Source: Octopus vulgaris
Lineage: Eukaryota
Assembly: GCA_951406725.2 (NCBI GenBank)
Contig: OX597824.1
Location: forward strand, 24,552,001 to 24,616,000
Reading direction: 5' to 3'
DNA length: 64,000 nucleotides
Part shown: positions 1 through 64,000 of the stretch, one piece after another
How the letters are laid out: the number at the start of each line of letters is the position of its first letter
Numbering within the stretch: position 1 is the first letter of the stretch
Notes under the pieces: model-generated
The model's input: the letters and a program-made list of their open reading frames with translations, nothing else
Database searches by the model: none
What the model was told of the DNA's origin: nothing
Position numbers and translations under genes: made by a program

Positions 1-149
1 CAAAACAATTTGAAACTTCGTAAAAATCCTCGACACCAGTGCGTAATTGGTACTTAATTTATCGATGAAACATTGACCCCCACCCTTCTGGTTTATTTAC
101 CTTTTGTGCAAATTTGTTGCGGCAAGTGGCAAAACGCGTATTTTTGCTT

Positions 150-372
150 GTGTGCGTATATGTATGTGTGTGTACGCTTATATATTAATTACTATGTGTG
201 TGTGTGTGTATATGTCCGTTTGTATGTGTGTGTACGCTTATATATTAATTACTATGTGTGTGTGTATATGTCCGTTTGTATGTGTGTGTACGCTTATATA
301 TTAATTACTATGTGTGTGTGTGTATATGTCCGTTTGTATGTGTGTGTACGCTTATATATTAATTACTATGTG
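150..372. repeat. ~58-bp minisatellite, 4 copies, built from TG/TA microsatellite
   Basis: ACGCTTATATATTAATTACTATG recurs near 174, 234, 290 and 348. Confidence 0.9.
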
Positions 373-660
373 CTTGTGCAAATGTGTGTGTGTGTGTGTG
401 TGTGTGTGTGGTGCGTCTGCTATTTCTTTATCAATAACTACGTTTAAGTTACAAATTACAATTTTGTTTTCAATTTTGTTTACAATAATGTTTTCTTTTG
501 ACACATTCTACCAGTATACGAAATTTCAAATTTCAAAAGTAACCCGTCCGCTACCGCCTTTCTCTTGGACAAAATACAGAACACGGTTTTCGTGAAGCGT
601 CCGCACTTACGTTATTGTATATAGTCCTCACTGATGTCACACTTAATACACAGAGATATT

Positions 661-963
661 GTTTGTTCCTTCTCGAGCTCTGCCTGGCCCATAAGGGCCG
701 GTTTCCCGGTTTCCTTGGTGTATAGGTTCCACACCTGGACGGGACGCTGGTCCGTCGCAGGTGAGCAGCAAGATGCAGGAGGAAATAGCGAGAGAAAGTT
801 GTGGCGAAAGAGTCAGCAGAAATTTCGCCATTACCTTCTGCCGGAGCCGCGTGGAGCTCAGGTGTTTCGCTCATAAACACACGCATCGCCCGGTCTGAGA
901 TTCGAACCCGCAATCCCTCAACCGCTAGTCCGCTGCTCTAACCGCTAGGCCATGCGTCTCCAC
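661..963 (-). mobile_element. tRNA-derived SINE (head 1, V-domain-like body)
   Basis: Minus strand has A/B-box-like TGGCCTAGCGG and GGTTCGAATCTC; homologous to 60538-60849; 13-bp TSD ACACAGAGAYATT at 648-660 and 964-976. Confidence 0.85.
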
Positions 964-1480
964 ACACAGAGACATTCTCAGTTGTTTAAGTATCCGACTT
1001 TTTATTCAATGCTCTTTGCAGTCTCCCCAGTTGATACGTAAGGCTTAGGTCGTACTTGAAGAGCGAAGACGTTTACGGTAATTCAGCCTGCTTAAAGTAA
1101 AGGATTTTCAAAGTGCAGATATTATTGGTGTGACTCTCAAAGTAAGTATTCTTAGTACCTTGTACCCAGTTTCTAAGCTTTCTTGAGTTTCTCCACACTG
1201 AGTTTTGGTGCAAGATAGACCATTTCGTCAGATATCCACTTTTCCTAAACAAGGACATAGAATTTTAAGGCTTTGCGCAACATGTTATTGTGACAGGTTT
1301 ATGACCCGTTATTTTATGCCTGTAATAAGTAATAATATTTTGTTTCATTGAAATATAGGCATATAAACAAGAAAGGATTAAAAGAAGACAAAACATTATT
1401 GAAATAAAAGAAACATTTAATAGCTCAAAACACAGTTTTTGTTTTTATTTCTATACGCAATATTATATACAACAAAGGCG

Positions 1481-1685
1481 GGATCTTTTCGGTTTGAACG
1501 GCACTTTTGTAAAATAATTTACACGTAACTAAACACGTTTAAACTTCGTATACTGGTAGAATGTGTTTTTAAAACATCTTTTTCTCTTGGCTTTATTGAA
1601 AAAATTCTATAGTTTGTAAGATATTTATTGTTTTTTTTTTCAAATTCTGCAATTTCAACCAATCAATGACGTCTATTGAGGTCAA
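1481..1685. mobile_element. Truncated copy of the GGATCTTTTCGG MITE
   Basis: One TIR GGATCTTTTCGGTTTGAACGGCA plus internal sequence matching the reverse complement of 26450-26659. Confidence 0.8.
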
Positions 1686-2168
1686 AGCACAGACAGGAAG
1701 TTTTGACAGTGAATGACTTTGTATATAATTGAATTAATTATAGTGAATTTTACATTTTCATAATCGGGATACCCGTTAGATCTTCTTAGTATAATATATT
1801 GACTTGGAACAGCAATTTGCAATTGACCATGTATGAAAACGCAAGTAGAGTGAGAGTGAGAGATAAAAAAAAAAAATTTAACCGTGGCAGACAGGCAGAA
1901 CAGAGCAGGGGAGAGGGGAGGAAGCGTATTCGGTGAGAGCTTGAAGGAAAAACTATGGTTGAACATTGCTGCTGCGTCGCTTATTTGACTTTCTGATATT
2001 ATTTGTTCTTCATTCATGATAAACTTTCGATAATGAAATGACTTTTAAAATGGCTTAAGAAAATAATTATTCAACTATTTTCGGAAATGGTCGAATGGAG
2101 GAAATTGATGTGGAGAGGGCCTGTGAGTCGTCTTGGTCACTTGTATTGGGTGAGATCGAATAAAAATA

Positions 2169-2240
<72 letters not shown>

Positions 2241-2252
2241 TATATATATTTA

Positions 2253-2460
2253 TAGGGAGAGTTTACGAAAAAAACAACAAAAGACGAAGACAGGTGGTGT
2301 ACAAAACAAACAGATCTATTAGTATAACGTTCAGGAATAGAAAAAGTCTTTTACGTTTCGAACCTACGCTCTTCTACAGAAAGGGACACAGAAAACAAGG
2401 AGAGAAAAAAGGAGAGAAAAAAGAGAGAGAAAAAAGGAGAGATAAAAAAGGAGAAAAACA
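2253..2460 (-). mobile_element. Penelope-like terminal fragment in (TA)n
   Basis: Embedded in TA repeat; minus strand reads TAGAAGA-GCGTAGGTTC-GAAACGTA, a degenerate minimal hammerhead-like core. Confidence 0.45.
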
Positions 2461-2461
2461 A

Positions 2462-2532
<71 letters not shown>

Positions 2533-2561
2533 TATATGTATGTATATATATGTATATATAT

Positions 2562-2679
<118 letters not shown>

Positions 2680-2872
2680 GCATAGCGTTTCTTATTAAAA
2701 TTTAACAGAGAGAGACGAATATTTATTCGAATGTTTTCTTAAGCGAAATTTCAAGCTTGTAGATTTATCATTTTATTTCTGCTTTTTAATAAATTCACAT
2801 TTTTTAAAACGAAGTTCTTTATTTTCGAAAGTTGTAGCTTAACGTTTTTTAACGACTGCATTGAGAAATATA

Positions 2873-3048
2873 CGAAGAGGTGCTGAAGAGATCCTGGTTT
2901 TAAAGGTGTCGAGAAAGGCCTGGTTGGAGGTCCAATCTTCCGAGTTTTTTTAAAGGGATAATTATGTGAATCTATATAATAAAATCATAAACTGATCCTC
3001 CTGTGTTTTCTTTTACCCAAAGCTAAAGAACTTTTCAGTACCCCCTCG
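2873..3048. mobile_element. Mariner-type MITE
   Basis: TA|CGAAGAGGTGCTGAAGAG ... CTTTTCAGTACCCCCTCG|TA; degenerate CGAGGG-type TIRs with TA duplication. Confidence 0.7.
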
Positions 3049-3055
3049 TATATGT

Positions 3056-3627
3056 GTTTCTTTATTACCCACAAGGGTCTAAACATAGAGAGGACAAACA
3101 AGGACAGACAAACGGATTAAGTCGATTATATCGACCTCAGTGCGTAACTGGTACTTAATTTATCGACCCCGAAAGGATGAAAGGCAAAGTCGACCTCGGC
3201 GGAATTTGAATTCAGAACGTAACGGCAGACGAAATACCTATTTCTTTACTACCCACTAGGGGCTAAACATAGAGGGAACAAACAGAGAAACGGATTAAGT
3301 CGATTATATCGACCCCAGTGCGTAACTGGTACTTAATTTATCGACCCCGAAAGGATGAAAGGCAAAGTCGACCTCGGCGGAATTTGAATTCAGAACGTAA
3401 TGGCAGACGAAATACCTATTTCTTTACTACCCACAATGGGCTAAACATTGAGGGAACAAACAAGGACAGAGAAACGGATTAAGTCGATTATATCGACCCT
3501 AGTGCGTAACTGGTACTTAATTTATCGACCCCGAAAGGATGAAAGGCAAAGTCGACCTCGGCGGAATTTGAACTCAGAACGTAACGGCAGACGAAATATA
3601 GTTAAACATTTCGTCCGGCGTCCTAAC
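3056..3627 (-). mobile_element. SINE multimer: partial head plus 3 bodies
   Basis: Three head-to-tail units joined at GAAATACC|TATTTC (3238 and 3416). Confidence 0.9.
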
Positions 3628-3818
3628 TCGTATATGAGCGTATATATCCGTATATATACTTTCATCCGTATATATACATACATAGAGACAGACAGACGTA
3701 CGGGCGGATAGACAGGCACTGAGATAGGAAGACTGAGGGCTTCGAATGTCCTGTCTGTGTTTGTTGTATCGTCTTCTAAGTGTTATGCGTTCTTGTCACA
3801 GTTTGTATTTTTCTACAT

Positions 3819-3927
<109 letters not shown>

Positions 3928-4353
3928 GTGGTGTTGCGAACTAAACCGGAAGTTATGTTACAGACAGATTTCACGAAATTATAATAACGATTTGACCCAT
4001 TGTTTAAGCCGTACATCTAGGAACTGCTGGAGCGCAACTATACTGTCGTTTATCTTGTATCACAAGCATCACTCTAGTGCTATCTACGTAGCTGCAGAGT
4101 GTGACCGATTGTATATCTTTGATTAAGTGCCAGGCAAACATTAGGAAGAACAAAAAGGGTCACTCCTTATATCAGGACAGACTTTCCAAAAGTACATATG
4201 CACCGATACATACGATAATAAATAGACTCTGTTTAAAACGATGAAAATTGTTCAATGTGGACCATCTGTTAATTTCTCTATTGTCTTGGCGTCGGAAGTA
4301 CATATGTTTACTGGAAAGATGTGGACATAGAGCTATCGCCACGTTCCATCTAC

Positions 4354-4395
<42 letters not shown>

Positions 4396-4560
4396 TATTC
4401 ACACATTGATCAATCGAAATACACGCATAGAAATGCACGCAAACACACACCTATATATGTACGCGTGCTTAGATTAAGCTAAAAGTTGTAAGATGAAAGT
4501 GCTCTTGTTATGTACATTCGCATATTTACATATACAAGTATATGTGGATGTATATATATG

Positions 4561-4691
<131 letters not shown>

Positions 4692-4750
4692 TTGTGCTTC
4701 TGTATAGATATATGTAAATGTACGTAATGAATATGTACACACACACACAC

Positions 4751-4782
<32 letters not shown>

Positions 4783-4876
4783 ATACATACATAGATGGAT
4801 ATGTATGTATGTATGTATCTATCCTTCTATCTATCTATCTATCTATCTATCCATCTATACATACACACATACAGAA

Positions 4877-4961
<85 letters not shown>

Positions 4962-5179
4962 TAAGCACATTTATGCAATAGAAGGTGGGGAAAAATGGTT
5001 CTCGAAAACCGAAGTAGAGTAGCTTGCTTCTTTTTTTTTATTAATGTTTAAAAACAACACAAGAGTCTTGATCACAACTCTCCGACGAATGGAAACGTCA
5101 AACTCTGAGTAACAGTTTTTTTGTGATTGTGTTTTTGCAGCTTTAATTAAAGAATCATATATGTATATAATATTCTTTT

Positions 5180-5395
5180 ACTATTTTACTCGTTTCATTC
5201 ATTTGACTGCGGCCGTGCTGGAGCCCCGCCTTTAGTCAAACACATCTACCCCAGAACTTATTCTTTGTAAGCCTAGTACTTATTTTATCCGTGTCTTTTG
5301 CCGAACCGCTAAGTTACGAGGACGTAAACACACCAACATCGATTGTCAGGTGAGGTGGGGGGGGGAACACAGACACAAATACACACACACACACA
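5180..5395 (-). mobile_element. 3' part of the (AAGAGTA)n-tailed SINE
   Basis: Homologous to 49630-49850. Confidence 0.8.
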
Positions 5396-5486
5396 CGCAC
5401 ACACACATATATATTTCGTTTTTGGATTTGGTCTGCAAGATTCTTTATATGAGTTCGTGTGTTGAAGCATATTCTTTGTGTCTCGG

Positions 5487-5531
<45 letters not shown>

Positions 5532-5744
5532 TGTGTGTGTGCGCGTGTGCATGCGTGCGTGTGTGTATACCTATGTGTGCATGTATGCGTATATCTACGT
5601 AGGTATGTATGTCTGAATGTGTAAATACATACATATACACCCATTCATATAACTCTAACAAGTTTCAGCTCAAGAGCTACAGACATACTGGGGCAACGCC
5701 GTTATATATATATAGGTATATATATTCATGTGTGTATGTGTGTA

Positions 5745-6219
5745 AGACTTTCTAACTAGAAAGGGTATGGCCTGGTCGGCCTGTAATGACATGCATAAGA
5801 TCTGGTCATCAAATCTAAGTAGAGACTTCAAACTTGAAATCTTCAAAGCCACAGTCGAACCAATTCTACTATATGGCTCAGAAACCTGGACGTTATCAAA
5901 GAAGCTCAAAAATCTCTTGTGGAAGCGCCATCCAACCAAAATGCAAATATATGGGAAACTACCACCTGTGTCATCTCTTGTGAAAGGTAAGAGAGTCCAG
6001 GATATTGTTGTAGAGCTGAAAAAGAAGTAATTTCTACTCTTCTCCTCTGGAAGCCATCTACTCGCAATACCAGAGGGCGCACACTCTCCTACCCTGATGT
6101 AATCTCCAGGGATACAGGCATCCAGCAACAGGACCTCCGTAATGCCATGATGGACCGTGAAGTCTGGCGTAGCATGGTAAATTCCATTGTCTCGACCACG
6201 GTCGAACAATGATGATGAT
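5745..6219 (+). mobile_element. RTE/RTE-X-like LINE 3' fragment with internal deletions
   Basis: Encodes ILLYGSETWTL and AMMDREVWR motifs; stop followed by (TGA)n tail; other copies at 20147 and 63501. Confidence 0.85.
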
Positions 6220-6467
6220 AATGTGTGTGTGTTAATACTTATTTTACGATTCTAGAGAAGAGGTTTGAGAAGAAAATAAAACAACACATCCGTACATATA
6301 GCACTTTCATTATTCAATGCATTCGTGTTAAACTGTCGTTAATTAACACATCTAAAATCGTGTCACTTTCTCAACACTAACATTTCTTTTACATTACAGT
6401 ATAGATGGCTTAATCATTTATCGTGTGACATATATTGCCACAAGGTTCATTTCTGTGATATATTATG

Positions 6468-6853
6468 TGGAAGCACTCCGTCGGTTACGATGACGAGGGT
6501 TCCGGTTGATCCGAATCAACGGAACAGCCTGCTCGTGAAATTAACGTGTAAGTGGCTGAGCACTCCACAGACACGTGTACCCTTAACGTAGTTCTCGGGG
6601 ATATTCAGCGTGACACAGAGAGTGACAAGGCCGGCCCTTTGAAATACAGGTACAACAGAAACAGGAAGTAAGAGTGAGAGTAAGATGTGGTGAAAGAGTA
6701 CAGCAGGGATCACCACCATCCCCTGCCGGAGCCTCGTGGAGCTTTAGGTGTTTTCGCTCAATAAACACTCACAAACGCCCGGTCTGGGAATCGAAACCGC
6801 GATCCTATGACCGCGAGTCCGCTGCCCTAACCACTGGGCCATTGCGTCTCCAC
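6468..6853 (-). mobile_element. tRNA-derived SINE (head 1, tail A)
   Basis: Reverse complement of 30555-30925; tail ends GTCGTAACCGACGGAGTGCTTCCAC. Confidence 0.85.
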
Positions 6854-6914
6854 TGTTTAACAGATCTATGGCAAATATGAATGTATATTTTTATGCTCAG
6901 TTATATCTTTGTGC

Positions 6915-7360
6915 AGAAGAAGTTTGCCTCCCAACCACAATATTTCAAGTTCAGTCCCACTGCGTGGCATCTTGGCCAAGTGCTTTCTACTATTACGTCC
7001 GGGACGACCATGCGAGTGCATTTGGTAGAAAGAAACTGAAACAAACCTGCTTTATGTGTATGTATGTATGTGTGTATGTGCTTGCGTGTGTGTGTTTGTG
7101 TGTGCCTGAGAGTATACGTGTGTGAGCGCTTCTGCCTCTTGTCTTGGCATCACTTGATTGGTGTGAAGTAAATGAATGACGTTCATTTCTTGCGATATTC
7201 TGTGAAAATGTGTCCGGCCATAGGAAAATCTTACCTTGTTTGGAAACTGGTAACAGTTAGTAACAGGAAAGGCATCCAGTTTTTGCAAATCTGCCTTAGT
7301 AAACTCCGTCTAACCTATGCAAGCATGTAAAAGTGGGCGTTAAAATGATGTTGATAATGA
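6915..7360 (+). mobile_element. Diverged SINE with RTE-type 3' tail
   Basis: Head matches the 49441 family; 3' end AGGAAAGGCATCCAG...GGGCGTTAAAATGATG resembles the 3' end of the RTE at 21470-21950. Confidence 0.6.
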
Positions 7361-7774
7361 ATATGTGTTCTTGAATCATACTTGCCTGGTGAGAGATTTT
7401 ATATCAGATCATCATACTGCAGAAAATACAATGATAGATATTGTAATTAAAAATTATAATGGAAATTAATTAGAAACGAAAGAGTATATAATTGATTACA
7501 TTCCGTTACTACTCAGACAATCTCCAAACTCTGAGTAGAGACAGAAATTATTGCCAGCACTACAATACATTTTGTACTGAACTTCTGTATAAAGTACTTG
7601 CTCTTCATATTTGTCAACTTAACACCCCCACCGCGCACACATACGCACATACATACATACATACATACATACATACATACATACATACACACACATATAT
7701 ATATACATATATATATATACATATATATATACATATATATATATACATATATATATAAATATATATATATAAAT

Positions 7775-7813
<39 letters not shown>

Positions 7814-8032
7814 CATACACGCAAACATATACACACCTGTCAGTCTGAATTGGCATTCAACCGGTTTTAGATAATATTGATGTCAGTTAGACATAGTTTT
7901 ATTACATTTTTATCAGTTCGTTGTTGAGAAGGCGGCCATTAAAACTACACAGATTCCTGGCACATTAGTACAAAGTACTAAGGGGGAAAAAATGAGAACC
8001 AACGAAGCCAATGCTAACTACTACGACTCACA

Positions 8033-8098
<66 letters not shown>

Positions 8099-8122
8099 AT
8101 AAATAAATAAATAAATAAATAA

Positions 8123-8370
8123 ATGCACCCTTTTAAAGCCTAGTCAGGCTCATGGGCCCGGTTTCCCGGTTTCAATGGCGTATGTGTTCCCCAGCTACGC
8201 GGGTCGCCAGTCCATCGCAGCGTTACTCATTTTTGCCAGTTGAGTGGACTGGAGCAACGTGAAATGAAGTGTTTTGCTCAAGAACACAACGCGTCGCCCG
8301 GTTCAGGAATCGAAGCCACAATCTTACGATCATGATGCTGACACTCTAACCACTAAGCCACGCGCCTCCA
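8123..8370 (-). mobile_element. tRNA-derived SINE (head 2, tail B)
   Basis: Minus strand GGAGGCGCGTGGCTTAGTGGTTAG...TTCGATTCC, then TGTGTTCTTGAGCAAAACAC; (TTTA)n tail; homologue at 15538-15760. Confidence 0.85.
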
Positions 8371-9057
8371 CACACACACACACACACACATGTATATATA
8401 TACCCCGTGCCAATGAATAAGCTTCTACCTAGTCACTCGATCTGCAGGAAAGCACTGCCAAATGTCCTTTAAATCACACTCTACCGCTCTAAATAATAAG
8501 ACATTTTGATGGCTAATGTGGTTTTGGTCTTCCAGAACACTCGACAGGGTGCGTAGCTCAAAGGTCAGGGAATATCTCTAGGTCGAACTGTTATTTCTCC
8601 ACGTTGGAAGGTCACGGCTCCCAGTACTACTAAGATGTGGCTAGGATACCGTAAGAAAGGATCGCAAAAGGGGATTCTTCGAGCAGAACCAACCGACAGG
8701 TGACCTAAGAGGAGACACTCTATGTGTGCGTGTGTGTGTGTGTGTCTGAGCGTGTGTGTGTGTGTGTGTGTGTGTGTTTGTGTGATTGTGTGATTGTGTG
8801 TTTGTGTTCAAGTGGTGTACTTTTGTGTTTTGTAAATTAGTAGTTCAACAAGTAGATATTAATAAAATAAGTATCAAATTGAAATAACTACCGAGGTCGA
8901 TATCGTCAAATAAAGTTTTTAGTATTGTGCTTCAGTACGGCAGCTGTAAAAGGACTGGAATAAAACAAAACAATGAAACAAAATAAGAACAAATATAATG
9001 AAATTAAAAAAATGGCCTTTGACTTCTTTTTTTGCATGGCTACTGAGATTAAAAAAG

Positions 9058-9375
9058 ACTCCGCCGGTTACGACGACGAGGGTCCCAGCTGATACGATCA
9101 ACGGAACAGCTTGCATTGAAATCAACGTGCAAATGGCTGAGCATTCCACAGACACGTGTACCCTTAACGTAGTTCTCGGGGATAATCAGCGTGACACAGA
9201 GAGTGACAAGGCTGACCCTTTGAAATACAAGTATAACTCATTTTTGCCAGCTGAGTGGACTGGAGCAACGTGAAATAAAGTGTCTTGCTCAAGGACACAA
9301 CGCGTCGCCGGGAATCGAACTCACAACCTTACGATCATGAGCCGAATGCCCTAACCACTAAGCCACGCGCCCTCA
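9058..9375 (-). mobile_element. tRNA-derived SINE (head 2, tail A)
   Basis: Head as in 8123, 3' half as in 6468. Confidence 0.8.
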
Positions 9376-9578
9376 CCGCTACTGAGATAAGTGGAGAAAA
9401 AAGGGAGAAAGAAAACATAAGGACATTGGTTGCTAAAGTTGAAAAGAGATCATTAAAATTTCGAATAGTTAACTGTAAAGCAGTTTTTAGTTAAAATGTC
9501 TGCAACAACCTGGGCTAAGCTAAAGGTGTATTAAATCAGCTGAAAGATCAAGTCTGACCGTCCCTGGAGTTTCTATGT

Positions 9579-10062
9579 TCAATTCAATTTTTATTGGCTC
9601 AAAAAAGCAAAAGCAAGGGAGTTATGTACAGGGAGGGTGGTCATACAAAGAGTTCAGGCCATTTCTGGTCAAGAGAGACTTTGAACCGAGCGGTCGTCGG
9701 CATCTTCACTATCTCGTCCGGCAGCTTATTCCACGGATCTGCAACCCGGACGGAGAAAGCCCTTCTCACTTCGATTGAGATGAAATCGTCGTAGATAGAG
9801 CTTTTCGGAGTGACCCCGCAGCCCACGTTCTGGAGCAGGAGTGAAGAACAGCTCTTTCGAGAGTTTACACTTTCCGCTTATGATGTTGTGAGCGAGAATG
9901 AGATCACCACGGCGTCGTCGTTTTTTGAGAGAATAAAGGTCGAGCGACCTCAGCCTTTCTTCATAAGACAAATGCTTGAGACCAAGAACCATGCGGGTAG
10001 CCAGCTTCTGGACTCTTTCGAGATGATGTATATCTTTGAGGAGATAAGGAGAAGTTATCCAG
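9579..10062 (-). mobile_element. CR1-like LINE, 5'-truncated 3' end
   Basis: Encodes LSYEERLRSLDLYSLKKRRRRGDLI and RVADPWNKLP; AATAAA plus ATTGA-repeat tail; 17-bp TSD CCCTGKAGTTTCTATGT at 9562-9578 and 10063-10079. Confidence 0.9.
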
Positions 10063-10199
10063 CCCTGTAGTTTCTATGTGATCCAACACTGTAGCTTCTA
10101 TGGGGTCGCTTGGCCTGTTAGATAAGTAACCAAATCTGATTAATATTACATCCTAACTCCCTAAATATGTCCTGGATATGACTAAATTGTATCCGGTAC

Positions 10200-10790
10200 A
10201 GGCATTCTAGTTCGGGTTTTGAGGAGTGTGGAGCCATCTCTTAGCTACTGTTATTCTCAGATTTACTCCGACCCGGTGTAGTAGCGCCTGTCAGAGTCCC
10301 AACTATGGGCTAATTGGCATGTCTGAGACCCAGGGCAGATGAGGCTCGTCAACTTTTTAGCCATTCATTTAAGAGAAGGCAACTCTTTACAAATCCTGAA
10401 TCCTGGTAACTACTGGGCTCAGGGTACTTGTTGCGCCCGACCAATACAAGTTTGAAGGACGGGAAAGTGAGACTGGACCTGCACAAACCATGCAAACCAC
10501 TAAAATAACACTTCTCGTGCAGGTTGTCCAGTGAACCGAAACACCACTAAGAGCACCAACACCGATACCATCACAGTTTATTCATAAATCCACTGGCGAT
10601 GGGGAAAGAGGAGACGGGTACAGGTAGTGATGTTACTGGAAGTCTTCAGGTTCTACCCTGCACACGGACAGCTGTAGGGTGATGGTCGTTTTCCACAGAC
10701 CCCTGACAAATATGTAAAATTTAGCTGTACCCTGCAGGGCATTGATTGTCCAGGCGATGAGAGAACCCGGTATAATACCCTAAGGAAGGG
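10200..10790 (+). mobile_element. Possible LINE 5'UTR-like repeat remnant
   Basis: GC-richer block whose words resemble RTE-type 5'UTRs (from memory); no ORF. Confidence 0.3.
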
Positions 10791-12029
10791 GACACGTTGG
10801 ATATTGTAGTCCTAGATATTTCCTTTCTTAGAAAATTGAAAGGCCACTGATGGAATTGAAAGGCCACTACCAACCTGGTGTGTCTCCAGATACACAACGC
10901 ACTGTAGTTCCAACATCATCGTTCGACCTACTAGGAAAAGTAATCAAATCTTCAACCCTTACCTGTCCGATGTATCAGATATGATACACCGGACATATTT
11001 CTCTGGCGTCCACGCATCATGTATAATACACATTACCAATTTTTTTTTTTCAAATACCAGAGTAATTTGAGACTTAAGAAAGGAGAGCTTTATATTACTC
11101 AGAACGTATGAAAGAAACTAAGGCCCCAAAAAATAGCAACCACATTCTTCAGATCACACCCTATCAACTTAATCCTTTACCTTTCCTATGTATTACATGG
11201 GATACATAGGACATGAGAATTACAAGTGATACATAGGAGAACACATGAGAATCACAAGTGTATTACATGTGATACATAGCGTTTTTTACCCCGGTGTCAT
11301 GCGTCGGGTATGATAAACATTCCCAATTTATTCAACAAACCAAAAATAATTGGAACTTACGAAGAGAAAGCTTTTCATTACTAAGAGCGTATGCAACAAG
11401 GTCTGAAAAGAAGCATGGGCATTTAAGATAAGCTTATAGAATATACTTTAGCCAGGCAAAGGATTAAATTACACGCTATTACCCAAAGAGAGAGACACAT
11501 TGCATATTGTAGTTCCAGATACGTCTTCTTTTCTTTGGGGCCTCAACTCCATACTGTTAAGAATTGACAGGGTGCCGAAACTTGACGGAAACCACCCTCC
11601 TCCAGATACATAATGCCTAAGAAAATGGACGAGATAGTCTTGAGTGGTGAGCCTTTCATCACAGAATTGCTAGAAGGGGGCTGACTTGGAGCCAAACAAT
11701 AACAATAACAAATACTACTGCTAGACTACTAATAGTACAAACATAAAAGCAAAAAGGAAAAAAAAAACACACCATTAGTGTATGGAAGAATAATTCTAAA
11801 CGGTACCTAATTATATTCTATGACAGAGAAATTATTGTTCACCTCCACACACCCAATTATCAGGCCTTCTCATTATTTTTTCTCCAGTCGCCTGGGTGTA
11901 AAATATATTTAAGCACTAGTGTTATATAGTTATACCACCGTTAAGAACGGTGAACAGATTTACCCTACCTAAACCACACTATTCCGACGCTGTATAATTG
12001 GCTTGCTTCCAAGTAGGTCGAGGGTCATA

Positions 12030-12495
<466 letters not shown>

Positions 12496-12727
12496 GGTAG
12501 GTATGTGTGTGTTTATGCGTTGGTGTGTCTGCAGCGTACATATGTGTGTATTTTGCCGGCGTGGAAAATGCATAAAAATGATGATGATAATGATGAAAAC
12601 GATGATTACGTCACTGATGGGGGGTACCTAACTTACCGGTGCCTGAAAAATGCATATGCACGTTTGCGCTTTATAGTATGTGTTTGCGTGTATGTGTGTG
12701 TGTGTGTGTGTGTATGTGTGTGTGTGA

Positions 12728-12763
<36 letters not shown>

Positions 12764-12949
12764 GTGTGTGTGTGTGTGTGTGGTGCTAACGAATGAGGGC
12801 ATTCGCACGCGCGTATGCATATATATATATAGAACAATCTTACTTAGAAACGGATGCGTGCGTTCCGTCATATAATAAATTAATAAATGAAATAAAACAT
12901 ATGCATATATACATACATACATGTACGTACCTACCTCTACATGTATATA

Positions 12950-13144
12950 TACATGCATATATGGGTACAGGACACCAAAAAAACGTCGAACACAATGAGA
13001 AACAAAACCAAGGAAATAGACATTTTTCTTAAACAACGAAAAAATAGAGTACAGGACATACAATACAAGGAAAATTCCCCTTCTTCAGTCGCCTTTGTTT
13101 CATCTACTCCACGTTTCGAAGGTCAAGGCGAGACACGTCTTTAA

Positions 13145-13146
<2 letters not shown>
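12950..13146 (-). mobile_element. Penelope-like terminal fragment (family E)
   Basis: Diverged inverted homologue of 14350-14560; flanked by TA-rich microsatellite. Confidence 0.5.
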
Positions 13147-13219
<73 letters not shown>

Positions 13220-13221
<2 letters not shown>

Positions 13222-13424
13222 GTAAAAAAAATATACAAACTGGGACAAGAACATGAAACACCTAGAAGACGACACAAGAAACACAGGACGGGACATTCGA
13301 AGCCCTCAATCATCAGTCAAGAACCGGATCATCTTCGCAATTTCCGCTGATTAATTTTGAGATTGCTCCGATCTGGGCAGTCCCCAAGGGAAATCTAAGC
13401 CAAGCGCATTAGATCCCTTGGAAG

Positions 13425-13428
<4 letters not shown>
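13220..13428 (-). mobile_element. Penelope-like terminal fragment (family F)
   Basis: Homologous to 3728-3820 (+); contains CTGATGA on the minus strand; embedded in microsatellite. Confidence 0.45.
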
Positions 13429-13472
<44 letters not shown>

Positions 13473-13478
<6 letters not shown>

Positions 13479-13600
13479 TTTATAGAAGGAGCTTCTACAG
13501 GACTAGAACTGTTTCATTCAAAAGAAATCATCAGGAAGCTGATGATTTCTTTTGAATGAAACAGTTCTAGTCCTGTAGAAGCTCCTTCTATAAAATAAAT
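13473..13600. repeat. Perfect 62-bp inverted repeat with 4-nt spacer
   Basis: 13473-13534 is the exact reverse complement of 13539-13600; spacer GAAG. Confidence 0.95.
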
Positions 13601-13665
13601 TAATTTACTCTGCTATGTATTGAGTACCTTATTTACTGTGGTTAACCCCGACTCAACCCGGGACC

Positions 13666-13734
<69 letters not shown>

Positions 13735-14019
13735 GAAAATGTACGAGATTATTACCCGACATATAACGAGTAACGTTGGAACTATACTTTTCCACCATGG
13801 GTAATTTGGCAAAAATTAAACTTTCCTTATTGTATCTATGTTTTATTTCATGATATTACCCACGGCTGTAAAAGTGTATCAATATTATTGTAGCTATAGT
13901 ATATGATGTCTACAATCGTGAGTTTGTCTACAATGAAAAAGTCCGGTAAATTCGCTTATTTCCGCTTCGTTGTAGCTTCCTATGGAAAGCGTACTTTATA
14001 TTCCAGATATTGTATTCGT

Positions 14020-14049
<30 letters not shown>

Positions 14050-14051
<2 letters not shown>

Positions 14052-14555
14052 TCCTCTCCTCTTCATCGTTCCCTCTCTCTCACTCCTCCTCCTCGACTCT
14101 CTCGTCACTGACACGTGACGAGGGTGCTTCTATCTTTCTGACCACTACCTTCGTAAAGACAAAACGTGCTTATACCGTCTCCTTCATAAGCTCGTCTTCC
14201 TAGCGTTCATAATAATTTTTCTATCGTCTTGGCTTAGCAGCTCTCACTGTTTGTTTTTACTGTTTTGTTCTCACTGTCCTGTTCTTGTTACCACTTTCGC
14301 CCTCCGCAAAATATCACAAATTTTGTTTAATTTGCTTTACGGGAAGGACTCTTTCAACGAAGTCGCGTCTTGTCCTTACCTTCGAACGCGGAGTAGATGG
14401 ATAAGGGACAACTGAAGAAGGGTTATATTCTTTATGTTGTATGCCTCTTTCCTCTGTTTTTTTTCGTTGTTCGAAAAAGAGTTCGTTTCCATGTTTTTGT
14501 TTTTATGTTTTCGTTTCTCATTGTCGTTTTTTTGATGTCCTGTACCCATATATGC

Positions 14556-14560
<5 letters not shown>
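14050..14560 (+). mobile_element. Penelope-like fragment (family E, longer copy)
   Basis: Lies between (TA)n tracts; 3' part homologous to 12950-13146. Confidence 0.5.
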
Positions 14561-14604
<44 letters not shown>

Positions 14605-14635
14605 TATGTAAATATATGTATGTTTATATGCATAT

Positions 14636-14742
<107 letters not shown>

Positions 14743-14770
14743 CATAAACACATACATATACATACAGACG

Positions 14771-14814
<44 letters not shown>

Positions 14815-14829
14815 AGAGAGAGCGTTTCT

Positions 14830-15160
14830 CAACCACATGTTTGCAGGTTCTGCTCCACTGCGAGAAATCTTGGGCAAAAGTCTTCTACTATAGCCTCGGG
14901 CCGACCACAGCCTCGTGACTGAATTTGGTAGGTAGAAACGCATGTGTGTGTGCGTGTGTGTCTTTGTAACTATATTTGTCCTTCACCACCGTTTGACAAC
15001 CGATGCTGGCATGTTTACTTCCCCGATCTAGCAGGTCGGCAAAAGAGATCGATAGAATAAGTATCAGGTTTAAAAAGAGTAAATATTAGAGTAAAATTCT
15101 CCAAGGTGGTGCCCCAGCATGGCCGCAGTCTATCGACTGAAACAAATAAAAGATACAAGA
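14830..15160 (+). mobile_element. Diverged (AAGAGTA)-family SINE
   Basis: Homologous to 49441-49850. Confidence 0.75.
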
Positions 15161-15537
15161 TTAGAAATCAAGAAAATTCAGCTATCCGGCAACTGGACAG
15201 GTGGGAGGTTTTGGTATGTGTGTTTATGCGGTTCTCAATTTCACCTGCCTCGCCTGGCCACTGCATTAATCACATTGGTGATCCTGACCTATAGTCATAT
15301 TTTAAACAAAGGGACCTAGTAGCTGTTTGAATTCACATTAAATATGTAGGTAGTTTCGTTCTGTTATAACAAAAACAAAAAAAGGACATGCTAAAAATAG
15401 TAACCAAATCTTCCTGAAATCAAATTCTGCTGTTAAAAAAAAAAACGGTTAGAAATAGCAGCAGAAATAATCTTCAAACCACACCCTATTATTGAAATAA
15501 AAGAAGGGCATACAAGAAATAGTAATAATAAATAATA

Positions 15538-15760
15538 AATGTGCCCTTTTAAAGCCTAGGCTCATGGGGCCCGGTTTTCCGGTTTCTATGGCGTATGGGC
15601 TCCCCAGCTGGAAGGAACGCTAGGCCATCGCAGCGTTACTCAATTTTGCCAGCTGAGTGGACTGGAGCAACGTGAAATGAAGTGTTTTGCTCAAGAACAC
15701 AACGCGTTGCCCGGTCCAGGAATCGAAACCACAGTCTCACGATCATGATGCTGACACTCT
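15538..15760 (-). mobile_element. tRNA-derived SINE (head 2, tail B), 5'-truncated
   Basis: Homologous to 8123-8350. Confidence 0.8.
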
Positions 15761-16316
15761 AGTTTATTCGCACTCCAAAATCTCATTCTTCCATTAAAGA
15801 AAAGGAAAGAACTGCCAGAAAAGGCAGCCAAAACTCCCTCAAATCGGACTCTTTTATTTAAAAAGAAAGGTACGCTAGGAATAGCGTTCTTTCGAATAAA
15901 TATTCCTTCATTTAATAGAAGAGAAGGCCAAGCTAGAAAAGGACACACACACAAAATAAATAATAAATGTGTCTATGTCCCCGTCACTTAGCGGTTCGGC
16001 AAAGAGACCGATTGAATAAGTACTGGGCTTACAAAGAATAAGTCGCGGGGTCGAGTTGCTCGATTAAAGGCGGTGCTCCAGCATGTCAGCAGTCAAATGA
16101 CTGAAACAAGTAAAAGAGTAAGATAAACTAAAAGCAGGAAAACCTTTCTCAAATCGCATTTTATTATTATCAACGAGGAGATAGAAGGTTGTCTAGTGTC
16201 GTCACGCTAGGAATAACTTGATCAAAGATGCGCTCTATCAGGACAGATTTCGTTAGTGAGAGGGACAAGAACAACAATAATAACGATAGTCTGTCTGTCT
16301 GTCCTATATACTGGGA

Positions 16317-16548
16317 AGGCGGCGAGAAGGCAGAAATGTTAGCATGCTGGGCGAAATGCTTTGCAGTATTTCGTCCACCGCTGCGTTCTGAGTTCAAATT
16401 CCGCCAAGGTCGGCTTTGCCTTTCATCCTTTCGGGGTCGATAAATTAAGTACCAGTTACACACTGAGGTTGATGTAATCGACTTAATCCGTTTGTCTGTC
16501 CTTGATTGTCCCCTCTGTGTTTAGCTCCTTGTGGGTAGTAAAGAAATA
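16317..16548 (+). mobile_element. Monomeric SINE (head plus one 184-bp body)
   Basis: A-box-like GGCAGAAATGTT, B-box GAGTTCAAATTCC; 12-bp TSD TATATACTGGGA at 16305-16316 and 16549-16560. Confidence 0.9.
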
Positions 16549-16564
16549 TATATACTGGGACGGC

Positions 16565-16725
16565 TGACATGTGAAGCGACGAGAGGGTAACTCTAACTCG
16601 AACTTTCGACTGCAAAGTTTGCTGACGTCACTAACGGGACAGCTGGGACTTCCTACACGTTCGAAGTCAGGTGGACAATAAATGTGACGTCTCTAACAAA
16701 GCAAACGTTCAGAGCACCTGTCTGG
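16565..16725. promoter_or_regulatory. Candidate enhancer
   Basis: TGACGTCA at 16623-16630, TGACGTCT near 16685, E-boxes CAGCTG/CAGGTG/CACCTG and GGGACTTCC in non-repetitive DNA. Confidence 0.3.
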
Positions 16726-17116
16726 GATGGTGAGATGGATGTCGAAGGCGGATGAGGTGGGAGGGTGCGCGGGGTGGAGATTTTCTCGGCAGGGTGGGGA
16801 ATGGGTAGGAAGAGGAAGACGAGAGAGAGAAAGAGAGAAAACGAAGAAAGAAAAGAAGGAAAAATGTAAACAAAGAGCGAAAGAGTTCGATTGTAAGGTG
16901 GGAGGTGTTGGTTGTGGTGGTGATGGTGGCGGCGGCGGCGGCAGGGACAGGCGGTGGTGATAGGGTGGTGGTGGTGGGGTGGTGGGGTTTGCTATGGAAG
17001 AGTTGGGGTGGTTGTGTTGGTGTTGGGTGTTGAAGGGGTGGTTAGTAACAGCCCTGGGTAGTTTTTAGAACACCCCATTGTGCAAGAAACACTCAAAGTA
17101 GTACAAGTGGCCTTGC

Positions 17117-17153
<37 letters not shown>

Positions 17154-17356
17154 CACATGCATACACATACATATACACGCACATTCACGCATGCAGTCAT
17201 GCACACACACACACATACACACACATACACACACACATACATATCTATGTATAATCCTCCATTCGTACATTCGTATAACTGTGGACATTATTACATATAT
17301 GCCTCCTTCATATGAATTATTTATGTTATGTGTACATAATACATGCAAGCAAACAA

Positions 17357-17387
<31 letters not shown>

Positions 17388-17584
17388 AGTGTGTGCGTGA
17401 GTGTGTGTGCGTGAGTGTGTGTGTGTGTGTGTGTGTGTTTACCTTTCATAAATAAACAATTAGTCTATAATGTTATGATGAATGGCGAACGAAAAAAAAA
17501 AAAAGGAGAAAAGTGCTGGACAATAAATCTCGATACAAACTGTTATAAAGTATAAGGTTTATTATAGGAGAACACATGTCATAA

Positions 17585-17731
17585 GGATAGACAGGTAGGC
17601 AGATAGGTAGACTGGCAAGTAGATAGGTAGGTAGGTAGGTAGATAGATATATAGGTAGGTAGGTAGGTAGGTAGGTAGGTAGGTAGATAGATATATAGGT
17701 AGGTAGGTAGGTAGGTAGGTAGATAGATAGG

Positions 17732-17791
<60 letters not shown>

Positions 17792-17804
17792 AAGACAGAC
17801 AGAC

Positions 17805-17851
<47 letters not shown>

Positions 17852-17864
17852 AAGACAGACAGAC

Positions 17865-17943
<79 letters not shown>

Positions 17944-17985
17944 CGGACTGAAAAGTAGGCAGGTAGGTAGGTAGGCAGGTAGATA
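17585..17985. repeat. Compound (GGTA)n/(GATA)n/(GACA)n microsatellite
   Basis: Direct reading. Confidence 0.95.
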
Positions 17986-18426
17986 TAAATAAAGAAAGAG
18001 GGGGTGAGAGAGAGAGGATATATATACATAGATGAACAATATGCGAATATGATGGATTGATATCAATATAGACAAAGAGATAGATAGATACGTAGGTAGA
18101 TAGTGGTAACTGGTGCACATGGCACGTCAAAACTTACTACCTGAAGAGCCTGGGATAGATAGGAACTGACACTTGCATTGCTGACTTGCAGAAAAGTATA
18201 TTACTGTATCCTGCAAGAAACCCAAGAATGATTCTTGAAATTTGAAGACACTTGTTGTCACCAAACCTCAAGAAAACGAACCTGTAATAGCATTTAATGG
18301 CTTTCGTATTATAATAATAATAACCAGGTGGACCCGTGAAAACTTCACGGAAAATATTTAAAAATGTATTTCGTTTTTGGATTTGGTTTGCAAGATTCTT
18401 TATGTGAGTTCGTGTGTTGGAGCATA

Positions 18427-18765
18427 GGATCTTTTCGGTTTATGAAATTGTCACCCATAATTACGACCCTAGTATCGATCTATTGCATTTCGATCTGTTT
18501 TAAGGTTAGGGTTAGTTAGGGTTAAACGAGAGACATATTCATACGGCACAGAATGTTTTTAACCTCAATAGACGTCATTGATTGGTTGAAATTGCAGAAA
18601 TTGAAGAAAAAAAAACTACAAATATCTTACAAGCTATAGAATTTTCTCAATAAAGCCAAGAGAAAAAGATGTTTTATAAACACATTCTACCAGTATACGA
18701 AGTTTAAAAGTGTTTAATTACGTGGAAATTATTTTAAAAAACTGCCGTTCAAACCGAAAAGATCC
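18427..18765. mobile_element. MITE, Merlin-like by ends and TSD
   Basis: GGATCTTTTCGGTTT ... AAACCGAAAAGATCC; 8-bp TSD GGAGCATA; internal TTAGGG. Confidence 0.85.
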
Positions 18766-19265
18766 GGAGCATATTCTGTTATGTCTGGGGAGAGTCATTT
18801 TCTTTGTGTGCCTTATAATTTAACACACTCACTGGTAAAATTTCCACTTATTCCTTATTTTTATTTTCCTAAAATTTTGGTTGCGTCTTGCAATCTTTTC
18901 AATAGTCCCCAGACACAATAAAAAATGTTAGCATCTGTAAATTGTGTGCTGCTGCCATGAGAAATGTTTTTCTATTGTAACAGTTACAGAATATAGAAAG
19001 AAGCGTAAAACCGATAACTGTATAATCCAACCAAAATATCTCAGTTACGCAAACGTAAACAAAATTACTATTCAGTCTTAAAATACATCGTACATATTCA
19101 AAGAATCATTTTGGTTTAGTGGTACGGAATGTTCTTCTAGTATTCTTTTACTGGTTTCAGTCATTTAACTGTGGCCATGCTGGAGCACCGACCTTTAGTC
19201 GAAGAAATCGACCCCTGGACTTATTCCCTGTAAGCCTGGTGCTTATTCAATCAGTCTCCTCTGCC

Positions 19266-19689
19266 GAACAGCTAAGTTACGCAGACGTAAACACACCAAC
19301 ATCGATTGTCAAAAGATGGTGGTGGGGGAACAAATAGACACACACGTGTGTGTGTGTGTGTGTTTGTGTGTGTATGTGTGTGTGTGTGTTGTTGTTGTTG
19401 TGAGGTTTTGCGTGTAAACAAGATTAACAATTAATGAAAAAGATCAACAATGTGTAATCCTCAATATGGAGATGTTGAACAGCTAAGTTACGGAGACGTA
19501 AACACACCAGCATCGGTTGTCAAAAGATGGTGGTGGGGGAACAAATAGACACACACGTGTGTGTGTGTGTGTGTTTGTGTGTGTATGTGTGTGTGTTGTT
19601 GTTGTTGTTGTTGTGAGGTTTTGCGTGTAAACAAGATTAACAATTGATGAAAAAGATCAACAATGTGTAATCCTCAATATGGAGATGTT
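19266..19689. repeat. 211-bp tandem duplication of a SINE fragment plus flank
   Basis: GAACAGCTAAGTTAC begins at 19266 and 19477; both units end CAATATGGAGATGTT. Confidence 0.9.
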
Positions 19690-19709
19690 CGAGGGTTGCT
19701 CATGGAAAA

Positions 19710-20003
19710 AAAAACCCGGCCTGATTTAAACAGTAGTAAGATAAAGAGAATAAAAATGCCAGATAATTGAATTCACAGTTCCAAATGATGAGAAAATCAA
19801 TATGAGAAGTACAGAGAAAATAACCAATTACTAAACCCTATTCATTGAGTGGAGTGACATAGACGATGGAGAAAGTGTGGGTAAAATGTATCTCAGTGGC
19901 TATAGGTGCATTAGGAACTATCCCTAAAGATTTGAACAGATGGATAGAGGAAGTAGGCATAAAACCCAGCCTAGTATAGCTCCAGAAAACAGTGTTCTTA
20001 GGG
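19710..20003 (+). mobile_element. R4/Dong-like LINE, RLE endonuclease fragment (degraded)
   Basis: Translates to RPDL...CQIIEFTVPND...IGALGTIPKDL...LQKTVFLG. Confidence 0.8.
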
Positions 20004-20585
20004 AAACAACAACTATCGGCGGGGTATTTTTCGTTTGTCACTATTATTTATGATATCGTTCGTGCCTCTGTACCGGTTTTAGCTTTAAGGTTTTAGGGTT
20101 AGGGTTTTAGGGTTAGGGTGTTAGTGTTAGCGTTTTAGTGTTAGGGCTACCACCTGTGTCATCTCTTGTGAAAGGTAGGAGAGTCCAGTTTGCTGGACAT
20201 TGTTGTAGAGCTGAAAAAGAAGTAATTTCTACTCTTCTCCTCTGGAAGCCATCTACTCGCAATACCAGAGGGCGCACACTCTCCTACCCTGATGTAATCT
20301 CCAGAGATACAGGCATCCAGCAACAGGACCTCCGTAATGCCATGATGGACCGTGAAGTCTGGCGTAGCATGGTAAATTCCATTGTCTCGACCACGGTCGA
20401 ACAATGATGATGAATGATGTTAGGGCTACGGTTTCAGGGTTAGGATTAGGGATTCAGGGTTAGGGCTAGGGTTTAGGGTTAGGGTTTTAGGGTTAGGGTG
20501 AGGGTTAGGGCTTCAGGGTTAGGGTTAGGGTTATCATACATAACAGTGACAAACAAAAAAAATACACTGCAGGAGGTTCTTGTTG
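20004..20585. mobile_element. Degenerate (TTAGGG)n tract between ~50-bp inverted repeats
   Basis: Left arm AACAACAACTATCGGCGGGGTATTTTTCGTTTGTCACTAT matches the reverse complement of 20532-20585; followed by a MITE-type end ...GGTAAAGATCC at 20812. Confidence 0.7.
20147..20417 (+). mobile_element. RTE/RTE-X-like 3' end inserted in telomere-like repeat
   Basis: Encodes LPPVSSLVKGRRVQFAGHC...VEQ*; (TGA)n tail; 12-bp TSD TGTTAGGGCTAC at 20139-20150 and 20418-20429. Confidence 0.9.
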
Positions 20586-20846
20586 ACAAACAACGGCAGT
20601 AATTTTATTCAGCTGAATACACGTCATTGATTGGTTGAAATTACCGAAATAGGATTACTTTAACGTGAAATTACTTCGTAAACATAAGTTTTTCTCAAAA
20701 ATGCTCCGAGTAAAAGATGTTTTATATGACACATTCTACCAGTGTCCGATGTTTGAAAGTGTTTAGTTACAAAAAATTATTTTTAAATTTGTAGGTCAAA
20801 AGGTAAAGATCCAATTTCTCTAATTTTCCTACTATCTATATATATA

Positions 20847-20881
<35 letters not shown>

Positions 20882-20884
20882 ATA

Positions 20885-21442
20885 CCGTGACCGACAAGAT
20901 CAACAGAAGAAAGAGTGAAAGTTGTGGCGAAAGAGTACAGCAGGGATCGCCACCACCCCCTGCCAGAGCCTCGTGGCGCTTTAGGTGTTTTCGCTCAATA
21001 AACACTCGCAACGCCCGGTCTGGGAATCGAAACCGCGATCCTCCGACCGCGAATCCGCTGCCCTAACCACTGGGCCATTGCGCCTCCACACACATATATG
21101 CGTTCTAATTTTACTATATATATATCATCATCACCATCATCATCATCACGCGACCGACCAGTCCATCAGATGTAGTTACACATCGCTGGTCACAATGCGC
21201 TCGCATTGTTTTGCCTTCGAATGACGCCACCCCGCTGGCTAAGCGAGCAGGCCAACAGAAGAAAGAGTGGGAGAAAGAGTGGTGAAAGAGTACAGCAGGG
21301 ATCACCAACCCCTGCCGGAGCCTCGTGGAGCTTTTAGGTGTTTTCGCTCAATAAATACTCACAACGCCCGGTCTGGGAATCGAAACCGCGATCCTACGAC
21401 CGCGAGTCCGCTGCCCTAACCACTAGGCCATTGCGCCTCCAC
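20885..21442 (-). mobile_element. Two adjacent head-1 SINEs (20885-21089 and 21125-21442)
   Basis: Both carry the GGAGGCGCAATGGCC head; the second ends in GGTCGCG(TGA)n. Confidence 0.85.
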
Positions 21443-21469
21443 ATACATACATACACATATATATATATA

Positions 21470-21949
21470 TATCATCATCATCGTTTAACGTCCGCTTTCC
21501 GCGCTAGCACGGGTTGGACGGTTTGACCGGGTCTGGGAAGCCAGGGGCCGCTCCAGGCTCCAGTCTGAATCTGGCAGAGTTTCTACGGCTGGATGCCCTT
21601 CCTAACGCCAACCACTCCGTGAGTGGATTGGGTGCTTTTTACGTGCCACCTGCACAGGGGCCGGAGGGTCCGGCATCGTCACGATCGGTTCGAGCATTTT
21701 AACGTGTCAGCGGCACGGGGGCAACGAGGTCCGGGGTACTTTGGGGATCGGGGTACTTTGGGGATCCAGGGTACTTTGGGGATCCGGGGTACTTAGAATG
21801 GGTAGGGGGTATGTGGAATTGCTGCAGAAAGCAGCCCGGGTCTTTGTAGTCACAGCATATCTCCAGAGATCTCGGTCCTTCGCCATTGCCTCAGTGAGGC
21901 CCAATGCTCTGAGGTCATGCTTGACCACCTCATCCCATGTCTCTCTGGG

Positions 21950-21950
<1 letters not shown>
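21470..21950 (-). mobile_element. RTE-clade LINE 3' end with long 3'UTR
   Basis: Encodes VKHDLRALGLTEAMAKDRDLWRYAV; UTR has ~19-bp GGGGTACTTTGGGGATCC repeats; (TGA)n tail. Confidence 0.8.
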
Positions 21951-21991
<41 letters not shown>

Positions 21992-22017
21992 CTATTTATA
22001 CCCACACACACACACAC

Positions 22018-22075
<58 letters not shown>

Positions 22076-22386
22076 AAATTAGGACGCACTAGATAATGAC
22101 GTCCTTGTGCACCGAAGGTAACATGTAAAATAGTAGGTGCAAAAGCGTATAAAATAACAGAGACTTGCATGATGCCGGCTTCTTGTATTCCGTCAGTCAT
22201 GCATTCTTCGCACACACATTCGTTTATTCATTGTTCAGCCTAGAATATTAAATAACACTGCAAAACATGCTACATTACCTTTATTTGCTATAATTCTCTG
22301 TCTTTTCTTACTTCTTTTTCATCTTATCCTCTCTTGTACCTTCTTACGGCGTCATTTGGCTGTAATCCTATACGTTTATTGTAGAT

Positions 22387-22545
<159 letters not shown>

Positions 22546-23198
22546 GAGTGTCGCGTTGCTCTCAAGCAACTCTGCCGTCCTGGGTCGACTTTGAGTGACT
22601 TCAACACAACCAAAGCATTCTATAGGGGTTTAGTGGAGGGGAGGTACGACGACGAGCTCGGGGCGAACCTGGACGTCGACGAGGAGTACCTGACCCGCCT
22701 GTTCAGGACGACTTTCGGGCCAGAGGCAAGTTTTGTCTAGCGAATGTTTTAAAAAAAGATGGGTGAATGTAGCAAGAATGGCACGTATGAATGACGAAGC
22801 CACCTTGAGCATGATCCTATGAACCCAGAAATTGAAAACAGAGAGTTGCTTATTCGCAAAAAAAAAAAAAATGAAATATAACATGTGACTCCATTAACCG
22901 AGGTTACCGTGGTCTTTTCCGTAGGCTTTTCTTTCCACGGGTAAACCTCACCTGTCCTCCCCTTTACACTTCATATTGACATTTCTGTGATAACGATCCC
23001 TATTGATCAATTTTTTTTTCCTCTCCCCTTTTTTTAACCCCCCTTTTTTTTGTCCTCTTTCTCATCTTTTACGATCCCTTTTGATCGAAACTCCCCCTTC
23101 CTTTTTTTTTTTTTTTTTTTTTAAACCTTCAAAAGAAAAGCTCTACCTTGTAATTTGTTCTGTCTGTGTGCAGCCCTGTGTGGCTAATAAAGAAACAT
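22546..23198 (+). mobile_element. Tx1/L1-like LINE 3' fragment with internal deletion, in (TATC)n
   Basis: Encodes [11 protein letters not shown]...LFRTTFGP, then SECFKKRWVNVARM...IL* (stop 22820-22822); pyrimidine-rich UTR with AATAAA; clade call is from remembered C-terminal pattern. Confidence 0.6.
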
Positions 23199-23402
23199 AT
23201 CTATCTATACCTGTTTATTTATCTGTCTCTGTCAATCTATCATCTCTCTCTTTCTCACTTCCTCCATTGTGTGTGTGTGTGTGTGTTTGTGTGTGTGTGC
23301 ATGTGTGTATGTGTGTGTGGGGGGGCGCGCGCTGTGAATGTAATTTTCTTCGTTTAACCACGTGTATCACATATCTATCTGTCTTTTTCCCTGTCTATTT
23401 AT

Positions 23403-23460
<58 letters not shown>

Positions 23461-23463
<3 letters not shown>

Positions 23464-23890
23464 TGCAGGTGCGGCTACGTAGTAAGAACCACATGGTTCC
23501 GGGTTCAGTCCCACTGCGTGGCAGCTCGTGCAAGTGTCTTCTACTATACCTTTGGGTCAACCAAAGCTTTGTCAATGGATTTAGTAGACGGAAACTGAAA
23601 GAAGCCTGTCGTATATATATATATATATCCTCGTGTATCCTTGATGGCCGGTAATAAAGTCACAGGAAAGAAAGTCATAGTAATAACGTCACAATTCTGG
23701 CTAGCAAAAAAAAAAAAACACACAGGAAAAAAAAGTCACAATTAATTTATGGGATCCGGACAAAACCCCCCTGGACAAAACACCTGGGACTTTTCTATTT
23801 GGATTCGTTTCCTTGTGTATGTGTTTGTCCCCCACCACTGCTTAACAACCGGTGTTGGTGTGTTTACTTTCCCGTAACTAAGCTGTTCGG
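23461..23890 (+). mobile_element. (AAGAGTA)-family SINE interrupted by a fragment with AAAGTCACA/GGACAAAAC repeats
   Basis: Head at 23461-23610, insert at about 23645-23790, body resumes near 23815. Confidence 0.7.
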
Positions 23891-24007
23891 TAGATCTATC
23901 AATCTATCTATCCACCTATCTGTCTGTCTACTTGTTCTTATATCTCTCTGCCTATCTATCCACCTATCTATCTACCTATCTACTCATCAATCTATGTATG
24001 TATTATA

Positions 24008-24209
24008 AGGCGGCGAGCTGGTAGAAACGTTAGCACGCCGGGCGAAATTCGGAGTTCAAATTCCGCCGAGGTCGACTTTGCCTTTCATCCTTTCGGGGTC
24101 GATAAATTAAGTACCAGTTACGCACTGGGGTCGATGTAGTCGACTTAATCCCTTTGTCTGTCCTTGTTTGTCCCCTCTGTGTTTAGCCCCTTGTGGGTAG
24201 TAAAGAAAT
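24008..24209 (+). mobile_element. Monomeric 184-bp-body SINE with internal deletion
   Basis: TATGTATGTAT flanks both ends. Confidence 0.85.
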
Positions 24210-24672
24210 ATATGTATGTATCTAACAATCCATGTATTTATCCACCACTTTTTATCTTCATACATAATCATGTAAACTCGGTTATGTCATCAAACGTCGA
24301 AGTGACAAACTCGTAAAGTCTCCATTTTGCAAATTGACAATTTGTAAGCAGAATGGTAAAAATATGCAAGGCTTTTCTAAAGTCCACTGGAAATTTTTCA
24401 TCATAAGTGTAATCTAATTTGCAGTGATAGACATTTGTTTCTTTGTTTTGTTTTTTTTTTGTTTCTTCGTTAGAAACCAACTCCTTCTTTATGATAGGAA
24501 TTCAGATATTTATAAAAGAAAATATCTTACATGTACGTAGTGAAGTGTTCAGGAAGCATGTTTGCTTTAGAAGAATATTTACCATTTTTTTATTAGTTGC
24601 GAAGTTCAAAGCAGAGATATCTTTGCACCGGTACGAGGTAACTTAAGCAACACCACCACCACCACCACCACC

Positions 24673-24731
<59 letters not shown>

Positions 24732-24881
24732 AATTCAACTTTTGTGTAGTGGTTTACGACAGGCGGTTTCATTTCATTTACCCGAAACATTCCTCCTACA
24801 CTACAGGATACGCTAAAATCAGTAAAGATCTTCAAAACTCGCATTTCTGTCAAACCTGCCTTTCTGTATCGCTCGGTCTTG

Positions 24882-24924
<43 letters not shown>

Positions 24925-25394
24925 TTCTTTCTCTCTCTCTTTCTCTCTCACTTTCTCTCTCTATTTTCTCTTCCTTTCTGTCTTTCCTCTCTCGATCCCC
25001 CCACTTTCTTTCTTGCATATTTAGAATATCTCAGGGACACATCAACCTGGTACACATTCTTGAAACATTTAAGAGTTCACACACATAAACATACGTACAA
25101 GCATACGCCCACTCAAACACGCACACACGTGTATATATAAATATATATATATATATACATATACATGCATACATACATATATAAATGTGTGTGTGGTGTA
25201 TGTATATATGTGTAAATGTATATACGAATATACATATTTACAAAAATACACAGCACACATATATTCACATTTTTATGTGTGTATAACGCACATAAACGGT
25301 GGTTTATGATGCATACCTTACAAATCCATTTTCGCAAACACACATACTTAAATGTGTGTGTATATGTGTGTGTATATATTCATATATGTATATA

Positions 25395-25601
25395 TATTTC
25401 TTTACTACCCACAAGGGGCTAAACACAGAGGAGACAAACAAGGACAGACAAACGGATTAAGTCGATTGCATCGACCCCAGTGCGTAATTGGTACTTAATT
25501 TATCGACTCCGGAAGGAATTTGAACTCGGAACGTAACGGCAGACGAAATACGGCAACGCATTTCGCCCGGCGTGCTAACGTTTCTGCCAGCTCGCCGCCT
25601 T
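25395..25601 (-). mobile_element. Monomeric 184-bp-body SINE with internal deletion
   Basis: Homologous to 52781-53012. Confidence 0.85.
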
Positions 25602-25725
25602 CTATATGTATATATGTATATATGTGTGTGTGTGTGTGAGTGCGCGCGTGTGTGTGTGAGTGCGCGCGTGTGTGTGTGAGTGCGCGCGTGTGTGTGTGAG
25701 TGCGCGCGCTACATACCTTGATAAT

Positions 25726-25758
<33 letters not shown>

Positions 25759-26131
25759 TTGCGTGTGTTTGTGTGTGTATGTAATATCATTCAACGATTG
25801 AGTCTCCGTTACTGTCAGTCTACTTGCAAGATTTTGCGTCCAGGTTACGTCAAACTAAACCCTATTCTCTTAAAACCCTATTCTCTTAAAATGGAAGAAC
25901 GCAGAAAAAAACCAAACCCACAGCAAAAAAAAAAAAACTTTGAAAAATCGCTTCCACCCACCTCTATTCTTGTCACACACACCGACAAAATTCGAGCGCG
26001 TCCCCTATGCATAAAACTCAATATGAGCGCAGACACGTTTGGAGTATCTCAGTAGCTGTACTCAAACCTGTCTAAGTAACGTTCCTGCACGAAACAAAAC
26101 TGAAGTACCCCAGAGGTCAAGCGCGCACGCA

Positions 26132-26171
<40 letters not shown>

Positions 26172-26230
26172 TCGACCTGAGGAGCTCAAACTCTGTGAAT
26201 GCTGTATCATCTATATGACGCGGAAAATGA

Positions 26231-26659
26231 GGATCTTTTCGGTTTGAACGGCAGTTTTTTTCTAGCGGTGTCATATGAAATTGTCACCCATAATTATGAC
26301 CCTAGTATCGATCTATTGCATTTCAATCTGTTTTAGGGTTAGGGTTAGTTAGGGGTGGGGGGAAGGGTATCTTTTTTATTCTTCAGAAATGTAAATAAAC
26401 CCAATCTGTTTCTTAAACGAGAGACATATTCATACGGCACCGAATGTTTTGTTTACCTCAATAGACGTCATTGATTAGTTGAAATTGCAGATATTGATGA
26501 TAAAAAACAACAAATATCTTACAAACTATAGAATTTTCTCAAAAAAAAAACAAGAGAAAAAGATGTTTTATAAACACATTCTACCAGTATACGAAGTTTA
26601 AAAGTGTTTAGTTACGTGGAAATTATTTTAAAAAACTGCCGTTCAAACCGAAAAGATCC
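26231..26659. mobile_element. Full-length 429-bp MITE, Merlin-like
   Basis: ~30-bp TIR GGATCTTTTCGGTTTGAACGGCAGTTTTTT; 8-bp TSD GAAAATGA; internal TTAGGGTTAGGG. Confidence 0.9.
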
Positions 26660-27255
26660 GAAAATGATGTTAGTCAACTTTAGAAATTCACCCAAGGCTT
26701 CATTCCTGTAGCGCCTGTCCTCTACAAAAATCGAACTCGCGTCACGCTACATTAGAACACTAAGACAGAACCTTAATGGGCCTGCTCCCTTTAACATCAT
26801 GCCAAGACACACGAGGAAAGAAAAAGAGCTCGTAATATTCAAATGTTTCCAAGACAACAAATTCCAGATAAACCATCTGCGTCCGGATATATCTCTCCAA
26901 ACATAGGTGCCTAAACTGTTTCCTTTGATGTGCTATGGTCCCGTAATGATGAAACGTGATTAAATGTCTTCGCTTTTGATGTTGTTAAGTTAATCATGGC
27001 CTGCACCAATACTGGCCGAAACCTATCTAAGTATATAAGTACCTAAGTAACACAAACTATCTAAACTTCACTTAGACATGCGCAGAATCAAGGCGACTGA
27101 AACACACACAAAAAAAAAAAGTTGGAATACCGCCATTATTTATTTATTTAATTATTTATTTATTTATGTATTTATCTATTTATTTGTCAAAATGCCCGAT
27201 CCTGACAACGATCTCACATCACTATAGTACAATGGCAACCACAAAATTGACTTAC

Positions 27256-27337
27256 TTAGAACCGTCGTTACTGGACCAGACATCAGAAAATCACCTCGCC
27301 TCCGGTCGCGCAACATGTCACCCGGCCAGTCCAGCAT
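27256..27337 (-). CDS. Speculative first coding exon (MLDWPGDMLRDRRRGDFLMSGPVTTVL)
   Basis: GC-rich unique stretch; ATG at 27337, open to a consensus GTAAGT donor at 27255; no recognisable homology. Confidence 0.2.
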
Positions 27338-27605
27338 TGCTCGCTCGCTCTCTCGTACGTCCCAACATCATTCATTTTCGAGGCCGGTCCAGTCGGCAAG
27401 TAGGTTATTAAAGACACCTCTGCCCATTTTGAATTCTGTGGCCACCGTCCTGCTGTTTCTATTGATGGAAACCCTTACGGAGATCTAAATGGCGAAATAC
27501 ACATCAGACAATGTAGGCCTAAATAAACTAACAGATGTGGTGGTCATGTTTAAAATGCCTTATAAAAATGGTTCTCATTCTATTTTAGTTCACGACTTAA
27601 TAGAT

Positions 27606-28733
27606 ATTCGCTTCTGCTCGAGGCACAAGGCCCGAAATTTTGGGGCAGGAAGACAGTCGATTGGGTCGACCTCAGTACGCAACTGGTACTTAATTTATCG
27701 ACCCCGAAAGGAGGAAAATTAAAGTCGACCTCGGTGGAATTTGAACTCAGAACGTAAAGATAGACGAAATACCTATTTCTATTTCTTTACTACCCACATG
27801 GGCCAAAAACACAGAGAGGACAAACGGATTAAGTCGATTATATCGATCTCAGTGCATAACTGGTACTTATTTAATCGACCCCGAAAGGATGAAAGGCAAA
27901 GTCGACTTCGGAGGAATTTGAACTCAGAACGTAGCGGCAGACGAAATACCTATTTCTTTATTACCCACAAGGGGCTAAACACAGAGAGGACAAACAAGGA
28001 CAGACAAACGGATTAAGTCGATTATATCGACCCTAGTGCGTAACTGGTACTTAATATATCGACCCCGAAAGGAGGAAAATTAAAGTCGACCTCGGTGGAA
28101 TTTGAACTCAGAACGTAAAGATAGACGAAATACCTATTTCTTTATTATCCACAAGGGGCTAAACACAGAGGGGACAAACAAGGACAGACATAGGTATTAA
28201 GTCGATTACATCGACCCTAGTGCGTAACTGGTACTTAATTTATCGACCCCGAAAGGATGAAAGGCAAAGTCGACCTCGGCGGAATTTGAACTCACAACGT
28301 AATGCAGACGAAATACCTATTTCTTTATTACCCACAAGGGGCTAAACACAGAGGGGACAAACAAGGACAGACATAGGTATTAAGTCGATTTCATCGACCC
28401 CAGTGCGTAACTGGTACTTAATTTATCGACCCCGAAAGGATGAAAGGCAAAGTCGACCTCGGCGGAATTTGAACTTAGAACGTAACGGCAGACGAAATAC
28501 CTATTTCTTTATTACCCACAAGGGGCTAAACACAGAGAGGACAAACAAGGACAGACATAGGTATTAAGTCGATTACATCGACCCCAGTGCGTAACTGGTA
28601 CTTAATTTATCGACCCCGAAAGGATGAAAGGCAAAGTCGACCTCGGCGAAATTTGAACTGAGAACGTAACGGCAGACGAAATACCGCTAAGCATTTCGCC
28701 CGGCGTTTCTAACGTTTCTGCCAGCTTGCCACC
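27606..28733 (-). mobile_element. SINE multimer: head plus 6 bodies; terminal body has the alternative tail
   Basis: Five junctions at the fixed site; single TSD TTCACGACTTAATAGAT at 27589-27605 and 28734-28750. Confidence 0.9.
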
Positions 28734-28849
28734 TTCACGACTTAATAGATGTTAATTCATTACTGACACACTAGAAATTAAATTAGTGACGTATTTCACA
28801 TGAAAAATTTTAGAGATGAAAATTAGAAAATTCACCGCGTATCAACATG

Positions 28850-29170
28850 GTGAAGATATGTGGCTTACTAGTTAGGGTGTTCAGCTCACGATTGTAAGTT
28901 CATGAGTTCGATTCCCGGCAGCGTGCTGTGTTCTTGAGCAAGACGCTTTATTTCACGTTAATCCAGTCCACTCAGCTGCCAAAAATAAGTAGTGTCTGTA
29001 TTTTAAAGGGCCAGCCTTGTCACATTCTATGTCACGCTGAATTTCTCTTAGAATTACGTGAAGGGTACGCGTGTTAGTGAAGTCTCAGCTACTTGCACGT
29101 TAAATTCAACCGCAGGCCGTTAATCGGATCAGCTGGAACTCTCGTCGTCGTAACCGACGAAATTCCAGTT
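28850..29170 (+). mobile_element. Diverged SINE (head 2, tail A)
   Basis: Reverse-complement homologue of 9058-9375. Confidence 0.75.
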
Positions 29171-29879
29171 AGTTATTCTATCAAGTTAATAAAATGGAAA
29201 TTTCTAGACATCATCTGACAAAGCATCAAGCTACTATGAGCACGTAGCAAGCACTATTCCAAATCTATGCTGACTATATGTCCATCGCCACTGTACAATC
29301 ATGTATCAAAGATTGAAAAAGTACTTTACAAGCTTCATAAAAGCCCCGGGGAACCACTTTCCACCAAGTGTTATAATTACATTTCTCATAATTCAACATT
29401 CACAATCGAAAATATTGAAATGGCAGCGTCAATGTTATTGTAGACACTTCTAAATCCATACCTCACGAGACTGCATTAAAAAAAATGTAAAACAAATTAG
29501 ACAACTGAAACTGTCAACCTAATAAAAACCCAGATCACACTCGTACATAATACACCAACACAACGTAACAACATAATACACCGACACAACATCAATATAC
29601 ATCATAAGACACAGAGTGGGAATAGAATTCAGTATCGAGGAAATAACAAAGGCAATAAACAACAATGATTTAACTCTTGAACGTCAAGGTTAAGTACAGT
29701 ACAATAATGCAATGTTTATCAGTTTGAATATGCTAGTGACACGTTCGAACTCGTAAACAAGCCATTCACTGTGTTTTGTTACGATGAAAATTTCTCGTTG
29801 TAGACAAATGGTGTAAATATACCTAGATCGGCTCGCAGTGCCGCCTACCCAGATTGTGAGATGCAAGCGTTTTGGAGTG

Positions 29880-30452
29880 ATTATCTCCTCTTCAGCCACA
29901 GAAATCTTGGGGGAGGACGTCAGTCGATTAGAACGATCTCCGCGCGCAACTGATACTAAATTTATCGACCCCGAAAGGATGAATGGCAAAGACGACCTCG
30001 GCGGAATTTGAACTGAAAACGTAGCGGCAGACGAAATACCTATTTCTTTACTACCCACAAGGGGCTAAACAGAGAGGGGACAAACAAGGACAGACAAACG
30101 AATTAAGTCGATTATATCGACCGCAGTGCGTAACTGGTACTTATTTAATAGACCCCGAAAGAATGAAAGGCAAAGTCGACCTCGGTGGAATTTGAACTGA
30201 AAACGTAGCGGCAGACGAAATACCTATTTCTTTACTACCCACAAGGGGCTAAACTCAGAGAGGACAAACAAGGACAGACAAACGAATTAAGTCGATTATA
30301 TCGACCGCAGTGCATAACTGGTACTTATTTAATCGACCCCGAAAGGATGACAGGCAAAGTGGACCTCGGCGGAACTTGAACTCAGAACGTAACGGCAGAC
30401 GAAATTACCGCTAAGCATTTCGTCCGGCGTGCAAACGATTCTGCCGGCTCGT
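29880..30452 (-). mobile_element. SINE multimer: head plus 3 bodies; terminal body has the alternative tail
   Basis: Junctions GAAATACC|TATTTC near 30040 and 30224. Confidence 0.9.
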
Positions 30453-30554
30453 TGTTTCAATAATGATAATGATGATTAATGACAGAGAATATAGAATCTG
30501 CAGGAAAGGCGATGAAAGAGAGTGTAAATGAAGACACGACCGTGTAGGTAAAGA

Positions 30555-30925
30555 GGAGGCGCAATGGCCCAGTGGTTGGGGCAGCGGACTCGCGGTTTCG
30601 ATTCCCAGACCGGGCATTGTGAGTGTTTATTGAGCGAAAACACCTAAAGCTCCACGAGGCTCCGGCAGGAGATGGTGGTGATCCCTGTTGTACTCTTTCA
30701 CCAAAACTTTCTCTCACTCTTACTTCCTGTTTCTGTTGTACCTGTTTTTTAAAGGGCCGGCCTTGTCACTCTCTGTGTCACGCTGAATATCCCCCTAGAA
30801 CTACGTTAAGGGTACACGTGTCTGTGGAGTACTCAGCCACTTACACGTTAATTTCACGAGCAGGCTGTTCCGTTGATTCGGATCAACCGGAACACTCATC
30901 GTCGTAACCGACGGAGTGCTTCCAT
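30555..30925 (+). mobile_element. tRNA-derived SINE (head 1, tail A)
   Basis: Homologous to 6468-6853. Confidence 0.85.
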
Positions 30926-31041
30926 ATAAGTAAAGTAGTGCATTGGGGCGTTAACCGAGTGTGGGAAAATGGCAAGAGCACGAACTGTGGTAGGGAATAA
31001 AAATTACAGGTTCTTGCTCAATAAATTAGCATGTATTAAAT

Positions 31042-31074
<33 letters not shown>

Positions 31075-31599
31075 CGATGATGATGATAAATATTGGGATC
31101 GATTTCTTCGACTAAACACGGACACAAAGACACACCTACATATATATACGTATGTACGTGCATACACATACATACACGCATACATACATACATACATACA
31201 TACATACATGCATACATGCATGCATGCATGCACACACACACATACATACATACATACATACACATACATACATACATGCATACATACACACACATACATA
31301 CATGCATGCATACATACATTCACACACATACATACATGCATACATGCATACATACATACATGCATGCACGCATACATACATACATGCATGCATGCATACA
31401 TACATACATACAAATATACATACATAAATACATACATACATACATACATGCATGCATGCATGCATACATACATGCATGCATACATACATACATACATACA
31501 TACATACATACATACATACATACATGCATGCATGCATGCATGCATACATACATGCATGCACGCATACATACATACATACATACATACATACATACATAC

Positions 31600-31845
31600 G
31601 TGGTGATGGTGTTCGACTCCTTATGCAGAGTTTGACCACCAACTATACCTACACCTTAAAACCATCATGGTATCTGATGTGCCTTTTTAAACCACAAAAT
31701 GTCTTGAAAATACACCCACATCGATTGCACCTCCAATTTGGACCACCAAGAGCTGCAGATAAGTTCTGATCTTTGTGGATCTTAAAATCACTTTTGAATC
31801 CTCTGTTAGATTTGAAAACCTTCTGCAATGCATTACATTGAAAGG
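31600..31845 (-). mobile_element. Probable RTE 3' end with two C2H2-like fingers (degraded)
   Basis: Encodes CNRCGCIFKTFCGLKRHIRYH; short UTR runs into (TATG)n. Confidence 0.55.
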
Positions 31846-31878
31846 TATGCACAGATATATAGACATACATACATACAT

Positions 31879-32628
31879 TATTATGGCTGCACCCTCGTTA
31901 TCGAGTATGGCTATTGCACGAAGCTTAACTGTTACTGGTGCTGTGATCGAATGTGACTTTTTAGCCCAGCTAAAGATCTACAATGTCTTGTACAGTATTG
32001 GCAACAAAAACCTTTGCCAGTAATAGCCGGCTGTAGTTGTAACTGAGCTTCATGTACCTTTGCATGTCGTTTAAGTCCTCCTGCCGAATTACACTCTCTT
32101 CCACATGCCCGACAGGTATGATTAGTATGGTGTGTTACACCACCACAAGTGGCCAGGTTGTCACTCATCTGTCTCGCTTTATGACTACGAAGATGACTCT
32201 TGAGTCCAGCTTTACTGAGGCAGGGTCTTGCACAGACATTGCATGTCAGCATCAAAGGAAGACCCTTCCCATCTGGAAGTGTAACAGCGATGCCCTTCCT
32301 GACATCCCTCCTTACTTTCTCATGTGCAACTCGAGATTTCTCAAAAGTGGCTGTCCCCTCGTGCACAATCCTTCTCCAACTGCTACTCTCAATAGCTTTG
32401 CCTTCCCATGTGTCAGGAGAGATGGAAGCATCTCTTAAGGATCGTGATCTTGAAATATTGGAAGGCTCTTGGTGTGAAAGTATAGAAGCTCTTGTGTTAA
32501 ACCAAAGGCTCAGATGGAGTGGTCATCTGGTCAGGATGAAGGATTCAAGGATGCCAAAACAATTCTTTTATGGAGAGTTAGCTAAAGGAGAACGACCTCC
32601 ACATAAACCAAAAAAGAGGTATAAGGAC
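31879..32628 (-). mobile_element. RTE-clade LINE 3' fragment with 5' inversion and three C2H2 fingers
   Basis: Minus 32438-31932 encodes LRDASISPDTWE...FEKSR plus 3 C2H2 fingers; plus 32444-32628 encodes RLRWSGHLVRMKDSRMPKQFFYGEL...KRYKD; 17-bp TSD GACATACATACATACAT. Confidence 0.85.
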
Positions 32629-33275
32629 ATACATACATACATACATTCATACATAAATAGCGGGCTTCCGCACAGTTTCTGTCATCCAAATTCACTTTCA
32701 AGAATTGGTCGGCAGTGGAAAACACTTAGCTAAGGTGTCACACAGAGACCGTATCATATATTAAGCGGATAAAAACAGGTGTTTGCACTTTTATCTTAGC
32801 CAAAAGCGCGGCTCACACGAGACAGGATTTCTCTATTAAATTTCTCTCTCTAATAGCATTGGCTAACCCAAGGAAAATGTAGAAAACTAAACCAATGTGT
32901 GTCACGCAAACGGGAACAAACAAACTCGAAGTCACGTGATTGTGAACCAAACTTCTTAACCAAGACAGCCGTAGGGAGTGAGTTAAAGAGAAATGAAGTG
33001 AAAGAGAGTGGAAAAGAGAGTGAGAGAGAAAGAAAGAAACAGAGAGGGATCGATATATATATTGTTTGCTTGTGCTTATATGCATGAGCATATATATCTA
33101 TGCATACATGCATTTTAGATGTTATTCTGCATACATACACGCACACACACATACATGCACACACACATATACACGCACACACACACACACATACACGTAT
33201 AGATAAATACGTACTTGTAATTAAATGTATGTATATATGTGTGTGTGTGTGTGTGCATACATATACGTACATCTG

Positions 33276-33362
<87 letters not shown>

Positions 33363-33395
33363 TTCCACACACATTCGTTCCGGCGACCTGACAAA

Positions 33396-33429
<34 letters not shown>

Positions 33430-33453
<24 letters not shown>

Positions 33454-33798
33454 TACATATAGAGATACATACATATATATAGATATATATGCATACATAC
33501 AGTTATTTATACATACATGGAAACATACATGTCCATACACACACACACACACACACATACATATATATACACACACACATACATATAGAGATACATACAT
33601 ATATATAGATATATATGCATACATACAGTTATTTATACATACATGGAAACATACATGTCCATACACACACACACACACACACACATACATATATATATAC
33701 ACACACATACATATAGAGATACATGCATATATATAGATATATATGCATACATACAGTTATTTATACATACATGGAAACATACATGTCCATACACACAC

Positions 33799-33867
<69 letters not shown>

Positions 33868-33960
33868 TACATATAGAGATACATACATATATATAGATAT
33901 ATATGCATACATACAGTTATTTATACATACATGGAAACATACATACATGTCCATACACAC
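33430..33960. repeat. ~126-160-bp higher-order microsatellite repeat, 4 copies
   Basis: AGTTATTTATACATACATGGAAAC at 33501, 33627, 33755 and 33915. Confidence 0.9.
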
Positions 33961-34789
33961 ACATATAAACTATATCTGCATAGATACATATATACGGTAT
34001 ACATAAATACATACATACATACATACATACATACATACATACATACATACATACATCAATACACACGTACGACTGTGTGCGTGATGTGCGTGTGTGTGCA
34101 TGTGTGTGTGTATGTGTGTATGTGTGTGTGTATGTGTGTGTATGTGTGTGCGTGTGTGTGTGTATGTGTGTGCGTGTATGTGTGTGCGTGTGTGTGTGTG
34201 CGTGTGTATGAGTGTGTGTGTGTATGTGTGTGTGTATGTGTGCGTGTATGTGTGTGTGTATGTGTGTGTGTGTATGTGTGTGTGTGTGAATCCTACAGAA
34301 AGGAACAACAATCTTAACGTCTTTTGCTCATTTAACACACACACACACACACACGTACACACACACACGCACACACACACACACTTCTCTTTTTCTCTCC
34401 CTCTCTTCCTTCCTTTCTTCTTTCTCTCCTCTCTCCTCTCTTCTCTCTTCTCTCTCCTCATTATCCACTTTACAAAAATCGTTTAGATCTATAAGGTAAT
34501 ACTTTGATCTGTTTTTATTATTTCAAGTTTTTCTTCTCTCTTTCATATCCAAAAAAAAGATGAAAGATGATTCTAATAAACACATCTATCGAACACTGCC
34601 ACCCACACGCACCCCCTTTCACCCCACCACGCCAAAAAAAAACCCCCATCACTATCCCCTCTATGTATTTATTATCTACTTATTTCATAATTTATTACAT
34701 TTATTTATATATTTATTTATTTATTTATTATTTATTGATTTATTATTGGTTATCAAGTTAGTATAGTTTTTTAGTATTATCATCAATAC

Positions 34790-34871
34790 AAATGCTGTTA
34801 CTGCTATTGCTATTGTTGTTGCTGTTGTTGTTCTTGTTGTTATTGTCATTCTGCTTCTTCTTCTTCTTCTT

Positions 34872-34942
<71 letters not shown>

Positions 34943-35834
34943 TACCATCATTATCATCACCGCCACCACCACCACCACCACCACCACCACCACCGCCGCC
35001 GCCGCCGCCGCCACCACTACCACCACCACGACCACCACGACCACTACGACCACCACGACCACCACCACTATCACGACCACCACGACCACCACGACCACCA
35101 CCACCACCACCGCCACCACCACCGCCATCACCACCACCACCACCACATAACCACCACCACCACCACCACCATCACCACCACCACCACCACCACCACCACC
35201 ACCACCACCACCACCACCACCACCACCACCACCACCACCACCACTACCACCACCATCACCACCACCACCACCACCACCACCACCACCACCACCACCACCA
35301 CCACCACCACCACCACCACCACCGCCACCACCACCGCCATCACCACCACCACCACATAACCACCACCACCACCACCACCACCACCACCACCACCACCACC
35401 ACCACCACCACCACCACCACCACCACCACCACCACCACCACCACCACCACCACCACTACCACCACCATCACCACCACCACCACCATCACCACCACCACCT
35501 CAACCACCACCACCACCACCACCACAACCACAACCACCACCACCACCAACATCAACATTATTATCTTCGACGTCGTCGTCGACATCATCGTCATCATCAT
35601 CATCATTATCACCACCACCACCACCACCACCATCATCATCAACATTATTATCAACCTCGACGTCATCGTCATCATCATCGTCATCATCACCAGCACCAAT
35701 ACCACCACCACCACCACCACCACGACCACCACCGTCGTCGTTATTGTTGCTGTGATTTTTTGTAGTAATGCTTATAACAGTGATGGTGATTGTGGTGGTG
35801 ACGGTGGTGATAGTGGAGGCGGTGGAGGGGCAAT

Positions 35835-35904
<70 letters not shown>

Positions 35905-35905
35905 G
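34790..35905. repeat. Compound trinucleotide tract (GTT, CTT, ATT, long CCA, TCA, ATA)
   Basis: Direct reading. Confidence 0.95.
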
Positions 35906-36177
35906 TAGAGGCGCAATGGCCTAGTGGTTAGGGCAGCGGACTCGCGGTCGCAGGATCGCGGTTTCGATTCTCAGACCGGGCGTTGTGTGTGTTTATTGAG
36001 CGAAAACACCTAAAAGCTCTACGAGGCTCCGGCAGGGGGTGGTGATCCCTGCTGTACTCTTTCACCACAATGGCGGTGCCCCAGCATGGCCACAGCTCAA
36101 GAGCTGAAACTGGAAAAACAAAAAAAAAAAAAAAAAAAAAAAAAAATAATGATAATAACAATAATAATAATAATAAC

Positions 36178-36244
<67 letters not shown>

Positions 36245-36380
36245 TATTATTATAAACATCGTTATTAATATCAATTTTTCATAATTTTGTCTATTATTTA
36301 TTGGTAGTTTTAGTATTGGTAATAAACACTTTCTTTAATCATTAAACCTATTATTCATTTATTATTATAATGATTGTTAA

Positions 36381-36411
<31 letters not shown>

Positions 36412-36611
36412 ATTAACATTGGTTTCAAGTTTTTGCACAAGGCCAGCAATTTCAGGGAGAGGATAAGTCTATTACATCATCCCCAATGCTCAGTTGAACC
36501 TCGGTGAAGTTTGAACTCAGAGCGAAAAATGTGGACGATATGCGGGTATACATTTCTCCCAGGCCTGGTAACCATCCTGCCAGCTCGCTGCCTTCAATAA
36601 TTATAATCATA

Positions 36612-36962
36612 TTGGTTTCTTATATATGCTTCAGAACCTCCCCTGACGGTATCGCTAGCCCGTCCATACATTTGATTTTGCGTCTCTTCAAGACTAACAC
36701 ACCACACTTTCTCAGTCCGAACTCCATTCTGATATCAGCACTGAAGGTATACGAGGGAACGGACTTGGGCTTCATCTTTATCATAAAGTTTGAGGTCATC
36801 CATGTATAACAAATGGTTGACTTTTTGTTGGCGGCTTTTTGCTTTCCTCAGAATGAGTGTTAGTACAAAGATCAGTGTGGACAGACAGTCCCCTTGGAAG
36901 ATGCCTTTCCTGATTTCTAATGTGGGATCATATTGTATGATTTATGATCCATGATATGGTTA
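36612..36962 (-). mobile_element. R4/Dong-like LINE reverse transcriptase fragment
   Basis: Encodes IRKGIFQGDCLS...VNHLLYMDDLKLY...DIRMEFGLRKCGVLVLKR. Confidence 0.85.
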
Positions 36963-36989
36963 GGTTAATTTTTCCTCGAGATGTGGTCC

Positions 36990-37740
36990 GCTTCCATATC
37001 TCATCCCAACTTATTTTCCTCTCAACAACATGTTCTATCCATCTCCTCATCTGTACTTGTTGAAGGCATCGCATCAAATCCTAGGGATTCCGGCCTTTTG
37101 AACAGATTCATCAACATATCCATTACTCTGTAAATATGTCACTGTTCTCCTCGACAGAATTCCCATAAAGATCTTGCCTTTCACATTCAATAAGGATATC
37201 AGCCTAAACTGTTTTATAGTCTCTGCATTGGTCTCCTTCGGCAGGACACCAATCTTCTACTAGAGTCTCTTCGCTTCACAGCTGTCGGTGTTGGAGAAAG
37301 AGCTTCTTTCGCAGACGATTGCAATATTTATAAACTTTTTATGAGACACCATCACCTCCTGGGGTACTCTTTGCTCTCGCTTTTCTTACGAAATCATTCG
37401 CCTCTCTTTCCCTGATGTCACCAATTTGGAATTCGATATCAGGTCTTGAGAGATGATTTAGCCCATGTAGAGGTGGCAGTGGTTGGTTACGGTGCGGATC
37501 GCTGTAGGTTTCTTTGACATTAAGCGTCCGAGTCTTCTTTCGTGCACGATAAAGAACCACTCTTCGGTTCAGTGAACAGCTTCTTAGTAAACCCGTACGG
37601 GTCCTGCAGAAACTGCCCCGAGTCCTTTTACTCTCCTTTCGACGCTCGTATCGGCGGATATGTCGTTGCATATAATGGCATTTCCTTTTCAAATCGTCAT
37701 ACAGCAGCGCGAGGCCAGGTTTTTCATCTTCTGTAGCACA
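36990..37740 (-). mobile_element. Hero-like (R2-group) LINE fragment, internally deleted
   Basis: Encodes DPYGFTKKLF...KETYSDP...VRKARAKSTPGGDGVS...PKE...QFRLISLLNVKGKIF...YVDESVQKAGIP, then jumps to VERKISWDEIWK. Confidence 0.75.
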
Positions 37741-38335
37741 TTTCCATCGCTTTCAACGGTTTATTTCTCACTGAAGAAGAGAAAGTCATTTTCCACGTCG
37801 TCTATAGTCAGCAGACAAAAGTTTTTATTAAAAAATATCAACCTGTCTAAAGTTTAAAGCAGGGAAGGCGCCATGACAGTCGTAACAGTTAAAGATATTT
37901 CTGCCTTGAATATTTTGTTTATCAAAGCGAAGAATTGACTTTTCCGAAGATTTTTCGAATAAATATTAATAACAAATGTGTAGGTGTTAATTCTTGAGAG
38001 CATAAATCGATCTTGTGGTCCAACACAGTAATGAGATGAGAGAGAGAAAACGGCACCAACAGAAAAACCACATATTCAACAACAACAAGAACAACAAGGA
38101 GAAGAACAACGACAACAACAACCAATACTAACATCAACAGTAGTGTTAACAACAACAAAATAAGAATAAATATAAGACGCAGGCATGGCTGTGTTTAAGA
38201 AGCTAGCTTTGTAACCGTGTGATTTTAGGTTCAGTCCTACTGCGCGGCATCTTGAGCAAGTGTTTTCTCTCACAGCCCCAGGTCGACCAATGCCGTGTGA
38301 GTGAGTTTGCTACACAAAGACTGTGTAGAAACCTG

Positions 38336-39120
38336 AAGGCGGCGAGCTGGCAGAAACGTTAGCACGCCAGGCGAAATGCTCAGCAGTATTTCGTCTGTCG
38401 CTACGTTTTGAGTTCAAATTCCGCCGAGGTCGACTTTGCCTTTCATCCTTTCGGGGTCGATTAAATAAGTACCAGTTACGCACTGGGGTCGATATAATCG
38501 ACTTTATCCCTTTGTCTGTCCTTGTTTGTCCTCTCTGAGTTTAGCCCCTTGTGGGTAGTAAAGAAATAGGTATTTCGTCTGCCGCTACGTTCTGAGTTCA
38601 AATTCCACCGAGGTTGACTTTGCCTTTCATCCTTTCGGAGTCGATAATTTAAGTACCAGTTACGCACTGGTGTCGAAATAATCGACTTAATCCGTTTGTC
38701 TGTCCTTGTTTGTCCTCTCTGGGTTTAGCCCCTTGTGGGTAGTAAAGAAATAGGTATTTCGTCTGCTGCTACGTTCTGAGTTCAAATTTCACCGAGGTCG
38801 ACTTTGCCTTTCATCCTTTCTGGGTCGATAAATTAAGTACCAGTTATGCACTGGTGTCAAAATGATCGACTTAATCCGCTTGTCTGTCCTTGTTTGTCCT
38901 CTCTGTGTTTAGCCCCTTGTGCGTAGTAAAGAAATAGGTATTTCGTCTGCAGTTACGTTCTGAGTTCAAATTCCACCGAGGTTGACTTTGCCTTTCATCC
39001 TTTCGGAGTCGATAATTTAAGTACCAGTTACGCACCGGGGTCGATACAATCGACTTAATCCGTTTGTCTGTCATTGTTCGTCCCCTCTATGTTTAGCCCC
39101 TTGTGGGCAATAAAGAAATA
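38336..39120 (+). mobile_element. SINE multimer: head plus 4 bodies of 184 bp
   Basis: Bodies 2-4 start at 38569, 38753 and 38937; single TSD AGAAACCTG at 38327-38335 and 39121-39129; inserted in another SINE. Confidence 0.95.
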
Positions 39121-39399
39121 AGAAACCTGTCGGGCTCACAATCATGAGGTAATGAGTTTGATTCTCGCACTGGGCTCTTTGTTGTGTTCTTGAGCAAGAC
39201 ACTTTATTTCACGCTGCTCCAGTTCACTCAGCTGTAGAAATGAGTTGCGACGTCACTGGAGCGGAGCTGTATCGGCCTTTGCCTTTCCCTGGGAGTGTCG
39301 AAAATGAAGATGGTTACGTAACTCTTGTTATTTTCTCATTTATTAATTAATATTATGCACTGTACCTGCTTGACACTTTACTTTGAAGCAAAAGTATAT

Positions 39400-39790
39400 T
39401 GAATTCTAACATGGTTCCAGGTTCAGTCCCACTGCATGGCACCCTGGACAAAAGTTTTCTACCATAGCTCAGAATCAGTCAGAGCTTTGTGGGTGCATAT
39501 GGTTGACGGAAACTGAAAAGAAGCCCGTCGTGTGCGTGTGTGCTTCTGTGTGTGTGTGTGTGTGTGTGTGTCTGTCTGTCTATATGTGTGTAGATGCTCG
39601 TTCCTCATCACCGCTTGACAACCGGTATTGGTTTGCTTGCATCCCCGTAACTTATTCTTTTGGTAAAAGAGACTGATAGAAAAGTACCAAGCTTAAAAAG
39701 AAAAAAAGTACAAAAAATTCTTCAAGGCGGTGCCCCAGTATGGCCACAGTCTAAAGAGTGAAACATGTAAAAGATAAAAAGATAAAGCTA
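39400..39790 (+). mobile_element. Diverged (AAGAGTA)-family SINE
   Basis: Homologous to 49441-49850. Confidence 0.75.
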
Positions 39791-39859
39791 TCATTCCACT
39801 AGATATAACCCCCCCACACACACACACAACAGGCAATGTATTACAACCACTACATCACA

Positions 39860-40665
39860 CACACACACACACCACACAACTACATCCTAAACCACCACGG
39901 CTTCTACAACACACAGACCATACAACTACTACCTAAACAACAGACTACGCCAACCACTACAGTTAAATGCACCACAGTACTATAGCTAACACACCCACAC
40001 ACAACTACTATGGCCCAAACACACATACTACACTACCACAGCACATACACACACACACCATACAACTACTACGTAAACCACTACAGTTAAACGCACTACA
40101 GTACTATAGCTAACACACCCACACACAACTACTATAGCCCAAACACACACACACGCATACTATACTACTACAGCGCATACACACACTACACAACTACATC
40201 CTAAACCACCGTGGCTTCTACAACACACAGACCATACAACTACTACCTAAACAACAGACTACGCCAACCACTACAGTTAAACGCACCACAGTACTATAGC
40301 TAACACACCCACACACAACTACTATGGCCCAAACACACACACACACACAACAGCACATGCACACGCACTACACAACTACATCCTAAACCACCATGGCTTC
40401 TACAACACACAGACCATACAACTACTACGTAAACCACTACAGTTAAACGCACCACAGTACTATAGCTAACACACCCACACACAACTACTATAGCCCAAAC
40501 ACACACACACATACTACACTACTACAGCACATACACACACTATACAACTACATCCTAAACCACCATGGCTTCTACAACACAGCCCATACAACTACTACGT
40601 AAACCACTACAGTTAAACGCACCACAGTACTATAGCTAACACACCCACACACAACTACTATGGCC

Positions 40666-40710
<45 letters not shown>

Positions 40711-42020
40711 CTACATCCTAAACCACCATGGCTTCTACAACACACAGACCATACAACTACTACGTAAACCACGTAAACCACTACAGTTAAACGCACCACA
40801 GTACTATAGCTAACACACTCACACACAACTACTATAGCCCAAACACACACACACATACTACACTACAACAGCACATGCACATGCACTACACAACTACATC
40901 CTAAACTACCATGGCTTCTACAACACACAGCCCATACAACTACTACGTAAACCACTACAGTTAAACGCACCACAGTACTATAGCTAACACACCCACACAC
41001 AACTACTATGGCCCAAACACACACACACACACACAACAGCACATACACACCATACAACTACATCCTAAACCACCATGGCTTCTACAACACACAGACCATA
41101 CAACTACTACGTAAACCACTACAGTTAAACGCACCACAGTACTATAGCTAACACACCCACACACAACTACTATAGCCCAAACACACACACACATACTACA
41201 CTACTACAGCACATACACACACTATACAACTACATCCTAAACCACCATGGCTTCTACAATACAGCCCATACAACTACTACGTAAACCACTACAGTTAAAC
41301 GCACCACAGTACTATAGCTAACACACCCACACACAACTACTATAGCCCAAACACACACACACATACTACACTACTACAGCACATACACACACTATACAAC
41401 TACATCCTAAACCACCATGGCTTCTACAACACAGCCCATACAACTACTACGTAAACCACTACAGTTAAACGCACCACAGTACTATAGCTAACACACCCAC
41501 ACACAACTACTATAGCCCAAACACACACACACATACTACACTACTACAGCACATACACACACTATACAACTACATCCTAAACCACCATGGCTTCTACAAC
41601 ACAGCCCATACAACTACTACGTAAACCACTACAGTTAAACGCACCACAGTACTATAGCTAACACACCCACACACAACTACTATAGCCCAAACACACACAC
41701 ACATACTACACTACTACAGCACATACACACACTATACAACTACATCCTAAACCACCATGGCTTCTACAACACAGCCCATACAACTACTACGTAAACCACT
41801 ACAGTTAAACGCACCACAGTACTATAGCTAACACACCCACACACAACTACTATGGCCCAAACACACACACATACTACACTACCACAGTACATACACACAC
41901 TATACAACTACATCCTAAACCACCATAGCTTCTACAACACACGGCCTATACAACTACTACGTAAACCACTACAGTTAAACGCACCACAGTACTGTAACTA
42001 ACACACCCACACACAACTAC
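39860..42020. repeat. 170-bp satellite, about 13 copies
   Basis: TATAGCCCAA at 41171, 41341, 41511 and 41681 (period 170); ACAGTTAAA occurs 13 times. Confidence 0.95.
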
Positions 42021-42239
42021 CCTACTACGCACACATACTACCCTGCTACACATATATACTACCCTACTACAGCACATACACACAACTACCCTACTACACG
42101 CACATACTACCCTGCTACAGCACATACACTCACCCACACACCCACACAGACACAATCACCACACCAACACTACAACCCACACACAGCTACTCATTCAAGA
42201 GAAAACAGATCACCTTCTCCAATCACTAAATAACCTTTA

Positions 42240-42360
42240 TAAGGTTCCACGCAGAAATTCTTTCCGAGTCATGCCCGTCAATCGTGCTTTGACATACAAA
42301 CTAGAACTAGTCTTATGAGAATGGTCTTTTGTGACGACTAAGCTGACGTCGAGAGCCACA

Positions 42361-42400
<40 letters not shown>

Positions 42401-42630
42401 GCACGCACACACACGCGCACACACACATGCGCGCACACACACACACGTTTACATTTGCGCAAACAAACAATTGTATTGTTTGTTAAACGCTGGTTCACCT
42501 CACCTTTCTACGTCACACCCACGCTACCTGCATCACATGACGTATGCTCCATTGAGAGCTTACAGCAGCAGCAGCAGCAGCAGTAGCCGATGAGGGCGGG
42601 AGAAAGCGGGAAGAAGGTGGGGCGGGGGGT
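42240..42630. promoter_or_regulatory. Candidate promoter
   Basis: GC boxes at 42594 and 42619; CRE-like TGACGTC 42344, TACGTCA 42509, TGACGTA 42538; unique CpG-retaining DNA. Confidence 0.35.
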
Positions 42631-42746
42631 AAATCTCTAAGCAGTCACTAGACATGCTAAAAATAGCAGTCACGTTATCTCAAATTACGACCCTGACTTT
42701 TTAATAAGAAACCATATTGGACAATGTCCTAAACATACAATATGAT

Positions 42747-42787
<41 letters not shown>

Positions 42788-42941
42788 CACACACACACAG
42801 ACTGACTCACAATATGTACAAAAGGTGCAGGCATGTGTGTGTTTAAGAAGCTCTGTTTGCAATTATGTGGTTTCGGGTTCAGTCCCATTGCGCGATACCT
42901 TGGACACCTTCTACCATAGTCTCGAGGGAAGGACTTTCTTT

Positions 42942-43228
42942 GGATCTTTTCGGTTTGAACGGCAATTTTTTCTAGTGGTGTCATATGAAATTGTCACTCG
43001 TAATTATAACCCTATTATCGATCTATTGCATTTCAATGTCTTAGGGTTAGGGTTAGGGTTAGTTAGAGTTAGTTAGGGTTAGGGTTAGGACTAGGGGTGG
43101 AGGGAAGGTATCTTTTTTTCTTCACAAATGTAAATAAACCCAATCTGTTTCTACCAGTATACGAAGTTTAAAATTTTTTAGTTACCTAGAAATTATGTTA
43201 CAAACTGCCGTTCAAACCGAAAAGATCC
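42942..43228. mobile_element. MITE, Merlin-like, internally deleted
   Basis: Same TIRs as 26231; 8-bp TSD CTTTCTTT; several internal TTAGGG units. Confidence 0.9.
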
Positions 43229-43307
43229 CTTTCTTTTGCTCCTATCACCATAAACAAATAAAAAAAAACATTAGACATGGTGGAAATTTGATTTCCTACC
43301 ATGTCTC

Positions 43308-43740
43308 TTTTACTCTTTTACTTGTTTCAGTCATTTCGGTCTCTTTTACGATTCTCGATCTGCTAAAAATAGTAGTGAAATCACCAGCTAATCACTAATT
43401 CGTCGTCGTAATGCGGCTCCGGGTTTTCTGTACATAATGAAATAGATGGGATGGTCACGGCTAGAAGCATTTGACTTGTGGCCATGCTGGAGCACCGCCT
43501 TCAGTCGAGCAAATCGACCCCATGACTTATTCTTTGTAAGCATAGTGCTTTTTCTATCGGTCTCTTTTTGCCGAACCGCTATGTTACGGGGACGTAAACA
43601 CACCAGCATCGGTTGTCAAGCGATGTTGGGGGGGGGGCAAACACAGACACACAAACACACACACGCACATATATGCATAGATACGACGGGCTTCTTTCAG
43701 TTTCCGTCTACCAAATCCACTCACAAGGCTTTGGTTGGAC
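43308..43740 (-). mobile_element. (AAGAGTA)-family SINE with a 120-bp templated insert
   Basis: Insert 43353-43472 matches 44886-45005. Confidence 0.8.
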
Positions 43741-43950
43741 CGATAGGATAAGCACTGGACTCAAAATAGGCATAAGTACTGGGCTCGATTTAAGTTTTTG
43801 AATAAACTCTTCAAGTTGATGCCCCAGCACTGGCTGCAGTCCAATTTACTAAAACGAATAAAAGATGAAAGACGCGACGGCCTCGGCTAGAACGCCTGTG
43901 AACAGGGTTGACTGCGGAGACTAAACAGCAACTTCAATGTTTCCGATAAC

Positions 43951-44610
43951 AAAGGCGGTGACCTGGCAGAATCGTTAGCACGCGAAATGCTTAGCGGTAT
44001 TTCGTCTACCGCTACGTTCCGAGTTCAAATTCCGCCGAGGTCGACTTTGCCTTTCATCCTTTCGGGGTCGATTAAATAAGTACCAGTTACGCACTGGGGT
44101 CGATATATATTTCTTTACTACCCACAAGGGGCCAAACATAGAGGGGACAAACAAGGACAGACAAAGGGATTAAGTCGATTACATCGACCCCAGTGCGTAA
44201 CTGGTACTTAATTTATCGACCCCGAGAGGATGAAAGGCAAAGTCGACCTCGGCGGAATTTGAACTCAGAAAGTAACGACAGACGAAATACCGCTGAGGAT
44301 TTCGCCCGGCGTGCTAACGTTTCTGCCAGCTCGCCGCACTGGGGTCGATATAATCGACTTAATACCTTTGTCCTTGTTTGTCCCCTCTATGTTTAGCCCC
44401 TTGTGGGCAATAAAGAAATAAGACCCGTTAGCACGCCGGGCAAAATGCTTAGCGGCATTTCGTCCGTCTTTACTTTCTGAGTTCAAATTCCGCTGAGGTC
44501 AACTTTGCCTTTCAACCTTAATGAGTACCAGTTGAGTACTGGAGTCGATGTAATCGACTTAACCACTTCCCCTAAATTGCTGGCCTTGTGCCTATAGTAA
44601 AGAATAACAT
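43951..44610. mobile_element. Three nested SINEs of the 184-bp family
   Basis: Minus copy 44108-44335 has a 17-bp TSD GCACTGGGGTCGATATA and sits inside a plus copy, which abuts an alternative-tail copy. Confidence 0.9.
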
Positions 44611-45329
44611 TAGTACAAGACTAAGGCAGCGAGCCGGTAGAATCAATGGCACACCGGACCAAATATATAGCGGCGTTTAATTCGTCTTTACATTCTGAGT
44701 TCAAGTTCCACCGAGGTTCACTTTACATTCTTTTGAGTTCGATAGAATAAGTACCAGTTGAATACTGAGGTCGATGTAATCAACTTACCCTACTGAAATT
44801 GCTAGCCTTATACCAAAATTTGAAACCAATATTTCCAATAACAACAAATACGACACTGTGGACATGAAGTAGCCACTACATGGTCTCTCGATCTGCTAAA
44901 AATAGTAGTGAAATCACCAGCTAATCACTAATTCGTCGTCGTAATGCGGCTCCGGGTTTTCTGTACTTAATGAAATAGATGGGATGGACACAGCTAGAAG
45001 CATTTCGATCAAAGATCCGATCGGTCATGGGTCTCTTGCTGTTAAAGAAATAAGAAGAACAATATCATTAGTAATAATGATGATTCAAAAAAGAAATACA
45101 TCACGTGGTTATTTGGCGAGGTAGAAACAGCAGCCAAATGTTTCTTCAGTTATTATTACACGCTGCTATACTAAAATGAAAGTACAATCTTAGATACCCC
45201 GTTCTTAAAAACGCACAAATGGTTATAGTTGGAGTGAGCATGAGACATCTTGGCACAGCCGTTTTGGCGTTACTTGTTTGGCGTCACTGACTGAAGCTGA
45301 TTTATTTGACACAAGCCGTTTTAATGTTC

Positions 45330-45692
45330 CATTTGACTGTGGCCATGCTGGAGTACCTTTAGTTGAGCAAATCGACCCCAGGACTTATTCTTTGTAAGCC
45401 TAGTACTTATTCTATCGGTCTCTTTTGCCGAACTGCTAAGTTACGGGGACGTAAACACACCAGCATCGGCTGTCAAGTGATGTTAGGTGGGGGGACAAAC
45501 ACAGACAGACACACACACGCACACATATACATATATACGACGGGCTTCTTTCAGTTTCCGTCTACCTAATCCAGTCGTAAGGCTTTGGTCGGCCCGAGGC
45601 TGTAGTAGAAGACACTTGACCAAGGTGTCACGCAGTGGGACTGAAACCGGAACCCTATGGTTCGTAAGCAAGCTACCTACCACACAGCCACT

Positions 45693-45695
<3 letters not shown>
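45330..45695 (-). mobile_element. (AAGAGTA)-family SINE
   Basis: Homologous to 49441-49850. Confidence 0.85.
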
Positions 45696-45753
<58 letters not shown>

Positions 45754-46200
45754 TTATATTTATATATATATGCATGTATGCATGTATGATTGCATGTCTG
45801 TATATGCATGTTGAGAGATAGATAGTTAGATACATACATACATACATACATACATACATACATACATACATAATTCGTACGTTACAAGAGCAATCTGTGA
45901 GTGGAACAGTAAAAATATGTAAGACTTCTCTGAAACTCCAAATGTGAATTTGGTCTGTGTTAGCTACATCCCAAAGACAGAGCCTTGTACCTTTGTTGGA
46001 AACCAGTCCCCCCTCAGTGGAAGATTCAAACACAGAAGAGACTACATGCATACATACAAAACTGTTGGCATATGTGAGTATATCAGTCGTCTCCCTTTAC
46101 TATACAACAATCTATGACAACGTCGGTATATTCACAGAATTCTCATTCCCACACTCATTGCCACCTGTTTTGTTGCTGTCCTTAAGCTCAAGGCCAGCAT

Positions 46201-46427
46201 TTTACTCTTACTCTTTTACTCTTTTACTTGTTTCAGTCATTTGACTGCGGCCATGCTGGAGCACCGCCTTTTAGTCGAGCAAATCGACCCCGGGACTTAT
46301 TCTTTGTAAGCCCAGTATTTATTCTATCGGTCTCTTTTTGCCGAACCGCTAAGTGAAGGGGACGTAAACACACCAGCATCGGTTGTCAAGTAATGCTAGG
46401 GGGACAAACACAGACACACAAACACGC

Positions 46428-46458
<31 letters not shown>

Positions 46459-46623
46459 TATACGACAGGCTTCTTTCAGTTTCTGTCTACCAAATTCACT
46501 CACAAGGCATTGGTCGGCCCGGAGCTATAGCAGAAGACACTTGCCCAAGATGCCACGCAGTGGGACTGAACCCGGAACCATGTGGTTGGTTAGCAAGCTA
46601 CTTACCACACAGCCACTCCTGCG
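46201..46623 (-). mobile_element. Full-length (AAGAGTA)n-tailed SINE
   Basis: Near-identical reverse complement of 49441-49850. Confidence 0.9.
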
Positions 46624-46640
46624 TGTGTGTATATATTTTA

Positions 46641-46686
<46 letters not shown>

Positions 46687-46816
46687 TGTCTGCGCGCGTG
46701 CGTATACATTAGGCTTCTCAAAACCAGAAAGGAAAAAAACTAATTTGAAGTCTGCTGATCCATCCCATCACTGCAACTAAAAATCCGTAAAACCTTCCGG
46801 AAGCTTATCATTTAAA

Positions 46817-47199
46817 TCTCTCTCTATATAAACGGCAGTTTGTCTGTCTGTGTGTCTGTGTGTCTGTTAGGTTGTACCCTCACCCTGACCACGGCTTTCA
46901 ACCGATTCTGATGAAACTTGATACCTACATAGCCCAATGTCATAATTCAAAACTAACGCAGCGAAAATTTTGAAAAGTTCCCCCAGTTCTGAAAAAAATC
47001 GATAAATTCGACATGGGGTCGAGAATCAGAAACACAAACCACAGACTGTCTAGGGGACGCAACTCAACCTTTTTAACTCTCAAAAAAATTTACCATAATT
47101 TTTTCCCCATTTTTTTGCTATTTTTTGGCTATAACTCTCTAAAATTGCTTTATAGTTATTTCCCTTACAAACCCGAGCAACGCCGGGCGATACTGCTAG
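46817..47199 (+). mobile_element. Non-autonomous Helitron
   Basis: A|TC start, (GTCT)n, 3' hairpin CCCGAGCAACGCCGGG, CTAG|T end, no TSD. Confidence 0.8.
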
Positions 47200-47894
47200 T
47201 ACATATATATAGAGAGAAGAGAAGCTGTATACAGTTGCAGAAATCAGCTGCCCAGTGGATGTTAACATAAAGTTGACGATCAGCGATAAAGAGAATACCT
47301 ACGCTGTACCTCTGAAAAACCTAAACCTTGTGTATAATATGCACCCTTTCTCTAACTTCTCTAACTTCTCAAGGAAGTCTATATAACGTCCTTGGTTTGT
47401 AAAACTGAATACGGTAACATCCTCTATTATTATTGTATATATAACATAATGCAAACGTGTAACTTTTTTGTGCATTTTGTTTGCAGAAAATAAAGAAATA
47501 ACAGTAATAACATTTAATAAATGTAGCTTACAGCAAGTAATAGATGATTCTTTTTTGACTTCATTGCTTTCAGGCTTAGCTTAAGGTATTTTCGCGCCCA
47601 ACATAACAAAATGCGTCTGAATAAACATTGCCGGACAGCAAATAGAGACTCGGACATTGCTTAGAAAATAATTTTCATTTTTAACCTCGTATATAGTACG
47701 CACTAGGGATTTTGACCTTTAAATTTTGGGGAAAAAAGGCGGATTATACTCGAGGATTTACGGTACATACATACATACATACATGCGTACATGTATGTGT
47801 GTGTTTGTGAATGTGTATATGCATGGATATTGTGGCAACACACGCATTAATACTGGCGTCGATTCGTTTGACTAAAATTCTTCAAGGCTGTGAC

Positions 47895-48078
47895 CACTAG
47901 CATAGTTGGGGTGGGTGGCGGAAGAGCATAGCTGGGTGTGGGTGGAGGCAGGGTCGGTCCGACCCGGGCGGCACTTTTAAAGGGGCACGACTTTTGGGTG
48001 TGCTGTATTTTTTGTGGGGTCCAGGGACAGCAAACGGAAGGGCCGCCCTAGGCGGCACACACTCTAGCTACGCTAGTG
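47895..48078. mobile_element. hAT-type MITE inside a SINE tail
   Basis: CACTAGCATAG ... CTACGCTAGTG; degenerate 8-bp TSD GCTGTGAC/GCTGTACC. Confidence 0.65.
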
Positions 48079-48354
48079 GCTGTACCCCAGTATGGCCGCA
48101 ATCTGATACCTGAAACAAGTAAAAGAATAAAAGAATAGAAAAAAATCAAACAATAATCTTCAGGTTATTACGACAGACAATGTCATCAAACGGTTAATGT
48201 TATCAAAATTAGTGAAACCCAAGGCCGCTTATTATAATGTTATATCTTCTCCATACATGTTACCATCCGGTTATTGTTATCTGATTATGTCTTCAAACTC
48301 ATTACAACGGCCTTGTTAGACATACGTGTATATGTAATAGTTAAGCATACTTGT

Positions 48355-48386
<32 letters not shown>

Positions 48387-48721
48387 TAGTAGTAGCAGTA
48401 GTAGTGGTGGTGGTGGTGGTGGTGGTGGTGGTTTAGCATAACTAAGTACGTATACTTGTGTGCATTTCTCTATATACATACGTATGGGAGTATGTATGAG
48501 TGTGTGTGAGTGTGAGTGTGAGTGAGTGTGGGTGTCATGCGTGTACGTTCGTATATATGAGTGTGTGTGTGTGTGAGTGTGTGTGTGTCTGTCTATTTGT
48601 ATGTCTGACAGTACGGGTTCATATGTACACGTCAGTTTTTTCTTTTAAGTGAATGTATGCACATGTATGCCTCTCAGTGTGTGTGCGTGCGTGTGTGTGT
48701 GTGTGTCTGTGCGTGCGTGCG

Positions 48722-48754
<33 letters not shown>

Positions 48755-49440
48755 ATTTGTGTATGTGTGTGTATGTGTGTGCGTGCGTGTGTGCGTGCGT
48801 GTGTGTGTGTGCTTAATTGTGACTGAGAGAGTGAGAACCGGCAACAGCTGTGAATTCATAAGTTTTCTTAATGACAATGTGAAAATAGGGGAACGGGTAG
48901 GGGTGGAGCGATCGAAATTGAAAACGAGGCTGGCAGATAAAAGGGAAGACGAGAGTGGGTGGCTAGAAAGACAAAGGAAGTGGGAGAAAGGAACTGAATA
49001 AGAGAAAGGAAGTGGGCGGAGGAGATAGAAAAGAGACGATGGGATAAGAATCGTCAAAGTTCAAACACCTATTTCTTGCGACGAAGCAATGAGGGATCCT
49101 GTCGTTGGTCACTTAGCCTTCTAGAAATAGCTGCTAAGTCGTCTTCAATTTACACCCTCAGCTCTACAGACTTCCAAAAGTAAGACCGTATGGTCGTGGC
49201 TGGAGCACCTTTGATCGATCGCCCTCGATCAAGGTGTGCTGCGCTTAATCAACAGCAATCTTTTAACGTAGTTCATGAATACGTACCTATATGCAAATAT
49301 ATGTAATTACAAACTCAAAGGATCTGAGTGTAGGAAGTTTATAAGGTTCGAGCAGTCCGTAGTAAATCTGTGGTATTGAGCAGAATTGGCCCATCTTTTA
49401 TACCAAGACAAAACAATGTACGTGATAACACTTCGTGATA

Positions 49441-49850
49441 GGCGCAGGAGTGGCTGTGTGGTAAGTAGTTTGCTAACCAACCACATGGTTCCGGGTTCAG
49501 TCCCACTGCGTGGCATCTTGGGCAAGTGTCTTCTGCTATAGCCCCGGGCCGACCAATGCCTTGTGAGTGGATTTGGTAGACGGAAACTGAAAGAAGCCTG
49601 TCGTATATATGTATATATATATATATGTGTGTTTGTGTGTCTGTGTTTGTCCCCCTAGCATTGCTTGACAATCGATGCTGGTGTGTTTACGTCCCCGTCA
49701 CTTAGCGGTTCGGCAAAAAGAGACCGATAGAATAAGTACTGGGCATACAAAGAATAAGTCCCGGGGTCGATTTGCTCGACTAAAGGTGGTGCTCCAGCAT
49801 GGCCGCAGTCAAATGACTGAAACAAGTAAAAGAGTAAAAGAGTAAAGAGT
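49441..49850 (+). mobile_element. Full-length tRNA-derived, CORE-like SINE with internal microsatellite and (AAGAGTA)n tail
   Basis: TGGCTGTGTGG and GGTTCAGTCCC boxes, CTTGGGCAAGT core word; ATAACACTTC duplicated at 49425 and 49851. Confidence 0.9.
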
Positions 49851-50209
49851 ATAACACTTCCAATCAGTTAAAATCAGAAGCCATGAGAGCCATTGCCTGG
49901 TACTGCATCAAGGCATTTATTATTATACATGCAAACATATATGCATACATAAATATACATGCATGCATAATACATATATAAATACATGCATACATACATG
50001 CATACATACATACATGCATGCATATATAGACAGGTAGAGTAGTATGTATGTGTACTGCTTTACTTACAGCAACGCTGCGAACTATTTCAACAATCTCAGA
50101 AGCGTGGAAGCTGCATGTATCTAGGAGGGATTTGAACTTGGGACCTGTGTGTATGCAATAGCTACCATAACATTCCTTATCTGACACTGTAAGTTATTGA
50201 AACGAGAAA

Positions 50210-50245
<36 letters not shown>

Positions 50246-50354
50246 CCTGCACGCATATATGTATACATACAAACATATTCTCACGCATATATGTATACAT
50301 ACAAGCATATTCATATATGCGTGCAGGCATATATATATATATTTTTATTTATTT

Positions 50355-50660
50355 ATGCGCCCTTTTCAAGCCTAGCCAGGCTCATGGGCCCGGTTTCCCG
50401 GTTTCTGTGGCGTATGTCCCCCACCCCAAACTGGACAGGACGCCAGTCCATCGCAGCGTTACTCAAGAACCATGAAGAGAGAGTGAGGGAAAGTTGAGAC
50501 GAAAGAGTACAACAGGGGTCGCCGGCACCCCCTGCCGGAGCATCGTGGAGCTTTAGATGTTTTCGCTCAATAAACACGCACAACGCCCGGTCTGGGAATC
50601 GAAACCGCGATCCTCCGACCGCGAGTCCGCTGCCCTAACCACTGGGCCATAGCGCCTTCA
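50355..50660 (-). mobile_element. tRNA-derived SINE (head 1, tail B)
   Basis: Head as in 6468, tail as in 8123. Confidence 0.85.
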
Positions 50661-50663
50661 CTG

Positions 50664-50746
<83 letters not shown>

Positions 50747-50857
50747 TGTGTGTATATATATATTTATATATATGCATGTGTGTATATACATATATATATA
50801 CACTCACGCAAACGCATATACAAACAGCATAAATGTATTCATAGATTCATGCATGTG

Positions 50858-50889
<32 letters not shown>

Positions 50890-51122
50890 TGTATGTATGT
50901 ATGTATGTATGTATGTATGTGTGTGTGTATGTAACAAAGAGAGAATGTAGGGCAACAGATGATCCTAATCCCATTCAAACATGATATCGCTGAACAGCCG
51001 TTGTGGAGGCGGTTACATCACGGATTATCGATCAGATATTAACTCACGCTGTCGCTGAGTTGCCGCTGTTGCTGATAACGTCACTACTACTACTGCTACT
51101 AACACTACTGCATGTAATGCTG

Positions 51123-51170
<48 letters not shown>

Positions 51171-51175
51171 TAACC

Positions 51176-52325
51176 ATCTTTTCTAACATAGGTACAAGGC
51201 CTGAAATTTGGAGGAGGGTGATAGTCGATTGCATCGACCCCAGTACTAAACTGGTACTTAATTTATCAATCCCGAATAGATGAAAGGCAAAGTCGACCTC
51301 GGCGGAATTTGAACTCAGAACGCAACGGCAGACGAAATACCTATTTCTTTACTACCTACAAGGGGCGAAACACAGAGGAGACAAACAAGGACATACAGAC
51401 GGATTAAGTCGATTATATCGACCCCAGTGCGTAACTGGTACTTAATTTATCAACCCCGAAAGGATGAATGGCAAAGTCGACCTCGGCGGAATTGGAACTC
51501 AGAACGTAACGGCAGACGAAATATCTATTTCTTTACTACCTACAAGGGGCGAAACACAGAGGAGACAAACAAGGACAGACAGACGGATTAAGTCGATTAT
51601 ATCGACCACAGTGCGTAACTGGTACTCTGTCGCTACGTTCTGAGTTCAAATTCCGCCGAGGTTGACTTTGCTTTTCATCCTTTCGGGGTCGATTAAATAA
51701 GTACCAGTTACGCACTGGGGTCGATGTAATCGACTTAATCCGTCTGTCTGTCCTTGTTTGTCCTCTCTGTGTTTAGCCCCTTGTGGGCAGTAAAGAAACA
51801 GGTATTTCGTCTGCCACTACGTTCTGAGGTCGACCTTGCCTTTCATCCTTTCGGGGTCGATTAAATAAGTACCAGTTACGCACTGGGGTCGATGTAATCG
51901 ACTTAATCCGTCTGTCTGTCCTTGTTTGTCCTCTCTGTGTTTAGGCCCTTGTGGGTAGTAAAGAAACAGGCATTTCGTCTGCCGCTACGTTCTGAGATCA
52001 AATCCCGCCGAGGTCGACTTTGCTTTTTATCCTTTCGGAGTCGATTAAATAAGTACCAGTTACGCACTGGGGTCGATGTAATCGACTTAATCCGTCTGTC
52101 TGTCCTTGTTTGTCCTCTCTGTGTTTAGCCCCTTGTGGGCAGTAAAGAAACAGGTATTTCGTCTGCCACTACGTTCTGAGGTCGACCTTGCCTTTCATCC
52201 TTTCGGGGTCGATTAAATAAGTACCAGTTATGCACTGGGGTCGATATAATCGACTTAATCCGTTTGTCTGTCCTTGTTTGTCCTCTCTGTGTTTAGCCCC
52301 TTGTGGGTAGTAAAGAAATAGGTAT
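51176..52325. mobile_element. Two headless SINE multimers in inverted orientation (about 2.5 units minus, 4 units plus)
   Basis: Strand switch near 51626; plus-strand units start near 51627, 51801, 51970 and 52152. Confidence 0.9.
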
Positions 52326-52780
52326 CGATCTTCACATATGTAAGAGGGCCTATGAAGAGCATTATCAGGGCTCAATCATCAAGACCAATTCTTCCAGGTA
52401 AAAAGAAAGAAAAAAAAGTTACGGACATGTTTTGGTCCAAATCAGCAAAACATTCGTTTCAAGCCTGCTATATATTTCTTCTTAGTTTAATAAGGATTTT
52501 ATTTTCCATTTCTCTCATTCTCTCTTTTTCGTTTTTCTTCTTGTTATGGTAAATGCTTTAGAGACGTCTGCTAGAAAGATTACGAAGAAACACGGCACGT
52601 TTTATTCACGATTTCCTGTCATACGCTGTAAAAAAATACTGAATAATTTATGAATTCATGTAAGATACAACAATCTGACTTTTTGTAATACAAAGTTGTT
52701 CATAAACAAATTAACTCTGCGTTGCCTTCACGTTTCAGTCTGCTAGAGATATAAATTATTACGACATCAATTCTTCAATT

Positions 52781-53012
52781 AAGGCGGCGAGCTGGCAGAA
52801 ACGTTAGCACGCCGGGCGAAATGCTTTGCGGTATTTCGTCTGCCGTTACGTTCTGAGTTCAAATTCCGCCGAGGTCGACTTTGCCTTTCATCCTTTCGGG
52901 GTCGATAAATTAAGTACCAGTTACGCACTGGGGTCGATATAATCGACTTAATCGATTTGTCTGTCCTTGTTTATCCCCTCTGTGTTTAGCCCCTTGTGGG
53001 TAGTAAAGACAT
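52781..53012 (+). mobile_element. Intact monomeric 184-bp-body SINE with short A-tail
   Basis: TSD AATTCTTCAAT at 52769-52779 and 53020-53030. Confidence 0.9.
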
Positions 53013-53910
53013 AAAAAAAAATTCTTCAATAAAAAGCGTGAACTGTCTCATGAACTCCGATCACTGAATATTCAGTACCAGTCCAAGTAGTTACCTATTA
53101 TGTAACAAGATACTATCCCCTATCTTTTAACGCTTCGGGCAACTATAGCGTAAGGGACTACAAAGAAGAAAAAATAGGGGGTTACTAATTTAAAAAATGT
53201 CGATTGTCAGAACACAACACACATGGCAAAAGAACCCGGCAGAATACATGCACGACTTAGAAAGAAGTACAAATGTCCATTTGTTCGATGAAACCTTCCA
53301 AAGCGATGTCCCTGGACGGCTGCAGTCTAATATCTAAAACAAGTAGAAAGATTTCAGGTTTTAGACTGCGGCCATGCTGGGGCACCACCTTCAAGAATTT
53401 TAATCGAACCTACACTAGTATTTAATTTTATTTTAAAGCCAGGTACTTATTCTATCAGTTCTTTTCGCCGAACCGCTAAGTTACGGAGTCGTAAACAAAC
53501 CAACACCGGTTATCAAGCGGTGGTGATGCACAAACAAACACTGTCATATACATATATACGACGGGATTCTTTCAGTTCACGTCAACCATATCCACTCACA
53601 AGGGTTTGGTCGGCCTGAGGGTATAGGAGAAAAGACTTGCACGATATACTACATAGCGGGATTGAACCCGGAACCATATTGTTGGGAAGCAAACTTCATA
53701 CCCTGTAGCCACGCCTGCACCTAGAGCTACGCCTGCGCCTAGAGCCACGCCCACCTTTTAATATATATTTTTAAGTACTGTATCAAAAGGAGTAGATTCC
53801 TTTTATGTTCTGAGTTCTTATTCTTCCTATCTTGGTTTTACTTCTTATTTCTCTCAGGTTTCACCTCTTGCTTCTCCTCCTCCTCCGACAACCACCAAAC
53901 TAAACGTACA

Positions 53911-54121
53911 CTTTACTCTTTTTACTCTTTTACTTGTTTCAGTCATTTGACTGCGGCCATGCTGGAGCACCGCCTTTAGTCGAGCAAATCGACCCCAGGA
54001 CTTTGTAAGCCTAGTACTTATTCTATCGGTCTCACTTTTGCCGAACCGCTTAGTTACGGGGACGTAAACACACCAGCACCGGTTGTCAAGCGATGTTGGG
54101 AGGACAAACACAGACACACAA

Positions 54122-54158
<37 letters not shown>

Positions 54159-54323
54159 CATATACACGACAGGCTTCTTTCAGTTTCCGTCTACCAAATC
54201 CACTCACAAGGCTTTGGTCGGCCCGAGGCTACAGTAGAAGACACTTGCCCAAAGTGCCACGCAGTGAGACTGAACCCGGAACCATGTGGTTGGTAAGCAA
54301 GCTACTTACCACACAGCCACTCC
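53911..54323 (-). mobile_element. Full-length (AAGAGTA)n-tailed SINE
   Basis: Homologous to 49441-49850; an older copy lies at 53355-53720. Confidence 0.9.
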
Positions 54324-54497
54324 ACCTGTAGTGTATAGTTTCGTCCTTTCGCATTCTGTCTTCATTCCCTCAGTGGGGTCAACTTTGCGTCGCATTCTTG
54401 GGAGTGAGGCGACTAAATTATTTCAGTTCAAGTACTGGAAATTATTGTAATCTTATATACACTCCCATTTTATTTCCTAATTAGAAAGTATATATAA

Positions 54498-54568
<71 letters not shown>

Positions 54569-54680
54569 TATATATATATATATATACTGCATCGACGTGG
54601 TTGTTTTGAAAAATTAGGATATGCAGGCAACTAGTTTACATGCGAATCTAGTTATGTGTATATTTGAAATCTAAAGGCTC

Positions 54681-54726
54681 GCTACTGACGAAAACTAGCC
54701 TCAGTAGTTAGAAACCATGGTCTAGG
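54681..54726 (+). ncRNA. Candidate minimal type I hammerhead ribozyme (Penelope-type)
   Basis: CTA-CTGACGA-a-AACTA-gcctcag-TAGTT-a-GAAA-CCATGG-TC-TAG. Confidence 0.55.
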
Positions 54727-55547
54727 AACTAAATTAGATGGCAAACGTTTTTAATTTTCAATCCTTTCGAGAATTTATCCATAATTAGTGGTTTGAGTTT
54801 TCTACTGCTCTTTCTAGCACAAGGCTTTCCTATTCTGAAGCCTCTTAGTGTGTTCTAATGTACACGATATTTATATAGTAAAAGACAGTAAAAGAGCACA
54901 TAATGAATCTTTTTAAAACCAAAGTATACAAATTTAATAATAACTCCAGGAAATTAAAAATTTGATATATGTATTTATAATTTTAATTCGAAATATAATT
55001 TTAACACTCTTTTGACACCGAAATACAATTGTCTGATATTTACATTCTGCACCAATACACAGCCTTATCGACCCTTGTATGTAGTATTAACGACGATATA
55101 ATCGCCGTCAATTCATATTTCATGTCTCACAAAACATATCGACTAATGGATGTATAACTTTGTATAAAGCGCATAACAATGGATACGAAATGTTTTGAAT
55201 TTTTCTGAAAAATACTTCGATGCACCATGAGATTTAGTGAATAGCTATATACATATAGACTTAAACGTACTGAGTAATTTCGAACATCTGTGTTTATACA
55301 AATCTTTGCATAAGAATATTCAATCAACGTAAAGTATAACAATCACAGTCAAAGAAACATGAATTTTTCTTGAAAACTTACTCGACTTACCAGAAAATTT
55401 ATCAGAATTAAATAGCACATACAACGAAAGTATACGAGTAATTTTGACTATAGTGTTTGCTTATCTGCGCCTTTGTGTGTGTGTTCGTATTTTTATACAC
55501 GCACGCACGCACACACACACACACACACAACTGTCTATATGTCAATG

Positions 55548-55615
<68 letters not shown>

Positions 55616-56506
55616 CAATTGATGTAACATGCAGCTACAGTTTTTCTTTTATCATTTTTCCAACGAAGAGACAGAGAATGCTTTATCGGAACGTAGGCAA
55701 GATAGAGAATGCATTGTCGGAACACTCCACACACAACAAATCCGGAACACTAATGTTCGCCAAATTCCACTGAGCGAATATATAGAAATATGTGGTCAGA
55801 AAATGTTTCTAATTTTTCCTTTCCACAAACCACATGATGCAAATAAGGTTGGAAGAAATATAAAATAAAAACGGTTTATTAAAAAGTTCAAACCTGTTCT
55901 GAACGGAAATAACAACAATAATATAACAACGAGTTAATGATGTGGATTAAAAAATATCTTTAACAAATTACAGAAGACTCCTACCGATTGAAATAAAATC
56001 TATCGAAACCAACTAAGTTTGCTCACTCATAAAACATGTAAACCGCAAGTTAAATGGTTAAAATAAAGGCGGGATCTATGCCAGTAATATCGATACGACT
56101 GGCCAACCGTGGCCTTTAAGATGCATGCGGATTGGTCAAAACTGTATTCCAAAAATTCGGCTCCTTCAGCTTTCTAAGATGTACAAAAAGGAAGGCATCA
56201 GTAATTTTAATACAGTTGTCAAGAACTCAACTGTTGGTTAAATGCATTTTGAAATCTGATGATTACTATGAACGTATGAAAGCGCTAATTAAACTTTATG
56301 AACACTAAAAGGCATTTTTTAATGTTTAGCACACTTCAACATTGTAAAAAAAATTATATTTTTTAAAAAATACCATAATAAGAAACGTGAAAACCAGGTC
56401 ATGTTTTAACTTTATTCAACTGATATATATATTATTCCATACAAATTTACACAAATTCGGAAAATATATATAAGTGCGTGCGTGTGTGTGTGTGTGAAAA
56501 GGTATG

Positions 56507-56723
56507 ATAAACAAAAGATGTAGTATATATCATTTATTTCCTACGTACGTTTTACCATTCTGGCTGTTTGTACCCTCTGCAGTAGATATTTAAAATTCTT
56601 GCACTATGTAAACATAATGCTTTATTGCGTTACGTATACATAAATCAAATGCATCAAGCATTCTACCACGATGGTGAAACGTACGTAGGAAATAAATTAT
56701 ATAAATAGCATCTTGTTTTTATC
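56507..56723. repeat. Imperfect inverted repeat (Penelope-like)
   Basis: ATTTATTTCCTACGTACGTTTTACCAT versus ATGGTGAAACGTACGTAGGAAATAAAT. Confidence 0.75.
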
Positions 56724-57899
56724 GTGTTTTTTTTTCCATGTATTTCCTCTGTATATAATAACCTGTAATACTAGTTAGTACAGTTGTGTGGTCATTGTAG
56801 TAACCACTCGACTTTGCTAAAATACAGGCTGGTTGATGATTCTCTACATGGGGTTTAAGACTTAATAGTCATACAATAAGCTGCGTATGCCAAGACAACC
56901 TGTCGCCACTCACTTCAACACTACAAGCCATTCGATCATTTACTTATCAGCGTGAAGTATCGCCGTACAACCTGGATACACATTCTCCAGGAAACGGAAT
57001 GAACGACGTTCCATATTTGAACTTGGCACTATTTTCTCCGACAGGTTTAAATTAACGTTTTTTTCTTCTACGGCTACACCTTGTTTTTTAGTTCATTAAA
57101 ACCCTTTCTTATCCATCTACTCCTCTCTTACTTCAGATCATTCTCGATTCTGCCTGTTTCATTTCATCCCATTACTTTTCCCATCTCACAGTTTCTCCGA
57201 CCACTACCTGTTCGAGTACGAAGCTTACGCGGTCCTGTTTACTTTATTATTTACAGCCAATTTATTTTTCTTTTCAACTTAGGAGGATGTAAAACTCTGC
57301 TGTCCCTCGTTAAGTTCCTTTCAGCTTTTCACCGAAGATGGACAATATCGAAAACGTTGGATTTTCCAATCCTCGCAACAAGTTCACTGGACGTTTTTAT
57401 TTATTATTTTTTTTACCGATTTTACTGCATTAAGTAAGTCTTTCCGATGCAGAAAAACACTAGCCTCTTTGGAGTCTATTTCACCATATATATGTATATG
57501 CACATAATGGGTTCGGAATACTATATTAAGTATACTATAATGGGGTGTGTCAGTTTCCAATGAAAGATACAGCTGAATGGTAATCCATTAAACCAGAGGG
57601 AGAAGATTTCTCCTTGGTTACGTATTTGAAGTTGACAGTGGGCGTCGCTTCTACACTTAACTTTTAAAATATTATTCTGCAATAATAATGCATGCATACA
57701 TACATACATACATACATACATACAAACATGCATACAAACATACATACATGCATACAAGCATACATACCTACCTACATACATACATACATACATACAAACA
57801 TACATACATACAAACATACATAGAAACATACATACATACAAGTATACATACATACAAACATGCATACAAGCATACATACCTATATACATACATACATGC

Positions 57900-57989
<90 letters not shown>

Positions 57990-58130
57990 TTACATACATA
58001 CATATACATATATACATTTACATACATATATATATGTATGTGTATATGTATATATATATATATTTGTATATATACATTTACATACATACATATACATATT
58101 TACATTTACATACATATACATATGCATGTG

Positions 58131-58220
<90 letters not shown>

Positions 58221-58894
58221 GATATATAGATATATAGATATATAGATATAGATATATATGTATACCCACCTGTATGTAAGTATGCATGCATATATGTATC
58301 TATCCTGGAATATAAGAGTGCACTTCTGTTTTTTGACCTCTTAAAGATCTATCTATATATATAGGTGTAGATCTTTATAGATGTACACACAAACACACAT
58401 ATATGCATGTGTATATATGCATATGGATATATATATATATATGTTGTATATAACGTCTGCATACAGACGTGTGTATATATGTGCGTTGTGTGTATGTTTT
58501 TTCTAGCACTAATTCACCTATTATTATATAGTTACCTCTCTTCAAACGAAAAATACAGATTAGCAAGGGAGCGACAAAGAATGCGATAATCAGTCTTATC
58601 TCAAGATACAATTAGAGACTTTAGAAGAAGAGAAATAAATAGACGAAGATAAGATATTACAGAGCTTTACCGAAAAAGAGCAGATGCAATAAACAACGCA
58701 ATCAACAACAACAACAACAGCAACAACAACAACAACAACAGCGACAACAAATACCGGGTGATGGATCAAAAACGTTAATGTATATATATAAACTAAAAGG
58801 GGGAGGTAGAAATAAAAAATTAAAAAATCAAGGAGAGCAGATCTGAAGTTGTTTATATATATTAAGTTATATATATATATATTCGCTGTGCTTG

Positions 58895-59342
58895 GGTGTT
58901 GTTGTTGTTGTTGTTGTTGTAGTTGTTGTTGCAGTTCTTCTTCTTCTTCTTCTTCTTCTTCTTCTTCTTCTTCATCTTCTTCTTCTTCTCCTCCTTCTCC
59001 TCCTTCTTCTTCTTCATCATTATCCTCATCGTCATCGTCTTCTTCTTCATCTTCATCATCTTCTTCTTCTTCTTCTTCTTCTTCTTCTTCTTCTTCTTCT
59101 CCTCCTCCTCCTCCTCCTCCTTCTTCATCATTATCCTCATCGTCATCGTCTTCTTCTTTTTCTTCTTCTTTTTCTTCTTCTTCTTCTTCTTCTTCTTCTT
59201 CTTCTTCTTCTCCTCCTCCTCCTCCTTCTTCATCATTATCATCATTATCATCATCGTCATCGTCTTCTTCTTCTTCTTCTTCTTCTTCTTCTTCTTCTTC
59301 TTCTTCTTCTTCTTCTTCTTCTTCTTCTTCTTCTTCTTCTTC
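58895..59342. repeat. (TTC)n/(TCC)n tract with ~110-bp higher-order repeat
   Basis: TTCATCATTATC...CATCGTCATCGTC block occurs three times. Confidence 0.9.
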
Positions 59343-59539
59343 ACGGTATTTCGTCTGCCGCTACGTTCTGAGTTCAAATTCCACCGAGGTCGACTTTGTC
59401 TTTTCGAGGTCGATTAAATAAGTATTAGTTATGCACTGGGGTCGACGTAATTTGAGACGTTACGTTTCCAGTAGAAAGGATTGTTGTTGTCGTCGTCATC
59501 ATCATCATCATCATCATCATCACCATCATCACCATCACC

Positions 59540-59571
<32 letters not shown>

Positions 59572-59630
59572 CATCATCATCGTCGTCGTCGTCGTCGTTG
59601 TCGTCGTTGTCGTCATCGTCATCATCATCA

Positions 59631-59662
<32 letters not shown>

Positions 59663-59669
59663 ATCGTCG

Positions 59670-59703
<34 letters not shown>

Positions 59704-59789
59704 TATTATTATGTCTTTGCTCAGCTTCTAACGCTGGAGACGTACTACAGTGCCACCTGTTCACTACCAGTTAACTAAGGTAACACTCC

Positions 59790-60285
59790 TTATTTTTCGA
59801 CCACCATTTGGAGTATTCGAACGGTTCCAAGCAGTGCCGTCTTCTGCAAGTGCTCCACCCTTATTGCAGCCCCTATTTGTTCCATGTACGTCTCGAGATT
59901 TTTACTCACGGTTCCCAGAGTTCCGACGATTATTAGTACTGTTATCACCTCCTTTTTTAGCGACCTCAATTACTCAACCTCCCAAGCTAACTTGTCATAT
60001 CTTTCGACTTTTCTTCCTTTCTTATCGCATACCTTGTTGTCAGCTGGGCATGCTATATCTATGATCCAGTGTCGTTTGCTTTCTTTCTCAATTAAGACTA
60101 TGTCTAGTCTCCTATTCTCTATCTCATGGTCGCACTAACTCATAAAATCCCATAAGATCTTTGCATTATCATTTTCGATGATTCCTTCGGGTTTATGTTT
60201 GTACCACTTTTTTGCTATGTCAAGTCCATACTTGACATACCAAAAATGTCCAATGGACAATCCTTGCTATATTGTCATAACGTCT
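59790..60285 (-). mobile_element. R4/Dong-like LINE RLE domain
   Basis: Encodes KWYKHKPEGIIENDNAKILWDF...RRLDIVLI...IIDIACPAD...IIVGTLGTV...LQKTALLGTVRIL. Confidence 0.9.
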
Positions 60286-60299
60286 ATACATTTTGTCCA

Positions 60300-60980
60300 C
60301 AGATTATTTAAAATCCCCTTCGTATGCTGCCTGATCGGACTTGCAGCAATGATTTGGATAGAGCTGTGCTTCTTAGTATTTCTTGCATTGAGGTCTGTTT
60401 ATCTGATATATCCGATAAAAATTCGTCCAGTTCTTGTTAGAACACGTCCACATCTACACCGCGTAGATATCGAAGAACTTCTGGCAATGTATTGAATAGT
60501 TGAGTGGCTTTGAATCCTAAACTGTTACAGTATCGGGGTGTGGAGGCACATGGCCTAGTGGTTAGAGCAGCGGACTCGCGGTCGAGGGATCGCGGGTTCG
60601 AATCTCAGACCGGGCGATGTGTGTGTTTATGAGCGAAACACCTAAGCTCCACGCGGCTCCGGCAGAAGGTAATGGCGAAACTTCTGCTGACTCTTTCGCC
60701 ACAACTTTCTCTCACTCTTTCCTTCTGCATCTTGCAGCTCACCTGCAACGGACTGGCGCCCCGTCCAGGTGGGGAACCTATACGCCAAGAAACCGGGAAA
60801 CCGGCTCTCATGAGCCAGGCATGGCTCGAGAAGGAACAAACAACAAACAACAGTATCGGTGTACCATTCTGGACGGATGCGGCAGACTCTTTAGGATTAT
60901 GCAATGGCGTGGAGTATGTTTGGTAACTGGAATAGCTTTCAATCCCAAACTTGCCAGCGATACCTTCCAGTATCTTTCAT
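60300..60980 (-). mobile_element. CR1-group LINE 3' fragment interrupted by a SINE
   Basis: Encodes KILEG...RYCNSLGFKATQLFNTLP...LDEFLSDI, continuous across the SINE. Confidence 0.7.
60538..60849 (+). mobile_element. tRNA-derived SINE (head 1, V-domain-like body)
   Basis: TSD ACAGTATCGG at 60527-60536 and 60850-60859. Confidence 0.9.
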
Positions 60981-60998
60981 ATTTATTATTATTGTTGT

Positions 60999-61051
<53 letters not shown>

Positions 61052-61053
61052 CA

Positions 61054-61116
<63 letters not shown>

Positions 61117-61254
61117 TCACACATATATATGTATGCATATACAGAATGACTTTCACATCTTTTTCTCTCTCTCCCTCCCCTTTCTCTGTATAAAAAGTGA
61201 GATAGATAGATGTACATGCATACATATCAACATACATTTCTCTATAGAAGGGTG

Positions 61255-61300
<46 letters not shown>

Positions 61301-61667
61301 CACACGTCACGTTGGGTAAGTGTTTGCTTCTATAGCTTCGGGCCAACCAAAGATTTGTTGGTGGATTTGGTAGAGAGAAACTGGAAGAAGCCCGTCGTGT
61401 ATGTGTGTGTATGTGTGTGTGCGTATGTGCATGTTTGCCTTTTTGTTTATGTTTCCCCACCCGCCATCGCTTCTTGACAACCAGTGTTGGTGTGTTGAAG
61501 TCCCCCGTAACTTAGCGGTTCGGCAAAAGAGACTGATAGAATAAGTATATTCCAGAGTTGATTTGTTCGACAAACAATCCTTCAAGACGCTGCCCAAGCA
61601 TAATCGCAGTCAAATAACTGAAACAAGTAAAAGAATAAAAAAATATTTTCATGTATATATGTATATA

Positions 61668-61715
<48 letters not shown>

Positions 61716-61758
61716 TATATAGATGTTTTGCGTTCTTGTCCCATTTTGTATTTTTTAT

Positions 61759-61837
<79 letters not shown>

Positions 61838-61838
<1 letters not shown>

Positions 61839-62001
61839 CGCAGGAGTGGTTGTATGGTAAGTAGCTTGCTAACCAACTACATGGTTCCGGGTTCAGTCCC
61901 ACTGCGTGGCATCTTGGGCAAGTGTCTTCTGCTATAGCCCCGGGCCGACCAATGCCTTGTGAGTGGATTTGGTAGACGGAAACTGAAAGAAGCCTGCCGT
62001 A

Positions 62002-62038
<37 letters not shown>

Positions 62039-62238
62039 CTGTGTGTGTGTGTTTGTGTGTCTGTGTTTGTCTCCCTAGCATTGCTTGACAACGGATGCTG
62101 GTGTGTTTACGTCCCCGTCACTTAGCGGTTCGGCAAAAGAGACCGATAGAATAAGTACTGGGCTTAAAAAAAGGCGGTGCTCCAGCATGGCCGCAGTCAA
62201 ATGAGTGAAACAAGTAAAAGAGTAAAAGAGTAAAAAGA

Positions 62239-62240
<2 letters not shown>
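61838..62240 (+). mobile_element. Full-length (AAGAGTA)n-tailed SINE in (TA)n
   Basis: Homologous to 49441-49850; an older copy lies at 61305-61640. Confidence 0.9.
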
Positions 62241-62276
<36 letters not shown>

Positions 62277-62306
62277 CGTCGTACGTACACTTTGGTCTCT
62301 TATATG

Positions 62307-62350
<44 letters not shown>

Positions 62351-62443
62351 TACACACACATACACACATATACACATACATATATATGTGTGTGTATGTG
62401 TTTCTGCTCCTATGTGAATGAGTACATATATATGTGTGTTTGT

Positions 62444-62488
<45 letters not shown>

Positions 62489-63500
62489 CATGCAATGTAC
62501 GTATGTAGCTTAATGAGACTTCGAAACCGAAACTACGAAGCTATGTACTCTTAAATATAATGGAAATGTTGTGGAATATTATTGATTAATTCTGTACAGG
62601 TGTGTGTGTGTGTGTGTGTGTGTAAGTGTATGTGTGTGCATGTATGTATGTGTATGGTTAGCATGTGTTACCACTAGTGTCCCACAATATGACCCAGTCA
62701 TTACACTTTATTTTACCATCTGTGCAGAGTTTTTGTTCTTCAAATTTATTGTCGACAATTCATTTGCTTAATTCACTTGCACCACCTTGTGCCTACTTAT
62801 CTGGCAGTATCGCAAGAGCCTCACCCGAAATACTATACTTTGTTAATTCACATTCTTTTTTTTATCGTTCCTAGTTCAAATCCCGACAGGACCAACTTTG
62901 CATTTCATTCTCTCGAGGTCGATAAAATAGAATACCAATCTAATACTTGGGTCGGTAAAATAAAGTACTGGGATTGAAATAATCGATTTAATTTTACATT
63001 GAAAATTGTTATCCATGAGCCAAAATATGAAATAATTATTATTATTGAGTGAGAGAGCAGCGCATGCCATCAAAGTGACACTGCGGTACAAATATATGAA
63101 GCCCAGTATACCCGTCATGAATACCCGTCTGATAAGGGTACATCAGCCACATGCATCGCAACCATATGTGCGCGACACGGTGATCTCATATTAAGATAAA
63201 TAGCGCATGACCTTGCAGGTGGTTTCCTGATAGAATTTTCTTCAGGTTGAGTAGCCAATCCTGCTCAATAGGTCCCTGAATAAGGGTTGTCTAAGGATGT
63301 TGAACGAAACATCCATGTTTCCAGAGGTGAATTAGTCAAACTCCAAAGAATCCCTCTCAACACATGGCTATGGTGCTCCCTCAACTTCTGTCCGTGATCA
63401 GAGATGCACATATTGTCAATTATGCTCAACAGGTTATAGTCAAACAACTGACAAGCAAATCTGTGGTATTGAGCAGGATATTTGCTGTAGCCCATCTTTT

Positions 63501-63617
63501 ATCATCATCATCATCCTTGTTTGACCGTGGTCGAGACAATGGAATTTACCATGCTACGCCAGACTTCACGATCCATCATGGCATTACGGAGGTGCTGGAT
63601 GCCTGTATCCCTGGAGA
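63501..63617 (-). mobile_element. Short RTE/RTE-X 3' end
   Basis: Reverse complement of 6104-6219; inserted in a repeat shared with 49360-49400. Confidence 0.85.
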
Positions 63618-64000
63618 ACGTGATCAGAGACAGGACCTGGCAAAGCAGGGTCTGGACCTATATCCGCAGGTATACCATTAGGTCTGGTTCCCTGGGGAAG
63701 AGGAACCCTGGTGCAGTTAATTGCAAACTCCATAGTCTTTTCAAATGGCTAATAATGTGTGCGCGCGCCACTACTACACACATTGGAAAGCATTGTACAA
63801 TCAAGTACTAAAGAAGATCTTTCCTCCTCCATGAAACAAAGCTGTTCCCGCTGGACGTCAACCCAGTATTTCTAAGCTACGGACCGAGTGATTTATTGTA
63901 AGGTTATCTCCCTAGATAGATTGCCTTCACTACGGCTAAGGGGCCCTTTCTACCCCACTGACACAGGTTGTACTGGTTTACAGTTTACCAGTAGTAGGAT

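Follow-up and report, generated by a model that had tools for sequence, protein, structure and literature searches.

Short SINE-derived tandem arrays with one exact internal joint and differing last tails in a 64,000-nt window

The stretch from 27589 to 28750 was found to be a single minus-strand element enclosed by two identical 17-nt TSDs; positions are those of the window, the whole 64,000-nt stretch of Octopus vulgaris DNA that was analyzed. Read in the sense direction, this array (array E, 27606-28735, minus) comprises a head of about 50 nt followed by six units, every one of which starts at GGTATTTC. Tail A (..AAAGAAATA) closes each of the five upstream units, and tail B the sixth (Table 1). 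The period of the family, 184 nt, corresponds to the 233-nt monomer, for which monomer K can serve as reference, minus the head. Units E1 to E3 are mutually close, with 4 to 7 differences per 184. The family was classed as a SINE because it is short, interspersed and present in many copies, with 233-nt monomers and variable TSDs, and because its 3' region (tail A) is common to the family and a LINE. The head folds into a long stem in the fold of monomer K and is presumably tRNA-like, a judgment made by eye from A- and B-box consensus motifs. For the SINE head and the window, ARAGORN gave 0 tRNA genes and Rfam no tRNA match. A ribozyme of the kind found in retrozyme-type circular RNA repeats was also sought: no Rfam family of any kind reached its gathering score across the window, and near monomer K a search at E up to 10 returned two chance hits and nothing else.

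Table 1. Features of array E and of related copies in the window
Feature	Position	Strand	Description
Array A	3057..3626	-	diverged 5'-truncated head, 3 units, final tail A, 10-nt TSD
Further tail-A monomers	16316, 24007, 25395		
LINE 3' end	22537..23200	+	internally deleted ORF2 end and 3' UTR; last 50 nt align to tail A
TSD copy, tail side of array E	27589..27605	none	17/17 exact match to 28734-28750
E6, last unit	27606..27773	-	tail B; body of tail-B type from about position 13
E5	27774..27950	-	tail-A unit; 14-nt deletion; GAAATA doubled at its end
E4, chimera	27951..28134	-	same front as E6 over 1-78; type-A back and tail
E3, E2, E1	28135..28685	-	near-consensus tail-A units; common locus-private letters at unit positions 124 and 128
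Single SINE head, array E	28686..28735	-	A-box-like motif; 5' arm and loop of 13-bp hairpin
TSD copy, head side of array E	28734..28750	none	first two bases overlap the head's leading AA
Array F	29880..30458	-	old-type head, 2 tail-A units, last unit with diverged B-like tail
Array H	38336..39120	+	head, 4 units, final tail-A variant, 9-nt TSD
Control cluster	43952..44835	both	four family copies, nested or abutting
Array J	51176..52325	both	two headless halves in opposed orientation
Jm half of array J	51176..51626	-	3 units, final tail B
Jp half of array J	51627..52325	+	4 units; tail A and five bases of next unit at end
Monomer K	52781..53013	+	near-consensus tail-A SINE, 233 nt, 11-nt TSD
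Copy L	59345..59480	+	headless; starts one base before unit start; tail-B-like end

Six dispersed arrays of this family were recognized in the window (A, E, F, H, Jm and Jp), or five if the halves of J represent one event. TSDs of 9 to 18 nt were present at 9 of the 14 loci searched, and in A, E and H they enclose the complete array; the same search found none for array F or array J. Runs of 4 to 5 T occur in E, F, H and Jp, and A and Jm have no run of 4 or more. Array J holds an internal inversion and resembles either a DNA-level inversion or a product of twin priming; five units across both of its halves have a private letter in common. The control cluster contains two nested insertions. A full tail-A monomer lies antisense, flanked by a TSD of 17-18 nt, inside a 5'-truncated tail-A copy, and this host copy in turn sits in sense orientation, flanked by an exact 11-nt TSD, within a tail-B monomer's head; a tail-C monomer follows the tail-B monomer. 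The last unit of array H (39095-39125) and monomer half I3 (44395-44425) have in common a tail-A variant ending AAGA, which is found at 0/17 internal joints.

The distribution of tails was then set against a sequence-only reading of the window, by which the arrays are polarised and their last units always differ from those upstream. All 17 internal units carry tail A, as had been proposed for the upstream units, and none carries an alternative tail. The last unit ends in an alternative tail in three of the six arrays (E, F and Jm), and A, H and Jp terminate in tail A. Alternative tails thus did not occur internally as often as terminally in the window (0/17 against 3/6; Fisher p = 0.011, or p = 0.006 for 3/5 with J taken as one event, in tests whose units are not independent). 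Polarity was therefore upheld in the sense that the alternative tail is never internal, but the general rule does not hold, since the three tail-A-ended arrays (3057-3626, 38336-39120 and 51627-52325) had been left out of it. Among the individual ends that had been named, the arrays at 27606 and 51176 do end in tail B; the array at 29880 has a B-like tail retaining only the C-rich AAGATTTC part and lacking the GGCCTTGTGCC part, so that the assignment stood only in part. The three B-type ends are mutually unlike, that of F being only partly B-like. The monomers at 36420, about 44415-44620 and about 44626-44835 carry tails of B/C type, in agreement with the same reading.

The origin of tail A was deduced from the LINE 3' end in the window. 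Only the end of ORF2 is present, and the two pieces encoded by 22537-22819 match the two ends of a protein with a zf-RVT domain, the one homologue found, at 81% and 73% identity. The zf-RVT domain is carried by Tx1-clade elements. Alignment of the LINE end to tail A was better than in 500 of 500 shuffles; for the B/C tails, the shuffles matching the alignment to the LINE end numbered 0 for I4, 7 for G and 175 to 396 for three others (500 each). On these alignments, the LINE is the likely partner of tail A. The LINE piece itself was inserted into a run of (TATC)n. Tails A, B and C (27606, 28318, 36420, 44572 and 51176) all have a CTTGT motif flanked by short arms complementary to each other, which may be a common recognition signal. 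A significant tail hairpin was rejected, as the folding of six tails was no better than that of shuffles (z from -0.86 to +1.36).

Outside the window, SINE-like repeats in metagenome contigs have a 30-35-nt core in common with the family, together with other heads and tails, at 121 of 121 loci, which had been chosen by a motif of that core (monomer positions about 100-135). The core motif was found in 0 prokaryote genomes and had no match in the portion of the PMC4824008 supplement covered. The family may already be named in the supplements or figures of PMC4824008 and PMC3531059.

Across the window the 17 internal joints coincide to the base, tail A running directly into the unit start in every case. 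The joint motif gave 17 matches in the window and 0 in 100 shuffles, as well as 0 in metagenome contigs and 0 in viral contigs, and a TSD or target remnant was observed at 0/17 internal joints. In the fold of monomer K a 13-bp hairpin carries a 4-nt apical loop, and the unit start (monomer position 50) is the base with which its 3' arm begins, directly behind this loop. The last six bases of tail A can pair with unit positions 3-8, which lie two bases away from the joint, and five of the six tail bases are also identical to part of the 5' arm of the hairpin. The six-bp duplex between tail A and the unit was calculated at -3.6 kcal/mol (with the tail of E2), and B/C tails gave -2.0 to -8.9 kcal/mol in other registers. 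Splicing of a tRNA intron was considered as the cut and rejected, since the joint lies away from the splice sites expected from tRNA geometry.

E4 and E6 show 0/78 front differences, while either differs from the other E units at 8-11 of 77-78 positions. With this pair set aside, the E units differ at 2-11 of 77-78 front positions, and on this ground a single rolling-circle event, which the sequence-only reading had already disfavored, was rejected. The two-apart pattern of E4 and E6 recurs in H2 and H4 (2/78 front differences) and in Jp2 and Jp4 (0/62, with a common 16-nt deletion), whereas neighbors are alike instead in A2/A3 and F2/F3. Seventeen shared variants are confined to one locus; shuffling the labels 1000 times gave 3.6 on average and 11 at most. 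It was deduced from this that units were copied locally. The identity of the two fronts supports the proposal of local copying from the last unit. It does not extend to the proposal that their common variants are private, because some are tail-B family states: the T at unit position 16 also occurs in G, I4 and I5, and only positions 55 and 61 are confined to array E.

Differences in divergence along the arrays were also observed. Head divergence exceeds that of the first bodies in four arrays (18/173 against 14/476 changes, p = 0.0003), and five monomers show no such excess over their bodies (12/232 against 19/548, p = 0.32); the head-excess contrast between arrays and monomers is itself not significant (p = 0.21). 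The body position of the boundary between young and old sequence varies among the arrays: no later than 12 in E, beyond 2 in A, beyond 48 in F and between 74 and 95 in J. In array F, the head and first front have five non-consensus letters in common with the old monomer I5 (head 13, 21 and 36; body 34 and 48), and the last unit is without the two at body 34 and 48. Array A has two changes at positions 1-2 of its first unit that are absent from its last unit, followed by 0/66 changes at positions 13-78 of the first unit. The B-type letters of array E begin at position 13, with 0/12 changes before. An older age of tail-A last units relative to internal ones was rejected (9/212 against 62/1777 changes). 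Position 17 after the joints reads C in 8, T in 7 and the B type in 2, and is linked to positions 78-81 (21/26, p = 0.004, from units that are not independent).

To place the joint in a wider context, contigs of three related organisms (C, D and E) were aligned to 27190-27850, which covers the flank, the TSD, E6 and the tail of E5. Three runs aligned 81,000-116,000 contigs each; a fourth, of raw reads, aligned 5 of 12.9 million. As GAAATA is doubled in E5, the standard joint reads here as six letters omitted at 27773. At the unit start the joint had a depth of 410,988/1,570,876 (26%, 64 contigs) in organism C and 422,340/1,647,561 (26%, 66 contigs) in organism D, against 359/1,410,010 (0.03%, 1 contig) in organism E, a contrast of about a thousand-fold; these depths are sums over contigs rather than copy numbers, and a joint with another tail end in organism E would escape. 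Tail-A-type body letters at three sites amounted to 44-52% in organisms C and D and 14-19% in organism E. The joint is thus real and abundant, and it is likely to be younger than the tail-A subfamily, although it may instead have been lost in organism E. A joint from tail B to a unit start was absent from the 15 of 198 joints and the 12 of 399 between-letter changes listed, one run being partly counted. Head letters were discarded as clean markers of types A and B, since contigs ending at 27773 have mixed heads.

In the flank of array E, organisms C and D gave zero depth across 27190-27442. A single contig of 798 nt from organism E spans 27190-27571, with 24 other letters of about 372 aligned and 10 gap letters, and most likely stops there, 18 bases short of the TSD. 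E6 departs from the majority letter of the related-organism contigs at no fewer than 13 of 168 sites, yet the TSD of array E is perfect.

A single head per array, a joint fixed at the hairpin tip and mosaic units are established traits of these arrays. We hypothesized that a young joint was copied by homology into resident SINE copies of any tail type and that local unequal exchange followed, and we give this reading a probability of about 0.5. The joint would postdate the tail-A subfamily and have formed on one or a few occasions, possibly through a nested insertion that used the 5-nt match and lost the loop. The donor would be a joint-holding array elsewhere, acting as DNA or as the cDNA of a read-through transcript; it would pair with a resident copy within the common 119-nt body and add whole periods, while the host retained its own head, tail and TSD. 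Later out-of-register exchange within the array would copy the front of the last unit upstream. Because the tail of the host lies outside the repeated period, it never becomes internal, so that the polarity of the arrays largely follows from geometry and needs no targeting enzyme. The proposal that tail-A periods were added to an older relative is supported. The proposal of insertion targeted to a fixed site is not, as 0/17 joints have a TSD and two nested insertions lie elsewhere with TSDs; the constant position makes better sense as a joint passed on by donors than as an insertion target. Where the sequence-only reading had left a choice between self-targeted insertion and conversion, conversion is the better half, and self-targeted insertion is unlikely.

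Several results were counted for a copied joint: 17 of 17 joints on the same base without a TSD, the mixed last tails (3/6) with boundaries at differing body positions, the excess divergence of array heads over first bodies that monomer heads do not show, the five letters common to F and I5 in the head and first front with two of them absent from the last unit, the 17 locus-confined variants, and the joint at 0.03% in organism E despite its tail-A-type letters. Counted against it were the non-significant head-excess contrast together with tail-A last units that are not older, and the boundary in array E, which requires a crossover no more than 12 nt from the joint. The inversion of array J, with its likeness to a retrotransposition product, was also counted against it. 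The perfect TSD of array E beside a diverged E6 speaks mildly against long residence at the site. Both alleles of position 17, as well as the B type, stand after joints, and more than one founder or early shuffling is therefore needed.

A somewhat unlikely alternative is that the joint is made anew at each retrotransposition, with reverse transcriptase stopping at the hairpin tip and jumping to the 3' end of another SINE RNA, or, in a variant, with the RNA cut in the loop and joined to that end by an RNA ligase. Only tail A would be accepted, by way of the six-base pairing after the joint, while the first template could be of any tail type. The unit start at exactly the first base of the hairpin's 3' arm and the pairing of the end of tail A with unit positions 3-8 are as expected, although the same complementarity is also explained by the 5-nt match of tail A to the 5' arm in a single founding event, and the duplex is weak, with B/C tails pairing too in other registers. 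Joints that lead into three body types and the headless copy L, which starts one base from the joint place, also agree, and E6 could then be B-type from its first base in an array with a perfect TSD. Against this, organism E has tail-A-type bodies and almost no joints (its tail end is not readable), the boundary of array F lies inside the body, and the locus-private variants require later local copying in any case. If it were true, the end of tail A would mimic the 5' arm of the hairpin and hitch onto RNAs of every subfamily, and this would account for the joint having become roughly a thousand times more frequent in one group of related species. Distinctly unlikely, in our judgment, is that whole multimers were retrotransposed from a few source arrays by read-through from the single head, the B-ended sources being B-ended already. 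TSDs around the entire arrays A, E and H, the lack of runs of 4 or more T in A and Jm, the inversion of J with both halves from one source, and the overrun of Jp into the first five bases of a further unit, expected from internal priming on a multimer, are consistent with it; the mutually different B-type ends, private variants common to no two arrays, the T runs in E, F, H and Jp, and the old head and old tail around the young periods of F, which it leaves unexplained, are not. Such retrotransposition can act alongside the copying of a joint.

An endonuclease nicking the hairpin tip, with tail-A RNA copied in and the upstream end resolved by homology so that the old 3' half stands last, was judged improbable. 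It fits array E, whose B-type sequence sets in no more than 12 nt from the joint. The partner LINE has zf-RVT in a close relative, and in the available parts of the sources Tx1-clade elements often have target preferences (PMC4494074) and homology-primed 5' junctions are known for R1/R2 (PMC2718515). However, SINEU-3 and R1 leave TSDs between copies according to these parts (PMC4494074, PMC2718515), and 0/17 joints here have one; eight TSDs of at least 9 nt at tail-A or E insertions are unlike the joint site; and both nested insertions lie at positions other than the hairpin tip. Units pushed in at position 50 would furthermore leave the old sequence from 50 on as the last unit, which A and F contradict, as their old letters are in the first unit and not the last (A positions 1-2; F 34 and 48). 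That each array is a single rolling-circle copy of a 184-nt circle, or that the arrays are an artefact of assembly, was considered highly improbable: the fixed period, the fixed joint and the closeness of E1 to E3 would suit rolling-circle copying, but mosaic units and differing last tails do not, and the occurrence of the joint in contigs of both organism C and organism D argues against an artefact.

Comparison with known systems was made with the available parts of the cited papers. In these, the blood clam Scapharca broughtonii has TSD-(SINE)n-TSD arrays with a full first head and head-truncated later units (PMC11481361), and the present arrays are alike in their one TSD pair, head truncation at one position and a last tail unlike the internal ones. 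As described there, the last unit has the complete tail of its family and the internal ones are cut short. The internal tail of the present arrays, by contrast, is LINE-derived and complete, their last tail can belong to another subfamily, and one joint stands at all loci. Squamate SINE-derived satellites (sSat) have extended end units and alternating sub-variants, for which the sections available propose unequal recombination (PMC10702118). Likenesses to sSat, as far as those sections describe it, are a unit that starts before box B, longer terminal units that reach the SINE ends and lineage-specific abundance; by the measures used for sSat, the tandem unit here (184 nt) is shorter than the 233-nt SINE with the head on the first unit, and of the at least four middle units used there array E has four and A, F and H one or two. 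The same sections give sSat loci of hundreds of units near telomeres and short loci with variable unit limits (PMC10702118), unlike the 3-7 units here, which are dispersed (5-6 arrays per 64 kb) and have one exact joint even at short loci. Head-to-tail multimers are described as common for Dip and B2 SINEs, sometimes of mixed families (PMC8466645), with full-length units in the portion seen of a second source (PMC10702118); here all but the first unit are headless. For SINEU-3, partnered by Tx1, and for R1, the available parts describe sequential site-specific insertions that leave a TSD between copies (PMC4494074, PMC2718515). The tandem copies at a fixed position, and possibly the type of LINE partner, are similar here, but no TSD lies between copies and monomers use differing targets. 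Exchange of SINE modules by non-allelic recombination or template switch appears as a standard idea in the accessible part of PMC4758252.

For cephalopods, no report of such arrays was found by title or abstract start, a scope that excluded subscription papers and Repbase. New here are SINE-derived arrays that are short, have a single exact joint, combine a complete internal tail of LINE origin with mixed last tails, and differ sharply between related organisms. How dispersed repeats turn tandem at many loci at once is an open question that these arrays address, since every array is marked by the exact joint and keeps, in its last unit, a record of the host or first template. The interesting part is the origin and spread of the joint, and the contrast between organisms makes in-place conversion, retrotransposition of whole arrays and jumping of reverse transcriptase separable with existing genomes. 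Caution is warranted in that family copy counts and age profiles mix hosts with added periods.

Other repeats and one coding stretch were observed in the window. A second SINE-like family occurs at 28860-29160, 30560-30900 and 39130-39260, with two copies within about 130 nt of an array end. Pfam searches of 14 ORF-like stretches gave a result above the curated cut-off only for a C2H2 zinc-finger ORF (31932-32519, minus), and arrays E and F lie 1.5-4 kb downstream of it on the same strand. A minisatellite of 10.4 copies of 170 bp (93% matches) extends over 40258-42020, and interstitial TTAGGG-like runs are present at 20075-20146, 20419-20533 and 43041-43089.

Follow-up and report, generated by a model that had tools for sequence, protein, structure and literature searches.

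Octopus SINE arrays probably seeded by site-specific insertion of a SINE into its own copies

Introduction

The closest described systems include the target-specific Tx1-clade LINEs and their SINEs (Tx1-Mar/SINEU-3, Keno, Kibi, Koshi), and tandem copies of SINEU-3 are read in the available text of PMC4494074 as the products of sequential insertions. For the Drosophila R1 element, which occupies 28S rDNA, the accessible portion of PMC2718515 describes an element RNA with upstream target sequence that leads to precise 5' junctions, together with a top-strand cut about 14 bp downstream, which yields a target site duplication (TSD) followed by duplicated upstream sequence; tandem arrays of R1 are also mentioned. 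In octopus, OR1 and OR2 have been named as tRNA-derived CORE SINEs (PMC4758252; PMC4824008; PMC5804259), with no mention of arrays or targeting in the accessible parts of these articles, and the words ‘target’ and ‘nested’ are absent from the available main text of a 2026 octopus repeat annotation (PMC13282606). The literature searched held no earlier description of a system in which SINEs insert into SINEs; Repbase, subscription journals and supplements that we have not seen lie outside this search and may hold one.

Here we analyse a 64-kb window (the whole stretch of octopus DNA under study), for which an original prediction had proposed that a SINE builds multimers of one head and several bodies, joined at a fixed nucleotide.

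Materials and methods

The genome comprises 2.8 Gb in 227 contigs. The sample consisted of the window plus 230 loci (1.64 Mb), namely the 30 best monomer matches, 40 10-kb stretches chosen by position (six of them beside the window) and, for the remainder, loci around sites on contig C1 that match a junction or head pattern exactly; most loci were picked by exact patterns on this contig. Edge-touching elements were removed and duplicates merged, which left 520 elements, and 149 arrays were analysed after exclusion of two paralogous loci. Tail types and targets were compared at loci not selected by junction, with T-type tails defined at base 221. The LINE query consisted of 440 bases of the 3' region at locus L230, without tail or SINE, and returned 789 candidates, of which the best 30 loci were examined.

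Results

The SINE is short (233 nt), non-coding, dispersed and of high copy number (thousands of exact matches), and is represented by three families that have head and core in common and differ in their tails: A (233 nt), B (218 nt) and the older C (218 nt). The family A monomer divides into a 49-nt head and the 184 nt that are repeated in the arrays, and a TSD is present at 59 of 80 A monomers. Box-like motifs are discernible by eye in the head, and position 50 is placed at the tip of a long predicted hairpin; Rfam, run on one monomer, and ARAGORN, run on the window, returned no match to the head. In the array at 38336 the head may act as a Pol III promoter. The tRNA-like head, common central region and exchangeable tails presumably place the element close to the octopus OR1/OR2 CORE SINEs. 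This name is, however, a candidate one, since the supplements searched (PMC4758252 and PMC5804259) contained no OR1/OR2 consensus.

The window contains 17 internal junctions spread over six runs (Table 1) and, as predicted, all of them join a tail (..AAAGAAAYA) to SINE position 50, with one base changed in the start GGTATTTCG in two cases and an extra GAAATA in one. Also confirmed is the presence of one TSD around the whole of the 38336 and 27605 arrays (the latter given as 27606 in the prediction), measuring 9 bp and at least 14 bp, respectively. The arrays had been thought to consist purely of a head and repeated bodies, but in three of the six runs the last unit belongs to another family (tail B). 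The 38336 locus is made up of the 49-nt head, four 184-nt bodies and the 9-bp TSD. Its unit 4 is likely the founder element, with a C-type tail that fits the AGA-type TSD, while rare variants link the 5' half of unit 2 to unit 4 and its middle to unit 3, so that unit 2 has been touched by local duplication or exchange. Within the nest at 43952, an antisense A element has a TSD, and an A tail abuts a C element near position 17-22.

Table 1. Coordinates of the SINE arrays and associated features in the window.
Feature	Position	Strand	
Array A(23-233)-A-A, 2 junctions, 10-bp TSD	3057-3627	-	
Family A monomer with TSD	16316-16548	+	
Array head-A-A-A-A-A-B, 5 junctions, within one TSD	27605-28735	-	
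Array head-A-A-B, 2 junctions, B 3'-truncated	29901-30451	-	
9-bp TSD, left copy AGAAACCTG, founder insertion, AGA-type target	38327-38335	+	
Array of 4 units, 3 junctions	38336-39120	+	
SINE head, positions 1-49, tRNA-like, A-box-like	38336-38384	+	
Unit 1 body, family A, T-type tail	38385-38568	+	
Unit 2 (SINE 50-233)	38569-38752	+	
Unit 3 (SINE 50-233), T-type tail	38753-38936	+	
Unit 4 (SINE 50-233), C-type tail	38937-39120	+	
9-bp TSD, right copy AGAAACCTG	39121-39129	+	
Nest of A and C elements	43952-44831	.	
Two headless arrays, back to back	51177-52320	.	
Headless array A-A-B, 2 junctions	51177-51626	-	
Headless array of four A units, 3 junctions	51626-52320	+	
Family A monomer with TSD, taken as reference	52781-53013	+	

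Several other features of the window were recorded. The two opposite headless arrays meet at 51626, possibly as the result of a deletion between inverted copies. A 170-bp tandem repeat bearing no relation to the SINE (10.4 copies, 93% matches) occupies 40258-42020, and a 211-bp duplication and several interstitial TTAGGG-like tracts are distributed over 19266-19689, 20075-20146, 20419-20533 and 43041-43089.

The junction is not confined to the window. One exact 29-base sequence joining the tail to position 50 occurs 13,966 times genome-wide (reversed-pattern control, 0) and is not due to chance; the corresponding junction with a sister-SINE tail occurs three times, all inside one local array, and an exact 31-base word spanning head and body has 7,696 matches. 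The proposal of a single fixed nucleotide requires amendment, in that position 50 is dominant but a second fixed junction, between C-type A tails and position 17, has 643 exact matches and makes 217-bp units. Among the 520 elements, the SINE sequence next to an A tail starts at position 50 in 236 cases, at 51/52 in 17, at position 17 in 16 and at position 1 in four, and no B or C tail is joined to position 50. Even in the position-chosen stretches (400 kb), 14 of 31 A tails stop at SINE position 50. Most arrays are short (two units in 92 of 149; the longest has seven), and the 68 elements at head-anchored loci comprise 41 monomers, 18 dimers, eight trimers and one hexamer. An assembly artefact was dismissed in view of the 5-15% differences between units and the TSDs.

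Target choice outside the SINEs points to the same site. Where an A tail is followed by non-SINE sequence (n = 150), the most frequent targets are GGTAT (27, against a background of 0.00074 per position), TATAT (18) and AGAAA (14), and a matrix made from these 150 sites ranks position 50 first in both A and B, on either strand. T-type tails are found against position 50 in 92 of 156 cases, GG sites in 41 and AGA sites in none, and the C-type (CAA/CAG) tails (n = 52) against AGA sites in 13, position 17 in six, position 50 in seven and GG in one. The base preceding the cut is C or T at 26 of 32 T-type sites; it is C before position 50 and A at internal junctions, which would thus be disfavoured, so that new units would be expected to enter at the array front. 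This motif does not account for the whole preference: 14 insertions were found at 26 SINE sites versus approximately 2.5 at 566 other GGTAT sites, which leaves a roughly 100-fold per-site preference for SINE sites unexplained by five bases, and the motif must be supplemented by RNA/cDNA pairing or by a recognition site of greater length. Downstream TSD copies lean towards the motif (9 versus 2, p = 0.065), a weak hint of 3' read-through annealing of the kind proposed for R1 in the accessible part of PMC2718515. Six loci (L221, L169, L066, L042, L174 and L073) hold another LINE-like 3' end, likewise with an A-like tail, and five of these six copies end in a TATC microsatellite; this element may represent a sister family with another target, and may be the source of the TATAT/GATAT class of SINE sites.

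The arrays are polar with respect to both family and age. Their last units are of type A in 87, B in 38 and C in four of the 149 arrays and truncated in 20, with several B/C subtypes and ages represented. In 135 arrays, core divergence is higher in the last unit than in the first in 77 and lower in 36 (p = 5e-5), and the same tendency (24 versus 7) holds for the 37 arrays in which neither search pattern occurs. When A-ended arrays are taken separately, the test on the core alone is weak (42 versus 27, p = 0.08) and that on the whole body is significant (49 versus 30, p = 3e-4). Heads, in contrast, are young, with 5.0% divergence in the 15 arrays whose last unit is at least 10% diverged. Despite their young first units, A..B arrays have decayed outer TSDs (23/253 mismatches, 3/16 perfect) in comparison with A monomers (42/889 mismatches, 31/59 perfect; p = 0.013 and 0.023), TSD decay and last-unit divergence being uncorrelated over 47 arrays (rho 0.12). 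Given an older last unit of mixed family inside a decayed outer TSD, the last unit appears to act as a pre-existing genomic target.

Further evidence of insertion at position 50 is provided by elements with two heads. A head was predicted to occur at most once per array, which holds in the window but not genome-wide, where this rare class has 21 exact matches at 18 distinct places and, with a strand skew of 19:2, is probably undercounted. In L169, L097 and most of the other matches, an old head and bases 50-64/65 are followed by a complete new A element and then by bases 50 onward; the duplicated bases therefore constitute a TSD of 15-16 bp inside the SINE. A private base is common to both TSD copies in L295 and L169, and L309 is a B element split by an insertion of this kind with an internal TSD. 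In some of the matches, by contrast, heads lie in tandem, or a head precedes B.

Other tandem arrangements were also observed. Repeats of the head only (positions 1-64/65), in up to eight copies, are present at L296, L307, L310 and L312. Further tandems of SINE fragments at L270 (156-233, four copies) and at L118 and L139 (184-233; 23-187) have boundaries that vary by locus, unlike the fixed position-50 junction.

A LINE uses the same site. At L230, LINE coding remnants and an A-like tail abut position 50 of a B element, and this junction recurs in 27 of the best 30 of 789 candidate loci (26 by an automatic rule, including the query copy, and one by eye); one of the other three could not be read far enough and two do not fit. 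The body after the junction at these 30 loci is B in 17, A in eight, C in one and not callable in four. LINE-type junctions number 388, and the exact LINE-tail pattern has four matches, all within the existing sample. At the opposite end, all 14 exact matches to intact LINE 5' ends are preceded by SINE bases 50-63, which could be a TSD or else a leader carried by the RNA of the LINE; four retain the head and 10 are preceded by an A tail, i.e. by a later SINE insertion at the same site. Flanks of this one SINE at 27 of 30 3' ends and 14 of 14 5' ends exceed the share (>20% of flanks) by which insertion into one repeat is recognised in the available text of PMC4494074.

The full-length LINE measures about 5.1 kb and contains RVT_1 (2e-20) and zf-RVT (1.5e-5) domains, with sub-threshold matches, in decayed fragments, to the endonuclease domain Exo_endo_phos (0.011) and the zinc knuckle zf-CCHC (0.003). 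Its close homologues, which carry no clade name, have all three ORF2 domains (AP-type endonuclease, RT and zinc-binding), and comparison with the PDB gave weak matches to human L1 ORF2p. The element may be termed ‘Tx1-like’ from its architecture and behaviour taken together, the domain set being common to L1 and thus not diagnostic alone. SINE positions 190-232 align to LINE 3' ends with approximately 80-91% identity. However, the LINE tail is C-type at 221-223, while C-type SINEs avoid GG sites, so that the assignment of partners is not clean, and T-type SINEs may in truth be mobilised by a sister of this LINE. At L272, SINE positions 1-114 run directly into an internal part of LINE ORF1, perhaps through a switch of template from the RNA of one element to that of the other. 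Many LINE copies among L231-L280 have large internal deletions, and SINE-rich nests often adjoin them.

Once formed, some arrays lengthen in place with the junction kept. Units are closer within arrays than between them (distances of 0.074 and 0.095), 49 of 232 within-array pairs are less than 4% apart against 3.5 expected, and two or more rare variants are common within the array in 5/53 dimers, 13/44 trimers and 9/13 longer arrays, in comparison with 0.5% of random pairs. Hybrid or alternating units are found in the window arrays at 29901, 27605, 38336 and 51626: in the 27605 array the 5' half of unit 4 is common to the terminal B unit, unit 2 of the 29901 array resembles the B unit in its 5' part and unit 1 in its 3' part, and the alternation of full and deleted units in the 51626 array indicates local duplication of a dimer. 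The paralogous loci L143 and L145 have three and two units, respectively. Independent unequal crossovers had been expected not to reuse one breakpoint; once a dimer exists, however, any crossover within the bodies preserves the junction, and junction-preserving duplications are observed, the 38336 array among them, so that the argument fails for growth and stands for seeding. The segmental duplicates L143/L145 and L188/L189 share SINE insertions, and L143 and L145 also contain a tandem array of about 212 bp.

Discussion

The arrays were probably seeded by site-specific, target-primed insertion into SINE copies, and some were subsequently extended by local duplication. The observations on which this reading is based are the fixed junction, the asymmetry of the tails, the older and mixed last units, the GGTAT bias, the canonical TSDs at position 50, the presence of a like-tailed LINE at the same site and the local duplications. 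On this reading, resident SINEs would be nicked at the 49/50 boundary by the endonuclease of a LINE, and the nick would receive either a new family A copy or the LINE. Homology between the cDNA and the old head would in most cases let the new head take the place of the old (compare the R1 transcripts with upstream target sequence described in the accessible part of PMC2718515), and the product would be a head-(body)n array within the original TSD of the founder. Units would be added by repeated insertion, with the front site favoured, and in longer arrays by in-place duplication of junction-spanning segments. We infer that the LINE protein does the cutting, and likewise the route of head replacement and the source of the extra preference for SINE sites. 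Counting against insertion is the sharing of the 127/130 haplotype within two-unit arrays beyond chance (34 same, 14 different; n = 48). A cross-species contig comparison at L165 (four runs, four organism labels) was swamped by paralogous SINE contigs, no listed piece spanned an array, and an empty allele from before insertion did not come to light. As for the mechanisms listed in the original prediction, site-specific self-insertion is the best supported, and rolling-circle copying and a single multimeric master are not supported.

End-to-end template jumping, also on that list, is improbable. Reverse transcriptase would begin on an A, B or C RNA, halt at position 50 through head structure or cleavage and jump to the 3' end of an A-tailed RNA, which would account for young heads, a single outer TSD and mixed families without head replacement; the location of position 50 at the hairpin tip is compatible with such a halt, and the L272 fusion suggests that template switches may happen. 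However, headless copies do not pile up at position 50 (eight elements start at 49-52, three of them behind an A-type tail end), and first units are younger than both the last units and the outer TSDs. Of the LINE copies, 12 that seem to be 5'-truncated have no old head upstream, and an outer TSD surrounds the LINE and SINE in one of the 12 (null 4%) versus 9 of 17 truncated monomers, which argues against composite RNAs; the missing head counts against the insertion reading, which does not account for it. Nor does template jumping explain why GGTAT is favoured at ordinary sites or why TSDs occur internally.

It is very unlikely that the arrays descend from multimeric masters, i.e. from arrays read through by Pol III and retrotransposed whole, although these may contribute a minority. 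A run of four T terminates Pol III, and the A consensus has no such run; furthermore, the TSD of the 3057 array lies right at its truncated head, and the lean of downstream TSD copies towards the motif suggests short 3' read-through. Nevertheless, a comparison of 3,081 array pairs gave none that are close in the first as well as the last unit, with a correlation of 0.07, or 0.01 without locally similar arrays, so that the fixed unit order inherited from an Alu-like master is not seen. The age of the TSDs and the several subtypes and ages of the B/C last units also weigh against this origin.

An equally slim chance attaches to a process at the DNA level only, in which one ancestral junction was spread by ectopic gene conversion and unequal crossover through the common core. 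Local duplications are indeed common in long arrays, and the last unit begins with an A-type base in 4 of the 26 B/C-ended arrays unselected by junction pattern (one of which is a LINE junction). In the other 22, however, position 65 of the last unit carries the B/C base, and 16 of 23 scorable arrays combine an A-type first unit with a B-type last unit at this position, which, together with the young heads, is the opposite of the old head and donor-type post-junction sequence that such spread predicts. LINE junctions, the position-17 class and internal TSDs are likewise left unexplained, and as a seeding step this process is largely refuted, though it holds good for growth.

Rolling-circle copying, by reverse transcription of a circular RNA of 184 nt, can hardly be entertained, even though the tail end GAAATA is complementary to bases 52-57 and could bring the ends together and 7 of 53 dimers agree at all diagnostic sites (2% of between-array pairs), since 41 of the 53 two-unit A-A arrays differ at two or more of nine diagnostic sites, and the LINE units and the B/C last units (42 of 149 arrays end in another family) cannot derive from one circle. 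Cleavage in the tRNA loop followed by RNA ligation was dropped, headless copies at position 50 not being in excess.

Returning to site-specific insertion, we tentatively extend it to a form of SINE homing, for which the case is somewhat less than even. The LINE could have adopted the most abundant SINE as a landing pad, and a SINE carrying both the LINE tail and the target could then home into its own copies through RNA/cDNA homology at both ends. Old heads would be overwritten by fresh promoters and old copies revived, and the supply of targets would grow with each insertion; satellites derived from SINEs in other animals may be seeded likewise. If the insertion reading is true, the pair would be a target-specific LINE and SINE whose safe haven is the SINE family itself, on a large scale. 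The 5'-joining step is poorly understood, and the genome offers its natural outcomes in the tens of thousands, in which the same cut can be compared with homology (SINE, seamless) and without it (LINE, TSD or loss), as well as a testable route from SINE to satellite. The arrays also carry a warning, in that repeat libraries and age landscapes of such genomes mix young and old units in one ‘element’.

In comparison with known systems, the octopus arrays share with Tx1/SINEU a LINE and a SINE that have a preferred repeated target in common; according to the available text of PMC4494074, the targets there are microsatellites, genes or other elements, with a TSD enclosed between tandem copies, whereas here the target is the head/body boundary of the SINE itself and most junctions are seamless. 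The double-head class resembles R1 in its TSD and duplicated upstream sequence (PMC2718515, accessible part), but the R1 target is an essential multicopy gene, while here the targets are dispersed SINEs and the homology lies in the non-autonomous element's own head. Like Zepp, a non-LTR element that builds nested copies within itself, the SINE accumulates in its own sequence; Zepp, as described in the accessible text of PMC3446292, is an autonomous LINE with approximately one cluster per chromosome, in contrast to tens of thousands of SINE junctions here. With the SINE-derived satellites (sSats) of squamates, for which the available text of PMC10702118 reports tandem units of a partial SINE with a longer terminal unit, uniform boundaries and local amplification in long arrays, the octopus arrays share the partial-SINE units, the longer terminal unit, the uniformity of boundaries from locus to locus and the local amplification in longer arrays. 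Long, homogenised arrays are not found in the octopus sample (92 of 149 have two units, and the distances are 0.074 within and 0.095 between arrays). The squamate satellites arise mainly by duplication and concerted evolution according to the same source, while the octopus arrays are short (2-7 units in the sample), have older sister-family ends and are accompanied by a visible targeting LINE. By analogy, the system might thus be described as combining targeting of the Tx1 type with an R1-like homologous 5' join and Zepp-like self-nesting, in arrays that have the appearance of short squamate sSats.
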